A DNA stretch of 64,000 nucleotides, taken from IMG/VR virus record IMGVR_UViG_3300028797_000004. The stretch is one strand, 5' to 3'. Below, piece by piece: positions 1 to 64,000 of the stretch (position 1 is its first letter; every line of letters begins with the position of its first letter). Position numbers and translations under genes: made by a program. The stretch comes from a virus. Its lineage: Duplodnaviria; Caudoviricetes. The notes below the pieces were generated by a model. It was given only the letters and a program-made list of their open reading frames with translations, was not told where the DNA came from and ran no database searches.

Positions 1-20
1 TTGAAAGAGGAGGAATCTAT

Positions 21-599
21 ATGAGCATTCAACAGCTTATTAATCACATACGAGCACAAGTAGCTGAGAAATATCACTTAGTTACTGATAAAGAGATCGA
101 TGCATTCTTTCTCGGTATGCAAGAGGCAGCTGAAGATAATAGAGAAGCTTTAGAAAAGCGTGACAAAATGCTGAGAGACATGGTGTCGGATATAGTAGAT
201 GTCGAAGCTTTGGTAAAATCTGCAGGAAAAGTACTTGATACGTTCATACCTTGTGACGACGATCTCTGCAGTGAGTGCCTGCACAAGGGGGTGTGCTCTG
301 CTGTAGATTTTGATCGACACTTTGAGTGGAAACATAAGCATTCAGAAGTGTATAATAAGTTTACTGATCAATCAAGCAATAGCAGAAAACCGTTGCCTGA
401 ACCACTTGATGATTGGCTTGAAAAGGAAGTTAAAAATACAGAACTAAATATGTCATTAGAAGATGCATACAGACACATCAAAAGCAGCTATATACATCAT
501 AGGCATGAAGGAAACGCCGTGTTTTTGCCAAAAGCAGAACTTGTGGCCTTAATATGCATTAAAAAGGCAATAGCTGAAAGCGAGGAGGATAAAAAATAA
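21..599 (+). CDS. hypothetical phage protein
   Basis: 192-aa ORF with GAGGAGG RBS; stop overlaps next start. Confidence 0.7.
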   Translation: MSIQQLINHIRAQVAEKYHLVTDKEIDAFFLGMQEAAEDNREALEKRDKMLRDMVSDIVDVEALVKSAGKVLDTFIPCDDDLCSECLHKGVCSAVDFDRHFEWKHKHSEVYNKFTDQSSNSRKPLPEPLDDWLEKEVKNTELNMSLEDAYRHIKSSYIHHRHEGNAVFLPKAELVALICIKKAIAESEEDKK

Positions 600-973
600 T
601 GGACGAATATGTAAGTAAATCAGCAGTACAACAGATGCTGCATGAAGCGTATGCTGATGATGCATTGTCTACAAAAGATGGTTGTAAAGCTTTATACAAG
701 CGACTTGATGATATGCCAGTCACAGACGTACAGCCTGTTGATAGGTGGATAGATGCTCAAAAGAATCCACCACCTATAGTAGATAGAAGAAGTATGACAT
801 CTGAATCAGTTCTTATTTTGAGAGACAACGGAGAGTGCGAAGCAGCATATCTTGTATATGATAATGACGACGGCTTTTATTAGTATACACAAGATGAAAG
901 AGCCGCATTTGAATTTGAGGAAGTAACACACTGGATGCCTTTACCAGAACCACCAAAGGACGGTGATATATGA
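599..973 (+). pseudogene. DUF551-like protein interrupted by an in-frame TAG at 881-883
   Basis: Frame continues past TAG as YTQDERAAFEFEEVTHWMPLPEPPKDGDI*. VTHWMPLPEPP is the DUF551 signature; the TAG is probably a mutated TGG. Confidence 0.7.
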
Positions 974-993
974 TGACAGAGTACATCTCCGTG

Positions 994-1023
994 AAAGAGC
1001 TGCCGATTTGGTAGCTCTTTTTT
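994..1023 (+). terminator. intrinsic terminator
   Basis: AAAGAGCTGCC-GATTT-GGTAGCTCTTT stem followed by T run. Confidence 0.7.
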
Positions 1024-1025
1024 AG

Positions 1026-1040
1026 AATCGTTAATATACT
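1026..1040 (+). promoter_or_regulatory. putative phage-specific promoter, class AATCGTTA (also 5916, 11342, 21424, 54760, 58613, 59664, 63731)
   Basis: Same 8-mer recurs at eight positions at gene boundaries, mostly right after a stop codon or terminator. Confidence 0.65.
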
Positions 1041-1140
1041 GAAGAAAGGTAAAATAGAGTGGTTATCTTTATCGTTGCTTGAAGTACGGTAAAGTTAAGG
1101 ACTCGCACAGAATATTGCAGGTAATGAAGGAGATTAAGCT

Positions 1141-1587
1141 ATGTGGGAGAATCAAGAAGAGCATAGGCAGTTAGCTGATCAGCTGGTAGAGAAGATAAGA
1201 CACGATTATGAAGCGCATAAAGAACGATTCCTACGCCATGCAACAGAATATAATCAACCTGAATACAACGATATTCAGGAGGAAGAAATCATAGCCACAT
1301 TCGCTTTAGAATCAGCTATTCTAAATTGGGTATGGCATGCTATAGTATCTCACAAGTCCTCATATTTATTCAATTCTGCCATCAGAATGAACGGCGATCA
1401 AGCTATTTATTACTGTACTAAAATCGATATAGGTATATTCATGAAGGATGATTTTGTTATTCGGCTTTTTGCGTATGTCAATTCTACCAGTAGGTTAGGA
1501 TTATTATACACAATATCTGATGAAAACATATGCCACAGGTTGATATCAATACTTGATAGAGCGAAAAACGATATAGATGAGCTATGA
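1141..1587 (+). CDS. hypothetical protein
   Basis: 148-aa ORF, AAGGAG RBS. Confidence 0.7.
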   Translation: MWENQEEHRQLADQLVEKIRHDYEAHKERFLRHATEYNQPEYNDIQEEEIIATFALESAILNWVWHAIVSHKSSYLFNSAIRMNGDQAIYYCTKIDIGIFMKDDFVIRLFAYVNSTSRLGLLYTISDENICHRLISILDRAKNDIDEL

Positions 1588-1819
1588 CTTCGTTGCTGCA
1601 GTGTAAGACTGGTGGTGATACAAAATGAAGCTGGTTAAGAAGTTAGTAGATTGGTTTGAAGCTTCACTATGGGCACAAGCTATCAAAGATGTATTCGAAA
1701 ACCCTGAATATTTTATGTTTATGGAGGAGAAGGAGGAAGAGAAATGACAATTTATGATTGGATATTGATACGCCGAGGGAGTTGTATGGGAAGATTTATT
1801 TAAGAAGGAGGAAGAGTAA

Positions 1820-2029
1820 ATGAACATAATTAAAATAGGCGACGAATATGTCAATCTTGATCAGATTACGAGCATTTCAGTTCGTTGTCCAAATGAGGTT
1901 TGTGTAAGGATTGGAGATTTTCATTATTATATTAAGACTCGTAATCTTAATAAGATAAGCGAGATTTTATCCAATATGTCCAAAAACACAATAGAGAAAT
2001 GGGGGAAGGAAGTAAATGAAAATCATTGA
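1820..2029 (+). CDS. hypothetical protein
   Basis: 69-aa ORF, AGGAGG RBS. Confidence 0.65.
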   Translation: MNIIKIGDEYVNLDQITSISVRCPNEVCVRIGDFHYYIKTRNLNKISEILSNMSKNTIEKWGKEVNENH

Positions 2030-2215
2030 TGTTCCAAGATTTGTTATGGGCTGCATCAACATTATGCTTGCAGCATTGTCGTTGGTTTTAACTCAACGAG
2101 GCAAGAAGTCCCCTATCGCTAAGGTGACGGGATGAATTGCCTTATCAACTACAAAATTACCTATATTTGACTTTATGATTTATTTATGGTATTATCGCTA
2201 TAGAGGTGAGAGACA

Positions 2216-3313
2216 ATGAATAAAGCCTATAAATTCAGGATATATCCAAATGAAGAGCAAAAAATTTTGTTTGCCAAAACCTTTGGATGTGTAAGGTTCA
2301 TATATAACAAGATGTTAAGCGATAAAATAGAATATTATCATAAGACTCAGAAAAAACTGAACAATACTCCTGCACAGTATAAAACTGAGTTTGAGTGGCT
2401 GAAAGAAGTTGACAGTCTCGCACTTGCTAACGCACAGCTTAATTTACAAAAAGCGTATAATAACTTTTTCAGAGATACCAAGGTTGGCTTTCCAAAATTC
2501 AAAAGTAAAAAGCATAATCGTTATTCCTATACAACAAACAATCAACACGGAACTATATATCTATGTGATGGGTATATCAAACTCCCGAAGATAGGACTTG
2601 TTAAAATTAAACAGCACAGGAATATACCGTCTGAATACATCCTTAAATCAGTAACGGTAAGTCAGACACCGAGCGGTAAATATTATGTGAGTATTCTCTT
2701 TGAATATGAAAATCAAATATCAAAAGTCGATATCCATAACAGCCTCGGTCTTGACTATTCTATGCACGAGCTGTATGTTGACAGTGAGGGCGGTGAACCT
2801 GAATATCCCAGATACTATCGCAGAGTTGAAAAAAGGCTTCAAACAGAGCAGAGAAAACTATCCCTTATGACTAAAGGTTCTAAAAACCGTAACAAACAAA
2901 GGTTAAAGGTCGCTAAATTATGTGAGAGAATCTCCAATCAACGCAAGGATTTCCTACATAAAAAGTCAAGACAGATAGCCAATGCCTATGATCTTGTATC
3001 TGTAGAAGACCTTGATATGAAAGGACTATCTCAATCTCTGAATTTTGGAAAATCCGTATCTGATAATGGATGGGGTATGTTCATATCATTCCTTAAATAC
3101 AAACTCGAAGAGCAAGGAAAGCAACTCATAAAGGTCAGCAGATTTTTTCCAAGTTCTCAGTTATGCTCTGTATGTGGGTGTAAACACTCTATTACTAAAG
3201 ACCTTTCTGTGAGAAAATGGACCTGTCCTGACTGCGGAACGCATCACAACAGGGATGTGAATGCAGCTATAAATATAAGAAACGAAGGCTTGCGCATTGC
3301 TTTGTCAATGTAA
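2216..3313 (+). CDS. tnpB: RNA-guided endonuclease TnpB
   Basis: KAYKFRIYP HTH; RuvC residues LGLD, VEDL, RDVNAA; CSVCG...CPDCG zinc finger. Confidence 0.95.
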   Translation: MNKAYKFRIYPNEEQKILFAKTFGCVRFIYNKMLSDKIEYYHKTQKKLNNTPAQYKTEFEWLKEVDSLALANAQLNLQKAYNNFFRDTKVGFPKFKSKKHNRYSYTTNNQHGTIYLCDGYIKLPKIGLVKIKQHRNIPSEYILKSVTVSQTPSGKYYVSILFEYENQISKVDIHNSLGLDYSMHELYVDSEGGEPEYPRYYRRVEKRLQTEQRKLSLMTKGSKNRNKQRLKVAKLCERISNQRKDFLHKKSRQIANAYDLVSVEDLDMKGLSQSLNFGKSVSDNGWGMFISFLKYKLEEQGKQLIKVSRFFPSSQLCSVCGCKHSITKDLSVRKWTCPDCGTHHNRDVNAAINIRNEGLRIALSM

Positions 3314-3425
3314 TATCTTAAAGATAAAAAACCGTGGGACACACGGGGTTAGCTCGCTTATGCTTAGTACATTGGTACTATCGAACGAGAAGCCCCCGCT
3401 TCTTTAAGCGGCGGGAGTATGTCAC
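3314..3425 (+). ncRNA. omegaRNA scaffold of TnpB (5' boundary approximate)
   Basis: ACCGTGGGACACACGGGGTTAGCTCG...GAGAAGCCCCCGC...TCAC layout typical of IS605 right ends. Confidence 0.7.
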
Positions 3426-3647
3426 TTTGTAGTGGACGAAGCCATGCTTGGTTCGCGTTTATACTTTGTGCTCTTACTGGAGTTGGTGCTCTTGTAGACA
3501 GCATCGAGACTGAAAAACAAAGACAGCGAAAGATAGCGGAGCTGAAAGAAAAAGCTAGATTATACGGCTGGGATAAAGAGGGCTGAAAATATAGACAAAT
3601 ACATAAGCAAAAGAAGCTGTAGAAATAATAATTCGGAGGTGTAAGAA

Positions 3648-3860
3648 ATGAACGAAAATTTCTGGTGCAACAACAAGAAGTTACATGATAGTTGTATAGG
3701 CTGCTCTGATTTATTTATTAAGCAAACTCGCTATAATGTTATCTATTATCGATGCAATAAGCTAAGAATAGGTTTTATGCATACTATAACACCTAATGAC
3801 TTTAGTGAATACATGGATTATCTGAGTAGGAGGAGAAAAGTAAATGGCGAAAATAATTAA
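3648..3860 (+). CDS. Cys-rich hypothetical protein
   Basis: GGAGG RBS, 70 aa. Confidence 0.6.
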   Translation: MNENFWCNNKKLHDSCIGCSDLFIKQTRYNVIYYRCNKLRIGFMHTITPNDFSEYMDYLSRRRKVNGENN

Positions 3861-4038
3861 ATATGGCAGAAGACTTCTGACCACAGATAAAAGAGAAAAG
3901 TTGTTTATCTGCACTTGCTGCGACTGCAGGTGGATTGCAGAGCCTAGTGAGTATGTGACGATACGCACACCGATGAAGCCTAATACATATTCTTGGTGCC
4001 CGCATTGCGGTACTCAGACTTGGGAGCAGGAGGAATGA
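3844..4038 (+). CDS. zinc-ribbon protein
   Basis: CxCC...CPHCG; AGGAGG RBS. Confidence 0.7.
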   Translation: MAKIIKYGRRLLTTDKREKLFICTCCDCRWIAEPSEYVTIRTPMKPNTYSWCPHCGTQTWEQEE

Positions 4039-4042
4039 AAAA

Positions 4043-4246
4043 ATGAGAGATAAGTGGTTCACTGACGAAAATCCACCATCTGAAAAGGAAGATTATATGA
4101 TAACAGATGAATGTGGCGATATTCAGATAGCAAGTTGGACTAACAGTAGCATATTCGGAGGGGTAACTGACTGGCATTGGGTTGGATTGGTACAATTTAC
4201 GCACGTAAAAGCATGGCGGCCATTGCCCGAACCGTACAAGCAATAA
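4043..4246 (+). CDS. DUF551-like protein
   Basis: N-terminal W..ENPP, C-terminal VKAWRPLPEPY. Confidence 0.75.
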   Translation: MRDKWFTDENPPSEKEDYMITDECGDIQIASWTNSSIFGGVTDWHWVGLVQFTHVKAWRPLPEPYKQ

Positions 4247-4273
4247 AATTCACTCTTATGAGGAGGACTGAAA

Positions 4274-4606
4274 ATGAATAAACTCACATTGGACGAAGCT
4301 ATAAAGCGTTGTGAAGAAGCGGCAGAACTGCAAGAAGCCACCAGTCTTATAGACCGTTGGGGTGGTGATTATGAATATAGCGAAAGCGTAAAGGAGAATT
4401 GCCGTCAGTGTGCTGCTGACCACAGACAGCTTGCTGAGTGGCTGAAGGGGCTGAAAGAAGCAAAAAGTATCATTAGAGTATGCAGCCGAGTGTTAGGATT
4501 TCTGCTTGAATGTGAAATTGAAAACACATCAACACGTCACAAAGTAGAAATCTTACTGAAAAACATAGCAGAATACTTGTCAGGAGGTGATGAAAATGAC
4601 ACTTGA
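4274..4606 (+). CDS. hypothetical phage protein
   Basis: TLDEAI...HRQLAEWL module shared with the next ORF. Confidence 0.75.
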   Translation: MNKLTLDEAIKRCEEAAELQEATSLIDRWGGDYEYSESVKENCRQCAADHRQLAEWLKGLKEAKSIIRVCSRVLGFLLECEIENTSTRHKVEILLKNIAEYLSGGDENDT

Positions 4607-5105
4607 TGAAGCTATTGAATATCACATCAATGTGGCAACCCGACGTGCAGTAGCTGATGAAGGCATTGGTGGGAATGCTAAATGGGAAGAGACTAACTCT
4701 ATGACCAAGGAAGAAAGTGAGCAAATAATTGCGCATAATCGTCAGCTCGCAGAGTGGCTGACACAGTTGAAAGAGATTAAAGAAAAGATAGAAAGCGGTG
4801 ATTTATCGGACGGCTATCATACTTTCAATCAACTCTATCATCAAAGAGCTATGCTATTTGCAACTATTGTTAAACAGAATAAAGATAAAGCTTGGAAAAC
4901 GCACAAGCATGAAGACGGTAAGCTCTGTTTCGGTGGTGGTTGGTTCTTAGTAACTATTGACACACCTGAAGGCGCCTATGGCTATCATTATGAAGATAAG
5001 TATTGGGACTTATTTGACTGCCAAGAACTTGATGTAGCAAAGCACTGGGATGGCTACACAGAAGCAGACGTTAGTAGGTTTTTAAGTTTGGGAGCAAGTA
5101 GATGA
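4587..5105 (+). CDS. WDGH-like domain protein with N-terminal TLDEAI module
   Basis: SDGYHTFNQLYHQR...AWK.HKH.DG...YHY...WDG motifs. Confidence 0.7.
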   Translation: MMKMTLDEAIEYHINVATRRAVADEGIGGNAKWEETNSMTKEESEQIIAHNRQLAEWLTQLKEIKEKIESGDLSDGYHTFNQLYHQRAMLFATIVKQNKDKAWKTHKHEDGKLCFGGGWFLVTIDTPEGAYGYHYEDKYWDLFDCQELDVAKHWDGYTEADVSRFLSLGASR

Positions 5106-5344
5106 ATGACGAAAAAGAAGAACTGATACCTGTATTGCAAGTATTAGATGATTGGTATGCAGATAAAGGCATTGTATCATGGGCAGCAAGAGATTATTAC
5201 TACTTGCATTATGCCGATGATAACGAAAGACAACACATGGACAAAGAGGAGAGACTGCAAACTATAATTGCTGCTATTATTGTTGGCGGTACTTTGTTAC
5301 TTGGTACTATTGCAATAATGATGCAATTGTTAGGTGGTGAGTAG
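5102..5344 (+). CDS. small membrane protein
   Basis: C-terminal hydrophobic helix; ATGA overlap. Confidence 0.65.
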   Translation: MNDEKEELIPVLQVLDDWYADKGIVSWAARDYYYLHYADDNERQHMDKEERLQTIIAAIIVGGTLLLGTIAIMMQLLGGE

Positions 5345-5534
5345 AATGATGCTGGATGATAAAGAGCTAGTGGTGAAAGACATGTTTAATAATTTTATCA
5401 ACTTTGCAAGAGCTATATATGAAAGTCAATACGGTGAGAGTATAGGAACGGACGGTGAAGCAACAGTGAGCGCAGAACTGCCTGACAGCGCAAGAAAAAT
5501 CCATATCAGCATAACTATGGAAGATTTAACGTGA
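5334..5534 (+). CDS. hypothetical protein (start probably ~5347)
   Basis: Fills the operon gap. Confidence 0.55.
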   Translation: MVSRMMLDDKELVVKDMFNNFINFARAIYESQYGESIGTDGEATVSAELPDSARKIHISITMEDLT

Positions 5535-5561
5535 ACCGATTAGACGTGCCTTTTATGTGAG

Positions 5562-5849
5562 GTGGTGAATTTTGTGATTCCTAAAAATTGTTGTAAAACT
5601 TGCAAAAATTTCGCTATAGATTTTAAATTGGATAGCTTTTGCTACAAGTACGAAGATTATAATATCGAATGTGATATGTATAAAAGCGATACTTCAATAA
5701 TAACAGAAGGCAAATGGATAAATGACGGAGACTGTATGATAACTTCGTGTTGTAACAAAGCATATGATATAAATAAGTTTGCTGAAACAAGAAATGGTAT
5801 ATGGCTACCAAAGATTTGTCCAAATTGTGGGGCAAAAATGAAAAAATAA
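5562..5849 (+). CDS. Cys-rich zinc-ribbon protein
   Basis: CCKTC; GKW...CPNCGAKM typical of phage zinc-ribbon proteins. Confidence 0.7.
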   Translation: MVNFVIPKNCCKTCKNFAIDFKLDSFCYKYEDYNIECDMYKSDTSIITEGKWINDGDCMITSCCNKAYDINKFAETRNGIWLPKICPNCGAKMKK

Positions 5850-5957
5850 AAACGAGAAATTGGCTATTCTACGTAGGTAAAAATCCAATAAAACGGTTCT
5901 TTCATTACGTCAGCGAATCGTTATATATGGTATCAGAATAACTGAAGGAGGTCTACC

Positions 5958-6122
5958 ATGAGCGATACTATTTCTAAGTGGGTTGAAGATGTCTACACAG
6001 ACAATTTTAAATGTCCATACTGTGGTATGATGGTTCCGGAAAATGGATATGGCGGTTGTGATTATCCACACTGCCCATACTGCGCTAAAACTGTACAGCC
6101 TGTTACAGAAAGAACGAAATGA
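5958..6122 (+). CDS. 54-aa zinc-ribbon protein (not in ORF track)
   Basis: AAGGAGG RBS; CPYCG...CPYC. Confidence 0.7.
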   Translation: MSDTISKWVEDVYTDNFKCPYCGMMVPENGYGGCDYPHCPYCAKTVQPVTERTK

Positions 6123-6133
6123 GGTGACTATAG

Positions 6134-6274
6134 ATGATTTTCGACTGCGTAAACATTGTGAACATAGACGAATGCTGTTTATATCACTGCGAGTGCAACG
6201 GTTGCATGGAATGTCAGGACTATGAACCAGTTCCTTCTTATGAAGAGATGCGCAACCAAGGAGGTAATGAGTGA
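6134..6274 (+). CDS. 46-aa Cys-rich protein (not in ORF track)
   Basis: GAGGTG RBS; MIFDCVNIVNIDECCLYHCECNGCMEC; stop overlaps next start. Confidence 0.55.
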   Translation: MIFDCVNIVNIDECCLYHCECNGCMECQDYEPVPSYEEMRNQGGNE

Positions 6275-6627
6275 TGCAAGACTTGAATCTGACACAGAAT
6301 AGCGAGACGCTTCGTAAGCTTATCGCAGAGAATCCAGATTTACCAATTTGTGTGCTATGCCATCAGGACCTATGCTCTGATGAATACGCTTTTACATATG
6401 CTACAGACATAGCTGTTGAGATATGTGAGATCCTTGATTGCGAAACTCCCACAGGTAATGGAATAGTGTACACAGATCCAGATGATCTTAGAGACGATCT
6501 CAGAGACTATTACTGTGATGACTATCCTGACGAAACTGATGCAGAATATGATGCAATCATTGAGGAAAAGCTTGCAGAGTATGAACCTTACTGGAAGAAG
6601 TGCATATCTATCCAGTGTTACAATTGA
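6271..6627 (+). CDS. acidic hypothetical phage protein
   Basis: LRKLIAENPDLP...PYWKKCI; AGGAGG RBS. Confidence 0.75.
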   Translation: MMQDLNLTQNSETLRKLIAENPDLPICVLCHQDLCSDEYAFTYATDIAVEICEILDCETPTGNGIVYTDPDDLRDDLRDYYCDDYPDETDAEYDAIIEEKLAEYEPYWKKCISIQCYN

Positions 6628-6640
6628 GTGAGGTGTTATT

Positions 6641-7096
6641 ATGCGCTATATAGCAATAGATCATTTTGACGACACAACTGTTGTTGAGAGTGATGACTTC
6701 GGTGAAGTATACGATGCTGTACGCAAGTATTCGTATGAGTGCACAGAATATGGGTATGGCGCAATGCACATTCCTAAAATTCATATCTACGATACAGCCT
6801 CTGAAGCAGATAGAATTCTGCTGAAGTCAAAATGTTCAGAAAGGAGCTCTACGCACATGGCAATTAAATCTATTGAAGCTTCACGTAAACTCATTGAGTC
6901 TGGTCTGAACGATATGGACGCAGCAATTGCTGAGCTGAAAGATGACTACGAGTATGTCATCAATAAACAGCGAGATCTGCTGAATCGTTGTGCGACGTTA
7001 CTCACTGCTGCGAAAATTCATATTGGCTCACTTCAAGGTACACCTTGGTTCTTTGCAGAAGAAACTGAAACATTAGTGAAGGAGATCAACTCATGA
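6641..7096 (+). CDS. hypothetical protein
   Basis: GAGGTG RBS. Confidence 0.7.
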   Translation: MRYIAIDHFDDTTVVESDDFGEVYDAVRKYSYECTEYGYGAMHIPKIHIYDTASEADRILLKSKCSERSSTHMAIKSIEASRKLIESGLNDMDAAIAELKDDYEYVINKQRDLLNRCATLLTAAKIHIGSLQGTPWFFAEETETLVKEINS

Positions 7097-7476
7097 AGGC
7101 AAACTACAAACGAAATGCTGGCAAGATCCAGCCTCGAACTAGAGTCTTCACAGAAAGCGAACTCATGGACTTTGTAAATACAGAATGGGACAAGCATAAA
7201 GACGAAGTCTACCAGATAGCTGTAAGAGATGTGTCCGCTCAGATACTTGCTGTAATGTTCAGCACGCTTTATAAACCGCCGTATAACTGGCGTGAAAAAA
7301 GACTCAAAGACCTTAAGAGTCGGTTTGAATTCACATTTGAGAACATGGCTCATACAGTGCTAGGTAAAGACTTCAGCACTATTGACTGCATGGAGTTTCT
7401 TAAATCTGAATTCGGCATTGACTTTGACAAAAATAACATATATGACAAACGCAGCAACGTGGAGGTGAGGAGATGA
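7093..7476 (+). CDS. hypothetical protein
   Basis: ATGA-coupled. Confidence 0.7.
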   Translation: MKANYKRNAGKIQPRTRVFTESELMDFVNTEWDKHKDEVYQIAVRDVSAQILAVMFSTLYKPPYNWREKRLKDLKSRFEFTFENMAHTVLGKDFSTIDCMEFLKSEFGIDFDKNNIYDKRSNVEVRR

Positions 7477-7682
7477 GCAACTCGCTCAATACAATTCTAG
7501 GCTTGAGAAGCAATGTAGCAATACTTGTTTACGAGGATTACAACGGTATGCGGATCTGCGTAGGCGGTGGTTACGTAGCTTCTGATAAGTACATCATCGA
7601 CTTAGACGGCCGTCCGCTGAAGCTTACAGACGAGTTCAAGGAATTTCACTGGAAGCAGAACAATCTCGAACTTGTGAGATAA
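7473..7682 (+). CDS. hypothetical protein
   Basis: ATGA-coupled, RBS. Confidence 0.65.
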   Translation: MSNSLNTILGLRSNVAILVYEDYNGMRICVGGGYVASDKYIIDLDGRPLKLTDEFKEFHWKQNNLELVR

Positions 7683-7688
7683 TGAATC

Positions 7689-7708
7689 AACCTTCAATAT
7701 CTACATGA
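7689..7708 (+). promoter_or_regulatory. putative late promoter, class AACCT(T/A)..A-AT-rich (also 26457, 39653, 47387, 51041, 55897)
   Basis: Recurs upstream of the portal, sheath operon, 39693 operon, 55943 operon and the intron GIY-YIG gene. Confidence 0.5.
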
Positions 7709-7724
7709 TATTGGAGGTGATCTA

Positions 7725-8549
7725 ATGAAGTTCGCACCTAAGCGAGAGCATGGGGGCATCATATATTGTTCCGACGATGCACCGAATTTGTCGCTTGTAA
7801 AACATTCAGATCAATGTTATCACGTTCGTGTAAAAGCTGGTGATAGCTGGTGTCATCCTACCTGGGGTAGAGAGTTCGACACTATTGAAGCTGCAGAAAA
7901 ATGGCTCAACTGGCACGATTATGCTAATGCTACAGCCGATATGATCTGCTTACCTGCTCAGAATCGAGAAAATGACGCTGAGCTCATTGAAGCTGCAACT
8001 TTTCTTGGTTTTGAATCCGGACCTGATGCTTACATATGGTCTAATTCTAAGATTCAAATAGAAGCAGCTATCAGTGCAGGACAGGCTGAGCTTACCTACA
8101 TAGATGCAACTACTGGAAAGCGATTCAAACACTATACAACAATTGATGCAGCTTCACTGATTCGGCATGTAGAGAAAACATTGCGAAAGCATGGTCACAC
8201 TTTATTTAACACATTCAAGACTACAATCAGCGCAGCTATCAATACTCGAGAGCTTACATCAGATATCATCAGATGCAAGTCATCTAATGTGTGGGGCTAT
8301 AAATTCAATGTGCGTAAGCAGGGTGACCAAACCGGTGATTTAATTATGCAATTCAAAGGCAAGAACGGTGGTCCAGGCGGAGGAATTTACATCTACTTCG
8401 ATGTCCCAGTTCGAACCTACCGACGTCTAATTGCCGGTCCATCAATAGGTCACAATTTCTGGGTATACATCAGAAATAACTTTAAGTACTCTAAACTTGA
8501 CGGAAATAAACGTGGCGTATTACCTAACGCAGTAAACAATTACAACTGA
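7725..8549 (+). CDS. protein with C-terminal KTSC-like domain
   Basis: SSNVWGY...LIMQF...IYIYFDVP..Y..L...PSIGHNF...IR matches the KTSC pattern. Confidence 0.7.
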   Translation: MKFAPKREHGGIIYCSDDAPNLSLVKHSDQCYHVRVKAGDSWCHPTWGREFDTIEAAEKWLNWHDYANATADMICLPAQNRENDAELIEAATFLGFESGPDAYIWSNSKIQIEAAISAGQAELTYIDATTGKRFKHYTTIDAASLIRHVEKTLRKHGHTLFNTFKTTISAAINTRELTSDIIRCKSSNVWGYKFNVRKQGDQTGDLIMQFKGKNGGPGGGIYIYFDVPVRTYRRLIAGPSIGHNFWVYIRNNFKYSKLDGNKRGVLPNAVNNYN

Positions 8550-8563
8550 AAGAGGTGCTCAAT

Positions 8564-9097
8564 ATGAAATTTATGAAAAGATCTAGTGAATCTTTTCCGA
8601 AGTCACATATATCTCATCGCAGTATTGAAGCAGCAGAAGGTATAGTAGAACCAGGTAAGACTCGCTTCTATAAACTCACACTTGATGAACTATTAGATAT
8701 TCTACGAGAGAATGACTGTAATATCATTACAATCTGGCAGCTTGAGGAGCAAGGCTTCAGCGCACTTGATTTCAAGCATAGTTTATGGGGCTGCGGTGTA
8801 GTAGACGATTTTCTTTACATCTGTGATACAGACGGTAAAGATATTTTAATCAATGGTAAGCAAGTTGATCCTGAAGAAGTAGTGGAGCTTCTTGCCGATG
8901 GTGACATTGATGAAGCAGCTTTCATCGATTATATTGTCGAGCCTGATGAAAAATATATTCGCCGTTGGGTAGATCCTGATGCTATGATACAACCGGATTT
9001 TGAAGAAGCTGCTCTTGCGCTGCTTCAACAGCCCTACAAGTATACCTTGCAGCAGATAGCAAAGGCGGCTGATGACTACGAAACATTTGAACTGTAA
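8564..9097 (+). CDS. acidic hypothetical protein
   Basis: GAGGTG RBS before ATG 8564. Confidence 0.7.
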   Translation: MKFMKRSSESFPKSHISHRSIEAAEGIVEPGKTRFYKLTLDELLDILRENDCNIITIWQLEEQGFSALDFKHSLWGCGVVDDFLYICDTDGKDILINGKQVDPEEVVELLADGDIDEAAFIDYIVEPDEKYIRRWVDPDAMIQPDFEEAALALLQQPYKYTLQQIAKAADDYETFEL

Positions 9098-9374
9098 TCC
9101 GAAACCTCTTAAATCTGATGAAGACATATGTGTATTCTACACTCCGGTAGAAGGGCAACCAGAGAAACTTGTAGAGTGCAATATTCTTCGAGACGAATTC
9201 TGCAACGGCAAGCAGCACGCTTGTAGATTCTTCAAAACATTCGCAGACTATGTATCAGAACAAGATGCAGCGATACTTGCTAACAGAGAAGCAAACAGAT
9301 GTGTGGGTTGCAAATATGTGCGCACACCATGTCTTCTTTCTAGTGAAGACGCGTACAATGACGAGAATGGCTGA
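9072..9374 (+). CDS. Cys-rich hypothetical protein
   Basis: Overlaps the upstream stop; multiple Cys. Confidence 0.6.
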   Translation: MTTKHLNCNPKPLKSDEDICVFYTPVEGQPEKLVECNILRDEFCNGKQHACRFFKTFADYVSEQDAAILANREANRCVGCKYVRTPCLLSSEDAYNDENG

Positions 9375-9419
9375 TAACCCGGTTCACCTACTGCCCCATA
9401 TCTTATATATCTAGATACC

Positions 9420-9460
9420 AAACACCGTCATGCGCATTAGCGCAGGCGGTGTTTTCTTTA
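9420..9460 (+). terminator. intrinsic terminator
   Basis: AAACACCG...TGCGC-ATTA-GCGCA...CGGTGTTT followed by T run. Confidence 0.65.
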
Positions 9461-9524
9461 TGCTTGAACATATTTGCAATACAAAAATCTGATTCAATTT
9501 CTGAAAATGCTCAAAGATTAATGA

Positions 9525-9577
9525 ATGATTAACGAATCGTAAATAATTGATTAATTTTCTGAAAAACTATTGATTTC
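9525..9577 (+). repeat. 53-bp exact direct repeat, copy 1 (copy 2 at 53813-53865)
   Basis: ATGATTAACGAATCGTAAATAATTGATTAATTTTCTGAAAAACTATTGATTTC identical at both loci. Confidence 0.9.
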
Positions 9578-9598
9578 CGGTACAAAAGATGCTATTAT
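9570..9598 (+). promoter_or_regulatory. sigmaA-type early promoter
   Basis: TTGATT-17-TATTAT with TG extension. Confidence 0.75.
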
Positions 9599-9647
9599 AT
9601 AATCACACCAAACAACCACCTTACACATCTAAGAGGAGGAAGTATAT

Positions 9648-10073
9648 ATGATGAACATAGCTATTCTTTACACGCTGACAACAGCACAGGGCACACCTCA
9701 CAAGAAAGCGATAGTCGTTCGCACAGAGGAAGAGGTTGCTAACATTCTCGAGATCGCATCAAAGTCTGCTGACATCGAGATTGAAGAAGTCATCAAGCCG
9801 GACGGAGGCAACATGCACTACGCAAAATTCTACTGCTGGACTGGTGAAGGGCCTGTAGTCCCTCGCGTTCTTGAGTATGCACGTCTCGTGTACCCAAATC
9901 TTGCACCACTTTCAGACAAAGAGATTGAAGAGAAATACATGTACTGGGGTTCAGAATACGGATTCCACGCAATGTACAACGGAGACACCTGGGTGGTATT
10001 TGACAATATCAACAATCTGCCGCAGGATATGCGTCTTGACGCATACAACAATACTAAGCAGGAGGTCATCTAA
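9648..10073 (+). CDS. early hypothetical protein
   Basis: GAGGAGG RBS after the promoter. Confidence 0.75.
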   Translation: MMNIAILYTLTTAQGTPHKKAIVVRTEEEVANILEIASKSADIEIEEVIKPDGGNMHYAKFYCWTGEGPVVPRVLEYARLVYPNLAPLSDKEIEEKYMYWGSEYGFHAMYNGDTWVVFDNINNLPQDMRLDAYNNTKQEVI

Positions 10074-10075
10074 TC

Positions 10076-10408
10076 ATGAAAGTATTCAGAATTTATCAGC
10101 TGAAGCAGTCACCTAAGCTCCGCTATCACAGATTCACAAACTTAGCCCTCTTGCACAAGGAAGGCAACACAGTTGACAAGGACAATTACAATCTAGTTTA
10201 CACAGCGATTCGTCCTGAAGGCACAACTTACGACATGATTTTCGAAGAGTTCAACCTCTTCCGCCCTTCAGACTTCGAAGGGCATTCACTTTCAGTCAGT
10301 GACGTCATCGTTGACTACACAGATCGTGAAGACCCAAAAGCTGTCTACGTCGACAGCTTCGGATTCAAAGATGTACCTGAGTTCTTCGGCGAGGAGGTGA
10401 ACGCATGA
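10076..10408 (+). CDS. YodL-like protein
   Basis: IYQLK...YNLVY...IFEEFN...PSDFEGHSLSVSDVI...YVDSFGF signature. Confidence 0.85.
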   Translation: MKVFRIYQLKQSPKLRYHRFTNLALLHKEGNTVDKDNYNLVYTAIRPEGTTYDMIFEEFNLFRPSDFEGHSLSVSDVIVDYTDREDPKAVYVDSFGFKDVPEFFGEEVNA

Positions 10409-10671
10409 AAGTTAAAGAGCTCAAGGCGTTGATTGCGTCTATTCCAGATCAGTATGATGAGCTTGAAGTCATTACAACTAATCCGAAATACGAATCGATA
10501 CCAGCTTCTACAAATGCTGTAGAGGTTACAGATGCGGAAGCTGGTTTCGCATTCTTTCCTTACTATCGCATAGATCTTGTGAAAGCACCGATCGGTGCTT
10601 CCTTGCACGAAACCTACACAGACATACCGGACCATAACAGGCCGCTTGAATATGAATCAGAGGAGGGCTGA
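10405..10671 (+). CDS. hypothetical protein
   Basis: MKVKEL...IPD start common in phage proteins; RBS. Confidence 0.7.
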   Translation: MKVKELKALIASIPDQYDELEVITTNPKYESIPASTNAVEVTDAEAGFAFFPYYRIDLVKAPIGASLHETYTDIPDHNRPLEYESEEG

Positions 10672-10673
10672 AC

Positions 10674-11027
10674 ATGACCAAAGCTGAATTCACTAAGCAG
10701 ATTCTCATAGATGCAGCAGCAGTACGTCGTCAGATACTTGCGATACTGCTCGATTTCGAGAATATGATCAACACAGGGACAGCCGCTTCAGTAGGCAATC
10801 TCCCTATCAGCACAAATGCTGCTACTCGTGCTGGTTTCTTAAACTTTCTTAAGCGCCAGTGCATCGAGCTGTCAGACATATATCACTCACTCGGTGTAGC
10901 TTGTTACAACAAACAACCAAATATGATCTGGACAATCCTTACAACGCTACCGCCAAACCACCACCCACTTGTTGCTAATATACTTGAGAAATACCCACCA
11001 GAGGAACTTCCGAGAGGGGTGAAGTAA
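10674..11027 (+). CDS. hypothetical protein
   Basis: GGAGG RBS. Confidence 0.7.
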   Translation: MTKAEFTKQILIDAAAVRRQILAILLDFENMINTGTAASVGNLPISTNAATRAGFLNFLKRQCIELSDIYHSLGVACYNKQPNMIWTILTTLPPNHHPLVANILEKYPPEELPRGVK

Positions 11028-11350
11028 TGGGCTTCATTCAGAAAACACATGTACCTACACCACTTACACCTGAGCAGCAGGTTCAGATGTCTTGGCCAGG
11101 TACTTACAGCATTGACGTATGGGCGTCGGATTGGCTTGAAGCAAAGCCAACTGCTCAGTATCACACAGCTGGGCTGTCAGCGTCCGACTGCGCTGTAAAA
11201 GCAATGCAGTTTATCTTCAATTACTGCAAAGGTAAGCAGCTGGAGATCTCAGATGTAGATCAAGACGAGCTGCTTGACGAATTTATCAACTTCGGAACAG
11301 CTGCTCTTGTAGCTGATAACATAGTGTTTCACATTGAACTGAATCGTTAG
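11027..11350 (+). CDS. hypothetical protein
   Basis: TAATG-coupled. Confidence 0.7.
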   Translation: MGFIQKTHVPTPLTPEQQVQMSWPGTYSIDVWASDWLEAKPTAQYHTAGLSASDCAVKAMQFIFNYCKGKQLEISDVDQDELLDEFINFGTAALVADNIVFHIELNR

Positions 11351-11418
11351 TAGCTGTATACTAACTTAGGTGTATCTAAGTTATTTATAAAATTTTAATT
11401 AAAAAGGAGAAATGAATC

Positions 11419-12387
11419 ATGAGCGCAAATATTGACACAATGGTTCACGTAGGTAAGCTTCCTTGGCACGGCTTATCTATAGAGCTCGAAGAAGTACCTA
11501 CAGATCCGCAGCAGATTGTTGCAGCTGCGCAGCTGGACTGGACAGTTGCTGCAACACGCATGTACACAGAGCTTCACGACAGCGTGAAGAATTACAAAGC
11601 AATCTATAGAGAGGACAACAACGATGTCCTCGGCGTAGCAAACATTGCAAATCCTCATTTCGCACAGAACACAGATATGTTCAACGCTTTTGGCGACATC
11701 TTGAACAAGGAAGTAGCATTCGAGACTGCTGCCAGCCTCGGTATCGGCGAAAAGGTATTCGGCTGCTTCAAGATCAATGATAGTTACAAGATCTTTGACG
11801 ACCAGATTGATCACTACCTTGTAGTAGTGAATGACCATCTCAAACCAGATGGTAAAATTACCATCATCAACACACCTGTAAGAGTTGTATGTCAGAATAC
11901 ACTTACAGAAGCTCTCAGCACTGCAGTTCTGAAGTATAGAATCAAATGCTCCCAGGACCTCAATCTCAACGCAACCCTTGCAAATCACATGATTTCAGCA
12001 TACGCAGACACACAGCAGATCCTTACTGCTCAAGCTGAAGCAATGTACAAGCAGAAAGTATCTCGTGAACAGATTGATAAGTTCTTAGATGAGCTGTTCC
12101 CTCTTATTCAAGCAGACGAAAGTTCTGAGCACCAGAAAGCTAATGAGCGTGTACTCATGCTCAGGGAGCAGTTCATCACACAGTGTGTCAACGCAGACAA
12201 CCTTCAGAACTTCAAAGGTACACAGTATCAGCTGTTCAATGCAGTTACTGACTGGGATCTGCATTACTTCAAGAATTCAGATGACGGGCTTGACCTTGAT
12301 CAGCGCATGAAGCGCCTGCCAGGTATTGCTGGTGAGGGTACAATCACTAAGAAAGCACTCAAGGTCCTGAAAGCATTAGCAGCATAA
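11419..12387 (+). CDS. DUF932 / LGT_TIGR03299-family protein
   Basis: MSANIDTM...PWHGL, LDWTV, FETAASL, TPVRVVCQNTL, YQLFNAVTDW. Confidence 0.9.
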   Translation: MSANIDTMVHVGKLPWHGLSIELEEVPTDPQQIVAAAQLDWTVAATRMYTELHDSVKNYKAIYREDNNDVLGVANIANPHFAQNTDMFNAFGDILNKEVAFETAASLGIGEKVFGCFKINDSYKIFDDQIDHYLVVVNDHLKPDGKITIINTPVRVVCQNTLTEALSTAVLKYRIKCSQDLNLNATLANHMISAYADTQQILTAQAEAMYKQKVSREQIDKFLDELFPLIQADESSEHQKANERVLMLREQFITQCVNADNLQNFKGTQYQLFNAVTDWDLHYFKNSDDGLDLDQRMKRLPGIAGEGTITKKALKVLKALAA

Positions 12388-12499
12388 CCTCTCAGGTAGC
12401 TGCGCAATTGATCATGAAAGTTTATAAGTTTAGTAGATATTTGTTACCTGCTATGCTTAAACTTTCGTCTCGTTAAGTCTCGCATTAGCTCAAAGGTAA

Positions 12500-12530
12500 A
12501 GGCGTACCACCAGGTACGCCTCTTCTTTTT
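12500..12530. terminator. bidirectional intrinsic terminator between convergent genes
   Basis: AGGCGTACC-ACCA-GGTACGCCT followed by T-rich run. Confidence 0.75.
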
Positions 12531-13294
12531 CAATCTTCGTACATGCCTTCTCCGGACTTCAATCTCTTGTAGAGTTCATTCATCGCATGAGGTAGTGTCT
12601 TTTTAAGCTCTGCGAAGCTAACGCCGTATAAATCGGCAATCTGATATAGGTCTACATCTGTTAGTCGAGCTTCTCTGGACACCATCTCTTGAATCAGCAA
12701 CCCTTCAAGGTCGTCATACTCATCTGTGAGATACTTAGATATATCGGTTCGTCCTTCGTCTGGGGCTGGCATATATAGCTCATGTTCGGACAAGTCCGCC
12801 CAGTAGATGGATCCGAATATCGCTTTCAAGCTTGTCATTTCGTCCGCTGGTAGATCAACTTTCGACAAGTCCTCATATCTGACTTGCCCCCAATGCTTGC
12901 CGAGTTGAGCACCAGCTTTCATGCATAAGGTTCGCCGCAATGAATACTTCACCTCATTCAACTCTCGTTCAATCATCTCAGCAACTCTAAGCTTAAAGAA
13001 CGATGTAAACGATACATCTTTGCGATACCCCTTATGATTTTCATCGCCTTCCCACCTGTACCACCACCAGCATTCACAAAAGTGAACTAATGCTGACTGA
13101 AACTTATCTAGATATTCAACAGACGTGTTGTTGATAAACGTGTCCTTCGCAATAAATCCGAAGAACGTATAATTCAACTTGATAATCTGATCTCTCACGT
13201 CTATGCGGGCCATTCTAGCATTCTTCTCTTGTGGTAGTGAGTCATACAATCTCAGTGTTTCCTCTTTTACACTGTTGTATGCTTCATTTTTCAT
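12530..13294 (-). CDS. phage sigma-70-family factor (sporulation-sigma-like)
   Basis: Region-2-like RDQIIKLNY...YLDKFQSAL...SFTSFFKLRV..MIEREL; region-4-like HTH LYQIADLYGVS..ELKK....AM..L. Confidence 0.7.
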   Translation of the reverse strand: MKNEAYNSVKEETLRLYDSLPQEKNARMARIDVRDQIIKLNYTFFGFIAKDTFINNTSVEYLDKFQSALVHFCECWWWYRWEGDENHKGYRKDVSFTSFFKLRVAEMIERELNEVKYSLRRTLCMKAGAQLGKHWGQVRYEDLSKVDLPADEMTSLKAIFGSIYWADLSEHELYMPAPDEGRTDISKYLTDEYDDLEGLLIQEMVSREARLTDVDLYQIADLYGVSFAELKKTLPHAMNELYKRLKSGEGMYED

Positions 13295-13327
13295 CTCATA
13301 TCACACTCCCTTCCAGGTGATATAATA

Positions 13328-13356
13328 ATTATATGGTGGTTTGATTCAGAAGTCAA
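13328..13356 (-). promoter_or_regulatory. sigmaA promoter for the sigma gene
   Basis: Minus strand TTGACT-17-TATAAT. Confidence 0.8.
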
Positions 13357-13469
13357 GATGATTTGAAAAATCTCCGAAGGTAAAAACCTAACGAAATTTA
13401 GCAGAAATTTTCGTATAGAATTAACGAAATCGGCTAAAATCGTCAGATCGTGCAGAAGGGGTTGCGCTC

Positions 13470-13615
13470 GCGCATTAGTACGCACATGCGCGCGTGCGCA
13501 TTAGTACGCATACGCGCATTAAATCATGACATGTTTGAAAAGATACAGATAAATACATACAATAAAAACAAGAGAATACAATCAATCATGACATGTATAT
13601 TAAATTAAATTTTTG
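13470..13615. repeat. iteron-like repeats plus AT-rich tract; candidate replication origin
   Basis: GCGCATTAGTACGCA x2 (13470, 13496) plus partial copy (13514); AATCATGACATGT x2 (13522, 13584); lies upstream of the replication operon. Confidence 0.5.
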
Positions 13616-13819
13616 TGTAGATCTGAGATGCGTTCTGTACAGATCTAGAATCTGAACCCTGAACTACTTCACGTGACGATGTGAAGCATGGATAAGATAT
13701 CCTGCGGCGAATTAAACTTTTTAATTATTTGATTTGGAAGCAATTTGTTGAATTATTGGTAGAATCTAGTAAAATTATTAATAGATGATTAAAATTTCGT
13801 AAATCTTTTTCAAAACTTA

Positions 13820-13848
13820 TTGACTTCTCATAGGCGAGGGCTTATAAT
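13820..13848 (+). promoter_or_regulatory. sigmaA promoter
   Basis: TTGACT-17-TATAAT. Confidence 0.8.
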
Positions 13849-13890
13849 ATTTACATGACGTGAAAGAAAAATGTTGGACACACATCATCC

Positions 13891-14010
13891 AGAAGTGGTG
13901 TAAGTTCAGCTGCATAGTCCTAGCGAAGAGGACTTCTGGTATTTCTGCATGCGTGCAGATCTACCTCTCGCTGGCACATGTGCAGTTGAGCTTACACCAC
14001 TTTTTGTTTG
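13891..14010 (+). ncRNA. candidate long-hairpin RNA / attenuator
   Basis: 24-bp outer stem whose three non-Watson-Crick pairs are all G-U; inner stems; U-rich tail. Confidence 0.45.
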
Positions 14011-14030
14011 TACGAAATGAGGTGATCGTT

Positions 14031-14864
14031 ATGAATGATAAACCAGTCAACTTTGCTACGGCATTGAATTCTTCGGTTCGAGTACTCAAGTACAGTCGAG
14101 CTCAGTTTGAGCTCAAAGGCGATCTGAAGTTAACTGATAATCTGCACATGCGGGAGATGCTGAATAATCTATTAGACTCTGCTGCATATCTGTGCAGTAC
14201 TCTTGGCGAGTCTGATATGCTTATAGCATTGCAGTCTATGAAGCCTATCCCAGAACTGCTTCAGCCATATTTGCTTCCTGCTCAAGCTCGACCTACTGCT
14301 GAAAGTTCAGAACCTCAGATATCTTGGAAGAAAATTATGTTTAAGTATCATACAGCAATTGATACATTGATTACGCCTGCAGGCGCTTCTCAAGTTACTG
14401 CACACAGTATACATCTGCTCAAGCAATGGTTTCATGCTAGGTTCCAAGTTACTTCGTGTAAGTGTGATGTGAATTCTATGCCGAATTACTTCTTATGTTT
14501 CATTCTTGCGCTGAGTGCAGCAATTGAAGCTGGTCAATTCAGTGCTTTTCAATCTGAATTGAATCATTGGTGTGAGCAAGTGTTATGCGGCGAAGCTACA
14601 TATGTTTTTCCTCAGTGCTGCGTACCAGCTTGGGAGGCGATGAAGTCCGCACAACTTGTAGTTCCGTATGTAACTCGTACAAGCGTTATCATATGGGGTG
14701 AGTTGTATCGTACGTCTTTACGAGATCTATTCAATTGGGAATACAGACCTGCTGCTCTAGATCGTGACGCTGTATTTGACTTAGTTGACGCAGCTACACG
14801 AAGAAAGCTTAAACAGCTGATTGCTGCAGAGTCTAAGTCTGTAGTGAAAGGGGAAGCTAAATGA
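14031..14864 (+). CDS. hypothetical protein, first gene of the replication operon
   Basis: GAGGTG RBS before ATG 14031. Confidence 0.7.
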   Translation: MNDKPVNFATALNSSVRVLKYSRAQFELKGDLKLTDNLHMREMLNNLLDSAAYLCSTLGESDMLIALQSMKPIPELLQPYLLPAQARPTAESSEPQISWKKIMFKYHTAIDTLITPAGASQVTAHSIHLLKQWFHARFQVTSCKCDVNSMPNYFLCFILALSAAIEAGQFSAFQSELNHWCEQVLCGEATYVFPQCCVPAWEAMKSAQLVVPYVTRTSVIIWGELYRTSLRDLFNWEYRPAALDRDAVFDLVDAATRRKLKQLIAAESKSVVKGEAK

Positions 14865-16135
14865 AAAATTTAATTTTTACTCAGCTTACAGAACAGCTGC
14901 CTTATCCTCCGCAAGTAAAAGGAAAACTGTCCTCGCTTCATAGTTCTGTCATTGCTGCAGCAATTGATAAATTTCAAGATACTCGAAGTTTTAAAACAGA
15001 CGTGATTGACGTGCTGAACTGCTTGTCTTATTGTATACTGACTAATACGGCTGTACATACAGTATGGAGTATCAATGACCCCCTCATCTTGACTAACTGT
15101 GATGATCTACTTGATAGCCCTGAACTGCTTCCTACATTAGGTGAGCTGTTTATTTCTTATTCGGACGTATCCTGGGACGTTGAAGAGTCCGAAGTACCTG
15201 TAACTATTGGTAATGTAAATCAGGCCTTGCAAGAGTTTGAATCTGCACAACGTGAAGCTAATTTTTCTATATCTAATGATTCTGGGCTCACAGATGCTCT
15301 ATTTGCGAAACCTGAAATTGTTGATCTTAACTCTCGACGTGAAGAGCAGCTTGCAGCGGAAGAAGCTAATCAGCCAACACCTAAGTTTCATCTGCTATTA
15401 GGTCATTCACCGTTTCCTCAGTTTGATTATAATTCTATCTGGTTTCACCAGATCATCAACAGTACAGAGTACACTATGTATCGCACTCTGCCTGAGATCC
15501 CGACTAACCAGTCAGAGATAACTATTACTACTGATCCAGGTAAGCTTACAGCTAAAGACCGAGCTAAGCTGTTCCCAAACAGAGTTATTCATGTGCGACC
15601 TCAGGAGATGCACATACCTGTTACTGGTCTGCCATTTGATGAAACTCTAGGTACAATTATTCCTATATCTGGATTCTCAGAAGAGCAGGTGCGAAGAAAT
15701 ATCATTGAGTATCCTCACTTCCATATGCTGATGAAGCATGCAGATGCTCCTGATTCTGAGAATTTTGGTATCAGATCGTTTGGCGCATCTATTGAAATTG
15801 ATGGTGAGCTTCTAGATCTGACTCAAGAGGAGTCTTGGGAGCAGGTGCCAGATCTGAATAAGCTGCCTAGGACAGCTAAATTCAGAAATGAATATGTAAT
15901 TCGCAGATACCTTCTTGAGCGTGACATCATAGGTATTGAACATAAGTACTCGATGTATGGTGCGCTTCAGAAGTTTCTTACATTGTTCATGCCCGCAGAG
16001 CAGTACTTGGCTCTCGGTTATGATCCTGATAAGATTGCAGAACAGTGTGTAAAGTCTCGTGTTAACTTCTACTTGACCCGCAACCCTATACTTCGTATGG
16101 CGTACGGTGATAAGGTATTTCAGCTAATGCGATAA
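14861..16135 (+). CDS. hypothetical protein in the replication operon
   Basis: 424-aa ATGA-coupled ORF, no recognised motif. Confidence 0.75.
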   Translation: MKNLIFTQLTEQLPYPPQVKGKLSSLHSSVIAAAIDKFQDTRSFKTDVIDVLNCLSYCILTNTAVHTVWSINDPLILTNCDDLLDSPELLPTLGELFISYSDVSWDVEESEVPVTIGNVNQALQEFESAQREANFSISNDSGLTDALFAKPEIVDLNSRREEQLAAEEANQPTPKFHLLLGHSPFPQFDYNSIWFHQIINSTEYTMYRTLPEIPTNQSEITITTDPGKLTAKDRAKLFPNRVIHVRPQEMHIPVTGLPFDETLGTIIPISGFSEEQVRRNIIEYPHFHMLMKHADAPDSENFGIRSFGASIEIDGELLDLTQEESWEQVPDLNKLPRTAKFRNEYVIRRYLLERDIIGIEHKYSMYGALQKFLTLFMPAEQYLALGYDPDKIAEQCVKSRVNFYLTRNPILRMAYGDKVFQLMR

Positions 16136-16151
16136 GTTAGGGGGTGACAGT

Positions 16152-16769
16152 TTGAAGAAATCATGTATCCTCTTCGGCAAATGTGTGAAGCCTAGATGTG
16201 ATTTCTCTTGTCCGGAATACGCAGAGACAGACTATCTTCTGTCTCGCAATAACATTTCTTTAGCAAACAAAGTGTTTCATGCTAACAAACGACAGATTCG
16301 ACACTACAGTGACCTGATGGATTGTTATCCTGACAAGTTAACAACAGTGTTTGTTCGTAACACAGCTGATACGTCAACTATCGACACAGCTCAGCTACTG
16401 ACATACATTGCTGTTTGTAAGAAATGGAAAGGTAATACGCTGCACTGTAGCGTGTACCATCTACATTTTTCATCGTATCTAGACGATATGCAGAGGAGTT
16501 GGGGGACTCCTTCTGAAGCGTTTGAGTATCAAAAGATTTGGATAAAATCTGCAAAAATTTTGATTATATCTAGTATAGACTACGTTCAGTTTAAGGACTT
16601 CCCGTCTCAAGCATTGTTAAATATCATTCAAGGTCGTAAGATTGACGGCCTTTGCACAATAGTTGTTTCTCCACCAACTAATGAACTCCTTGGAGATAGA
16701 AATTCTATGTTTTTCAGTAAGCTGAAGGACATGCTTAATTCTTCCGAGGAAGGTAGGGGACAGAGATGA
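16152..16769 (+). CDS. DnaC/IstB-like helicase loader with degenerate Walker motifs
   Basis: N-terminal Cys cluster; SAKILIISSID, LLNIIQGR...TIVVS; directly upstream of dnaB. Confidence 0.55.
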   Translation: MKKSCILFGKCVKPRCDFSCPEYAETDYLLSRNNISLANKVFHANKRQIRHYSDLMDCYPDKLTTVFVRNTADTSTIDTAQLLTYIAVCKKWKGNTLHCSVYHLHFSSYLDDMQRSWGTPSEAFEYQKIWIKSAKILIISSIDYVQFKDFPSQALLNIIQGRKIDGLCTIVVSPPTNELLGDRNSMFFSKLKDMLNSSEEGRGQR

Positions 16770-18148
16770 GTGTAGCAGGTTCAATTGAACTGCAAATGAT
16801 TTCCAAAATTTTAACATCACAAGATCCTGCACAGGTAGAAATCTTATGTGGGTTTGGTCCAGAATACTATGACATTCTGCAACCGCATATAAAGTTTATC
16901 TTGCAGCATAAAGAAACTTACGGGAATGTGCCTGATGTGTTTACATTTCAGGCAGAATTCAATGATATAAATTTAGTTGCTGTATCAGAGGATACAGAAT
17001 ATCTTTGCCAAGGTATTATCAAGAATCGAGAGCGTATCCTGCTACTTCAAACATTCAACAAAGTAAAGATGCTTGGTGTAGACGACGCAACTGCGGCATG
17101 GGAATATATTCACCAACAGTATCTGGAGTTTGAAGGTCTTGGTACTAATCTGCCTGAGGACATTGTTCACAATGCGAAAGAGCGTAGTCGAAAGATTGTA
17201 GAGATGAGCAAACAAGCTCGTATCCCTACAGGTTTCGATGAGATAGACGAAGTCATGTATGGTGGTCTGTCTACTGTTGAGGAACTGTTCATAATCATTG
17301 CTCGAACCAATTCTGGTAAGAGCTGGGTAGGTGCGCAGATGGCTGAAGCTGCTCAGAAGCACGGGTTCAATGTCTTGTATTATTCTCCTGAGATGCAGAG
17401 CGCGTATCTTGCTACCAGATTCGACACTTGGCGTGGTCACTTTGAAAACAGCAAACTTTACTGCGGTGATTATGACGAGAACTATTACAAATACTTGGAG
17501 GATCTAGAATCTCAAGATTCAGCTATCTACGTCTTGGAGGACAAAGATGCCCCTGGCGGTGTAGTAGATGTACCGTACCTTGATAAATTAGTCTCTAAGC
17601 TACACATAGGTGAAGTCATCATTGACGGTATCTCCTATGTCCAAGATGCGAAGAAAGCTACATATACGCATGATCAGTTTAAGAACATCGCTGGCGACTT
17701 GTTTCAGATGAGCAAGAAACGTCATTGTGCGGTGTGTGTAATGATGCAAGCTAACAGAGAGACTCAGAATTGTAAAGATGAAAAAGGTGAGATTTTCCCT
17801 ACCATATTTCAAGCTGAGGGTTCTGATCAGCCTGCAAGAATTGCAACTACAGTGTTCACTATGCGTCAGATATTTGATCGTCACGTGCTGGATCTTCGCT
17901 TAGAGAAGGCAAGATCCGCTAAGAATCAGAAACAAACATTCAGCTATGCTTGGGACATTAACACAGGTACAAAGGATTATATGCCAGGAGATTCTGCAGA
18001 CGGTTCTATTGCCCCTCAGGGTGTAGCTCCTGCGTCACCTAATGTCCATGTAGACCTCCCGAACATATCTGTTCCAACTTTATCTCCTTTTGCTGTCCCT
18101 GAGGTAAGCCCAGTAGTCGATTCAGAGGAGGATGTAGATTTTGACTGA
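16766..18148 (+). CDS. dnaB: replicative DnaB-like (SF4) helicase
   Basis: IPTGF..ID....GGL, Walker A ARTNSGKS, YSPEM, IIDG, QANR, EKAR. Confidence 0.9.
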   Translation: MSVAGSIELQMISKILTSQDPAQVEILCGFGPEYYDILQPHIKFILQHKETYGNVPDVFTFQAEFNDINLVAVSEDTEYLCQGIIKNRERILLLQTFNKVKMLGVDDATAAWEYIHQQYLEFEGLGTNLPEDIVHNAKERSRKIVEMSKQARIPTGFDEIDEVMYGGLSTVEELFIIIARTNSGKSWVGAQMAEAAQKHGFNVLYYSPEMQSAYLATRFDTWRGHFENSKLYCGDYDENYYKYLEDLESQDSAIYVLEDKDAPGGVVDVPYLDKLVSKLHIGEVIIDGISYVQDAKKATYTHDQFKNIAGDLFQMSKKRHCAVCVMMQANRETQNCKDEKGEIFPTIFQAEGSDQPARIATTVFTMRQIFDRHVLDLRLEKARSAKNQKQTFSYAWDINTGTKDYMPGDSADGSIAPQGVAPASPNVHVDLPNISVPTLSPFAVPEVSPVVDSEEDVDFD

Positions 18149-19139
18149 TATTGCAACAATTGTTGAGCAGCTTGATGCGTTCGGACTGATACGCAAAGCA
18201 CAAGTACGAGGTCAGTGGTATTCTATTTATTGCCCATATCACAGTGATGGTCAAGAGAAGAAGCCTTCCTGCGGCATATCGCTTGTAGACGAATATCGTG
18301 CAGGGCGTCACTACCGTTCTGGTACACTTCATTGCTTCGCTTGTGGTGCAGTAAAGTCTCTTCCTGAATTAGTCGATGATATGATAAAAATTCATAACAT
18401 TGATCAAGCAAGTAGGGATTGGCTTACTGAAAATATAGCTGGCTATGACGCAGATAATTCTGATTTTGAAAAGCTGATCCCCGATGAGCTTTCTGAGTCT
18501 GTAGAAAACAGATTTGCGCTTCAGAGCATTCTTACGGCTTCTTTCTATCAGCGTAAAGCATTTGTTTCTGAAGAAGAATTAGCTTCTTACAGATATACTG
18601 TACCATACATGTATGAGCGTAAGCTTACAGACGAACTCATAGAGAAATTTGATATTGGTGTAGATATGAATTTTGTCCCGCCTGGGAGAAAGCAAGCTCT
18701 GCCGTGTATTACATTTCCTGTGCGGGATATTCAAGGCAGGACGCTGTTCTTATGTCGACGTTCTATTGAAGGTAAATTCTTCAACTACCCTCAAGGTATC
18801 ACCAAACCTGTGTATGGTATCTATGAATTACCTAAGGACTGCAAACGTGTATACATCTGTGAAAGCTGTTTCAACGCACTGACGTGTTGGCGATATGGTG
18901 AATACGCTGTAGCTCTGCTAGGCACTGGTAACGCTACACAAATACAGCAGCTCAAGCAATTAGGTGTTACTGAATTTGTCATTGCTCTTGACCCTGATGA
19001 AGCTGGCCGCAAAGGCACTCAGAAACTGATGAAAGCTCTTAGCTCTGTAGCTATCGTCTGGGCACTTACAGGTGTACCTGAAGGTAAAGATATCAATGAT
19101 TTAACAGAAGAAGAATTTAGAGCATTAGAATTGGAGTGA
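18141..19139 (+). CDS. dnaG: DNA primase (CHC2 zinc finger + TOPRIM)
   Basis: CPYH...PS...HCFACG; YICES..NAL; ALDPDEAG; KDIND. Confidence 0.9.
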   Translation: MTDIATIVEQLDAFGLIRKAQVRGQWYSIYCPYHSDGQEKKPSCGISLVDEYRAGRHYRSGTLHCFACGAVKSLPELVDDMIKIHNIDQASRDWLTENIAGYDADNSDFEKLIPDELSESVENRFALQSILTASFYQRKAFVSEEELASYRYTVPYMYERKLTDELIEKFDIGVDMNFVPPGRKQALPCITFPVRDIQGRTLFLCRRSIEGKFFNYPQGITKPVYGIYELPKDCKRVYICESCFNALTCWRYGEYAVALLGTGNATQIQQLKQLGVTEFVIALDPDEAGRKGTQKLMKALSSVAIVWALTGVPEGKDINDLTEEEFRALELE

Positions 19140-19143
19140 TAAA

Positions 19144-19428
19144 ATGACAATAAATTCACAAAAGCCGCAGAAGCTTCGTGCAGCTATCCTCAAAGAATAC
19201 GAGGACATTGTTGTTGATGCAGTGGTTGACTACATAGAAACTCAAGGATTTCATTCAGGAAAAGACGGGTTCAAGCTCTTAATATTTCTCATGGCTCCTA
19301 CTAGTCCTTTACTGAACGGGCTTCAAATTACACTGGAGTACAACCACATAATTTCAGATATAGACTTGCGCAGAATGATTCGTGATGTTAAACGAAATAT
19401 TCAAGCGTATCTTACAGAAAATCATTGA
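19144..19428 (+). CDS. hypothetical protein
   Basis: GGAGTG RBS. Confidence 0.65.
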   Translation: MTINSQKPQKLRAAILKEYEDIVVDAVVDYIETQGFHSGKDGFKLLIFLMAPTSPLLNGLQITLEYNHIISDIDLRRMIRDVKRNIQAYLTENH

Positions 19429-19489
19429 CATCAACGATTAATAAATTATTAATAATTGATTAATAGACTATAAATTTTTATCGTACATA

Positions 19490-19518
19490 TTGACTTCTTT
19501 ACCAAAAGATGCTATAAT
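19490..19518 (+). promoter_or_regulatory. sigmaA promoter with extended -10
   Basis: TTGACT-17-TATAAT with TG extension. Confidence 0.8.
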
Positions 19519-19588
19519 ACTTGTGTAGGTACACATCGACGCCTACTCTTCATTTCAATTTATTTCAGATAGAACAGGAGAGAAGTAT

Positions 19589-20500
19589 ATGAACATCAAC
19601 AACACTACTACAGACAGATATGACCCTTTGCAGTTTGCGTCGCCTCTGTATGAGACATTCGCAAGTTGCGCAAATTTCTTACAGTACACCAAGCCGCTGA
19701 CTTATGACGAATGGTTTGTTCTTGACCAGGATCATAAGGCTGCGGCTCTTTATGTGCAGTTTTTCTCGCAGATAACACTTGCTTGGTACAAGTGTAAGCA
19801 GATATATGCATCTTTCTATGCTTCGGAAGAAGACGCAGTATCAACTATGTTTCAGTATATTCTCAAGAACATTCCGCTGATAGAAGCAGACGGCAAGAAG
19901 TTTACAGAGGCCTACATGTATAAGGTAGCTTACAACTGCTTGTACTGCATCTGCCACGATATCAAGCGTGACAAGGACAGATATGAACTTGAGATGTCAA
20001 ACTGTATCTGCGACGATTGCGGTGAAGTGATGATAGACCTTTTCGATACAGTAGCTGAGCTTGACTCACTTAATACAGAGATGCTCCGAGATCATCTTTG
20101 GTCAACTGTTGACAAGCTGCCAGCTAAATATCAGCAAGTAGTTGCTTGGCTGTTAGGCGAGCCGCTTGGTGCTGGTGTAGGTCCTGTTTTGAAGCGCCAA
20201 ATTCTTAAGGATCTTAAATTCTACTTAGCTCCATACACATCGCTGTATGAGCCAAAATCCTATGAATTCAAGACCTTCGGTGACCTCATGGAGCACATAG
20301 ATATTATCTCTTCCGCTACAGTGATTCTTTCTGACGGTACTGAGACAGTATTCTTCCCTAGGAACATCAGAGAGTACAAAGACAGAAGAAAGAATACCCG
20401 TAAGGCTGTCTCACTTTTCGGGCCAGATAAAGATTATATTTTCGACACAGAGGCAGCAAGCGACCTTACAGTTACAGACGTGGAGGTGAAACATATATGA
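19589..20500 (+). CDS. ECF-like phage sigma factor with C-terminal extension
   Basis: SEEDAVSTMFQYILKN...FTEAYMYKVAYN resembles ECF region 2; LWSTVDKLPAKYQQVV resembles the start of region 4. Confidence 0.6.
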   Translation: MNINNTTTDRYDPLQFASPLYETFASCANFLQYTKPLTYDEWFVLDQDHKAAALYVQFFSQITLAWYKCKQIYASFYASEEDAVSTMFQYILKNIPLIEADGKKFTEAYMYKVAYNCLYCICHDIKRDKDRYELEMSNCICDDCGEVMIDLFDTVAELDSLNTEMLRDHLWSTVDKLPAKYQQVVAWLLGEPLGAGVGPVLKRQILKDLKFYLAPYTSLYEPKSYEFKTFGDLMEHIDIISSATVILSDGTETVFFPRNIREYKDRRKNTRKAVSLFGPDKDYIFDTEAASDLTVTDVEVKHI

Positions 20501-20958
20501 AATTGTATATAAGAGCTATGTCAGATACTCAAAAAGCTGTTGAATCTGAGCTCAAAGCTAAAGCAGATCTTGTCATTGAGCACATTATCAAAGTAATTGC
20601 AATGCCAGAGCATCAGTCTGTTAAACATTGGAAGAAAGAGATTGTAATGTTCATACATAAAGTAAATAAACTTAAGCGTACAAATAAATGGCCTACAGCT
20701 CAGCAGATATTTAACTGGACATATGGTAAGTGGGCTGACGAATTGCACAGTGACGGCTGGATTCAAGGTGAGTTAGATGCATTATGCTTTGAGTATGACT
20801 TAGAAGTTGAGCTAGATGCGGACAATTACGCCGAAAGTATTCTTGCAGTTTGTGAGGGTTATTTCCATAAACTTGCAGACGAACTATCTGTAAGAGGCTC
20901 AATTTCGCCGCAAGTAATGTATGATACACTTGACGAGCTGTTGAGCTCTCAGATCTGA
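20497..20958 (+). CDS. DUF29-like protein, paralog 1
   Basis: EL...ADLVIEHIIK....P......HWKKEI. Confidence 0.55.
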   Translation: MKLYIRAMSDTQKAVESELKAKADLVIEHIIKVIAMPEHQSVKHWKKEIVMFIHKVNKLKRTNKWPTAQQIFNWTYGKWADELHSDGWIQGELDALCFEYDLEVELDADNYAESILAVCEGYFHKLADELSVRGSISPQVMYDTLDELLSSQI

Positions 20959-20974
20959 CAAGCGGGGTGAAAAC

Positions 20975-21424
20975 ATGAAAATTTATATTACTTCAGCAGC
21001 AAAAGCTATGCGAGACATTGAGTCAGATCTAGTTAATCATGTAGATCAGATTGAGGAAAATTTCATCAAGCTGTTGATTGCCCCTCAAGCTACAACTCGC
21101 AATCATTGGCAAGGTGAAATTGCAAGTCAGATCCATAAGATTCGCAAGTCTAAGGGGGCAAAAACTTTTCCTGATGCATCTAAGATATTCAGATGGCTGT
21201 ATACAGACCAACTGGTTGAACTGCAAGACCTTAAGTATTTTCGCAATACAGTTCTATTTATCTGTGATGTAGAAAATTTTGACATACCTAATGATCTTGT
21301 ATCGTTGAATCATAAGCTCTGTGCAGTTCTGAAAGATTACTACACTTGGCTTGCATCCAAGCTCAGTACTGAGGGTTCTATACCTCGTTCTGAGATACTT
21401 CAGAAGCTTGATGAATTAGTTTGA
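20975..21424 (+). CDS. DUF29-like protein, paralog 2
   Basis: Clear paralog of the preceding ORF (IK...P...HW..EI...IHK...K....P....IF.W.Y). Confidence 0.55.
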   Translation: MKIYITSAAKAMRDIESDLVNHVDQIEENFIKLLIAPQATTRNHWQGEIASQIHKIRKSKGAKTFPDASKIFRWLYTDQLVELQDLKYFRNTVLFICDVENFDIPNDLVSLNHKLCAVLKDYYTWLASKLSTEGSIPRSEILQKLDELV

Positions 21425-21502
21425 ATCGTTAGTATCTATGTAGCTGAACTAAGCGTCTTTGCTTCGCAGAGGCGCTCTAGATATGATTACTTATGAGAAG
21501 GA

Positions 21503-22141
21503 GTGATACACTTGAGTAGTGAATCAAATAAAACACCTGCTATTCTAGCTCAGCGTTTCAGCACAGATGCAGAGCAGAAAGCTGCGCTTGAAAAAGCTAT
21601 GCATGACCTGCTGTATGCTCTCGGCGCTGATCTAGAGTCTGCAGGTGTAAAAGAAACACCTCAGCGAGCTGCTAAGTACTGGTTAGAGCTTACAGAAGGT
21701 ATGCGCTACACCAACCATGACATAGCCGAGAAGTTCAACAAATGTTTTGATGCACCGTCAAATGCTATGGTAGTGGAGCGAGACATCACAGTATTTTCAC
21801 ATTGCGAGCATCATACAGCATTAATCTACAATGCAAAGGTTGCAGTTGCTTACATTCCAGCAGATAAAGTTATCGGCTTGAGCAAGATTGCTCGTATCTG
21901 TGAGATGTGCGCTAAGCGTTTACAGCTCCAGGAACGAATCGTTCAAGATATTTATGAAGTACTTCAAGAGGTACTTGGTACCGATGACATTTATATTCGC
22001 ATGGAAGCTTCACACGGTTGCATGACCGCAAGAGGCGTGAAGTCATATGATTCTACAACAGTATGCCAAGGCATTCATGGTAAATTCATAACAGAGCCTG
22101 ATCTTCGTCAGGAAGCAATAGCTCTAATGGAGAGGAAGTGA
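21503..22141 (+). CDS. folE: GTP cyclohydrolase I
   Basis: ETPQR, SHCEHH, VIGLSKIAR, RLQLQER, HGCMTARGV. Confidence 0.95.
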   Translation: MIHLSSESNKTPAILAQRFSTDAEQKAALEKAMHDLLYALGADLESAGVKETPQRAAKYWLELTEGMRYTNHDIAEKFNKCFDAPSNAMVVERDITVFSHCEHHTALIYNAKVAVAYIPADKVIGLSKIARICEMCAKRLQLQERIVQDIYEVLQEVLGTDDIYIRMEASHGCMTARGVKSYDSTTVCQGIHGKFITEPDLRQEAIALMERK

Positions 22142-22145
22142 TAAT

Positions 22146-22610
22146 GTGAGTAGAAGAGTTACACGTCACATTGAGTTTGAAACAGCTCATCTGCTTGAAG
22201 GTTACAACGGTAAGTGCTCTCGACTTCACGGACATTCTTATGCTCTTGAGATCACAGTATGCGGTGAGCCAACAAAGTCAGATCTTATTGCATATCGCAA
22301 CTCGCAAGCATTCGGCTTCTGTATGGATTTCAAAGCTTTAGATCAGATTCTCAACGATACCGTTCCAGACCATCTGTTTGTTGCTAATGAGCAGAACTTA
22401 GTTCCCGGGAAGCTTGAGAATGATATAGTCGAAGCTCTTAAGAAGCACAACTGCGCATATGAGCTGATGCCTTGTGCACCATCAGCTGAAAACATGGTGG
22501 ACTGGATAGTTCGCAATGTACAAGATAAGCTTCCTGAAGGTCTAGCTGTAGTTGAAGCAAAACTTTGGGAAACATCAGATTCTTATGCATCTTGGCCTGA
22601 AAGGGTTTGA
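22146..22610 (+). CDS. queD: 6-carboxytetrahydropterin synthase
   Basis: FETAHLL...GKCSRLHGHSY, MDF, DH, PSAEN, LWET. Confidence 0.93.
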   Translation: MSRRVTRHIEFETAHLLEGYNGKCSRLHGHSYALEITVCGEPTKSDLIAYRNSQAFGFCMDFKALDQILNDTVPDHLFVANEQNLVPGKLENDIVEALKKHNCAYELMPCAPSAENMVDWIVRNVQDKLPEGLAVVEAKLWETSDSYASWPERV

Positions 22611-22653
22611 GATAGATCAAATGATATCAAATGATACCAAGGAGGAATGACAC

Positions 22654-23424
22654 ATGGGTTTCAAAACAGTAGACGACTACGTTGAATCCAAAAATTTCGC
22701 TGCTACAGCGGACGGAAATGTCACAGGTTTCTTCACACTGAGAAATCACGGTGACTCGGCTAAGGTAATTTTCTTATACCGTAGCCCGAAGGATGTATTA
22801 GTTGCAGATGTGCACTACATTCTTTCAAACGACATCAAAGGATATGTACACTGTACAGGTCCGAATTGCCCTGCTTGTGCTAAGCGTATTCGTAAGGACG
22901 CAAAGATCTTCACACCTCTGTACAATCTTGAGACAGAGCGTATTGAGTTCTTCGACAGAAATATGAAGTATTGGGAGCCTCAGCTTCATCAGGACGTGTT
23001 CCAGAAGTTCGGAGATGACCCATCACTTGTTATCTTCAACATCACAAGAAACGGTGGTGTAGGTGATCCGAATACTAGATACGTGATTACCGGTGTGAAT
23101 TCAAACAATCTTATCTCCTATGATGAGATCTGTCAAAAGTTCAATGCTAAGTTCCCTGAGTTCTATAATAATATCTGCAGAGAGGTAACAGCTGAGGAGC
23201 TTAGTCTAGCTCTTAACGCTGATAATTCACCAAGCTCTGCGCCTATTGCACCAGCTTCGCTCCCAGACTATACTATTACACCAAGAGGTATGTCGGCTGC
23301 GCCTTCTGCACCAATTGCACCTAGTGCTCTGCCGCCTGCAATGGATACTACACTTCCTGATGCAGTTGCAGATGATGCTGATATACTTGAAGACAATACG
23401 CTTCCTGAGCCTGATTTCGATTGA
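22654..23424 (+). CDS. single-stranded DNA-binding protein (gp32-like)
   Basis: H...C....CPAC zinc site, ITRNG...NTRY, Pro-rich linker and acidic tail; upstream of the polymerase. Confidence 0.7.
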   Translation: MGFKTVDDYVESKNFAATADGNVTGFFTLRNHGDSAKVIFLYRSPKDVLVADVHYILSNDIKGYVHCTGPNCPACAKRIRKDAKIFTPLYNLETERIEFFDRNMKYWEPQLHQDVFQKFGDDPSLVIFNITRNGGVGDPNTRYVITGVNSNNLISYDEICQKFNAKFPEFYNNICREVTAEELSLALNADNSPSSAPIAPASLPDYTITPRGMSAAPSAPIAPSALPPAMDTTLPDAVADDADILEDNTLPEPDFD

Positions 23425-23487
23425 TTTCGGACTCAGGTGTAAATACGAGGGCTGAGACTGTCAGCCCTCGACTTATATCTACAGGAG

Positions 23488-24765
23488 GTGATAGCCTTGG
23501 GGCTTTTCTCACAGAATCAGCTATCACAAATTAATGCAATAGCTGAGAAGAGTCGAGCTGTAGCTGAACCTCAAAAGAAAACAGCTTCTAAGAAAAGTGT
23601 AAACGCTGAGCTGCTTAGAATTTCAAATGATGTACTTAAATACTTCAAGGATTCTCCTGCAATACTTATTTCTAGTAAGGCAGAGCTTCATGATTATGTA
23701 GATGAGTGCATCTCAGCGAAGTATGTGGCAATAGATACTGAGACCACAGGACTTGATAGAATCAAGGACACCATAGTTGGTTCTTCACTCTACTATCCTG
23801 GAGGTACAGAGTGCTACATACCCATCAAGCACATGGTGCCGATATTTGAGGTACCATATTCAGGACAGCTTACTTACGAAGAAGTACAAGTTGAGTTTCA
23901 GAGACTTGTAGATGCTCAGATATTTTCTGAGTGGGCAAACGCAGACTTCGACTTAGCAATGATTTTCAAAGATATACATGTAGATTTTCTGCCTACTGTA
24001 TTCTATGATGCACTTCATGCTTGGCGAACAATTAAGGAGAACGAACCGAAAACTGACTTGAAGAATTTGTACAACAAATATGTGCTCAAAGGTAAAGGTC
24101 ACCCTATGCGTTTCAAGGATTTCTTCCCTCCATCATTGTTTCCTTACTGCAAGCCTGAAATTGCAAAATTATATGCTGCTAACGACGCGAAGATTACACA
24201 TGAGCTCTGTTGGTGGCAGATACCTTATGTTACTAAAGACAATCCGAAGTGCCAGAAGCATCACTTTGAGAAGATTGCAGATCTCTTCTGGGGTGTAGAA
24301 AAACCAATGATAGAGGTCTGCCAAAATCTTCATAGACGAGGTATATATGTTGACAAGTATGCAGCAGATATGCTTCAGAAGAAATATGGTCCGTCACTTG
24401 AGGCAGATGCAGCTGACATCAGAAATGACATTCAAACTATATTGGATCATGCAACGACAAATGTGCCTAAACGGCCTTTCGGCAGCATTAAAGAATTCAA
24501 TCCTAATTCTACGCCGCACGTTCAGTGGGTTGTTTACGACTTACTTGGTTTAGGAGCTGGATCAGGAGCTAGGTCTACTGACAAAGGTGTATTATCTACA
24601 TTTAATCACCCATTAGTAGATAAGATCTTGGCTTACCGCAGTTTACGAACACTTGTAGGTACGTTTGTTGATAAGATGCCAAAAATCGTTGCTCCCGACA
24701 GAAGAATTCATGCTCAGTTTAAGAGTCAAGGTGCAGCAACAGGCAGAATGAGTTCTTCCGAGCCT
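23488..24765 (+). CDS. polA: family A DNA polymerase exon 1 (start may be TTG 23497)
   Basis: ExoI AIDTETTGL, ExoII NADFD, ExoIII YAANDA; ends TGRMSSSEP. Confidence 0.92.
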
Positions 24766-25657
24766 ATTGGAACTGAACATTGGGCTCGAAAAATCAAGTT
24801 AATTCAGGGAAGGGCAACAGCTTAACAGCTGCGAGATAACCCTGAGCCAAGACACTCATATATCTACCGTAGGAGGTACATGATATGAAACGAATTCAAT
24901 TCAATGAAGAAACTATTGATGCTATTAGATCTTTTATGACTGAAGGACATTCTGTACCTGAAGCTTGTAATAAGTTCAACATCAAGTATGATACAATGCG
25001 TAGAGTTCTGTACGACAATAATATTGAGTTCCGCAGAGCTCGAAAAGCTATCGGTCATGATCGCCTTACTGTATCACAAGAAGATATAGACCTAGTCTGC
25101 AAGTTATATTCTACTACAGACATTCGTGTTGCAGATCTCTGCAAAGCTGTGAAATTAGAAGATTACAACGTGCAGAAAATCTTAGCTGAGCATTTTTCTG
25201 AAGAATATCGAAATGCTCGTAAGTCCCGAATTTATCGTAAGAGCAAATTAGGCGATAAGAATCCAATGACTGGATTGTCTGGATCGCAGACGCCAAATTG
25301 GAAAGGTGGCGTTATTGACGATGGTAACGGTTACTTGATGGTTAAGAAGCCTGACTGGTATACTGGTCGCAAAGGTTCAGATTATGTGTTTCAACATTCT
25401 GTTGTTATGTGCGAAGCTTTAGGACTCACAGAGATTCCTAAAGGCTTTGTAGTTCATCATATAGATCGAAACAAGCATAATAACAGTATTCATAATTTAT
25501 GCTTACTATCTAGTAATGCACATAGCCAACTTCATTCAATTGAATCCAAGATGTGTAAGGTGCAGAGACTATCCGATATGGAGTAGGCAATTGCCGAAAC
25601 GCTTGACAACAGTTGGTGTAGTGTACACAGCTGTCGAAGATATAGTCCACGAAAATG
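24766..25657 (+). mobile_element. group I intron 1 in polA
   Basis: Exon CGAGCCT pairs with IGS GGGCTCG (U-G at the splice site); CTGAACATT pairs with 3' exon AATGTTCAG (P10); P7 elements GCAGAGACTA and AAGATATAGTCC; terminal G; splicing gives SSSEP|NVQNIP. Confidence 0.93.
24885..25586 (+). CDS. intron-encoded HNH homing endonuclease
   Basis: PNWKGG, VVHHIDRNKHNN...NL...H..LH; N-terminal HTH-like segments. Confidence 0.9.
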   Translation: MKRIQFNEETIDAIRSFMTEGHSVPEACNKFNIKYDTMRRVLYDNNIEFRRARKAIGHDRLTVSQEDIDLVCKLYSTTDIRVADLCKAVKLEDYNVQKILAEHFSEEYRNARKSRIYRKSKLGDKNPMTGLSGSQTPNWKGGVIDDGNGYLMVKKPDWYTGRKGSDYVFQHSVVMCEALGLTEIPKGFVVHHIDRNKHNNSIHNLCLLSSNAHSQLHSIESKMCKVQRLSDME

Positions 25658-26260
25658 AATGTTCAGAATATTCCTAGTAAACACAGCGATATCAGACATA
25701 TGTTCAGAGGCCAGCCTGCACATGATATCACACTAAGCTGCAAAGCTGAGAACAACACTGTTACAATCACATTATTCAAATTCTCTAAAGTGAAAAAGCA
25801 GCTTGCGGATTCACAGATAGAGATGACAGAAACATGTGAGTTACAAATCAATGATTCCGTTGTGCTGAAGCACAATGGTCAGGATACAGTTCTTAGCATT
25901 GCAGATATACATCGTCATGAAGATAATCCTGATATGTATACTTTGTCATTTGCTGCTGAATCAGGCAGTAACTGGGCTGTAGATATTGAGACAGCTACCA
26001 GTGTATTAATCTCTAGTGATTACAGTCAGCAAGAACCTAAGCTTACTGCTGTTATTTCAAATGACCCAAATATGATCAAGTCATTCCAGGAGGACAAAGA
26101 TATCTATTCTTTCATTGCTTCGCTTGCGTTCAACACAACATATGAGGCGTGTCTGGAGAACTTACCTACTGGAGAGTATGATGAAGACGGCAATGAGATC
26201 AAGGTGTATCAGCCTGACGGAAAAGCACGAAGATCTTCCGCTAAAACAATTGTATTGGGT
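25658..26260 (+). CDS. polA: family A DNA polymerase exon 2
   Basis: NVQNIP, motif A DYSQQEP, motif B RSSAKTIVLG. Confidence 0.92.
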
Positions 26261-27348
26261 AGACTATCAAGTTATGCCCCTTCAGCAGAAACCTTAGTTC
26301 ACAGACTGCTGAATGTAAACCTTGTGAACTGTATGACTCGCAGGTGTGCAGCACGCTGTATGCAGTAGTTGTAGGAAATGACAACGTAGTGCTGCGCTAA
26401 CAGGGGAGCCTTACTATTAAGTTAAAGGTAATCCTGTGCTAAATCCTTATATTTTCAACCTTATATGCTAGATATATTATACATGTAAGGGGTGTTATAC
26501 ATATGCACGAAGCATATATAATCACAAATCTTATAACTGGTGCTCAATATGTAGGTATTACAAGTCGAAATCATGAAGTTAGATTTCGGGAGCATATTCA
26601 GGAAGCTAATCGAGGGTCTCAAGTGAAGCTGCATCAAGCAATTCGCACTTACGGTGCAGAGAACTTCCGAGTAGATGTATTAGCTTCTGACATTCCTGAC
26701 GAAGGTGCTGCTGAAGCTGAACGCTATTTCATCGAGCTGTATGCTACTCATTATGATGCTGGTGGTTATAATATGACCATTGGTGGTCCTGGCACAATTG
26801 GCTATCATTTTACCGAAGAAGCTAAAGCTAAGATCAGCGAAGCAAGCAAGCATCAAGTTATTACTCCGCAGCGAAATGAGAAAATTCGACAAGCTATGCT
26901 AGGCCGAGAGTACAAACCTGAATGGAAGGCTGCACTGAGCCAAAGTCGTTTAGGTCGTTTCACTAAGGAGGAGAATCCATTCTTCAATAAACATCATACT
27001 GAGAGAACTAAAGCAGCTATTCGTGAAAGTAACACAAAGCATCATGTACTTTGTATCGATAAGGATACAGGTTCTGTACTCCATGAGTTCTACAATGCAC
27101 AGGCCGCTGCAGATTGGGTCACAAATCAAATTGGTTCTGGTGTAGCTGCAACTCGTATGGTTAGAATTCATGAAGTGTGCAGATCTCACAACTTAGCTTG
27201 TACAGCTTATGGTTATAGATGGAGATATAAGGAGAAGTCTATCGACTAATTAGTAGGGTGGAAGATGAGTCACCACTCGAAGCGCAAGGTGTGGTTCTAA
27301 GGTACCACAATGATATAGTCAGTACCACAAGAAATTGTGGAGAATATG
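26261..27348 (+). mobile_element. group I intron 2 in polA
   Basis: Exon GGGT pairs with GCCC; ACAGGG.../AATCCTGTGCT P4 region; P7 GACTAA/ATAGTC; terminal G; splicing gives KTIVLG|ILYG. Confidence 0.9.
26503..27249 (+). CDS. intron-encoded GIY-YIG homing endonuclease with NUMOD3/NUMOD1-like domains
   Basis: AYIITN....QYVGIT...RFREH...E..FI...GYNMTIGG; NPFFNKHHTE; TAYGYRWRY. Confidence 0.9.
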   Translation: MHEAYIITNLITGAQYVGITSRNHEVRFREHIQEANRGSQVKLHQAIRTYGAENFRVDVLASDIPDEGAAEAERYFIELYATHYDAGGYNMTIGGPGTIGYHFTEEAKAKISEASKHQVITPQRNEKIRQAMLGREYKPEWKAALSQSRLGRFTKEENPFFNKHHTERTKAAIRESNTKHHVLCIDKDTGSVLHEFYNAQAAADWVTNQIGSGVAATRMVRIHEVCRSHNLACTAYGYRWRYKEKSID

Positions 27349-29403
27349 ATACTTTATGGCCGTTCTATCCCTTCAATTGCCGATCAGCTTTATAGTAAAG
27401 AAGACTGGGACGACAAGAAGAAGATATCTCAAGCGCAGCATGTATATGATTCCGTACTTCAAGCGTTTCCTGCGCTTAAGAATTTCATGGAATACGCACA
27501 GCATCATGCACATGTATACGGCTATGTAGAGACAATACTCGGTCGTCGTAGGCACATACCTGATATGATGCTGAATGACTATGAATTTGAGCCATTACCT
27601 GGTTACGTCAACCCTGACGTAGATCCGCTGAATATTTCAACTCTTGAAGGTGCTGAAGGTGTACCAAAGCATATCCAGCAGCAACTGTATAAGGAGCTGA
27701 AATCTTACAAGTACAATGGTCAACGATTCAAACGTATTCGTCAGCTTGCAGAGACTGAGCATATCAAAGTTATTGATAACACTTATAAGATTTCAGAAGC
27801 ATCTAGACAGTGCGTAAACTGCGTTGACGCAGAAACAGAAATCTTAACTTTGAGCGGGTGGAAGCGTTATGATCAGATACATACCGGTGACAGCATCTTA
27901 GCTTTTGATTTAGATCAAAATTCGATTGTTGTGGACAGCATTGAACAAGTTCATGTATATCCTGGAACACATGAAGTAATAGAATTTGATACACCAACAT
28001 TTAATGCTGTGTCTACTAGAGATCACAGATGGGTAGTTTGCGAGAGTAATGAAGCACCAAGATTTAAAACTACAGAAAACATATTCAAGAACCGTTGGCC
28101 AGATTATCCTATTCTTCGTGTAGAAGACAATAAGCTACCCGCATCAAACACTTATAGCGATGCTGAGCTAAAGCTCATAGGCTGGTTCTTAACAGACGGA
28201 TATGCTTCACAGAAGCAATATAGTGTAGAATTGTATCAATCTACTCGTCGAGAGAAGAATGCAATGGTGTACCAAGATATGATTCGCACACTAGATCAAC
28301 TTGGGCTGAAGTATCGAGATTCTTGCGATGAAAATGAATATCACACCATTTATATCAATAAGTGTGATACAACTCTGCGTCTATTAGCAGAATTCCCCAA
28401 TAGAGAGCTTACATTTTCTTTTATCGCAACATTATCTCAGCAACAGGCTCAGATTGTACTTTGGTCTATGCTTGACGGTGATGGTACAATCAGCGGCGGT
28501 AGTGCTAGGTTGTGCTGCAGCTCTGTAGCTTCTGCAGATGCTATTCAATATCTCGCATTCGTTGCAGGGTATGCTACTAATCAATACGTCACTACACCTG
28601 AATATCATAATGCTACACCTAGTGCGAATACGTTATATGACTCTATATCTAATACTGAGCCAATTCATATCACCAAACCTTATTATGAGGTGTCTGTACT
28701 CAAGATCAAGCGAGCTCAGATCTATCCTCACCATAAATCTATTCGAACTGTAGATCTGGTCTGGTGCGTAACAACCAAATCGCATACCTGGGTGGCACGT
28801 CGACATGGAAAAGTATACATAACTGGAAACTCAACAGTCCAGGGCAGTGCTGCAGAACTTACAAAAATGGCCATGATAGAGGTAGAACGAGACCCGCTCT
28901 GGAACGAGCTTCAAGGACAAGTTCTCATACCGGTACATGACGAGCTCATAGGCGAAGTGCCGATTGAGAACGCACTCGCCGCTGGAGAACGATTAAGCGC
29001 AGATATGTGCGCAGCCGCTTCTTTCATGCCATTCCCTATCAAATGTGATGTAACAACTTCATATAGATGGTCTGGTATTGAGTACCCTTGTGCTCACCCT
29101 AGACCTGAGTCATTACAAGGTATGACTGAAGAAGAAATCAAATGGGTGCAGTATCACATATATGACATCGGTTATTATCTGCCGATTTTCAAATTACCAA
29201 ATGGTGATAAACCACGAGGCGAAGAAGCTTTAGGCGTAAACGGACGTGATACAGAAGAATTCCGAGGATTCATAGCGGACTACATGAGTCGTTATAATCT
29301 GCACACGGATCAAGAATTCTTGTGGCACATCGAACACTTTGTTTGCACTGGAGTTCTCCCTAATATCAATGAATACAGAAAGAAACATGGAGGTCAAAAC
29401 TAA
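27349..29403 (+). CDS. polA: family A DNA polymerase exon 3 (contains intein)
   Basis: ILYG, GYVETILGRRRH, N|STVQGSAAELTK, motif C VHDE. Confidence 0.92.
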   Translation: MLYGRSIPSIADQLYSKEDWDDKKKISQAQHVYDSVLQAFPALKNFMEYAQHHAHVYGYVETILGRRRHIPDMMLNDYEFEPLPGYVNPDVDPLNISTLEGAEGVPKHIQQQLYKELKSYKYNGQRFKRIRQLAETEHIKVIDNTYKISEASRQCVNCVDAETEILTLSGWKRYDQIHTGDSILAFDLDQNSIVVDSIEQVHVYPGTHEVIEFDTPTFNAVSTRDHRWVVCESNEAPRFKTTENIFKNRWPDYPILRVEDNKLPASNTYSDAELKLIGWFLTDGYASQKQYSVELYQSTRREKNAMVYQDMIRTLDQLGLKYRDSCDENEYHTIYINKCDTTLRLLAEFPNRELTFSFIATLSQQQAQIVLWSMLDGDGTISGGSARLCCSSVASADAIQYLAFVAGYATNQYVTTPEYHNATPSANTLYDSISNTEPIHITKPYYEVSVLKIKRAQIYPHHKSIRTVDLVWCVTTKSHTWVARRHGKVYITGNSTVQGSAAELTKMAMIEVERDPLWNELQGQVLIPVHDELIGEVPIENALAAGERLSADMCAAASFMPFPIKCDVTTSYRWSGIEYPCAHPRPESLQGMTEEEIKWVQYHIYDIGYYLPIFKLPNGDKPRGEEALGVNGRDTEEFRGFIADYMSRYNLHTDQEFLWHIEHFVCTGVLPNINEYRKKHGGQN
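27820..28830 (+). mobile_element. 337-aa intein with LAGLIDADG endonuclease in PolA
   Basis: CVDAETEILT start; TRDHRW block B; LIGWFLTDG and SMLDGDG; VWCVT...YITGN|S end. Confidence 0.92.
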
Positions 29404-30518
29404 TGAAATTTACAGTTTCAACTAAACCTCTTGTCGAGGGTCTGAACCTCGGCATACTTGACGCCAATGTGTCTAAGTTTTATGAGCGAAGCACAATGGT
29501 GCAGATCAGAGCCAGCAGAGAAGCTGGTCTTATCATCAATATCGAAGCAGCACAGATCAAGTCAAAGCTTGAGTTCAAAGGTGCTTGCGAAGGCGAGGGT
29601 GAAGCAATTGTCTTTGTAGACAGCTTACTCTTTAAGAAGCTTGTGTCTACGTTTGAAGCTTCTACAACTACACTTGAGCTGCTTGAGGACAGCTTGGTTC
29701 TCTATTCAGGTAAGTCAAAGTTTTCACTTCCGAAGGTTGTTGATGCTGATCTGAGACTGCCTGAGCCTGCTTCTGCTGAAGACGGTGCAACAGAAATCAA
29801 GAAAGATGCATGGAGATTTATCAAGGACTATCAGCTTTACGCATTAGGTATGTCGTTTATCGCACCTGTATACACAAAGGTATGGGTTGGTGAGTCTGGC
29901 GACGTACTCGCAGGTGATTTCCAGCTTAATCTTTTCACACACTCAAGTAAAGGTACACTGGGTCGTACTTGTTTGCTTACAGATACTATTATCAATCTGT
30001 TCAATGCGCTTCCTGATGGAGCTAAGCTCTATCCGCTTGAGAAGACATTTGTAATCAAGTATGTAGGTGATAGTTTCTCCTATACAACAGAATTTGAACC
30101 TAAGCATGAGTCGGATCCAGATATGGGCAGTTATCGAACCGATCTTATCATGCCTATGCTGGCTTCTAATGAGTCTGGCTATACTGTAAAAGTTGTAGCT
30201 ATTCAGAAGATACTCAGTCAGGCAGACCTTCTGTCTACAAGCACTGAAGAAACAGTATCTCTCATCTCTGAGAATAATCAGCTCAAGCTGGTTGGTGAGC
30301 ATGTAAACGCAGAGCTTGAAACTACAGGCACATCTGCTGATTATGAGCTTCCATTCAAGATTGTGGACTTGAAGTCTATCATGTCAAATTGTTCAGAAGA
30401 AAGCATTATCATTCGCCCTGCGTATAACATAGATGGTGATGATAAGCGACTCGTCGGCATTAATGTTGATAGTAACGCCCTCAAGGTAGTTATTTCAGCA
30501 GCTGAGGACGAGGAATGA
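29403..30518 (+). CDS. beta-type sliding clamp
   Basis: 371 aa, MKFTVS..L start, three-domain beta-clamp-like pattern (GEAIVF..LFKKLV..F...L...SGKSKFSLP); clamp-loader context. Confidence 0.75.
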   Translation: MKFTVSTKPLVEGLNLGILDANVSKFYERSTMVQIRASREAGLIINIEAAQIKSKLEFKGACEGEGEAIVFVDSLLFKKLVSTFEASTTTLELLEDSLVLYSGKSKFSLPKVVDADLRLPEPASAEDGATEIKKDAWRFIKDYQLYALGMSFIAPVYTKVWVGESGDVLAGDFQLNLFTHSSKGTLGRTCLLTDTIINLFNALPDGAKLYPLEKTFVIKYVGDSFSYTTEFEPKHESDPDMGSYRTDLIMPMLASNESGYTVKVVAIQKILSQADLLSTSTEETVSLISENNQLKLVGEHVNAELETTGTSADYELPFKIVDLKSIMSNCSEESIIIRPAYNIDGDDKRLVGINVDSNALKVVISAAEDEE

Positions 30519-31291
30519 GTAGCTTCCGACAAGTTGATTTCAGTAAGTTAGTTAGATTCAACTCTCTTGCAGCAAGCAAGCTGTATTCTCGTTATGAGAC
30601 ATTTGCGAAGGCAAAGGTGATCAAGAAATACGCTGAGCCGAAATCTCAGGTCTTTGTACCTTCAGGTATGCGGTGCAAGCGTAAATCTTGGTTCCGCCTA
30701 CGCGGTGTGCCCTGCGATACGCTTGAGAATCCTGATATGCAGCTAGAATTCACAGCTGAGGTAGGTACAGCGTGCCATCAGGTGTTGCAAGAAAATCTAT
30801 CTGAAATGCTTGGCGCTGACTGGCTGAGCGTTAGCGATTACCTAAGCCTGCATCCAATCCCATATAAGTATACCTTACAAGCAAACGGGTATGAGACTAA
30901 AGTCTCAATAGAATCTCCGCCTATGCATTTCGCATGTGATGGAATCATGAGACTTGATAATGTGATCTACTTACTTGAAATCAAAACATGTGATCATAAA
31001 GTATTTGAAGATCTCACTGATGTGAAGCAGATACACAAGGATCAAGCTAACGCATATGCTACAATGCTTCAGATACCTCGAGTGTTATTCATATATGAAT
31101 CACGCCTTACTGGTGAACGCAAGATATTTGAATACACAGTACCTGAAAGCATACAGCAAACTGTGCTTGATTCCATGACCGAAATACAGTACTACGCAGA
31201 AAATAACCTTGCACCTGAAAAGCTAATCACAGCATATAGTGATTACATGTGCAGGAACTGCGAATACCAAAAAAGATGTAAGGAGTGGTAA
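30515..31291 (+). CDS. Cas4-like PD-(D/E)XK exonuclease
   Basis: PS..C.RK.W, GTACH, CDG...LEIKT, QANAY, C-terminal CRNCEY...C. Confidence 0.85.
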   Translation: MSSFRQVDFSKLVRFNSLAASKLYSRYETFAKAKVIKKYAEPKSQVFVPSGMRCKRKSWFRLRGVPCDTLENPDMQLEFTAEVGTACHQVLQENLSEMLGADWLSVSDYLSLHPIPYKYTLQANGYETKVSIESPPMHFACDGIMRLDNVIYLLEIKTCDHKVFEDLTDVKQIHKDQANAYATMLQIPRVLFIYESRLTGERKIFEYTVPESIQQTVLDSMTEIQYYAENNLAPEKLITAYSDYMCRNCEYQKRCKEW

Positions 31292-31292
31292 C

Positions 31293-32309
31293 ATGTCCTT
31301 AGCAACTAAATACAGACCTAAGACTCTGTCTGAAATGGTGGAACAATCTCTAGTTGTTAACATCATTGAGAAGATGTGTGAGTCCGAATTAACCAATAGA
31401 AACTTCCTGTTTATTGGGCCTGCAGGCTGTGGAAAGACGACTATCTGTCGTGCTGTCGGCAATCAGCTTAATAGTAACACCGGTAATATCATTGAAGTAG
31501 ATGCAGCTACTTACAGCGGTGTTGAGAAAATTCGTGAGATCTTATCTCAAGCAAAAACATACCCGATTGGTAGTAAGTACAAGATCTTTATCATAGACGA
31601 GTGTCATGCGCTATCTTCACAATCTTGGCAGGCTATGCTCAAGGTACTAGAGGAGAGCCCTGCTATGTCTGTAATCATGCTGTGTACTACTAACCCTGAG
31701 AAGATTCCTGTTACTATCCTCTCTCGTGTACAGACATTTCAGCTATCTAAGATCAGCCTAGACGGTATCATCAACAGATTGAAGTATGTCATCGACTGTG
31801 AAAATAAGGAAGGTCGTCATATCACTTATACTGATGATGCTATTGCACTGATCGCTAAATTAGCTAATGGTGGTATGCGCGACAGTTTAACTAACCTAGA
31901 TCAGGTGCTTGCTTACAGTGAGGAGATTAATTCTGAATCTGTAGCTGCTGCACTGAACCTTCCGAGCTATGATGATTATTTCGCCATGCTTAGCGCAATC
32001 ACAAAGCATAACAACGAGAAAATCACAGACCTGGTAGACAAGGTGTATAACTCCGGTGTAAATTTTGTCAAATGGTTTGAAGGTTTCCATTCATTCGTTA
32101 TAAATATTGTAAAATATATCCAACTCAAGGATATATCAAGAACAATGATTCCTGCACATTATGTAGACAAAATCTCTAAATACACTGAAGCACATTCAGC
32201 TGTATGCTTACGATTATCTCAAGTACTGCTGAAGCTCGTACATGAGCTCAAAGGTACTAATTACCAGCAAGAGGTTGCACTTACATACTTGTGTGAGACG
32301 AAGAGGTGA
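31293..32309 (+). CDS. dnaX: clamp loader gamma/tau subunit
   Basis: SLATKYRP, GPAGCGKTT, EVDAA, IIDECHALS, LKVLEE, TILSR, GGMRDSL..LDQ. Confidence 0.9.
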   Translation: MSLATKYRPKTLSEMVEQSLVVNIIEKMCESELTNRNFLFIGPAGCGKTTICRAVGNQLNSNTGNIIEVDAATYSGVEKIREILSQAKTYPIGSKYKIFIIDECHALSSQSWQAMLKVLEESPAMSVIMLCTTNPEKIPVTILSRVQTFQLSKISLDGIINRLKYVIDCENKEGRHITYTDDAIALIAKLANGGMRDSLTNLDQVLAYSEEINSESVAAALNLPSYDDYFAMLSAITKHNNEKITDLVDKVYNSGVNFVKWFEGFHSFVINIVKYIQLKDISRTMIPAHYVDKISKYTEAHSAVCLRLSQVLLKLVHELKGTNYQQEVALTYLCETKR

Positions 32310-32812
32310 TACCTATGGATATGGATAAAGTATTTGCAGAAGTATCAGCAGACATCACATCAGTTGCTGACTGGTGCAACAGGCAGTATGATGAGAAATT
32401 CGCTAAGTACTTCAAAGAATCTCGTGAGCTGTTCCGCAAACTTGAAGACACTACTAAGCCAATCAGCGATGACGCACTTAACTGGATTCTGATTTCCTTA
32501 CCTATTAATCTGTTTGACGTGTCTGAAGCTCTCAATCAGTTCAGATTAAGTTATGAGGTAGTAAAGCTCAGGAATGCAGTTGACGCAGAAGCTATTTCTG
32601 CTGAAGCTCGTAAATCAGCTATGCTTGAGCGTAAGGTGCTTTCGTCAGCATTTTCATCTGTAATCACACGTGTAGAGAATGAGATTTCGTTCTCTCGTGA
32701 ACTTATCATGGGTGCTAAGAAGATATGGGACGGAAGACGTGCTACTGAGAACGTGATGCCTGTATCAGAATCTGCAGTAGATAAGCTCCCTAAGTATGTG
32801 AAGGGTGCGTGA
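32306..32812 (+). CDS. helical protein, possibly a UvsY-like recombination mediator
   Basis: Coiled-coil character; directly upstream of recA (function inferred from position only). Confidence 0.4.
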   Translation: MIPMDMDKVFAEVSADITSVADWCNRQYDEKFAKYFKESRELFRKLEDTTKPISDDALNWILISLPINLFDVSEALNQFRLSYEVVKLRNAVDAEAISAEARKSAMLERKVLSSAFSSVITRVENEISFSRELIMGAKKIWDGRRATENVMPVSESAVDKLPKYVKGA

Positions 32813-33971
32813 TACAGTGGGCATGATAGACGATATACTCAAGAAAAAAGCGCGTGAGTGGGATTGCCCTACGCTTATGTCAGGAGCAACAAACACTGAT
32901 GCACCTAAGATACCATTTTCGAGCCCTCTGCTCAACTGGGCTACATATGGTGGTATACCTCGTGGTAGAATCACCGAATTTGCTGGAGAGCCCGGATCTG
33001 GTAAGTCGACGACAAGCGTAGATATCTGCAAGAATGCCATCAAAGTGTTCGAAGCTGAATTTGAAGCAGAGTGTGATGCTCTTAGAAAGAAAGCTTCACA
33101 AGGTGATAAGACTGCTGCTAGTGCGCTTGAGGACCTCATGGATAGGGGACCTAAGCGTGTCATGTATATTGACATTGAGCATGGTTTTGATGCTGCTTGG
33201 AGCAGTACACTAGGTATTCAAGAAGACAAGATGCTTATCATGCAACCGCCTGATATTGATGCTGAGTCACTCTTACAGACAATAGAGGATCTAGTCTGCT
33301 CTGGTGAGCTTGGTCTATGTGTGCTTGACTCTATCCCTACGCTTGTAACTAAGGCAGAGCTTGAAAAGAAATATGGTGAAAGAACTGTAGCTTCACTTGC
33401 AGGCTTGATGACAGTATTCTGCAGGAAGATTGTATCGCTTCTAACTCGATATGATTCTACGCTGCTTCTAATCAATCAGACTCGTGATAACATGGACAAC
33501 CCATATGTTATCAGCACACCTGGTGGTAAAGCAATCAAGTTCTACTCTTCGCTTCGTATGCTGTTTAGGCTTGGTTCACCGCTTGACTTCTTAGGCAATG
33601 ATCTACCATCGAGCGCTGAGAACCCTGCAGGCTACAATGTTACTGTTAAGCTGCTGAAGCAGAAGACAGCACCATTTGACCGAAAGAATGCTAAGTATAT
33701 TCTGATGTGTCAGTCAGGTATTCGTCCTGATTTCGACTATGCAAAACTTGCTATTAATAATTACCACCTTATACAGAAAGGTGGAGCTTGGTTTACATTT
33801 CTTGATATCAAAACAAAACAACCGCTTGAAATCAATGGTAAACTTGCTAAAGTAAACGGTATGGCAAGAGTATATGAATTCCTACAGCAAAACCAGGAAT
33901 ATTTTCAGGAGCTGAAAGAATACATAGACGTAAACATAAAGGGCTCAGATATAGGTGATGAGTATGCCTGA
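32805..33971 (+). CDS. recA: RecA/UvsX recombinase
   Basis: GGIPRGRITE, GEPGSGKST, YIDIEH, VLDSI, INQTR, PGGKAIKFYSSLR, GAWF. Confidence 0.95.
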   Translation: MRDTVGMIDDILKKKAREWDCPTLMSGATNTDAPKIPFSSPLLNWATYGGIPRGRITEFAGEPGSGKSTTSVDICKNAIKVFEAEFEAECDALRKKASQGDKTAASALEDLMDRGPKRVMYIDIEHGFDAAWSSTLGIQEDKMLIMQPPDIDAESLLQTIEDLVCSGELGLCVLDSIPTLVTKAELEKKYGERTVASLAGLMTVFCRKIVSLLTRYDSTLLLINQTRDNMDNPYVISTPGGKAIKFYSSLRMLFRLGSPLDFLGNDLPSSAENPAGYNVTVKLLKQKTAPFDRKNAKYILMCQSGIRPDFDYAKLAINNYHLIQKGGAWFTFLDIKTKQPLEINGKLAKVNGMARVYEFLQQNQEYFQELKEYIDVNIKGSDIGDEYA

Positions 33972-34464
33972 TGCTACAAAAGTATATTCAGAACGTCAAG
34001 AATCAATGATCGCTCGATATCTCGGCTGGACTTTAGTTCCAGCCAGTGGAGCTCGAGATTTTGACAAGGGCGACATCAAATCTGATAACTTTCTTGCAGA
34101 ATGTAAGACTCACATAGCTCCGCAAGTAAGAATTTCATTCAGCCTATCAGTATGGAAGAAACTTACAGCTGAAGCAATGGCCAATTTCAAAACTCCTGTG
34201 TTGTTTACTGATGACGGAACACAACTGATTGAGCGAACTTGGGCTGTTGTTGATATCAGATCCTTGCCTTGTGCGCATGACGTGTATGTAATATCCGAGC
34301 CTAAGCTGCGGATAAACAAATCTACTGTATCTTTTGTTCCTGATAACATTTCAACACCACACAAACATTTCTTGATGATGTGTAAACACAGTGAACAGAA
34401 TGTAGGCTTCGCTATAATGCCATTAGCAACATTCAGACATATGTTTTTTGTGGGGGTGATGTGA
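33964..34464 (+). CDS. Holliday junction resolvase-like PD-(D/E)XK nuclease
   Basis: QE..IA..LG....ASGA....KGD....FLAECKT. Confidence 0.75.
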   Translation: MPDATKVYSERQESMIARYLGWTLVPASGARDFDKGDIKSDNFLAECKTHIAPQVRISFSLSVWKKLTAEAMANFKTPVLFTDDGTQLIERTWAVVDIRSLPCAHDVYVISEPKLRINKSTVSFVPDNISTPHKHFLMMCKHSEQNVGFAIMPLATFRHMFFVGVM

Positions 34465-35390
34465 TGGCTACCATACAAGAGGTTGGTAAAGCTATCCTTT
34501 CAAATACGCCTGATAAACTATATATTTTCGGTGGGCATGAATACGGCTTGAAGTGCAAGTACATTGATATGATGAAAGAGCACTATGGCTCAGCAGTAGA
34601 AGCTGAGTCTGCTGAGTCTGTATTCAAGCTGATGCAAGGTCGCAGGATTGTTCCACTTTCACCTGCACTTTACATAGTTCGATATGACGAAGAGTTTGTA
34701 CGAAACTTGAACGAGAAGCAAGCTGAGCAGCTAGAAAAGCTCAACATTGTTGGCACAATTGTTTGCTTGTATGAGGACGAGAAACAAGTGCAGAAATGTA
34801 TGAAGTTTCTCACGAAGTACACAGTTCGTATAGATCCTGTCAATCCAGCTTATGTTGTACAATATCTCATAAAGGACTACCCTTCACTTTCACAACCTGT
34901 CATTCAGAATGTAGTTAGCGTTACATCAGATTATAATCTCTGTAGATGTATCTGTAATTGCTTACAATATGCTTCACCTCAGTATCTGAGTAAAGCTACT
35001 CCTGCAGCTATTGCTAATGCTTTCGGCTATAAGGTCTCTAGTACAGAGGACAATATCAAACTTGCGCTTGCAGCAAGAGATTTCAACTGCTTAGTTACGC
35101 TTCTAGATCATTATGAAGATGACTTAGGTCTGCTTCTGTATACAGTCATGAGTACAATGCTTACGCTTGAGAAACTTATCGGTACAAAATACGGAGATGA
35201 TCCGCTGAGGCCGTATGTAAACCTCTGGAACGTAACCGATATTTATTTTATGTTCAACAATGCTTTTCTTCTGCTTCAGCAATCACGTAAGTATGCTGTT
35301 GACATGAAAGACCAGCTAACATATTTGTTCAGCTTAGTTCGTATTTCACCAGTACCTAACTTGGAGGTGTGGGCTAATGAAGTTTCTTGA
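34461..35390 (+). CDS. clamp loader delta-like (HolA-like) subunit
   Basis: N-terminal LYIFGGHEY resembles the HolA YllxGxE pattern; size and context fit. Confidence 0.55.
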   Translation: MMATIQEVGKAILSNTPDKLYIFGGHEYGLKCKYIDMMKEHYGSAVEAESAESVFKLMQGRRIVPLSPALYIVRYDEEFVRNLNEKQAEQLEKLNIVGTIVCLYEDEKQVQKCMKFLTKYTVRIDPVNPAYVVQYLIKDYPSLSQPVIQNVVSVTSDYNLCRCICNCLQYASPQYLSKATPAAIANAFGYKVSSTEDNIKLALAARDFNCLVTLLDHYEDDLGLLLYTVMSTMLTLEKLIGTKYGDDPLRPYVNLWNVTDIYFMFNNAFLLLQQSRKYAVDMKDQLTYLFSLVRISPVPNLEVWANEVS

Positions 35391-36165
35391 ATTTGATTGC
35401 CAAGCTGCTGTCAAGAAAGAGCTTCAGCAGCTTAAGAACTATGATAGACACAGCATCATGATTGAAGGATCTCAGGGTTCTGGCAAGACAACGCTTGCAA
35501 AATACTTTGCTGAATGTTTAAAGTGCAATGACTTTCAGATAGTTGCCCCTAAGGTGCAGGATCTCAGAGAGGCAATTGAAGAATGCTATCAGATATCTAC
35601 TCCTGTAGTAATCTGCATAGAAAATCTAGACCAAGGTGTTAAGAGCGCATCTTATACACTTCTGAAATTTCTAGAAGAGCCACTGCCTCATGTCTACATC
35701 ATTGTAACTTGTACGTCAGCACAGCGTGTCCCTGATACTATTGTAAGTAGAAGCACAGTGCTAACTATAGGGACAATTACTCGTGAAGACATACAGAAGT
35801 ATGCTGGTGATAAAAATTTTGAGTTGTATTTTCAGCTTGAGAAGAAATCAATCTGGAACATCGTTAGATCTTTTAAAGATGTAGACGAGCTGTTTGAGAT
35901 TGGCTCAGCAAAAGCGTTGTACCTTGAGAGCCTACCGTCTCTGCTTGCGAGCAATGACGCTGTAAGCAACCAGATGTGGAAGTTCCAGAAGTTTGAAGAT
36001 AACGAACCAATACCACTAGGCATTCTGATTCGTTATATCATGTATACAAATCCGAAGTATTGGGCAGTATGCTATCGCTGTTTACAAGAGCTTGCAGCGG
36101 GTCAGATAGCGCAGCACGCAGTACTGGCGAGATTCTTATTAGATTGTAAATATACAGTAAGGTGA
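35377..36165 (+). CDS. clamp loader delta'-like (HolB-like) subunit
   Basis: HSIMIEGSQGSGKTT, LLKFLEEP, PDTIVSR. Confidence 0.75.
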   Translation: MKFLEFDCQAAVKKELQQLKNYDRHSIMIEGSQGSGKTTLAKYFAECLKCNDFQIVAPKVQDLREAIEECYQISTPVVICIENLDQGVKSASYTLLKFLEEPLPHVYIIVTCTSAQRVPDTIVSRSTVLTIGTITREDIQKYAGDKNFELYFQLEKKSIWNIVRSFKDVDELFEIGSAKALYLESLPSLLASNDAVSNQMWKFQKFEDNEPIPLGILIRYIMYTNPKYWAVCYRCLQELAAGQIAQHAVLARFLLDCKYTVR

Positions 36166-36174
36166 GTGATAACA

Positions 36175-36531
36175 ATGAGAAGAGTACTTGATACTATTCA
36201 AAAACATAACAACTTGAACCAGGTTTACGCAGTTGACGAACCAGGTGCAGGTAATGCAAATCATACATACGAAGTCTGCACACAGGGTGATGAGGTAACT
36301 ACAATTCAGTTCCAGCATGGACCTAGACTTGAGCCTAACAGCACACTTGGTGTACTTGATGTAGACCTTCTTGAGATTGTCAGAGACCGACTCAAAGGCT
36401 TTCAGAGCGGAGAATTCTCAACTCGTGAAAATGCAATTGCATTGACACACATTGAAGAAGCTTTACTCTGGATGAATAAACGTGTTGAAGATCGAGCAGC
36501 TCGCGGCGTGCTCGGAACAAATAATAAGTGA
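36175..36531 (+). CDS. tad1: Tad1-family immune-signal sponge (anti-Thoeris/anti-CBASS)
   Basis: TIQK...LN.V...G.G.A.H.Y...IQFQ.G.R......[46 protein letters not shown] closely matches my recollection of Clostridium Tad1. Confidence 0.88.
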
Positions 36532-36542
36532 GGTAAACAGCT

Positions 36543-37037
36543 ATGGCAGAATTACACCAGAATCTGGAGGGCGTATCCCTTCTTGGTAATCAGAATACAA
36601 AGTATAAGTATGAGTATGACCCAAGCATACTTGAGAAATTTGAGAATAACCATCGCGATAGCGACGACATCGTTTCGCTTGATGCGTTTGAGTTTTGTTC
36701 AAGATGCCCAAAAACGGGACAGCCAGACTTTGCAACAATCTATATTTCATACATACCAGATCAGTATCTAGTTGAAAGCAAGTCTTTGAAATTATATCTG
36801 TTTTCATTCCAGCAGCATGGAGCTTTTCATGAAACTTGTGTGCATCAGATCATGCAAGATTTAGTGGAGTTCTTACAGCCTAGATATCTTGAGGTGTATG
36901 GCGACTTCAACTCACGCGGAGGCATAAGTATCCTTCCATATTCCGCATACGCAACAGAACAGTATAAAGATTTCAAGATGCTGCGTCAACTTGCTGTGAT
37001 GGACAAAGCAATCGGTCACACACCTAGAGCGCATTGA
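36543..37037 (+). CDS. queF: preQ0 reductase (unimodular QueF)
   Basis: [10 protein letters not shown], QueF motif [16 protein letters not shown]. Confidence 0.93.
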
Positions 37038-37074
37038 AACAATATACTCATATTCCGCGAAAGGAGATAGCTAG

Positions 37075-38025
37075 ATGCGATATGTACTGTCTGGTAATTT
37101 AACTAAACAGATGGTTGAGTACCTTACACAGATGCCCAGATTTGAGCCGCTTGATGTGCTAGTATCTCAACTTGATAGAAGTTCTATCAAAGAGATGATA
37201 GAGCATCGAAAGAACGGCATAGTGAAGACACTGTTTATCGACTCCGGTGCATTTTCTGTGCATACAGGAAAAGCTAAAGTTGATATAGATGAATACATCG
37301 AGTATGTTAACGGCATAGACGAGTACATCGAGATGGTAGCTCAAGTAGATACAATTCCTGGTACATTCGGTAAGGCGAAGTCTGCTGAAGACTATGCGGA
37401 ATCGTCAAGAAAGTCTTGGGAGAATTTTCTGTATATGTACCATAAGATGAAATCTCCTGAGAAACTCGTACCCGTATTCCATTTCGGCGAGCCATTTTCT
37501 ACTCTGAAGAATATGCTTGACTGGCGAGACGAAAATGGAAAACCGCTTACATATGTTGGAATCAGTCCTGCGAATGATACTTCGCAGAACATCAAAAATC
37601 AGTATATGGGTGAGGTGGCAAGCTTCATTTCACAGTCAAACAATCCTGATGTAAGGGTGCATTACTTTGGAATGACAAGCCTTGATGCACTTTCTAAGTA
37701 CCCTGCATTCTCGGCAGATTCAGTTTCACATAGATTACAAGCTGCTTATAATAAAATTTTTACTCCTGATTTTGGTACAATTTCATTGTCAAGAAAGTCT
37801 AGATCCTCTAAAACTAAAAGTAATATGAGTTTTGTGGATGTAGCAGACGAGGCGGCGTTAAATAAATTGAAAGCTTATTTAGCCAGCTTGAATGTGACGC
37901 TTGAAGAGTGTCAAGAGAACCACAACGCAAGATCTGCGGTTTGTATTCGAGGCATATTGGATTGGGTGAAAGCTCACCCATATGACCCTAAGAATCGTGT
38001 TCGCAGCAGGAGGTTTCTCACATGA
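37075..38025 (+). CDS. dpdA: DNA 7-deazaguanine transglycosylase (TGT fold)
   Basis: [31 protein letters not shown]; lies between queF and queC. Confidence 0.8.
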
Positions 38026-38594
38026 TCGAGTGGAAACCTGTAGTTGGGTATGAAGGCTTGTATGAAGTATCAAATCAAGGCGATGTGAAAAGTTTAGCAA
38101 GGACTGTATTGACATCTTCAGGTAGACTTCGTAGCATTCGTGAATGCGTCAAACGCCATGATATAGACAAATTTGGATATCATAAGGTTGGGTTGAATCG
38201 GGACGGTAAAGAACGAACTGCGGCAGTTCATCGGCTTGTAGCGCAAGCATTCATACCTAATCCTGAAAACAAACCTCAAGTAAATCATATTGATGGTGAT
38301 AAATCAAATAACTGTGTGGAAAATCTAGAATGGGTCACTTCTAAAGAAAATATACGCCATGCAATTGCTACTGGATTGACAACCCAGACTCAATTGTTTG
38401 CTTCGCTTCATGCTGCGTCTTTAGCAAACTTTAAATCAGTTATCTGCATAGAAACTGGTGTTATATACGCTTCTAGAGCTGATGCAGCTGAAGCACTAGG
38501 TCTACCTAGAAACTCCACAGCCATATGGAATTCTATAAAGTATGGCTGGGCAGTTAACAAGAAGTTCCATTTCAAAGCATATAAGGAGGAATAA
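38022..38594 (+). CDS. free-standing NUMOD4-HNH homing endonuclease
   Basis: [22 protein letters not shown]; [13 protein letters not shown]...[17 protein letters not shown]. Confidence 0.92.
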
Positions 38595-38596
38595 TC

Positions 38597-39310
38597 ATGG
38601 ACGATTCAATCAAAGCTGTTGTTCTCGTGTCAGGCGGTGTGGACTCTGCTACTTGCCTCGGCATAGCTGTAGATAAGTATGGTGCTGAGAATGTAAAAGC
38701 TCTGGGTATTACATATGGTCAAAAGCATGAAATTGAACAAGAAAGTGCAGAGAAAATCTGCGCTTACTTTGGCGTAGAGCTCTACCACATAGATATTACT
38801 AACGTAATGCAATATAGCAACTGTGCATTGCTCAAGCAGAGTACAGAGGCGATCCCTGAGAAGTCTTATGCAGAGCAGATGGAAGAAAACGGCAGCGGTC
38901 GCGTTACTACATATGTACCTTACAGAAATGGTACAATGCTTTCAGTAGCAGCTGCTTTCGCTGATAGTGTATTTCCGAATCAAGCTGTTAAGCTCTTCTA
39001 CGGTGCCCATGCTGATGATGCAGCAGGTGAAGCTTACGCAGACTGCTCAGTAGCGTTTATCAAGGCGCAAGCAGCAGCTATCAAAATCGGCACATATGGA
39101 AACATAGAGCTTGAAGGCCCACTTGCAGAGATGAATAAGACTCAAGTAGTAGCTACAGGTCTTGCTCTTAAGAAGCCAGTACCTTATGAGCTGACTCATA
39201 GTTGCTACGAAGGTGTACCTGGTGGTTGTGGTAAGTGCGGCACATGTATTGACCGACTTGCAGCATTCAGAGCAAACGGACTCAACGACGACGGAACACT
39301 TAATAAGTGA
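38597..39310 (+). CDS. queC: 7-cyano-7-deazaguanine synthase
   Basis: SGGVDS, YGQKH..E, TYVPYRN, Y.DC, SCY...CGKCGTC..R. Confidence 0.95.
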   Translation: MDDSIKAVVLVSGGVDSATCLGIAVDKYGAENVKALGITYGQKHEIEQESAEKICAYFGVELYHIDITNVMQYSNCALLKQSTEAIPEKSYAEQMEENGSGRVTTYVPYRNGTMLSVAAAFADSVFPNQAVKLFYGAHADDAAGEAYADCSVAFIKAQAAAIKIGTYGNIELEGPLAEMNKTQVVATGLALKKPVPYELTHSCYEGVPGGCGKCGTCIDRLAAFRANGLNDDGTLNK

Positions 39311-39319
39311 GGTGGCATT

Positions 39320-39523
39320 ATGGCTGTAGAAAATAAACCTGCTTGTGGTCAGCACCCAACCAACAAAGTTCGTGAAACACTCACTGGCGATGCAGAATGC
39401 AACGCATATGATTACGAATATGATTGTGGTGCTGTTTACCATCAGAATTACATGGATGTAGTTGGTAATCGTGACCATGATTGCTTCTGGGACTGTTCAC
39501 GTTGTAAAAATAAACAGAATTAA
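39320..39523 (+). CDS. small Cys/His-rich protein
   Basis: GAGGTG RBS; six Cys. Confidence 0.6.
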   Translation: MAVENKPACGQHPTNKVRETLTGDAECNAYDYEYDCGAVYHQNYMDVVGNRDHDCFWDCSRCKNKQN

Positions 39524-39550
39524 CAGCTCAGCCCTGCTCTGCAGGGCTAT

Positions 39551-39633
39551 GCCTATGTGGTGAAACTGGCAGACACAGCGGACTCAAAATCCGCCTCGCA
39601 AGAGTGCAGGTTCGACTCCTGTCATAGGCACCA
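39551..39633 (+). tRNA. tRNA-Leu(CAA)
   Basis: GCCTATG/CATAGGC acceptor stem, GCGGA-CTCAAAA-TCCGC anticodon arm, long variable arm, GGTTCGACTCC, encoded CCA. Confidence 0.95.
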
Positions 39634-39692
39634 AAAGTCTACTTTCGCATACAACCTACAATAAATATGAAGATTTCCAAGGAGGTTTCAGT

Positions 39693-40079
39693 ATGGCTTA
39701 TCTACGACAATTCAGACTATTTTCACACAATGATGCTCTCGCACATACTCGTGTTTTCAATATCAAAGACATACAAGAATACATGTGGCTACAGATCCCT
39801 GCAGTGCTCAGCCCATATATAGACCTCACTGGTGTGGTTAATATGCAAGTTGCAGACGGAGCTCTCCCTGATTTCACGGAGAAAATCACTCGTGAAGGAA
39901 GAAACTGCTGGCTAAAGATAGATTCCACATTGTTCAATACCGAAATAGGTCTGCACTTCTACAGGTTTGATTTTCTAAATCCTGTAACAGCTGAAGTCAT
40001 ACCTTTATACTTCGCATATTCACTACAGAATGATGATCCAGAGAAACCATACATCTATATGGACAGGAGTGAATCCTAA
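39693..40079 (+). CDS. hypothetical protein (late operon)
   Basis: AAGGAGG RBS. Confidence 0.75.
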   Translation: MAYLRQFRLFSHNDALAHTRVFNIKDIQEYMWLQIPAVLSPYIDLTGVVNMQVADGALPDFTEKITREGRNCWLKIDSTLFNTEIGLHFYRFDFLNPVTAEVIPLYFAYSLQNDDPEKPYIYMDRSES

Positions 40080-41131
40080 TGCACAGATCAGTTACAGCTG
40101 CATTAAAATACTATAACATGAACTCAAGCGGTAAGCGCGTAGGCGACTGCTACAAACGAGCTCTTGCCCTTGCTTTCAGAAAAGATTATGACCAAGTCAA
40201 GAACGAACTCAACAAGATGGTTCGTAATGGTGAAGCTTATCAAAATAATGCGTACACTACGCTTGATAAATATATCAGACGTAACGGCGGTGTAGGTCTT
40301 GTAGACGGCACATATGACGCTTCGTCTGTAGAAAAGTTCTGTGAGGAGCATCCTACTGGCACCTATCTGCTTTTCACAAATAAAGATCCTAAAGCGTTAT
40401 TCAGCAATCATGTAGTTGCAATCATAGATGGTGATGCATACGATAGCTGGAATTCTTATCAGTCAAAAATTCATAGTGCTTTCAGTATAGATGCAGCGCC
40501 GAGGCAGCTTCATTATGATGATGTAAAGGACATGACTCCTGTCGTTGCCGAAAACATATATCCTTTACTTGAAGATTATATCACAAAGATGAACATGAAA
40601 TATGTCACAGACGATAGCATCATTACTCAGTTTTCTCTTAAATCAATAGAGGCTAAATCTGCTGATACAATTTCTATTTGGCTAAAATGTTTCTTTGATG
40701 AGGCTCGTGTACCGCTTAATTCTAAGTATTACAGTCACGGGTGGCAAGGCTATGATATTACTTTAAAGCTTGATATCAATCAGAACGCAGATGAAAACAC
40801 CAAACGACTCTGGCCTAAACTTAAACAGAAGGTGTATGATTGGACATATAACATTGCTTCTGAGCTCAAGAATGCTGCTCGTCTTGACAGTCTTGGCCAT
40901 AGATACTATGGAGATAAAGAAATTTTCAAGGCAGTACCTGATGAGCTGATCCCATATGTATACTCTGCCGATAGACTTGGTAGCTATAGTGAATACAATT
41001 ATGAAGTTACACTCAAAGGCTTAGACCAATGGGGCGATGACGGTAGACTCATAGATTTCTACGCAGACACAATCAAAGAAATGCGTCAGAAACTTGTGCG
41101 CTATCTTGAAACAGGATATAGTGATTATTAA
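40079..41131 (+). CDS. protein with putative papain-like Cys-His-Asp domain
   Basis: GDCYKRALA...GTYLL...HVVAIIDG..YDSW. Confidence 0.5.
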   Translation: MHRSVTAALKYYNMNSSGKRVGDCYKRALALAFRKDYDQVKNELNKMVRNGEAYQNNAYTTLDKYIRRNGGVGLVDGTYDASSVEKFCEEHPTGTYLLFTNKDPKALFSNHVVAIIDGDAYDSWNSYQSKIHSAFSIDAAPRQLHYDDVKDMTPVVAENIYPLLEDYITKMNMKYVTDDSIITQFSLKSIEAKSADTISIWLKCFFDEARVPLNSKYYSHGWQGYDITLKLDINQNADENTKRLWPKLKQKVYDWTYNIASELKNAARLDSLGHRYYGDKEIFKAVPDELIPYVYSADRLGSYSEYNYEVTLKGLDQWGDDGRLIDFYADTIKEMRQKLVRYLETGYSDY

Positions 41132-41151
41132 TAGAAAGGGTGGTTGAAAAG

Positions 41152-41907
41152 ATGAGTTCAATATTCGCTTGTAAGATGTTCAAAGCTTGCAAACACCCTG
41201 AGCGAATTATCGCTGCAGTACAGAATCCAATCAATCAACAACTTGTAACTCAAATCAAACAGTATTTAGGTCCTGATGCACTTACATTACTTCAGGAAGC
41301 TGAAGCTAAGAAGCTTGCTGAAGCTGAAGCAAAGGCTCAAGCTGCTGCACCACAGGAAGGCGTTCCTGCTGGTCCTTCACATTCAAGTCCCAGTGCTGGT
41401 GGTTTCAGCGGGGGTGGAATGCCTTCTATGCTTGATGAACCGCTTGCAGAGAAGTATGAAGATGACTTTGAAGGTGAAGAGAATCCTGATGCAAACACAG
41501 CTGCTTTCTCAGAAGCAGTAGACGATGCACTTGGTGAACCAGATGAAGCACAAGCTTCTACAGATTCTGAAAAGCAGATGATCACTGGTGAAGAAACAGT
41601 TGACGATGCAGCAGGTGTAGAGCTTAGTGACGAGCTCAAGAAAGAAAATCTAGAAACTATTCCTAAGCGAGAGCTCAACAATGATGCAAGAACAGCTGGC
41701 GTAGACAGAGTTCAGCTCAAAGGTGATGAACTCTGGGTATACTACAATGACGATACAAACCTTAACAAGGTGATGTCAGATGCTGTAGACTTACTTGCAG
41801 CTAAAGGCTTCACAGAGCTCACATTCAACAGACTCGCTAGATCAAATAATGCGATTGTCTTCACTGTAGAAGGTGCACCATATGAAACTCAAGCTTCCGC
41901 TACCTGA
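41152..41907 (+). CDS. acidic low-complexity protein (possible head/scaffold component)
   Basis: Long Ala/Glu/Asp-rich linker; late-region context. Confidence 0.6.
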   Translation: MSSIFACKMFKACKHPERIIAAVQNPINQQLVTQIKQYLGPDALTLLQEAEAKKLAEAEAKAQAAAPQEGVPAGPSHSSPSAGGFSGGGMPSMLDEPLAEKYEDDFEGEENPDANTAAFSEAVDDALGEPDEAQASTDSEKQMITGEETVDDAAGVELSDELKKENLETIPKRELNNDARTAGVDRVQLKGDELWVYYNDDTNLNKVMSDAVDLLAAKGFTELTFNRLARSNNAIVFTVEGAPYETQASAT

Positions 41908-42205
41908 ACAGAATGATTTTCACTACTTACTTACAATCATGCAAGTTCTGCACAGCATGGACGAGTATGCGTGGTTACCAGAGCTGTTCACTATACTTGA
42001 AAGTGATGAAGCAGTAGCGAAATTGTGTCATGTAGCTGGTGGAGAGGTAATCAGAATACCTACACTTGATGAGTTACAGAACAGCATTACAGCTCTGCAA
42101 TGGTACTATGATGTGTACATCACACAGAAGAAAACAATCTTTCAAGTACCAAATGAGTACAAACCGCTTGTGTATAAGATACGTGATGAAATGTCTAAGG
42201 AGTGA
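41882..42205 (+). CDS. Mor-like regulator N-terminal-domain protein
   Basis: EL..IL...EAVAKLC...GGE.I.IP pattern. Confidence 0.5.
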   Translation: MKLKLPLPEQNDFHYLLTIMQVLHSMDEYAWLPELFTILESDEAVAKLCHVAGGEVIRIPTLDELQNSITALQWYYDVYITQKKTIFQVPNEYKPLVYKIRDEMSKE

Positions 42206-42399
42206 TTCATGTGTTAGATACAGTGAAACAACACATTCAACTGATTGAATCAACACCTAAGCAAGATATAATCATACATGGTATTCTGCGTCGCGCAGAT
42301 GAATCGCTTGAAAGAGAGCTATCGCAGCTAACAGCAGCTTCAGCTCTTGATATAGAAAACTTAGTAAATCAGCTAACAAAGGAGATGAGTGAAGCATGA
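42202..42399 (+). CDS. hypothetical protein
   Basis: Coupled overlaps at both ends. Confidence 0.6.
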   Translation: MIHVLDTVKQHIQLIESTPKQDIIIHGILRRADESLERELSQLTAASALDIENLVNQLTKEMSEA

Positions 42400-42704
42400 G
42401 TGAACTTATGAGTTTCAACGAATTACAGAATCGATATATTCAACTATATAAGCTACTTCGCAATTACATATGGGAATATGACATTGTAGAGCTCATCGCT
42501 GATCTTGAGGTGTTAACATTCACAGCTTTCGCAGATAAGGAAGAGCTCAAGAAAGCACTTGATGCGCTTGAAAGAGCAATACGCTTCACAGATGTGTGGA
42601 AGCAAGACGAGCAGCTGCAAGAACAGTTTGGTGCATTCAGAGATGCGCTTGATTGTGATACAGCAATTCCGCTCAAAACATTCCAAGGAGTGAACGCAGT
42701 ATGA
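42396..42704 (+). CDS. hypothetical protein
   Basis: ATGA-coupled. Confidence 0.7.
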   Translation: MSELMSFNELQNRYIQLYKLLRNYIWEYDIVELIADLEVLTFTAFADKEELKKALDALERAIRFTDVWKQDEQLQEQFGAFRDALDCDTAIPLKTFQGVNAV

Positions 42705-42892
42705 ATACAATGAGAATAAAGAAAAGACCAGTTACAGCTGCTACGCAAAAGACAGCTAACTACGATGAAGCAATTTCATATATACAGTCAGCAATTGAAG
42801 CTCTCGGCATGGAGTCAGGAAAAGACGAAGCTGCAAGAGACGCTATTGCTAATCTGAGTGTAATCTTACTTGATTTGAAAACTGCAAAATAA
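42701..42892 (+). CDS. small hypothetical protein
   Basis: ATGA-coupled, AAGGAG RBS. Confidence 0.65.
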   Translation: MNTMRIKKRPVTAATQKTANYDEAISYIQSAIEALGMESGKDEAARDAIANLSVILLDLKTAK

Positions 42893-42907
42893 GGAAGTGA
42901 CGTAGGT

Positions 42908-43441
42908 ATGGCCGCTGAAACCTTCAACGACTACACTGTAGTGAATCCGTTAGATACAAAACTCAAGAAGGACGTTGAACGCATGAGGACGTCCTTATTG
43001 GCGTGTACTGATGAAAATGGCATATCACCTAAAAGCGCAGTCCAGATGGTTACTGCGCTTCGTGTTGAACACCAGATGACTCGAATCGTCAGATATCTGG
43101 ACCTGATGGACAAAATAGAGGCTAAGCTATACGATGCAATTGAACAGCAGTTAGATCGGCTTGACCCAACACGTCTATCAACTATAGAGCTGCTTATGAA
43201 CTACCAGGAGCGTCTACAAGATGCAATGATACAAAGTCATAAGTTGCTGCAGCCTTATCTCAGTATTGACACATTCAGTGCTCTTGATTTAACAATCACA
43301 ACAGCATCAAATGCTACACAAGTAGCTACAACAGGTATAGAGATACTCCCTTCTGAGTCTCGTGATAGGCTTCGTACTTCTGCGAAAGCAATTATCATGG
43401 AGCTGCAGAAAGAGAAAGAAGAGGCAGAAAATGCTGTTTGA
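42908..43441 (+). CDS. possible terminase small subunit
   Basis: Helical 177-aa ORF overlapping the terL start (position only). Confidence 0.45.
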   Translation: MAAETFNDYTVVNPLDTKLKKDVERMRTSLLACTDENGISPKSAVQMVTALRVEHQMTRIVRYLDLMDKIEAKLYDAIEQQLDRLDPTRLSTIELLMNYQERLQDAMIQSHKLLQPYLSIDTFSALDLTITTASNATQVATTGIEILPSESRDRLRTSAKAIIMELQKEKEEAENAV

Positions 43442-45794
43442 CGATATACCTGAGAAGATCTACAAGATATATCATAGCTGTACACCTGATGAACAGAAAA
43501 TATTGATGCAGATCCTGAAAGAGCTCAGTGATTCTGATATGGGCTACTCTCCTACATATACTGATATCTGGCTTGCCGATTATAAGGAGATCCCAGTTGA
43601 CATCGACACATTCTTAAATGATGATTTGTATCTAGGTAGAACAAACCGCAACGGAGCAGCTGTATATCCTTTCTGGCGAAACGAATTACACACCGTATTT
43701 GATGCAGGCAATAAATTCTATGAGTGGATACTTACTGGTGCTACTCGTATCGGCAAGACGTCTACGTTCAACTCAGGTATGGCATATATGCTATATAAGC
43801 TGATGTGTCTGCGTAATCCGCAAGCGTTTTTTGGTAAAAAAGATGTTACACAATTCAGTGTATTATTCTTTAATCTAACTGAAGAATTAGCTAGGGGCGT
43901 AGCGTTTCGAGAATTTAACGACACGATAGCAGCAAGCCCTTGGTTCTTACAAAATGGACGAATGTCCAGCTCTAAAGAAAACTCATATTACATTCCTGAT
44001 GGCGGTAAAGTATCTATCGACTTCGGTAGTTCTTATGCACATGGTCTTGGTAAACATGTTTACTGCTTAATTGCTGAAACATCTGTACTCACCAAAGATG
44101 GATACAAAACATTAGGTGAGCTCGCTAAGAAGAAAACAGCAGTAGAGATTGCACAGTATGACCCTGCAGGAAGAGTTGAGTTTTCAAAAGCTAAGGTGCA
44201 ATGCACAAAGCTTACGCACATTACAGTAAAGCTCACGCTTGAGGATGGATCTTGCATTGAGGGATCAAAAGATCATCTGATGCTTACATCGCTCAACAAG
44301 TATAAGTCACTTAGCGATTTCGCAGTAGGTGAAGCGCTTCTATGCTATCAAAGCAAACCTGTGAAGGTCACCGCTACTAAAGTAGTATTGCATACACGTG
44401 AGCCAGTACAGCTGTATGATGTAATTGACATCAAGCCTCACCATAATTTCATTATAAAGGACAAATCACACTTCATATCTCATAACTGCTGCGCTATGGA
44501 CGAGATCAACTTCTCACAAGCTGGTATTCGTGATGTAACTAAAGCGAAAACTCGTATGCGAGAAGTATACAACGTATTGTCAACTCGTGTGAAAGGTACA
44601 TTTAAGCACGGCGGTGAAGTCTTCGGTAAGATTTTCGCAGCATCGTCTAAGCGTAGTGATAGTGACTTCATGGAAGATTATATCGCTGAGCAGATGGCTG
44701 CTGGTGCTGCTGAGCACATGCACGTATCTGGTGCACCACAATGGGAAGTACTACCACCTGGCACATTCTCAGAGAAGAAATTCTACATTGCTGTAGGTGA
44801 CCGGCATCACAAAGGCTTTGTAGTGCCTGATAACCAAACAAGTGAAGAAGATCTCAATGCTCTAAAGCAGCAAGGTTATGCATTGATGACACCTCCTATC
44901 GACATGAGGTCGGACTTCGTAGCTGATTTCAACGTAGCGTTGCGAGACCTAGCGGGTGTAGCTGTTCCAGGTTCTATGTCATTTATCACACAAGAACTGA
45001 TCACCGCATGCATCACAAAGAAGCGTAGAAATCCATTCCATCAAGATATTCTTGAAATCGGTGTACACGATTCTTACTCTATTGAAGAATTCTTCCACAT
45101 AGAAGACATCACACCAGAAATTAAAGCTGCAGGGTTGTATATACATCTTGACCTTGCGCTGAATACAGACCGTGCTGGTATATCTGGTGCGGGCATCATA
45201 GGTAGAAAAGACGTAGAAGTCACTGTACCAGGACAGGAGTCTAAAACAATGTCATTGCCTGTAGTAGGTCATGGCTTCTCAATTGCAATACAAGCACCTC
45301 GCGGTGATAAGATCCCATATGATAAGATACTCAAGTTCATCTTATGGCTGAGAAAAATAGGCTTACACATACATGTAGTTAGTCGAGACCAGTTCCAGAG
45401 TGAATACATGGGTCAGCTACTTGATACTAATGGTTTCAAAGAGGAGAAGATCTCGCTTGATAGAACACCAGATGGTTATGAATGCTTGAGGTCGCTGTTT
45501 GCTGAGCAACGTGTAGAGATGCTTGATGTACAGTTACTCCAAGACGAACTCATTCACTTACAACAAGACGCTATCTCACGTCGTGTGGACCACCCAACTG
45601 GGTCAGGAAAGGATGTTGCTGACTCCTTTGCAGGTGCAGTATGGCAAGCTATAAAGTACAACGAAGGTATACTTGTGCCGAAAACAAAGATAGCATCAGC
45701 TATCAGAAATGTAAATGCGACAAACAGAAGCGCATCAAAACCAACACCAAGATTTCCTGGTCTTCCAGGTATGGGCAAATTCAAAATATATTAA
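43431..45794 (+). CDS. terL: terminase large subunit (with mini-intein)
   Basis: Walker A GATRIGKT, Walker B CAMDE, nuclease HLDLA..D and KDVADS. Confidence 0.9.
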   Translation: MLFDDIPEKIYKIYHSCTPDEQKILMQILKELSDSDMGYSPTYTDIWLADYKEIPVDIDTFLNDDLYLGRTNRNGAAVYPFWRNELHTVFDAGNKFYEWILTGATRIGKTSTFNSGMAYMLYKLMCLRNPQAFFGKKDVTQFSVLFFNLTEELARGVAFREFNDTIAASPWFLQNGRMSSSKENSYYIPDGGKVSIDFGSSYAHGLGKHVYCLIAETSVLTKDGYKTLGELAKKKTAVEIAQYDPAGRVEFSKAKVQCTKLTHITVKLTLEDGSCIEGSKDHLMLTSLNKYKSLSDFAVGEALLCYQSKPVKVTATKVVLHTREPVQLYDVIDIKPHHNFIIKDKSHFISHNCCAMDEINFSQAGIRDVTKAKTRMREVYNVLSTRVKGTFKHGGEVFGKIFAASSKRSDSDFMEDYIAEQMAAGAAEHMHVSGAPQWEVLPPGTFSEKKFYIAVGDRHHKGFVVPDNQTSEEDLNALKQQGYALMTPPIDMRSDFVADFNVALRDLAGVAVPGSMSFITQELITACITKKRRNPFHQDILEIGVHDSYSIEEFFHIEDITPEIKAAGLYIHLDLALNTDRAGISGAGIIGRKDVEVTVPGQESKTMSLPVVGHGFSIAIQAPRGDKIPYDKILKFILWLRKIGLHIHVVSRDQFQSEYMGQLLDTNGFKEEKISLDRTPDGYECLRSLFAEQRVEMLDVQLLQDELIHLQQDAISRRVDHPTGSGKDVADSFAGAVWQAIKYNEGILVPKTKIASAIRNVNATNRSASKPTPRFPGLPGMGKFKIY
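44064..44486 (+). mobile_element. 141-aa mini-intein in TerL
   Basis: CLIAETSVLTKDG start; SKDH block B; LYDV...HHNF...ISHN|C end; no endonuclease domain. Confidence 0.92.
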
Positions 45795-45805
45795 GGAGGT
45801 AGGAC

Positions 45806-47398
45806 ATGGAAAACCGTTTCAGTCCAATCAAAGCACCTCATTGCTGTACATCATTGCAGCCAGGTGCAACAGTAACACTTGTACCTTATGGTGTACTGAT
45901 AACAATACAGTACAGCTCAGAAGGTAACATCGAAAAAATCTACACAGGGGTGTACCCTTCGGGACAAGATGTAACGCCTAAGCTGATGAACAAATTTATT
46001 GACAATGCTGTAGCGCCAACGAAAATTAATATTACAGGCGGTACCACATGGGTTGTAGGTGTTATAGTACCACAAGGTATAATCTTTCAAGAAGGTACCG
46101 TCTCGACAGACATCGTAAATGATATGGTGGACGCTGATCCATCTACTTATCAATTTTATGCTGCATACATTGAGAGTAACGCAATAGCGTTCCACAATAT
46201 ACAATCAATCAATCATGTGTTGAGTACATACGGATTCAAGACATTACCTATGTGGGTAGTTCCTTTCGCAGGTGTATCTCAAGCAATCATGGATTCTTGG
46301 TTCAGTGCTGACACATGGATTTTCTCTACAAAGGTAGTTATGAACTATGTTTCATGGATGAACGGAGAGAAGTCTTGGTATACAACAGATCTGCATCAGT
46401 TAGAGGTTGATAGAGTTCAAGTTGATACAGATGCTGCAACTGGTATTGTTCATGCTACGCTGTATAATACTTCCGGTGAGCACATAGCTGTATCTATGTA
46501 TGATATATACAAGTATCAGATCCAGAAAGGCGCTATGGTGCTGCTTGATGCAATAGGTACAGTATTGCTTTCAGTCCCAACAGGTAAACACAAACAATCA
46601 CATGTGTCTAACACTATCACTTGTGCATACTGTGGTAAACAGTATAAGGTACAACCTGGTATTGAAACTATCTGTCCTGACACACACTGCACATCTAGAT
46701 TAGTTGAACGTATTAAGTTAATGCTTAATATGTTTAATTTACCTATCAATTATTCTGATGATGAGTGGTCCGAGAAGATAGCATCAAAACATCTCATGTG
46801 TTTAACAGATGTGTTCACGCTTCCTGTATTTGAGCACATGGAGATTACAACAACTCTTGCAAACATTCTCAGAGCTTTGATTCCAATATCTCTTATCAGG
46901 AGTAATGATGTGTTTGAAGAATTTGCAAATAGATGCAACAATAACGTAACCACATTTCAGTATTATGTCACAAACTTCGACAGAGCTGAGTTTGATCTCA
47001 ATTTTCATCACACTGATGCCCCTAAGCTGGGCTGCTGGCTGAGTGAGCCTGCTAATGCTTCTGATGTAGCTGCTGTGCTGATGCTACCTAACCTTACAGT
47101 AACCGGTACAGGTAGAAGCTACAATGGTGCACCAATCTTCAGAAATAAACGGTTCTTCATCACTGGCGGATTCAAACGTGGTGCAATCAATGAAATAGCT
47201 GATTTCCTTCGCAGTTATTCCGCAGAGGTGTACACAGAATGGAATGACAAGATCAATGCTGTAGTTGTGGGCTCAACGCGCACAAACATAGACGGCCAAG
47301 CTATCTATAAAGCTCGCATGAAAGAGATTGACATATTTGACGAAGATGAATTTTTCACATGGTGCGATCTAGATTCGGACCTTGCGAACCTACAATAA
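45806..47398 (+). CDS. degenerate NAD-dependent DNA ligase-like protein (OB, Zn finger, BRCT; KxDG absent)
   Basis: GQDVT, CAYCG...C...C zinc finger, C-terminal BRCT (FRNKRFFITG...VVVG...KAR...I.I.DEDEF). Confidence 0.65.
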   Translation: MENRFSPIKAPHCCTSLQPGATVTLVPYGVLITIQYSSEGNIEKIYTGVYPSGQDVTPKLMNKFIDNAVAPTKINITGGTTWVVGVIVPQGIIFQEGTVSTDIVNDMVDADPSTYQFYAAYIESNAIAFHNIQSINHVLSTYGFKTLPMWVVPFAGVSQAIMDSWFSADTWIFSTKVVMNYVSWMNGEKSWYTTDLHQLEVDRVQVDTDAATGIVHATLYNTSGEHIAVSMYDIYKYQIQKGAMVLLDAIGTVLLSVPTGKHKQSHVSNTITCAYCGKQYKVQPGIETICPDTHCTSRLVERIKLMLNMFNLPINYSDDEWSEKIASKHLMCLTDVFTLPVFEHMEITTTLANILRALIPISLIRSNDVFEEFANRCNNNVTTFQYYVTNFDRAEFDLNFHHTDAPKLGCWLSEPANASDVAAVLMLPNLTVTGTGRSYNGAPIFRNKRFFITGGFKRGAINEIADFLRSYSAEVYTEWNDKINAVVVGSTRTNIDGQAIYKARMKEIDIFDEDEFFTWCDLDSDLANLQ

Positions 47399-47413
47399 CA
47401 ATGAGGTGATAAC

Positions 47414-48919
47414 ATGGCTTCATTCTCCTTATTACGTAGACTTCGTAAGAAGTGGAAGCGCCAAGATCGAGACGAACGTAGACCATCTTTCTTACGAAGA
47501 TTAGTTTCAGGTACATTCTTCAGACCGTCAGACCTGAAACAAAGTAGTGATTTAGCTACAATTCGGTCAAAAATAGATATGATGCGAGCTCTTGCGAAAG
47601 ACTCGCAGATAGCTACAGCAATATCTTATTATGCTACAGATGCTACACAAGTGAATAGCGCGGGACAGATTATCTGGGCTACTTCTGAGAAAGAAGAGAT
47701 CGCAAATGTAATCAATGATTTGTTCAAGCGACTAAAAGTGAACAGATACGTTCGTGACCACATAGTTGAGCTTACAACTATTGGTAATGCGTATATGCCT
47801 ACTACACTCATGTACAAGACTTTGTCCAAGGACAGAATCGCAAATGGTGTAGCTCTTGATAACAATACAATTATTGATGACAAATTCGATTTAGTTCCAG
47901 CTTACATGATTCCTCCAGAGGATATTGTACACCTTTGGTCTGAGGGCCAGCCTCAGGGCTATGGGTACAAGCCTGAGGAAGATGAATCAATCGAGTTCGT
48001 TCGCTTCCCTGAAGATGCTGTAATCCATTTTTCATTGGGTGGATGTTTAGGTAAGTACTCCCTTTCAACTCGTGACCCTAAGACTGGTGACGAAGTAGAC
48101 TGGGACATACAGTTTGCCGATCCATTACTTGAAGCAGCTGTAACTCCTACACAGACTCTTAACTTACTTGAAGATGCGTTGCTACTTTCCTCTTTCGTTC
48201 GCGTAGTCAAATTTATCAATGTTGACTGTCGTGAGGCAGAGGAAGAAGAAATTCAGAATACTCTTCAGCAGGTTAAGGATGCTGTTGAGCAGCAGCTTTC
48301 AATTGATACCAATACAGGCAGAGCTGAAAGCTATCTGAATCCGCAAGCACCTAATAACTTCATCTATGTCCCTAAGGTAGATGCAACAGATCCAATTTCT
48401 GTTACAGACCTTAACATGACTGAAGCAAACGATGCTGAGAACAAGATGTTAGATCACTTTGAGACCAAGAAGCTTTCAGTACTTGGTATTCCAAAGGAAG
48501 CATTGAACTATTCGTCTAATGAGGGTCTTGGCGGTGCAGGCTCTGTAATGTCCCAAAGATCTGCACTATACGCTAATTCACTTCAACGAATTGAGCAAGC
48601 TTATCTTGATGGCTGGACAGAAGGCCTCAATGCTTATTTCAGAAATCGTAACATGGGTGGATTTGTTGATAAGTTTGAGCTTCATATGCAGCCTATCATT
48701 ACACTACAATCTACTGTACAGTTTGATAAGCGCGATGCTGCGCTCAATCAGGCAATTCAGTATGCACAGCTCTTAAGAGATAACGGCGTAACTGATCCGC
48801 AGACATACCAAGAAGGTTTTGTAGAGATCCTTAGCGAGACCTTCCCGAAGATCGGAACAGCTGCTGCATCTTGGAGCGTTAACATAGTAACCGACGGAGG
48901 TGGCGGTGATGAATACTAA
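47414..48919 (+). CDS. portal protein (T4 gp20-like)
   Basis: M..D.QIATAI..YA.DAT, L...G.AY, LNLLEDALLL, LSVLGIP; position after terL. Confidence 0.75.
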   Translation: MASFSLLRRLRKKWKRQDRDERRPSFLRRLVSGTFFRPSDLKQSSDLATIRSKIDMMRALAKDSQIATAISYYATDATQVNSAGQIIWATSEKEEIANVINDLFKRLKVNRYVRDHIVELTTIGNAYMPTTLMYKTLSKDRIANGVALDNNTIIDDKFDLVPAYMIPPEDIVHLWSEGQPQGYGYKPEEDESIEFVRFPEDAVIHFSLGGCLGKYSLSTRDPKTGDEVDWDIQFADPLLEAAVTPTQTLNLLEDALLLSSFVRVVKFINVDCREAEEEEIQNTLQQVKDAVEQQLSIDTNTGRAESYLNPQAPNNFIYVPKVDATDPISVTDLNMTEANDAENKMLDHFETKKLSVLGIPKEALNYSSNEGLGGAGSVMSQRSALYANSLQRIEQAYLDGWTEGLNAYFRNRNMGGFVDKFELHMQPIITLQSTVQFDKRDAALNQAIQYAQLLRDNGVTDPQTYQEGFVEILSETFPKIGTAAASWSVNIVTDGGGGDEY

Positions 48920-49265
48920 TGATGTGAAACTTTCACACGTATTCTTCTCAGAGCTAAAACAATTCAATGGTACAAATTTCAAAACACTGAAGGAAGCAAG
49001 TTTAGATAGTGTTTCAGATGTTCCACCTGAGCAGCTGAAAGCATTCAGTTCTGTCACAACAAGGTATTTTATCTTCTGCGAGAAGCACCCTGAGATACCT
49101 GCTGATCGACTTAAGATGCTCTACTATCAGCTTAAGATAGATATGATAGCAAGATTCTTTTCATCGTATCCTGCTATCAATACATCAGACTTGATTGCTT
49201 TTCAACGAGAGCTTCAGTGTTTCCTGGAGGAGGGGAACATAGATGCCGAACGAACTGCGGTATAG
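48909..49265 (+). CDS. hypothetical structural-region protein
   Basis: Overlaps the portal stop. Confidence 0.65.
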   Translation: MNTNDVKLSHVFFSELKQFNGTNFKTLKEASLDSVSDVPPEQLKAFSSVTTRYFIFCEKHPEIPADRLKMLYYQLKIDMIARFFSSYPAINTSDLIAFQRELQCFLEEGNIDAERTAV

Positions 49266-49857
49266 TATAACAGACTGGCACCAGGCTCCTGCTGCTAAGT
49301 CCAATAACAGTGATGAACTACATATACATGTAACAGATCTGATTACTACAGAAATTTCAGGTCTGTGCATCAGCGTAGAGCATGATGAATTAGGTACACT
49401 ATTTGCAACACTTGTAAATGCTTCTGGTACAGATCTAACGCCCGACGAGTCTGAACTTGTGTTTGAGCTGCCGCTAGAAACAATCATACATATTCTGTAT
49501 ACATTTGGTTTCATCATTGAGTTTGACGAAAAGTTGCATCTACCTACTTCTCAGATTGAGTTTCTTAGATCACTTCAAGGCCTTAACTTCGATAAGCTTC
49601 GCGTGCTGAATGTTAGAAAGCAAGCTGGCACAGAGATTACAACAGCTGACTGGTATGTAGTAGCATTCAATGCGCAGAAGAACCCAAATTGGCTTATGAA
49701 TATGTATGTAGCTTCGTGGAAAGAATTTCAAGATGCTACTTCGTCAGGATCTGCTATTAATCTTTCAGATGCAACCAATCGTGACATACATCGATGGTCT
49801 TGGAATTGGCTCAATTTCGTGGCTAACATATCTGATATACTTGATAATCAACAGTGA
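49243..49857 (+). CDS. hypothetical structural-region protein
   Basis: GGAGG RBS. Confidence 0.7.
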   Translation: MPNELRYSITDWHQAPAAKSNNSDELHIHVTDLITTEISGLCISVEHDELGTLFATLVNASGTDLTPDESELVFELPLETIIHILYTFGFIIEFDEKLHLPTSQIEFLRSLQGLNFDKLRVLNVRKQAGTEITTADWYVVAFNAQKNPNWLMNMYVASWKEFQDATSSGSAINLSDATNRDIHRWSWNWLNFVANISDILDNQQ

Positions 49858-49868
49858 GGTGATATGTC

Positions 49869-50408
49869 GTGAACTTGATAGGTAAAGACATAGAACTTAG
49901 ACGTAAGCAGTATGACGAAGCACTTGAAAAGCTTGGTGTACCTTGCAAGTATCAATACCCAAATATGCCTGACTCTAATGTGCACGGCGAAGCAGTAGTA
50001 GATAGCTATTCTGATATGATCGGCACATATGTGTTCTTCGATGGTTCGCCCAAGGTCAAGACGTATCGTAGATATGGTTGGGTAGTAGAGAACGACGAGA
50101 ACTTACCTTTTCTTGTGCATTGCAGTTTTCACTTGCCGTTCTTGCAGAAAGATTCGCTGTTCTACATACACGGACAATACACAGGTATGAAAGATAGAGT
50201 ATTCAGAGTAACAGAGCTTACTTGCTCAATGCAAGCGCCAGACCACATGATTGCTCAAGTAGTTCCTGTATGTGAAAAGCAAACAGTAGGTCGCACAGAG
50301 GCTGAAGTAGCTAAGACGTTTACCACATCAAATCATTTTATCAAAGACAAGACAGACTATCGCGGTCACTATTATGATACAGATTCTTATGAAAAGAAGA
50401 AAGGGTGA
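49869..50408 (+). CDS. putative neck / head-closure protein
   Basis: Size, position and E.L...G....Y.YP...GW pattern. Confidence 0.5.
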   Translation: MNLIGKDIELRRKQYDEALEKLGVPCKYQYPNMPDSNVHGEAVVDSYSDMIGTYVFFDGSPKVKTYRRYGWVVENDENLPFLVHCSFHLPFLQKDSLFYIHGQYTGMKDRVFRVTELTCSMQAPDHMIAQVVPVCEKQTVGRTEAEVAKTFTTSNHFIKDKTDYRGHYYDTDSYEKKKG

Positions 50409-50413
50409 GGTAG

Positions 50414-51010
50414 ATGCTCTATTTATATGATAAAGCAATCGTTAAAGATTTAAACGAAAGCTTCAATGAAGACATAGCACACCCTGTAATCAAAGTAATT
50501 GAGCCTGACGGTGTGCTAGGTCTTGCTGCACAGATACAGAATGATGAAATTCAGTTTCCGGTCATCGCATTATCTAGGGCTGAGAATTACGATGTAGACA
50601 CCAACCTAATTAATTTCACACGAGCTACTATGGGAGTACCTTGTGGGTTCGACAACGAAACTAATAACATATACTCAGAACATGCAATACCTATCACATT
50701 AACATATGCGCTTACAATTCTGACAACTAATCAAGCTGACATGGACGAGCTTGTCAGAGAGATTCTATTCAAGTACCGTCGTCAGTATTTCCTGACCATT
50801 ACAGTGCCATATGAGTCAAAGCGTAAGATTCGGTTTGCAATAATCAAGGACCCAAATGCTGATATACAAGCTGATTCTCGTCAGTTAGGATACATACAAG
50901 AAGGCAAACTTTATCAGACTGTAATCCCACTATCTACCATTGGCTGCAACTTGATTCATTATACTAAACAGCATCTGAGACGAATTGTCCCTGAGGTTCA
51001 TGCTCAGTAA
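50414..51010 (+). CDS. putative tail terminator (gp15-like)
   Basis: YD.A, FP.IALSR, IPITLTY.L.I......MDEL pattern; upstream of sheath. Confidence 0.55.
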   Translation: MLYLYDKAIVKDLNESFNEDIAHPVIKVIEPDGVLGLAAQIQNDEIQFPVIALSRAENYDVDTNLINFTRATMGVPCGFDNETNNIYSEHAIPITLTYALTILTTNQADMDELVREILFKYRRQYFLTITVPYESKRKIRFAIIKDPNADIQADSRQLGYIQEGKLYQTVIPLSTIGCNLIHYTKQHLRRIVPEVHAQ

Positions 51011-51074
51011 TATACATCAGTAAGGTTCACAACTCATGTGAACCTTATATTTTTATGTATAATATTCAGGTGAG

Positions 51075-51347
51075 GTGATCACAGTGAGATATCGCAACAT
51101 ATCGAACTCAACGCTTACATTCTATGGCGTAACTTTTGCACCTGGTGATGTTAAGGACGTACCTGGAGCTATCAATGCAGCTCAGTTCATACGTACTGAC
51201 GAACCTGTAACAGAAGATGCTCCTGAGAATAAAGCTGATACAAAAGTTGCAGCTAAGACTACTGAAGAGAAACCTGCAACTAAATCAACAAAAACAACTT
51301 CTGAAAAGAAGAAGGAGGTAAAAACAGATGGCACAGATAACGATTAA
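51075..51347 (+). CDS. small protein preceding the sheath
   Basis: Lys/Thr-rich tail; GTG start with RBS. Confidence 0.65.
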   Translation: MITVRYRNISNSTLTFYGVTFAPGDVKDVPGAINAAQFIRTDEPVTEDAPENKADTKVAAKTTEEKPATKSTKTTSEKKKEVKTDGTDND

Positions 51348-53493
51348 TGAAATATCGCAGAACTATACATTCAATGTTGGTGATGCTCAATATGCTACAG
51401 TTGCTATGCCGATTACTGCTGCTTGGGGACCTGCTTACACAGACCCTGCAAAGGAGTATGGTTCTGGTGATAAGGCTAATATTGACAAGATGATGGAGCA
51501 AACCAGATGGTTGCACTTTGCATCTAATCAAGCTGGTCTTGAGTCTTTTGTAGCTACATTCAGAGGTCCTGCAAGCAACTGGAAGGTAGCAAAGGATTAT
51601 TCATATCATCAGGCAATCACACTTCTTGCTGCTGGTTATGATGTACTTGTATGTAGAGTCTGCCCAGGTAATAAGGCTGAAGCTAATTTTGAGAACGCAG
51701 GTCACACTCCGCTTCTCAACGTTAAGGCCAAGTATGCTGGCGTATTCGGCAATAACCTTAGAGTTACACTCAATCCTATATCAGTTAGTGATGGATCTAA
51801 ATATACATCAATGGTTGTTTACGCGATCAACGATGACGGAAGCATGACTGCTCTTGAGAATCTCATCTTCTGCTTTGATCTGGATAATCCTAATTATACA
51901 GACGGCGATGTTCCTCACATCTCTGAGGTAGAGTCAGCTTATGTAGTGCTTCTCAATCGTCTTTGTACAGATGCAACATTCACAACTGCTACTTCTGTTA
52001 CACTTACAGGCGGCTCTGATACACTCTCTGTTGATACTACAGATATTCCACATACAACTACAGGTACACCTGAAGTAACCACTTGGTACGCGCTTGAGTC
52101 AGCTAACACACCATCTCAGACATGGCCAAACGATTATTTCTCACTTACACAAGATCCTACTACTAAAGTATGGACCGCTACTCCTGTAACACAAGGTACT
52201 GAGTATGAGAAAGATACCTATTACTTTGCTACATCGCAAGAGATTGCAACAGGCAGCGCATACGCTGTACAAGGCTTCCAGCTCGCTTCCATCAGATACA
52301 ACTGGCTCGCTCAGACTGATGCAGCTATCACAACTGATGACGGATTCAAGCTCGGCGTAACTAGATCTACTCCCGCAGGTGCAACTTGTGCATATAGAAA
52401 TGCATGGAACAACATCGGCGGTGGTTGGGCTTCAATCATTGCTAATGCTCATATGGAGTGGTGCTACAATGCAGCATTTCTAGTATATCAGCTCCTCAAG
52501 GATAAGCTCAACTACAATCCTCAGAGAATTATTTCTCCTGGTTGGGACGACCAGAACATCTACAGAATTACAGGAAATGTTGCAATGTTCGGTGATACAG
52601 TCGGCGGTGCGCAGTATCCATTGAACGAAGTTTCTGCTATACAGCAAGTTATCATGGATGCAGCATTCTGGAGCAGATGTGCTACAGGATACATCGACAT
52701 TCCGAAGTCTTGCCCAAGAAGTCTTGTGTGGAATCCAGATAGTACAAATCCTGGTTATTCTCAGATGCTTGCTCGTATCCAGATCCCAGATTCAATGCTT
52801 CTTTCAAGCAACGGAAACGCAGCACTGTATACAACACACTATGCACTGTTTGCGCCTTGGGGCCAGTATACTTATTCTGGTACATCTAAGATGGCAACAG
52901 CTTCACCTTCATTCCTGGCTCTTATGATTCAGAGAGCTCAGATCCTTAATCAGTCTTCACAGTATGAATGGCTGCTTCCTGAGAACAGAAAGCACAACCT
53001 CAAGATTGGTAAGATGGATTATGAGGTACCTGATAAGCTTCGCAAGAAGTGGCAGAACCTTGAGGGTGCAAGCCTCAACATCATCACATATATTCCTGAT
53101 TACAATATCAATATCTGGGGCAACTCAACTTGTTATGAAGTACCGCCAGCAACATATCAAGCTCTTGCAAATCTCTCAACTCGCTTCCTCTTCGGTGCGA
53201 TAGAAAATCAGGTTTACAAGATTGGTATCAGCATCACATGGCAGTACAATGTAGAAAGTGCTTATGCAAAGTTCTATGCAGGCGTTCGTCCTCTGCTTGA
53301 TACTATGCGTCAGCTCAATGCTATCACCGATTACAAGATCGAGATGAGCGCAGACATCAACGGAGTAGACCATGTAAATGCTAATACCGTGGTAGGCAAG
53401 ATCTACATCTGTGTCGCTGGTGTAATCAATGACATCGTAGTAGACCTCATCGCATTGCCTCAGGGTACTTCCCTTGCTGGATTCGGCGAGTAA
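51328..53493 (+). CDS. contractile tail sheath protein
   Basis: I.INE, WGP, F...F.GP, AKY.G..GN.L.V, LTGGSD, IWGNST, L.TR.L, G.IYI....I..I. Confidence 0.9.
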   Translation: MAQITINEISQNYTFNVGDAQYATVAMPITAAWGPAYTDPAKEYGSGDKANIDKMMEQTRWLHFASNQAGLESFVATFRGPASNWKVAKDYSYHQAITLLAAGYDVLVCRVCPGNKAEANFENAGHTPLLNVKAKYAGVFGNNLRVTLNPISVSDGSKYTSMVVYAINDDGSMTALENLIFCFDLDNPNYTDGDVPHISEVESAYVVLLNRLCTDATFTTATSVTLTGGSDTLSVDTTDIPHTTTGTPEVTTWYALESANTPSQTWPNDYFSLTQDPTTKVWTATPVTQGTEYEKDTYYFATSQEIATGSAYAVQGFQLASIRYNWLAQTDAAITTDDGFKLGVTRSTPAGATCAYRNAWNNIGGGWASIIANAHMEWCYNAAFLVYQLLKDKLNYNPQRIISPGWDDQNIYRITGNVAMFGDTVGGAQYPLNEVSAIQQVIMDAAFWSRCATGYIDIPKSCPRSLVWNPDSTNPGYSQMLARIQIPDSMLLSSNGNAALYTTHYALFAPWGQYTYSGTSKMATASPSFLALMIQRAQILNQSSQYEWLLPENRKHNLKIGKMDYEVPDKLRKKWQNLEGASLNIITYIPDYNINIWGNSTCYEVPPATYQALANLSTRFLFGAIENQVYKIGISITWQYNVESAYAKFYAGVRPLLDTMRQLNAITDYKIEMSADINGVDHVNANTVVGKIYICVAGVINDIVVDLIALPQGTSLAGFGE

Positions 53494-53527
53494 GATACAC
53501 GCCTTAATAATACAACATCCTTTCAAA

Positions 53528-53567
53528 GAGAAACACCTGGTGTAGAGATACATCAGGTGTTTTTCTG
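53528..53567 (+). terminator. intrinsic terminator
   Basis: AAACACCTGGTGTA-GAGA-TACATCAGGTGTTT followed by T run. Confidence 0.75.
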
Positions 53568-53812
53568 TGTGTGTGAACATACAGATATGATGCAGTTGGT
53601 GTGGTTTTACACCCGTGCGAACATAAACTTTTTCCTGGTGGTAGACTAAAATATATCAATCTCTGTGAACGTAGAATTGGCAAATGCAGTTCCTTTTCTT
53701 CGTTATTAGAATAAACGAATTAATCATGCATTAATGAGTCAAAAATCTTGGTGTGGTTTCGCACCCCTGTTCGCTCCGCCAGATTCATCAGAATTCTTGA
53801 GTTGATTAACAG

Positions 53813-53865
53813 ATGATTAACGAATCGTAAATAATTGATTAATTTTCTGAAAAACTATTGATTTC
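53813..53865 (+). repeat. 53-bp exact direct repeat, copy 2
   Basis: Identical to 9525-9577. Confidence 0.9.
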
Positions 53866-53886
53866 ACCCCCAGAAGATGCTATAAT
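53858..53886 (+). promoter_or_regulatory. sigmaA-type early promoter
   Basis: TTGATT-17-TATAAT with TG extension. Confidence 0.8.
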
Positions 53887-54033
53887 ACATACAATAACAC
53901 AAATCACCAAAGGTTACTAACAGCAGGCCGCTGCATCGCAGAGTAGAACACACTACCAACAGCCGAGCAGCAGCAATAGTTGCTGCATTACTGCTAAGGT
54001 AACACATCGTTATTCAGTGAAGGGAGAAGTATT

Positions 54034-54366
54034 ATGAAGAACACAAACAACAAGTCCGAGATGCTCAGAAATCATCTCGTGCGCGTAGCGCAGAAGAACA
54101 TTCACCACGCAGCTAATGAGTACATCGGCGGTCTAGAGAATACGCTGTACGATTACGCAGAGACCGACCAAGAGTATATCAACGCTAAGGCGTCACTTGC
54201 CGCTCATGATTTACTTGTAGACATGATCTACGGCATGAGTGTATCAGGTACATTCGGCGACGGCTACTCCGGTCCTGCTAACAACTACACCAAGGCCATC
54301 AAGTTCCTCGGTACAAAGCAGCTTAGAGCGCTTGTCGAGCAGGAAGTCATCAAACAGGGTTATTAA
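54034..54366 (+). CDS. early hypothetical protein
   Basis: GGGAG RBS; followed by a GC-rich hairpin at 54378-54403. Confidence 0.7.
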   Translation: MKNTNNKSEMLRNHLVRVAQKNIHHAANEYIGGLENTLYDYAETDQEYINAKASLAAHDLLVDMIYGMSVSGTFGDGYSGPANNYTKAIKFLGTKQLRALVEQEVIKQGY

Positions 54367-54434
54367 TCATATTACACATGGCGCTGCCACGTCAGCAGCG
54401 CCATTCTCGTTTAGATATCAAGGAGGTATCATTT

Positions 54435-54761
54435 ATGGAGATTAGAATAACAGCTACTGACCGCAGCGATTTTCTTGTGTTTACCAGCTCCGTCTTATTC
54501 GCTGCTAAGACATTAGTTACACTTCAGTGCGCTGAAGCATTTTTCAAGGGCGATCGCGAAGTGACGCCTAGCACCTCTTGCTTCAAGGTAGAGAAGTTTG
54601 AGACTATCACAGACAGATGGGTACCTTGGTACCACGAAGACTCCTGGGGTGAGGTGTATACAGACCTCATTCAGTATATGGAGAACTCGGCTGATGTGTC
54701 AGCTCATGACAGAGAGGACTTTCGTCAGCACCGTGGTAGCATACGCCCGAAAGCGTTGTAA
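54435..54761 (+). CDS. hypothetical protein
   Basis: AAGGAGG RBS before ATG 54435. Confidence 0.7.
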   Translation: MEIRITATDRSDFLVFTSSVLFAAKTLVTLQCAEAFFKGDREVTPSTSCFKVEKFETITDRWVPWYHEDSWGEVYTDLIQYMENSADVSAHDREDFRQHRGSIRPKAL

Positions 54762-54792
54762 TCGTTATTAACTACAAAGGAGGAATTCTCTT

Positions 54793-55833
54793 ATGTTTGA
54801 CATCAAGAATATCAAGCCCAAGACCGAATTTACATTCTGGTTCACCCCCATACCGCACAGCATGCTTAATCTCAACTTAGAGTTACTTGTGCACTGCAGG
54901 GCTGCTGTAACCGAGACAGATCCGCAGGGTGAGCCTGTCGGTAAGGTTGTCTTAGTTCGCAATTATGCTACATCGCTTATGGAGCGCGGAGCAATGATTG
55001 TTGAGTTTCGACTTGACTACAGCGTCATTCACGAAGTGCATCCAGAGTTCAGCGAAGATTCAGCGATTGACGACTTGCTCAAATCTGATTTGAACGATTT
55101 CTTCAACCACAGACCAGAAAGCGCATTATTCTACAAGCCGATCAGCGAGCTGTTCTACTTCCACAACATAGAGCTTGTAGAGTTTCAGAAAGCTCCTACT
55201 GCTGAGCTCATAGGTATCGATACATCGGCTACTGCTGACAGCGTATTCAATGAGCTGCTGGCAGGTGCAATGCTTTCGCTTACAAGTACTAATGGCGCAG
55301 ACGAACACAAAGCTATCGCAAGAGTAGCGAAATGCATCACTTGGCTCAACAGCACAGATTTCTATACAGCTCCTGGCTCAACACAGTATCATGACGCACA
55401 CCCAAAGGGCTTGCTGCTTCATACTCTTAGAGTCATTGAGTCAGCTCAGAAGCTTCTAGAGTCTTCAATGTTCAATCTTGTTCGTCTTGACCAAGCTATC
55501 ATTTGTGCTGCTGCTCATGACTGGTGCAAGATTAACAAGTATGAGATGTATCTGAGAAACGTCAAAGATGAGACAACAGGTACCTGGACTAAGGTTCCTA
55601 GTTACAAGTATCGAGATCAAGAGATACCGTTAGGCCACGGCGAAACGTCAATGTTTATTCTTCAGCGATTTGTACCTGTGTCAGTAGAAATGGCTTGCGC
55701 TATTAGATGGCACATGGGAGCATGGCAAGTGCATCAGACAGCCTACAATGAGCTGCAGAAATCCAATGAGAAATATCCGCTGGTTCATCTGCTACAGTTT
55801 GCAGACCAGCTTTCTATCACAGATTACTTCTGA
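54793..55833 (+). CDS. HD-domain phosphohydrolase with N-terminal extension
   Basis: FYTAP.ST.YH....GLL.H...V, AHDWCK, GHGE.S, AIRWHMG, ADQ. Confidence 0.85.
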   Translation: MFDIKNIKPKTEFTFWFTPIPHSMLNLNLELLVHCRAAVTETDPQGEPVGKVVLVRNYATSLMERGAMIVEFRLDYSVIHEVHPEFSEDSAIDDLLKSDLNDFFNHRPESALFYKPISELFYFHNIELVEFQKAPTAELIGIDTSATADSVFNELLAGAMLSLTSTNGADEHKAIARVAKCITWLNSTDFYTAPGSTQYHDAHPKGLLLHTLRVIESAQKLLESSMFNLVRLDQAIICAAAHDWCKINKYEMYLRNVKDETTGTWTKVPSYKYRDQEIPLGHGETSMFILQRFVPVSVEMACAIRWHMGAWQVHQTAYNELQKSNEKYPLVHLLQFADQLSITDYF

Positions 55834-55863
55834 TGTTCGTTTCATATATACTTCTTTCTACTG

Positions 55864-55890
55864 ATAGCCCTACCGAAAGGTGGGGCTATT
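55864..55890 (+). terminator. hairpin / probable terminator
   Basis: ATAGCCCTACC-GAAA-GGTGGGGCTAT. Confidence 0.55.
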
Positions 55891-55942
55891 GGTATATACC
55901 TTATATATCTATGAAACACAATACTATGGAGGTGTTCATACT

Positions 55943-56701
55943 ATGAGCGAAAAAGTTTCACAAGCAATGATTCCGCAGACTGTAAAGCAGTATGCTAAAG
56001 AAGATATCACAGAAGCTATCAAGAAGGCTAAGAAGCTTGGTACTGATCTTAAACTAGATACTATCAAGTTTGATGCATATCGTGCAGGTGATGATGAAAA
56101 TAGCTTTTCTGTAGATGCGCAGTGCAGGATCAAGACTGCTGACGGTAAAACATTTGAATTTCCGATAGAGTATGTTATCGAAGGTGACGATGTTTACCTT
56201 GGTGCGGAAAGTATGGGCGATCTTGCTCAATCACTTGTTGATAGAAGCAAAGATTCGATCACGGCTGCTACTCGTCCTCGTAGGAAAAAGCGTATTGTCG
56301 CAGAAGAAGAAGTTCAGATTGCTGATACTCTTGGCGACATCGCTGATTCAGTTAATGATATGCAGGATTCTGTCGAGGATATCACAGAAGACGATCCTGA
56401 TATCGAAGTTGAAAATGATATTACAAATCATTACATATGTCAATGTGACGTATGCAACGGCATCTTTGTTTCTGCTCTCATGGAGACTGATCAGGAAGTA
56501 GATTCAGTTTCTGGTATTTGTCCTAACTGCGGTAAAGAGTCAGAGCAGTTTATCAAGTGGATCGTCCGTGAACTTGACTATGTACCTAGTGTAGCTCCTA
56601 ATCAAGTTTCTGATGAGGAACTTGAAGAGAAGGAAGAAGAAGCTTTTAAGCCTGAGGAAGAAGCTCCGAATAATGATTCAACCAATACTGAGTTTGATTG
56701 A
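55943..56701 (+). CDS. acidic zinc-ribbon protein
   Basis: GGAGGTG RBS; CDVC...CPNC. Confidence 0.7.
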   Translation: MSEKVSQAMIPQTVKQYAKEDITEAIKKAKKLGTDLKLDTIKFDAYRAGDDENSFSVDAQCRIKTADGKTFEFPIEYVIEGDDVYLGAESMGDLAQSLVDRSKDSITAATRPRRKKRIVAEEEVQIADTLGDIADSVNDMQDSVEDITEDDPDIEVENDITNHYICQCDVCNGIFVSALMETDQEVDSVSGICPNCGKESEQFIKWIVRELDYVPSVAPNQVSDEELEEKEEEAFKPEEEAPNNDSTNTEFD

Positions 56702-56707
56702 TCGGAG

Positions 56708-57052
56708 GTGAGCTCAATGTCAGATACGCTCAAGACGATTCTCATCACAGTAATCACATCTTCAGGTATAATCGGTATCGGCACTAAATTCCTTCTCGCT
56801 AGAATCAAAATGCTCAGAACTCGACAGCAAGCTTTAGAAAAAGGCATTCAAGCTCTGTTGCGTAATGCGCTGATTCAGCAGTATGATTTCTGGTCAACAA
56901 AACAGCATGCGCCTATACACATCAAGGACAACTTCAATAACATGTACCAACAATATCATTCGTTAGGCGCTAATGGCGTTATGGATAATATGTATCAAGC
57001 TTTCATGGAGCTCCCTGTAGCTCCCTCATCAGATAAGGAGGCGTCAGCATGA
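56708..57052 (+). CDS. holin-like membrane protein
   Basis: N-terminal TM; GIQALLR...Y..YHSLGANG pattern common in Bacillota phage lysis modules. Confidence 0.6.
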   Translation: MSSMSDTLKTILITVITSSGIIGIGTKFLLARIKMLRTRQQALEKGIQALLRNALIQQYDFWSTKQHAPIHIKDNFNNMYQQYHSLGANGVMDNMYQAFMELPVAPSSDKEASA

Positions 57053-57459
57053 ACGTATCAACTATGATTCTGCAAGCGGTGATTACAATTGCCTCGGCAA
57101 TAATCACCACCGTATTACTCCCGCTGCTTGCGCAATGGCTTACATCTAAAACAACTAACCAGAAGCTTCAAACTGCTATTCGTGATTTAACACAGACAGT
57201 AGCTACAGTTGTTGATTGCACTGAGCAGACAATGGTTTCACAACTCAAGGCTGATAACAGATGGAACTACGAAACACAATCTCAGGTGCTGAACTACGCA
57301 GTAGAGCACATAATTGAGAACCTTTCAACATCAACTACAAAGTGGCTTGAAGATAATTCTACAAATATTACAGCAACTGTACAGCAGTATGTTGAAGCTT
57401 ATATATTTTCAAAGAAACAGGAGGGTACATCTAATGAAGATAACTCGAAAAACACCTGA
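57049..57459 (+). CDS. putative holin (LL-H-like)
   Basis: N-terminal TM; V...EQT.V..LK; VEAY. Confidence 0.55.
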   Translation: MNVSTMILQAVITIASAIITTVLLPLLAQWLTSKTTNQKLQTAIRDLTQTVATVVDCTEQTMVSQLKADNRWNYETQSQVLNYAVEHIIENLSTSTTKWLEDNSTNITATVQQYVEAYIFSKKQEGTSNEDNSKNT

Positions 57460-58564
57460 GCAGCCGCTCGATCAGCAGTTTCCAGATTACGCAGAAGAAG
57501 AGCTTCTGGACACAATCATTTATCCGTTTGAGCTTATCGCTAATGTGAACGCTCGCGGAGATGTAACATATGAAACTAAGGGCTTTGGCTCCAATCTTGA
57601 TGATGAGGAGTATGGTAACTGGTACTGCGAGAAGTATCCTGGTTTAGAGATTGCTACTGCTGACGATGTTGCGGATGCAATTGACCAGCTTATCGTCAAC
57701 ACAGATTCATACAATGAAATTTCAGGTACAGGTGAATATCAACTCACAGGTACTGCATACATAGTTATCAAGACTGACCTCGGTTTCTATGCTGACATAG
57801 AGGAGTCCGATATCACAAATTCTGAAGCAGAGGCAGATTCAGAAATTGACCTTGACGAATCTTACATCGAAGACTTCAAAGTAGTGAAGCTAGGTACTAG
57901 TGTAGAGTCTGCTAAGAAGCTAGATAATGTTGACTATGATGTGATATATGCAGCCGACGGTGCAGATGACGAATACGAACCTTATACAGGTGAGCATGAC
58001 GAATACGAAGATGTCTGGGACAGCATCGCTGATATAGATCAAGAATTCACATCAGCTAATACTTCAATCAACTCAAGCAAACTGCCAGCATTATTCAGCA
58101 TGGTTGAATTTGATCCTGAAACCGTCAATGTAGACTATGGTGGAGGACGATTCGACAACGTAGCTGATTATCTCACTGATTTTGATGTAGTAAATTTAGT
58201 TATAGATCCATTCAATCGTAACAAGAAACATAATCGTGATGCGATCAACCTTATTAGAGATCACGGCGGTGCGGACTCGGCTACGTGTTCTAATGTTCTG
58301 AATGTAATCAAGGAATCAGAAAATAGACGTCAAGTTCTTGAAAACATGAAGAAACTTGTCAAACCCGGTGGTAAGATTTACATCACAGTTTATGAAGGTG
58401 ATGGTACAGGGGAAGAAGGTGTAACTTCTTCTGGTTATCAGCTTCGCAGAAAGACAAAAGAGTATCTTGATGAAATTCGTGAAGTATTTCCTGATGCTGA
58501 ACGAAAAGGTAAGCTGATCTCAGCTACAAATTCTGGTAAGATACCTAACACACCTACATTATGA
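57434..58564 (+). CDS. class I SAM-dependent methyltransferase with acidic N-terminal domain
   Basis: VDYGGGR, DPFN, D..TCSNVLNVI, LVKPGG.IYI. Confidence 0.75.
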   Translation: MKITRKTPEQPLDQQFPDYAEEELLDTIIYPFELIANVNARGDVTYETKGFGSNLDDEEYGNWYCEKYPGLEIATADDVADAIDQLIVNTDSYNEISGTGEYQLTGTAYIVIKTDLGFYADIEESDITNSEAEADSEIDLDESYIEDFKVVKLGTSVESAKKLDNVDYDVIYAADGADDEYEPYTGEHDEYEDVWDSIADIDQEFTSANTSINSSKLPALFSMVEFDPETVNVDYGGGRFDNVADYLTDFDVVNLVIDPFNRNKKHNRDAINLIRDHGGADSATCSNVLNVIKESENRRQVLENMKKLVKPGGKIYITVYEGDGTGEEGVTSSGYQLRRKTKEYLDEIREVFPDAERKGKLISATNSGKIPNTPTL

Positions 58565-58571
58565 TAATTCA

Positions 58572-58604
58572 AACCCTGCGGCTCATTCAGTCGCAGGGCT
58601 TTTG
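58572..58604 (+). terminator. intrinsic terminator
   Basis: CCCTGCGGCT...AGTCGCAGGG followed by CTTTT. Confidence 0.7.
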
Positions 58605-58740
58605 ATTATACGAATCGTTATAATTGTTGCATGAAAGGGGTGTTGACTTACTAAGTAATCTGGTCAGTAACCATATATTAACATAAGTACCAACCTGGTC
58701 TTAAGCACTTAGTCGACTTGACTAAAGGAGGAAAATTACA

Positions 58741-58923
58741 ATGGCAAAAAATCCTGCGCAGGAAACTATCACCCACAAGTTCATAGCTGACGGAAGCGCA
58801 TATCCGAAATGCAAAACATGTGTCAACTATGAATTCAAAGACGGTCGCGAAAGGTGTACAAAGTTCGATGCATTCAAACCAACACTAGCATTCAGGTGCT
58901 ATAAGCGCGATCTCAGCAAGTAA
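58741..58923 (+). CDS. small Cys-rich protein
   Basis: AAAGGAGG RBS; CKTC...C...C. Confidence 0.65.
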   Translation: MAKNPAQETITHKFIADGSAYPKCKTCVNYEFKDGRERCTKFDAFKPTLAFRCYKRDLSK

Positions 58924-58948
58924 TAGGTAACTAAGGAGGAAAATACCA

Positions 58949-59659
58949 ATGAATTTTACAAACCGAAGTCCCCTCGCGGTAGGGGCATATATTATTTCAG
59001 TGCTTGCAATTATTATCGTGTCTATTCTCGCAAGCGCACTCAACAGTAGACACGAAACAGAGCCTCAGGAGGAACAACCATGTACAACTTCGACGATCAC
59101 TATCGTTTCCAGCTCAACAACATTATCTACGACCACAAGCACAAGAACGACGACGAAGACGACGAATACGACAACGACAACCAGCACAACCACTGTAGCG
59201 ACGACGACTGTCTTGGAGAGTACAGCTCCGACTGAACCTCAGACAGAGCCCCCAGCTCCAGAACCAGTGTATGAGGAGCCTGCTCCGGAACCTGTATACG
59301 AAGAACCTGCTCCTGTTGAACCTGCAGCTACTTCAGGATCACCAATCACTGATTATGAAGTGATTTTACTTAGAAATGTAGTAGCTCGTGAATACGGCAG
59401 CGATTGGGTATCTGTTCCAGAGAAAGCAAAAGTAGTGGCTGTAGTCATGAACCGAGTTAACAATCCTAAGTTCCCGAATACAATTGAGGGTGTGCTTACA
59501 CAACCTTATCAGTTCAGCGGATACTGGGCTTGCAACTATGAGTGGTCTAATGTAACTCAGAGCGTTCGAGACGCTGTAGATTACTACTTTGCTCACACAG
59601 AGGAGTTCGGCGCTTGGACAGGTATGTGGGGCGATGGTACTTGGAATCACTTCTATTGA
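58949..59659 (+). CDS. membrane-anchored SleB-like cell wall hydrolase (Hydrolase_2)
   Basis: N-terminal TM, Thr-rich and PAPEPVYEE x2 linker; VARE...VVMNRV...FPNTI.GV..QPYQFS. Confidence 0.85.
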   Translation: MNFTNRSPLAVGAYIISVLAIIIVSILASALNSRHETEPQEEQPCTTSTITIVSSSTTLSTTTSTRTTTKTTNTTTTTSTTTVATTTVLESTAPTEPQTEPPAPEPVYEEPAPEPVYEEPAPVEPAATSGSPITDYEVILLRNVVAREYGSDWVSVPEKAKVVAVVMNRVNNPKFPNTIEGVLTQPYQFSGYWACNYEWSNVTQSVRDAVDYYFAHTEEFGAWTGMWGDGTWNHFY

Positions 59660-59745
59660 TGTGAATCGTTATAAGCAATAAGAATATAAATCCTAAAACC
59701 TGAGAAACTTTCTTAGGTTTTATCTTTTTGTAGGAGGAAAGTAGT

Positions 59746-61356
59746 ATGGCTGAACTCAATGCTGAGCAGAAAGCTGCTGTAGAGTGCACAGATAGAAAAA
59801 TAGTTTGTATTGCAGGCGCAGGCGCAGGCAAGACCAAAACATTAGTTTCTAGATTGATACATCAAGTAGTTGGTGGCGCTGATGCAACTCATATGTTAGT
59901 GCTCACATTTACAAATGCTGCTGCACAAGAAATGAAAGCTCGATACATCGCTGCTGCACCTGAATTTGATGTACCAACCTTCGGAACATTCCATTCATTC
60001 TGTTATTCACTACTTGTAAATCCTGACATACGCAACGCTCTTGGCTATACAGATGTGCCTACAGTAGCTACACCTGAAGACATTAAATTCTGTAACTCAC
60101 AAGCTAAGCTGATAACAAGACCTAAGCTTCTTGAATCTGAAATGTCTGGTGACGGAGAGAATCTACCTTCATCTAAGAAGCGAGATTACGAGACGTTCAA
60201 GCGTTGTAGAGATAAGCTTCTGCGACAGAGAGGTCTTATCACATTTGATATGATGTGCTACGACATAGGTCAGCTGTTTATCAATGATGAAGCTTGTGTG
60301 CAGCCGATAAAGCGTAGATATGAGTATGTGGTGTGCGACGAGATGCAAGATTCAGACAAACGGCAGATGTCGTTTCTTAAGTCTTTTAAAGATGCAAACT
60401 TATTTGTGGTAGGTGATGCCAAACAGAATCTATATAGCTTCCGAGGTACAACTAACAGGATAATCAAATCGCTTGCTGAATCTGATGAGTGGACAACAAT
60501 CAAGATGTATAAGAACTACAGATGCACAGAAGAAATATGCGAGTTTGCTAACAAGATTCATAAAAGTTGGGGAGATTCTCCTTACAACTTAGCAATACAT
60601 AGTGATAAGCATGATCCGGATTCTGTACATTTTATGCCCGCTTCCGAAGCTTATGAAGTAACCCCTTTGTATTTGTTAGAGATTACACAGAATTCTGATA
60701 AGGAGTCAATTGCATTCTTAGTTCGTACTAATGCAGAAGTAGCTTCGCTTGTAGATAAATGCAAGGCAGTTGGCGTGAAGTATCACACTAATAGTTCCGC
60801 TGACTGGCGAGCTTCCATGCTGCTGGCGTTACAAGATGAGCAGTATGCTATTACCTGGCTGCCGTCAGTACTTAATGCTACTAAGTATAACAATTATCTG
60901 CGGGCGTGCATACTTAATCCGGAATATAAAACTATCATAGGCTTACAGCATTTCACAAGTGAGGACGAAGTGTTTGCTGAGAGATACGGGACATATCTTA
61001 CGCTTAAAACACTACTTGACACAAATATATCTGTATTTCAGAAGTATAAGTCAATCACAGAGAAGCTTGACCTCCCATTTGACGTAGCTGACACACCCGA
61101 TACTGTTGAAGGTATATTTGATCTCCTCAATACTAAACTTGGTAGCGCAACTACTGATGAAGGTGTTTACATCGGTACAATACATTCGTCAAAAGGACTT
61201 GAATACGATACTGTGCACTTGTTCGGCGTAGGCGGATCCAGCTTCCAGATCTCCGACGAGGACTCAAAGAATGTCTTCTATGTAGGATGCACAAGAGCTA
61301 AGAATAATCTTTATATCTATTCGGATAAATATAGAAAGGATGATGAAGAATGCTAG
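59746..61356 (+). CDS. UvrD/PcrA-like SF1 helicase
   Basis: LNAEQ, AGAGAGKT, TFTNAAA, TFHSF, DEMQD, VGDAKQ.LY.FRG, NYR, TIHSSKGLEYD, YVGCTRAK. Confidence 0.93.
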   Translation: MAELNAEQKAAVECTDRKIVCIAGAGAGKTKTLVSRLIHQVVGGADATHMLVLTFTNAAAQEMKARYIAAAPEFDVPTFGTFHSFCYSLLVNPDIRNALGYTDVPTVATPEDIKFCNSQAKLITRPKLLESEMSGDGENLPSSKKRDYETFKRCRDKLLRQRGLITFDMMCYDIGQLFINDEACVQPIKRRYEYVVCDEMQDSDKRQMSFLKSFKDANLFVVGDAKQNLYSFRGTTNRIIKSLAESDEWTTIKMYKNYRCTEEICEFANKIHKSWGDSPYNLAIHSDKHDPDSVHFMPASEAYEVTPLYLLEITQNSDKESIAFLVRTNAEVASLVDKCKAVGVKYHTNSSADWRASMLLALQDEQYAITWLPSVLNATKYNNYLRACILNPEYKTIIGLQHFTSEDEVFAERYGTYLTLKTLLDTNISVFQKYKSITEKLDLPFDVADTPDTVEGIFDLLNTKLGSATTDEGVYIGTIHSSKGLEYDTVHLFGVGGSSFQISDEDSKNVFYVGCTRAKNNLYIYSDKYRKDDEEC

Positions 61357-61868
61357 TTCCAGCACAGCTGTATAGAGATGAAATCAGCCGTGAGCTAACT
61401 GCCCGCTGGTACATACCTAGATTCAGTCATTATTTTTCAGGTAATAGGGAGGAGGTTCGGATAGCTGATAATGCTCATTGGCGCAGAGATTTTGCTTATG
61501 AGGACATGCATCATAGACTTGGCGGATATTTCTCTTATGCATACAATGAATCAGCTAGATCCATGAGTAACTTCGGGCTGGTAGGCTTTCAGAAAAATAA
61601 CATAGCATTTCTTCGAGAGGTCAAAGCCCATATACTGCATATGATAGTTACAGGACAGGCTCAGCGAATTGAGTTCTGGGCGTTCACAGATAATCCAGTC
61701 ATGAAATTGTATCGTAGGTGGGCAGAGCAATACGGTGGTGTAGAAATCGCTACATTGCATCGTGTAGCTTTCTACGAAGGGGCATATCATGATATGTCTG
61801 TGTTTGAGTTTCTGCGAGAGGATATACTGTCACATATCACAGTACTACCGGAGGTGTGTTATGAATAG
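61350..61868 (+). CDS. GNAT (RimJ/RimL-like) acetyltransferase
   Basis: RIEF.....N.....Y......G...I..L......G.YHD...FE.L pattern. Confidence 0.6.
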   Translation: MLVPAQLYRDEISRELTARWYIPRFSHYFSGNREEVRIADNAHWRRDFAYEDMHHRLGGYFSYAYNESARSMSNFGLVGFQKNNIAFLREVKAHILHMIVTGQAQRIEFWAFTDNPVMKLYRRWAEQYGGVEIATLHRVAFYEGAYHDMSVFEFLREDILSHITVLPEVCYE

Positions 61869-62241
61869 GTCAGATTTCACTAGAGATATTGAACTTCGTG
61901 CAAGGAAGATGCTGAAGACAAAAGCATTTCTTTCAGAGTTTGCTAAGCATCTGTCAGGGCTGAAAGAGTTCAGCAAGGTGGAGTATGAAGTGACAATTGA
62001 TGCTGCGGGCTATGTGAAAGCAAATGTTGACAGATTAATCAGTGTTTCACACAATAGCCGAAACAAGACAAATCTTATAACTCATATTCTACTTCTGCAC
62101 TGCTCTTCAGAAGATTCACAATTAGGGATACATGGTGACGGTAGCAGGTACCGATTAAACTTATCGCAGTATGTGATAGGTACATATAAGTATGAGCTGT
62201 CATCAACAGGTAAGACTCGGCATTGGAGGAAAATATCATGA
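61861..62241 (+). CDS. hypothetical protein
   Basis: GGAGGTG RBS before ATG 61861. Confidence 0.65.
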   Translation: MNRSDFTRDIELRARKMLKTKAFLSEFAKHLSGLKEFSKVEYEVTIDAAGYVKANVDRLISVSHNSRNKTNLITHILLLHCSSEDSQLGIHGDGSRYRLNLSQYVIGTYKYELSSTGKTRHWRKIS

Positions 62242-62606
62242 GAAAGCGATTTTCAAATACAGTGGTGTGCGGACGCTCAGTTCAAGTAGGTAACTTCTAT
62301 CGAAGCTACAATGGTACTTGTGTTGAAGTCATTGCTATCGCAGAGAATGTAGAAACTGGTCAAGAGATGGTCGTCTATCGTACTCGTCACGAACAGAAAC
62401 GTGAAATTGACGATATGATTCTCACTTGTACTGCCGAGGCATTCTTGAGTGATGTGCAAGTTGGTGGTGTAACCAAGACTCGATATCGTGAGGTACTGAT
62501 AGGCGTAACACGTTTTCACGATAAAGAGTGGGTAGAGCTTCTTGAATCGTCACCTATGCGATCACGTCACATGATAAGTTTTGAAACGCAGGAGGGGGCT
62601 CAGTAG
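62238..62606 (+). CDS. DUF1653-like protein
   Basis: G.FYR.Y.G...EV..IA...ET.QEMVVYR. Confidence 0.7.
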
Positions 62607-63730
62607 TGTTTAGATCATTTAGATTTCGATTGCATTTATCTACATTTCAGTCCGCACAAGTTCGACAAACATTCGGCTGTTGCCGATTTGTCTACAATTA
62701 TTTTCTAGCGGATTCTATCAAACAATACAAAGCTGACAAACAAAGCTTCAACTTATTTCAAAGTTTCAAGCAGCTTTCAGCAATGAGGAAGCTGTCAGAG
62801 TACAGCTGGTTACAACAAGCTGATAGCGAAGCTTTGAGATATGCTTTGAAGCAGCTGAACTCAGCTTACCAAAATTTCTTCAGAAGTTTGGAGTCAGATA
62901 AACATATATGCTTTCCGAAGTTCAAATTTAAACGATTTGCAAAGCAAACATATACAACATCGGCTGTGAACGAAGCTACATTCCGTATTGAAAACAATAA
63001 GATTTTCATACCTAAATTAGGGTTTGTTAAATTCCGAGGTCGTCAACATATGCAAGGCAAACCGATTCATGCTACAATCTCAAGGTCTGCAACTGGAAAA
63101 TATTATATTTCTGTTGTTTGCAAAGATGTTCAAATTGATAAGTTACCTGAAACGCATCAAAGTGTAGGTATAGATTTAGGTCTGAAAGATTTTGCAATCA
63201 CCTCAGACAGAGAAAAATTCTCAAATCCAAAATTCTTCGCAAAATACCAAAAACAGCTTGCAAAAGCTCAAAGAAAGCTGTCCCGAAAACCAAAGGGCAG
63301 CCATAACTTCGAGAAGCAAAAGCTGAGAGTTGCAAGAATTCACGAGAAAATTACAAACTGTCGAACAGATTTCTTGCAGAAGCTATCAACAAGTTTGATT
63401 CGCAGATATGATATCCTCTGCATTGAAGACCTGTCAGTGCAAGGCATGATGCAGAATCATAAGCTTGCAAAATCAATTGCGGATGTTTCTTGGTCACGAT
63501 TTGTATCAATGCTGAGCTACAAAGCTGAGTGGTATGGTAGAACTCTCCAGAAAATCAACAAGTTCTATCCAAGTTCACAATTGTGCAGCTGCTGCGGGCA
63601 TCAGAATCCAGATGTCAAAGACTTAGCAGTTCGCAGATGGATCTGCCCACAGTGCAACACAGAACACGACAGAGATACCAACGCAGCGAAAAACATTTTA
63701 GCTGAAGGTCTCAGATTACTTTCAGCTTAA
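62606..63730 (+). CDS. tnpB: TnpB RNA-guided nuclease lacking a transposon left end
   Basis: HTH FRFRL...FGCCRFVYN; RuvC GIDLG, IEDL, DRDTNAA; CSCCG...CPQC. Confidence 0.93.
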
Positions 63731-63739
63731 AATCGTTAT

Positions 63740-63840
63740 GATACGGTGAGCCACACCGGAATTCACGCCTTTGGAGATCTGATAAGACTTGCGCGCAAGC
63801 GCAAGCAAGGTCGTCGAACAAGGAAGAAACAGATTGTTTC
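63740..63840 (+). ncRNA. omegaRNA-like scaffold of the second TnpB (ends approximate)
   Basis: ACGGTGAGCCACACCGGAATTCACGCCTTTGGAGA...TAAGAC...GTCG.CGAACAAGGAA resembles sequence commonly found 3' of tnpB. Confidence 0.6.
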
Positions 63841-63896
63841 GTGGCGTTATAGAATACATACAAATCTACTGTTACTGAATGGAAGGAGTAACTACT

Positions 63897-64000
63897 ATGT
63901 ATAAAATTCAAAGCATAGAAATTCAGGGTCTGCACAATGTGATGCATGAGAAATACGACCTTGATAATTTCAATTATTTCTACGGCAAGAATGGCGCAGG
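63897..64000 (+). CDS. SbcC/Rad50-like ATPase, 5' part (truncated by window)
   Basis: MYKIQSIEIQGLHN...NYFYGKNGAG (start of Walker A); AAGGAG RBS. Confidence 0.7.
   Translation, partial: MYKIQSIEIQGLHNVMHEKYDLDNFNYFYGKNGA

Follow-up and report, generated by a model that had tools for sequence, protein, structure and literature searches.

A TnpB–omegaRNA cassette without a recombinase or left end is polymorphic at a phage stop codon and may spread by RNA-guided homing

TnpB helps transposons persist by cutting the vacated site. In ISDra2, the REC module of TnpB carries five of the seven TAM-contacting residues; in its guide RNA, bases −6 to −2 pair with the stem-1 loop as a pseudoknot, and a single base separates them from the guide (PMC10097598). 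Most members of the IS607 family end in GG, and their integration needs GG in the target (PMC13565253). TnpB-driven, TnpA-independent spread of IS605 among plasmid copies has been described by Mears et al. 2025, as cited in PMC13565253. The spread of TnpB between co-infecting phages is treated as theoretical in the same article (PMC13565253).

A tnpB locus of a large tailed phage was compared with these systems. The window is the whole 64,000-nucleotide stretch of DNA analyzed, part of a phage of ~149 kb. The best solved homolog of the window TnpB was ISDra2 TnpB (E 2.5e-99). The protein encoded by 62606–63730 has the OrfB_IS605 RuvC domain, the TNB zinc finger, and the D/E/D triad. D190, E274, and D357 and the four zinc-finger cysteines (CxxC...CxxC) were invariant in an alignment of 21 TnpB family members, and the triad and the zinc finger aligned with the ISDra2 motifs. 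From these features and the RNA fold described below, the nuclease and its guide RNA look functional. The GTG start codon (62606–62608) and the TAG of the upstream ORF (62604–62606) have one G in common, and the ribosome-binding site lies 10 nt upstream of the GTG.

A Y1 TnpA homolog was not found by tblastn of the 64-kb window with the Y1 TnpA of relatives (best E 0.13), and serine-recombinase TnpA was absent upstream of the window tnpB. A preliminary description of the locus had recorded the overlapping start and stop codons, the intact RuvC acidic residues and zinc finger, and the lack of tnpA, all of which were confirmed. A group I intron upstream of tnpB, as in an IStron, was not found; 36 nt precede tnpB, and no intron family was detected in the window at Rfam gathering scores. 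The exact TnpB protein is on record in only three contigs, with identical neighbors in all of them. A second TnpB in the window (2216–3313, in the element at 2092–3425) is 39% identical and has classical IS605-type hairpin ends. The contexts of the neighbors of that element were uninformative.

Relatives of the window were found via a 172-aa protein encoded two genes upstream. Ten contigs with 93–97% nucleotide identity were obtained, and eight of them reach the insertion site (site A). Site A was empty in all eight: 55 bp separate the 111-aa DUF1653 gene from the 606-aa SbcC/SMC-like gene, and both the native stop and the motif are undamaged. In BLAST alignments of the window with four empty-site loci (L003, L004, L006, and L008), the match ended at 62565–62569 and restarted at 63845. 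The borders of the cassette (Table 1) are uncertain by ~3 nt because short runs of letters, TGAT at the left border and CGT at the right, are common to both alleles. At the left junction 6 bp were lost, and the right side is continuous with phage DNA. The insertion therefore replaced 6 bp; a clean insertion 3' of the TAM without target loss, as in IS200/IS605, was not observed. The 6-bp replacement at the junction also fits a full-length insertion followed by deletion.

Table 1. Features of the window and organization of related loci (positions are those of the window; plus strand is +).
Feature	Position	Strand	Remarks
DUF1653 ORF	62238–62606	+	Pfam DUF1653; native part to 62569, then 11 insert sense codons and stop
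Inserted TnpB–omegaRNA cassette	62570–63844	+	1275 bp; stands in place of TTGATT (6 bp) in the empty allele
Cassette leader	62570–62605	+	36 nt; own RBS GGAGG at 62591–62595; absent from empty sites
tnpB	62606–63730	+	374 aa, GTG start; Pfam HTH_OrfB_IS605, OrfB_IS605, Cas12f1-like_TNB
TnpB N-terminal module (first WED strand and REC)	62606–62976	+	residues 1–~124; 41% aa identity to L001, DNA unalignable
AATCGTTA	63731–63738	+	immediately 3' of the tnpB stop; may serve the omegaRNA and the gene downstream as a promoter or processing signal
omegaRNA scaffold	63744–63825	+	from alignment with 17 relatives, RNAalifold, and MFE fold
omegaRNA stem 1	63744–63748/63754–63758	+	loop 63749–63753
omegaRNA stem 2, long-range	63768–63771/63820–63823	+	
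omegaRNA inner helix	63776–63778/63810–63812	+	
omegaRNA stem 3, variable	63788–63794/63799–63805	+	GCAA loop
Short AT-rich hairpin	63826–63840	+	15 nt: 6 bp, 3-nt loop; where IS605-type relatives have the GC-rich stem 4/transposase-binding hairpin
Predicted pseudoknot, 3' strand	63841–63845	+	pairs with stem-1 loop at 63750–63754; straddles the junction
Predicted 16-nt guide	63847–63862	+	from pseudoknot position plus two linker bases; start uncertain by 1–2 nt
SbcC/SMC-like ATPase gene, start	63897–64000	+	AAA_23, SMC_N; 606 aa in full contigs
L123			200-aa TnpA (MerR-HTH and Resolvase) overlapping the tnpB start; IS607 organization
L013			last 48 codons of the recombinase gene kept; 76% identity, E 2e-23
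L122			leader ~33 nt

The alleles demonstrate a recent, unfixed insertion at the DUF1653 stop codon. Presence/absence polymorphism between near-identical genomes, the behavior of a homing gene, was thus found at site A. The eight near-identical phages with nothing at this position mark the cassette as a selfish mobile parasite and not as a tamed phage gene. One filled haplotype was found for site A and one for the second site described below (site B). Three empty alleles of site A, represented by L004, L008, and L003, differ in the predicted target and in the bases before it. An excess of target variation as a sign of resistance was considered and rejected; the 6 and 5 differences per 20 nt were equaled by bins 100–140 nt upstream, and SNP density at site A was not clearly above the local background.

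The empty alleles also explain the gene coupling at the left junction. The native TGA stop was lost with the six replaced bases, so the DUF1653 frame runs on through 11 insert codons to TAG, and the product is 122 aa in the window vs. 111 aa in the eight relatives. The RBS of tnpB had been placed inside the DUF1653 gene, with no room left for a transposon left end. Comparison with the empty relatives corrected this point: 62570–62605 belongs to the insert, and the native gene encodes 111 aa. The apparent operon coupling and the lack of room for a left end thus result from the landing place of the insert and its own cargo, and are no evidence of domestication. The 36-nt leader may be what is left of a serine-recombinase tnpA, its final codons and the spacer behind them; its likeness to the 3' end of tnpA is weak and covers only ~4 codons. 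In the relatives, tnpA ends at, or overlaps, the tnpB start.

The origin of the cassette was investigated with a quick maximum-likelihood tree of TnpBs. The window TnpB and that of L001, a sister phage, grouped together (support 100) within a 12-member clade (SH-aLRT 97). The hairpin-ended IS605-type elements fell outside this clade. The clade loci examined were large phages distant from the window phage (35–60% protein identity, syntenic genes), and their omegaRNA scaffolds were alike at the nucleotide level. Short cassettes occurred at three different sites (window, L001, and L122), with the flanking phage genes essentially intact. Since the clade holds both a full IS607-type element (L123) and a truncated remnant (L013), the window cassette would be a 5'-truncated derivative. 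Judged by gene content and clade membership, it is best described as an IS607-family derivative truncated at the 5' side, without the recombinase and without the entire left end.

The right end of the cassette finishes in GG at 63843–63844, and the right end of the L001 copy can also be placed after GG. GG was absent at the junctions of both empty targets (sites A and B), so the right ends fit the IS607 rule and the targets do not; an IS607-style insertion was set aside for the lack of GG in the targets. No further copies or relatives were found in IMG/VR or JGI metagenomes by protein search and by the exact scaffold word, and no near DNA match was found in INPHARED. An empty site for the L013 element was not found.

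The nearest homolog among 5.8 billion proteins searched was the L001 copy, with 78% identity over the 335 aa called and 76% in a full-length alignment. The L001 copy adjoins the 3' end of the clamp-loader gene, ahead of the gene that follows (site B). Site B was empty in nine of ten relatives, namely the window (32290–32300) and eight of the nine others, and the L001 insertion removed no phage base. Site A was empty in L003, which comes from the same sample as L001. Only ~15 nt precede the ATG of the L001 copy; very short leaders are thus usual in this cassette lineage.

The similarity between the two copies was unevenly distributed. Over residues ~124–374, identity was 93% in protein and ~90% in DNA, and the BLAST match began at 62977. 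For residues 124–374, dN/dS was 0.06 and dS was 0.56; this purifying selection was measured on a branch possibly largely older than the loss of the recombinase. In the RNA scaffold behind the stop codon, 6 of 95 nt differed, against a pS of 0.39 at synonymous sites. The N-termini of the window and L001 proteins were as distant from each other as from any other family member. Because their N-terminal modules are unrelated at the DNA level, the two tnpB genes are mosaics.

The exchanged module includes positions that read the TAM in ISDra2. At the five REC positions, the window has L50, F54, S74, E75, and R78 in place of Y52, S56, K76, F77, and Q80 of ISDra2, and L001 has S, S, S, T, and V (read from the pairwise alignment). 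The TAM-reading residues of ISDra2 are not kept in the window, so the TAM is probably different from that of ISDra2. Judging from these residues, the TAM read by the window copy probably differs from that of the L001 copy, and we infer that TTGAT is an unlikely TAM for either. TTGAT occurs one base before the junction in the empty allele and also just before the L001 start codon.

The structure of the omegaRNA was predicted by alignment and folding. Compensatory changes were found in 10 of 13 base pairs (17 relatives, RNAalifold). No Rfam family matched the omegaRNA, RAGATH-18 included. In IS605-type relatives, a GC-rich hairpin is followed by a GTTCA(A/C) or TGTCA(A/C) end. It had been noted earlier that this hairpin and the TCAC/TCAA site are replaced in the window, and this proved correct, an AT-rich hairpin standing in that position. 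L001 has no hairpin at the stem-4 position. Subterminal hairpins at both ends and a TCAC/TCAA right cleavage site were found neither in the window cassette nor in L001.

The position of the guide was predicted from the pseudoknot. Of 25 relatives, 21 obeyed the pairing rule between the stem-1 loop and the right end (−6 to −3), matching at 3.5 or 4 of 4 positions; where the loop reads GAAC the end reads GUUC, and a GACA loop has a UGUC end. In the window tail, 63841–63845 was the sole 4-of-4 complement to the stem-1 loop. The L001 loop differs from the window by A to G at 63753, and the otherwise unrelated L001 tail has the matching U to C. This compensatory change indicates that the tails keep the pseudoknot. 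A pseudoknot with the bases after stem 1 was rejected; the stem-1 loop fits instead, by the geometry of PMC10097598 and in the 25 relatives. A scaffold downstream of the gene and a pseudoknot abutting the guide, as in an omegaRNA, were thus found.

With the pseudoknot kept, the start of the guide is predicted at ~63847 or 63848, in the phage flank. The predicted guide consists of phage DNA that precedes the SbcC-like gene, and empty allele 1 has the same sequence there. When the pseudoknot rule was applied to L001, the following flank was exactly the empty site B sequence, in canonical geometry. A guide right after the conserved scaffold was rejected: such words had no match elsewhere in the window or the loci, and the tails hold the pseudoknot strand. 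The bases upstream of the predicted target in the empty allele are ATTCG, not a known TAM. TTGAT was rejected as the TAM, the ISDra2 TAM-reading residues being not conserved and the pseudoknot geometry setting the target 2–3 nt further right.

The omegaRNA is preceded by a short motif, AATCGTTA. The preliminary description had reported a recurring phage motif at 63731, the first base after the stop, and the count bears this out: the window holds 11 copies vs. 1.85 expected, a number reached by none of 100 shuffles, with 10 of these copies on the + strand. In most cases the motif lies between genes, directly against the preceding gene's stop codon or overlapping it. The motif is conserved at homologous sites in relatives while the neighboring bases vary, with ATTCGTTA as an accepted variant. 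It is family-wide: it was also found in intergenic DNA of distant phages of the family, and in L123 it directly follows the tnpB stop.

At empty site A, the ATTCGTTA variant overlaps the DUF1653 stop, and the insertion split that copy. The cassette brings a perfect AATCGTTA copy 114 nt upstream of the former position. Between the window and L001 cassettes, all eight motif bases are unchanged and three adjoining bases differ. No sigma-70-type promoter was predicted at 63731, and this reading of the motif was rejected. The counts and positions support AATCGTTA as a phage signal ahead of the omegaRNA; its action as a promoter is hypothetical.

Taken together, the lifestyle of the cassette appears, on balance, to be that of a free-standing RNA-guided homing element. 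The ancestor would have been an IS607-type element, with serine-recombinase tnpA and tnpB, circulating in the phage family. The recombinase gene and the whole left end would then have been lost. TnpB may load an RNA with its 5' end near the motif at 63731 and, at its 3' end, a guide of ~16 nt from the phage flank (~63847–63862). The complex would cut the empty site of a co-infecting relative, and recombinational repair from the filled genome would copy the cassette into the cut site. The filled genome would escape cutting, since its bases upstream of the target have given way to the insert. Its own RBS, its co-orientation, and its copy of the phage motif would keep the neighboring genes expressed and so lower the cost of the cassette. 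Although the cassette would offer a transposase no substrate, its nuclease, scaffold, and pseudoknot appear to be maintained. Inteins also occur in this phage population, in the clamp loader, RecA, and PolA, and a helicase gene is split in one relative.

An extended form of this model is tentative. The cassettes could belong to an IS607-derived TnpB–omegaRNA lineage specialized on one phage family, which homes by RNA guidance without transposase or ends. The guide would be expressed from the promoter-like motif of that family, which would also restore transcription of the downstream gene. The target preference would be changed by whole REC-module swaps, as between sites A and B. This extended form is possible, though doubtful.

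Three other explanations were weighed against homing. The cassette could be an immobile relic, in which a complete IS607-type insertion later lost its left end, tnpA, and 6 bp by deletion, and was then passed on by vertical inheritance and ordinary phage recombination, with no current role of TnpB in its spread. The stepwise 5' truncation in the clade, from the full L123 through the 48 codons of L013 to the short leaders of L122, the window, and L001, is consistent with such decay; so are the loss of 6 bp at the left junction beside a continuous right side and the general commonness of solo tnpB genes. Three short-leader cassettes at three sites with essentially intact flanking genes, and no base lost at site B, are difficult to reconcile with it. 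The nuclease, scaffold, and pseudoknot are intact, the last with a compensatory tail change, and the low occupancy at both sites is expected of a young insertion. A relic, the main rival of homing, was therefore considered rather unlikely, though to be taken seriously. Mobilization in trans, by a host Y1 TnpA, a TnpA of the 2092–3425 family, or a serine recombinase, was considered very unlikely. The same phage has an IS605-type element with hairpin ends, canonical TnpB insertion sequences hop between lytic Bacillus and Enterococcus phages, and the right end in GG is like that of most IS607 members (PMC13565253). However, the cassette offers a Y1 enzyme neither subterminal hairpins nor a TCAC/TCAA cleavage motif, and a serine recombinase no left end; neither target has the GG required by IS607, and 6 bp were replaced, unlike the clean insertion of the element in Bacillus phage SPG24.

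The reading first proposed was a domesticated phage gene, i.e., a TnpB fixed in the UvrD–SbcC operon whose guide is driven by a phage promoter and serves, e.g., against host or competitor DNA. It drew on the co-orientation and start/stop coupling with phage genes, the phage-type motif after the stop, the intact catalytic residues, and the lack of a transposase or transposon ends. The alleles speak against it. Empty sites in close relatives, which the preliminary description itself had set against its proposal, were found in eight of eight spanning relatives at site A and in nine of ten at site B. Alignment of the locus across relatives, which it had suggested for judging whether the position is fixed, placed the nearest copy, that of the sister phage, elsewhere. 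The empty sites at A and B mean that this tnpB is not fixed and is not a phage core gene. The RBS and the coupling are supplied by the insert, and the predicted guide is the adjacent flank, as in any TnpB element. Domestication is thus extremely unlikely, and RNA-guided homing, an alternative also raised in the preliminary description, is the preferred explanation.

The locus provides a natural filled/empty pair for RNA-guided homing between phages. It offers natural material in the form of an intact nuclease and guide RNA without transposase or usable ends, together with three empty alleles, while L001 adds another site and a copy that joins another REC domain to the same RuvC core and scaffold. 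Should homing be true, the cassette would be the RNA-guided equivalent of the classic homing endonucleases of phages, and the domain swap in the L001 copy would amount to a natural experiment on retargeting of the TAM. Should it be false, the locus would be a record of the decay of IS607-type elements in phage genomes. The specific interest lies in the IS607 ancestry without ends, the REC-module swap, the pseudoknot kept in unrelated tails, and the common phage motif.

Among known systems, the IS607-family element of L123 has the same TnpB clade (SH-aLRT 97), a scaffold alike at the nucleotide level, and AATCGTTA after the stop; it also has no hairpin ends and a right end in GG. The window cassette differs from the IS607 family in that the recombinase and left end are missing, the target has no GG, and 6 bp were replaced; for these reasons, the cassette cannot transpose as IS607 does. 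Compared with ISDra2 TnpB (PDB 8EXA/8H1J; PMC10097598), the triad, the zinc finger, the layout of stems 1, 2, and 3, and the pseudoknot beside the guide are the same. The window cassette has no Y1 transposase, stem 4 is shrunk to a 15-nt AT hairpin, and the five TTGAT-reading REC residues are all changed.

The genomic behavior resembles that of T4-like homing endonuclease genes (Seg, Mob), which likewise lie between conserved genes, co-oriented and start/stop-coupled, and are polymorphic among near-identical phages; the population here bears inteins as well. In contrast to these genes, the target of the window cassette is proposed to be recognized by guide RNA and not by protein. The plasmid spread of IS605, so far as Mears et al. 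2025 are cited in PMC13565253, involves the same proposed cutting of the empty homolog and repair from the filled one. That system was, as cited there, a laboratory plasmid with a complete IS, whereas the present case is a natural phage cassette without transposase or ends. Exapted TnpBs (TldR and other immobilized forms; PMC10705468, PMC10691335) also have no associated transposase, but they are fixed in position and mostly nuclease-dead, while the window cassette is polymorphic and its catalytic residues are intact.

The element of Bacillus phage SPG24, which exemplifies a canonical TnpB insertion sequence, has a TnpB of ~46% identity, likewise resides in a large phage, and is polymorphic among close relatives, its site being empty in phiNIT1 and many other relatives. 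It differs by a left end of ~300 bp, a GC hairpin, a GTTCAA terminus, and a clean insertion after TTTAT. The window cassette differs from the SPG24 element in every transposon-specific feature and keeps every nuclease-specific one.

The TnpB encoded by the cassette was compared with its nearest copy, carried at a different site by a sister-phage contig (L001). The breakpoint of recombination between the two copies was at the REC/WED domain boundary, at about residue 124. The entire TAM-reading module is swapped between them, and the RuvC core and the scaffold are constant.

The AATCGTTA motif, a copy of which directly follows the stop of the cassette tnpB, is intergenic and strand-specific and mostly adjoins the stop codon of the preceding gene; ATTCGTTA is an accepted variant. 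The motif is common to distantly related members of the phage family. A phage-encoded sigma factor or RNA polymerase may use it as a promoter; alternatively, it may act as a processing signal. In the distant relative with a full IS607-type element (L123), a 14-nt word beginning with AATCGTTA was found in two copies, upstream of the recombinase gene (1822-1835) and after the tnpB stop (3634-3647). A second word of about 11 nt, followed by GTG, was located just ahead of the recombinase start (~1905) and again in the right tail (~3745). These repeated words are candidate recombinase-binding repeats. A tRNA gene (39551-39630) was the sole Rfam family at gathering score in the whole window.

Coordinates of the TnpB modules and elements, the motif sites and other insertions
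Feature	Location	Remarks
N-terminal TnpB module, compared	window 62606-62976; L001:9884-10254
Other TnpB element	window 2092-3425	ends classical IS605-type
AATCGTTA sites, window	1026, 5916, 11342, 21424, 54760, 58613, 59664, 63731
AATCGTTA sites, near-identical relatives	L003/L004/L006
AATCGTTA sites, distant phages	L013:2924, L122:5741, L123:1822
Helicase-gene insertion	L004:3532-5156; also L005, L010	equivalent to window ~60160-60380
Clamp loader with intein	L104, L111	752 aa; LAGLIDADG, faint match
RecA with intein	L103	735 aa; LAGLIDADG
PolA with intein	L001:2167-4758	intein-splicing and weak HNH match
Canonical TnpB insertion sequence	L119 (Bacillus phage SPG24) 1153-2693	hits H68, H69, H52

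Other insertions were present in the relatives. The UvrD-like helicase gene was interrupted in three of them by an insertion of ~1.5 kb, which carries, on the opposite strand, an ORF of 325 aa; the helicase gene of the window (59746-61356) was uninterrupted. Relatives had inteins in their genes for the clamp loader, RecA and DNA polymerase, all of which were shorter in other members; several mobile protein introns are thus present in the phage population.

The second TnpB element of the window ended in a GC hairpin and a TGTCAC terminus, with a GACA:UGUC loop-tail pseudoknot. A small ORF, beginning at ~2017 and resuming past 3425, seems to be interrupted by this element. An identical TnpB protein was found only within the same phage context. 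The TnpB insertion sequence of SPG24 was 99% identical among SPG24-like Bacillus phages, KKP_4049 and phiNIT1, at differing sites. The copy in Enterococcus phage iF6 was 90.6% identical; therefore, large phages of different host genera share this insertion sequence.
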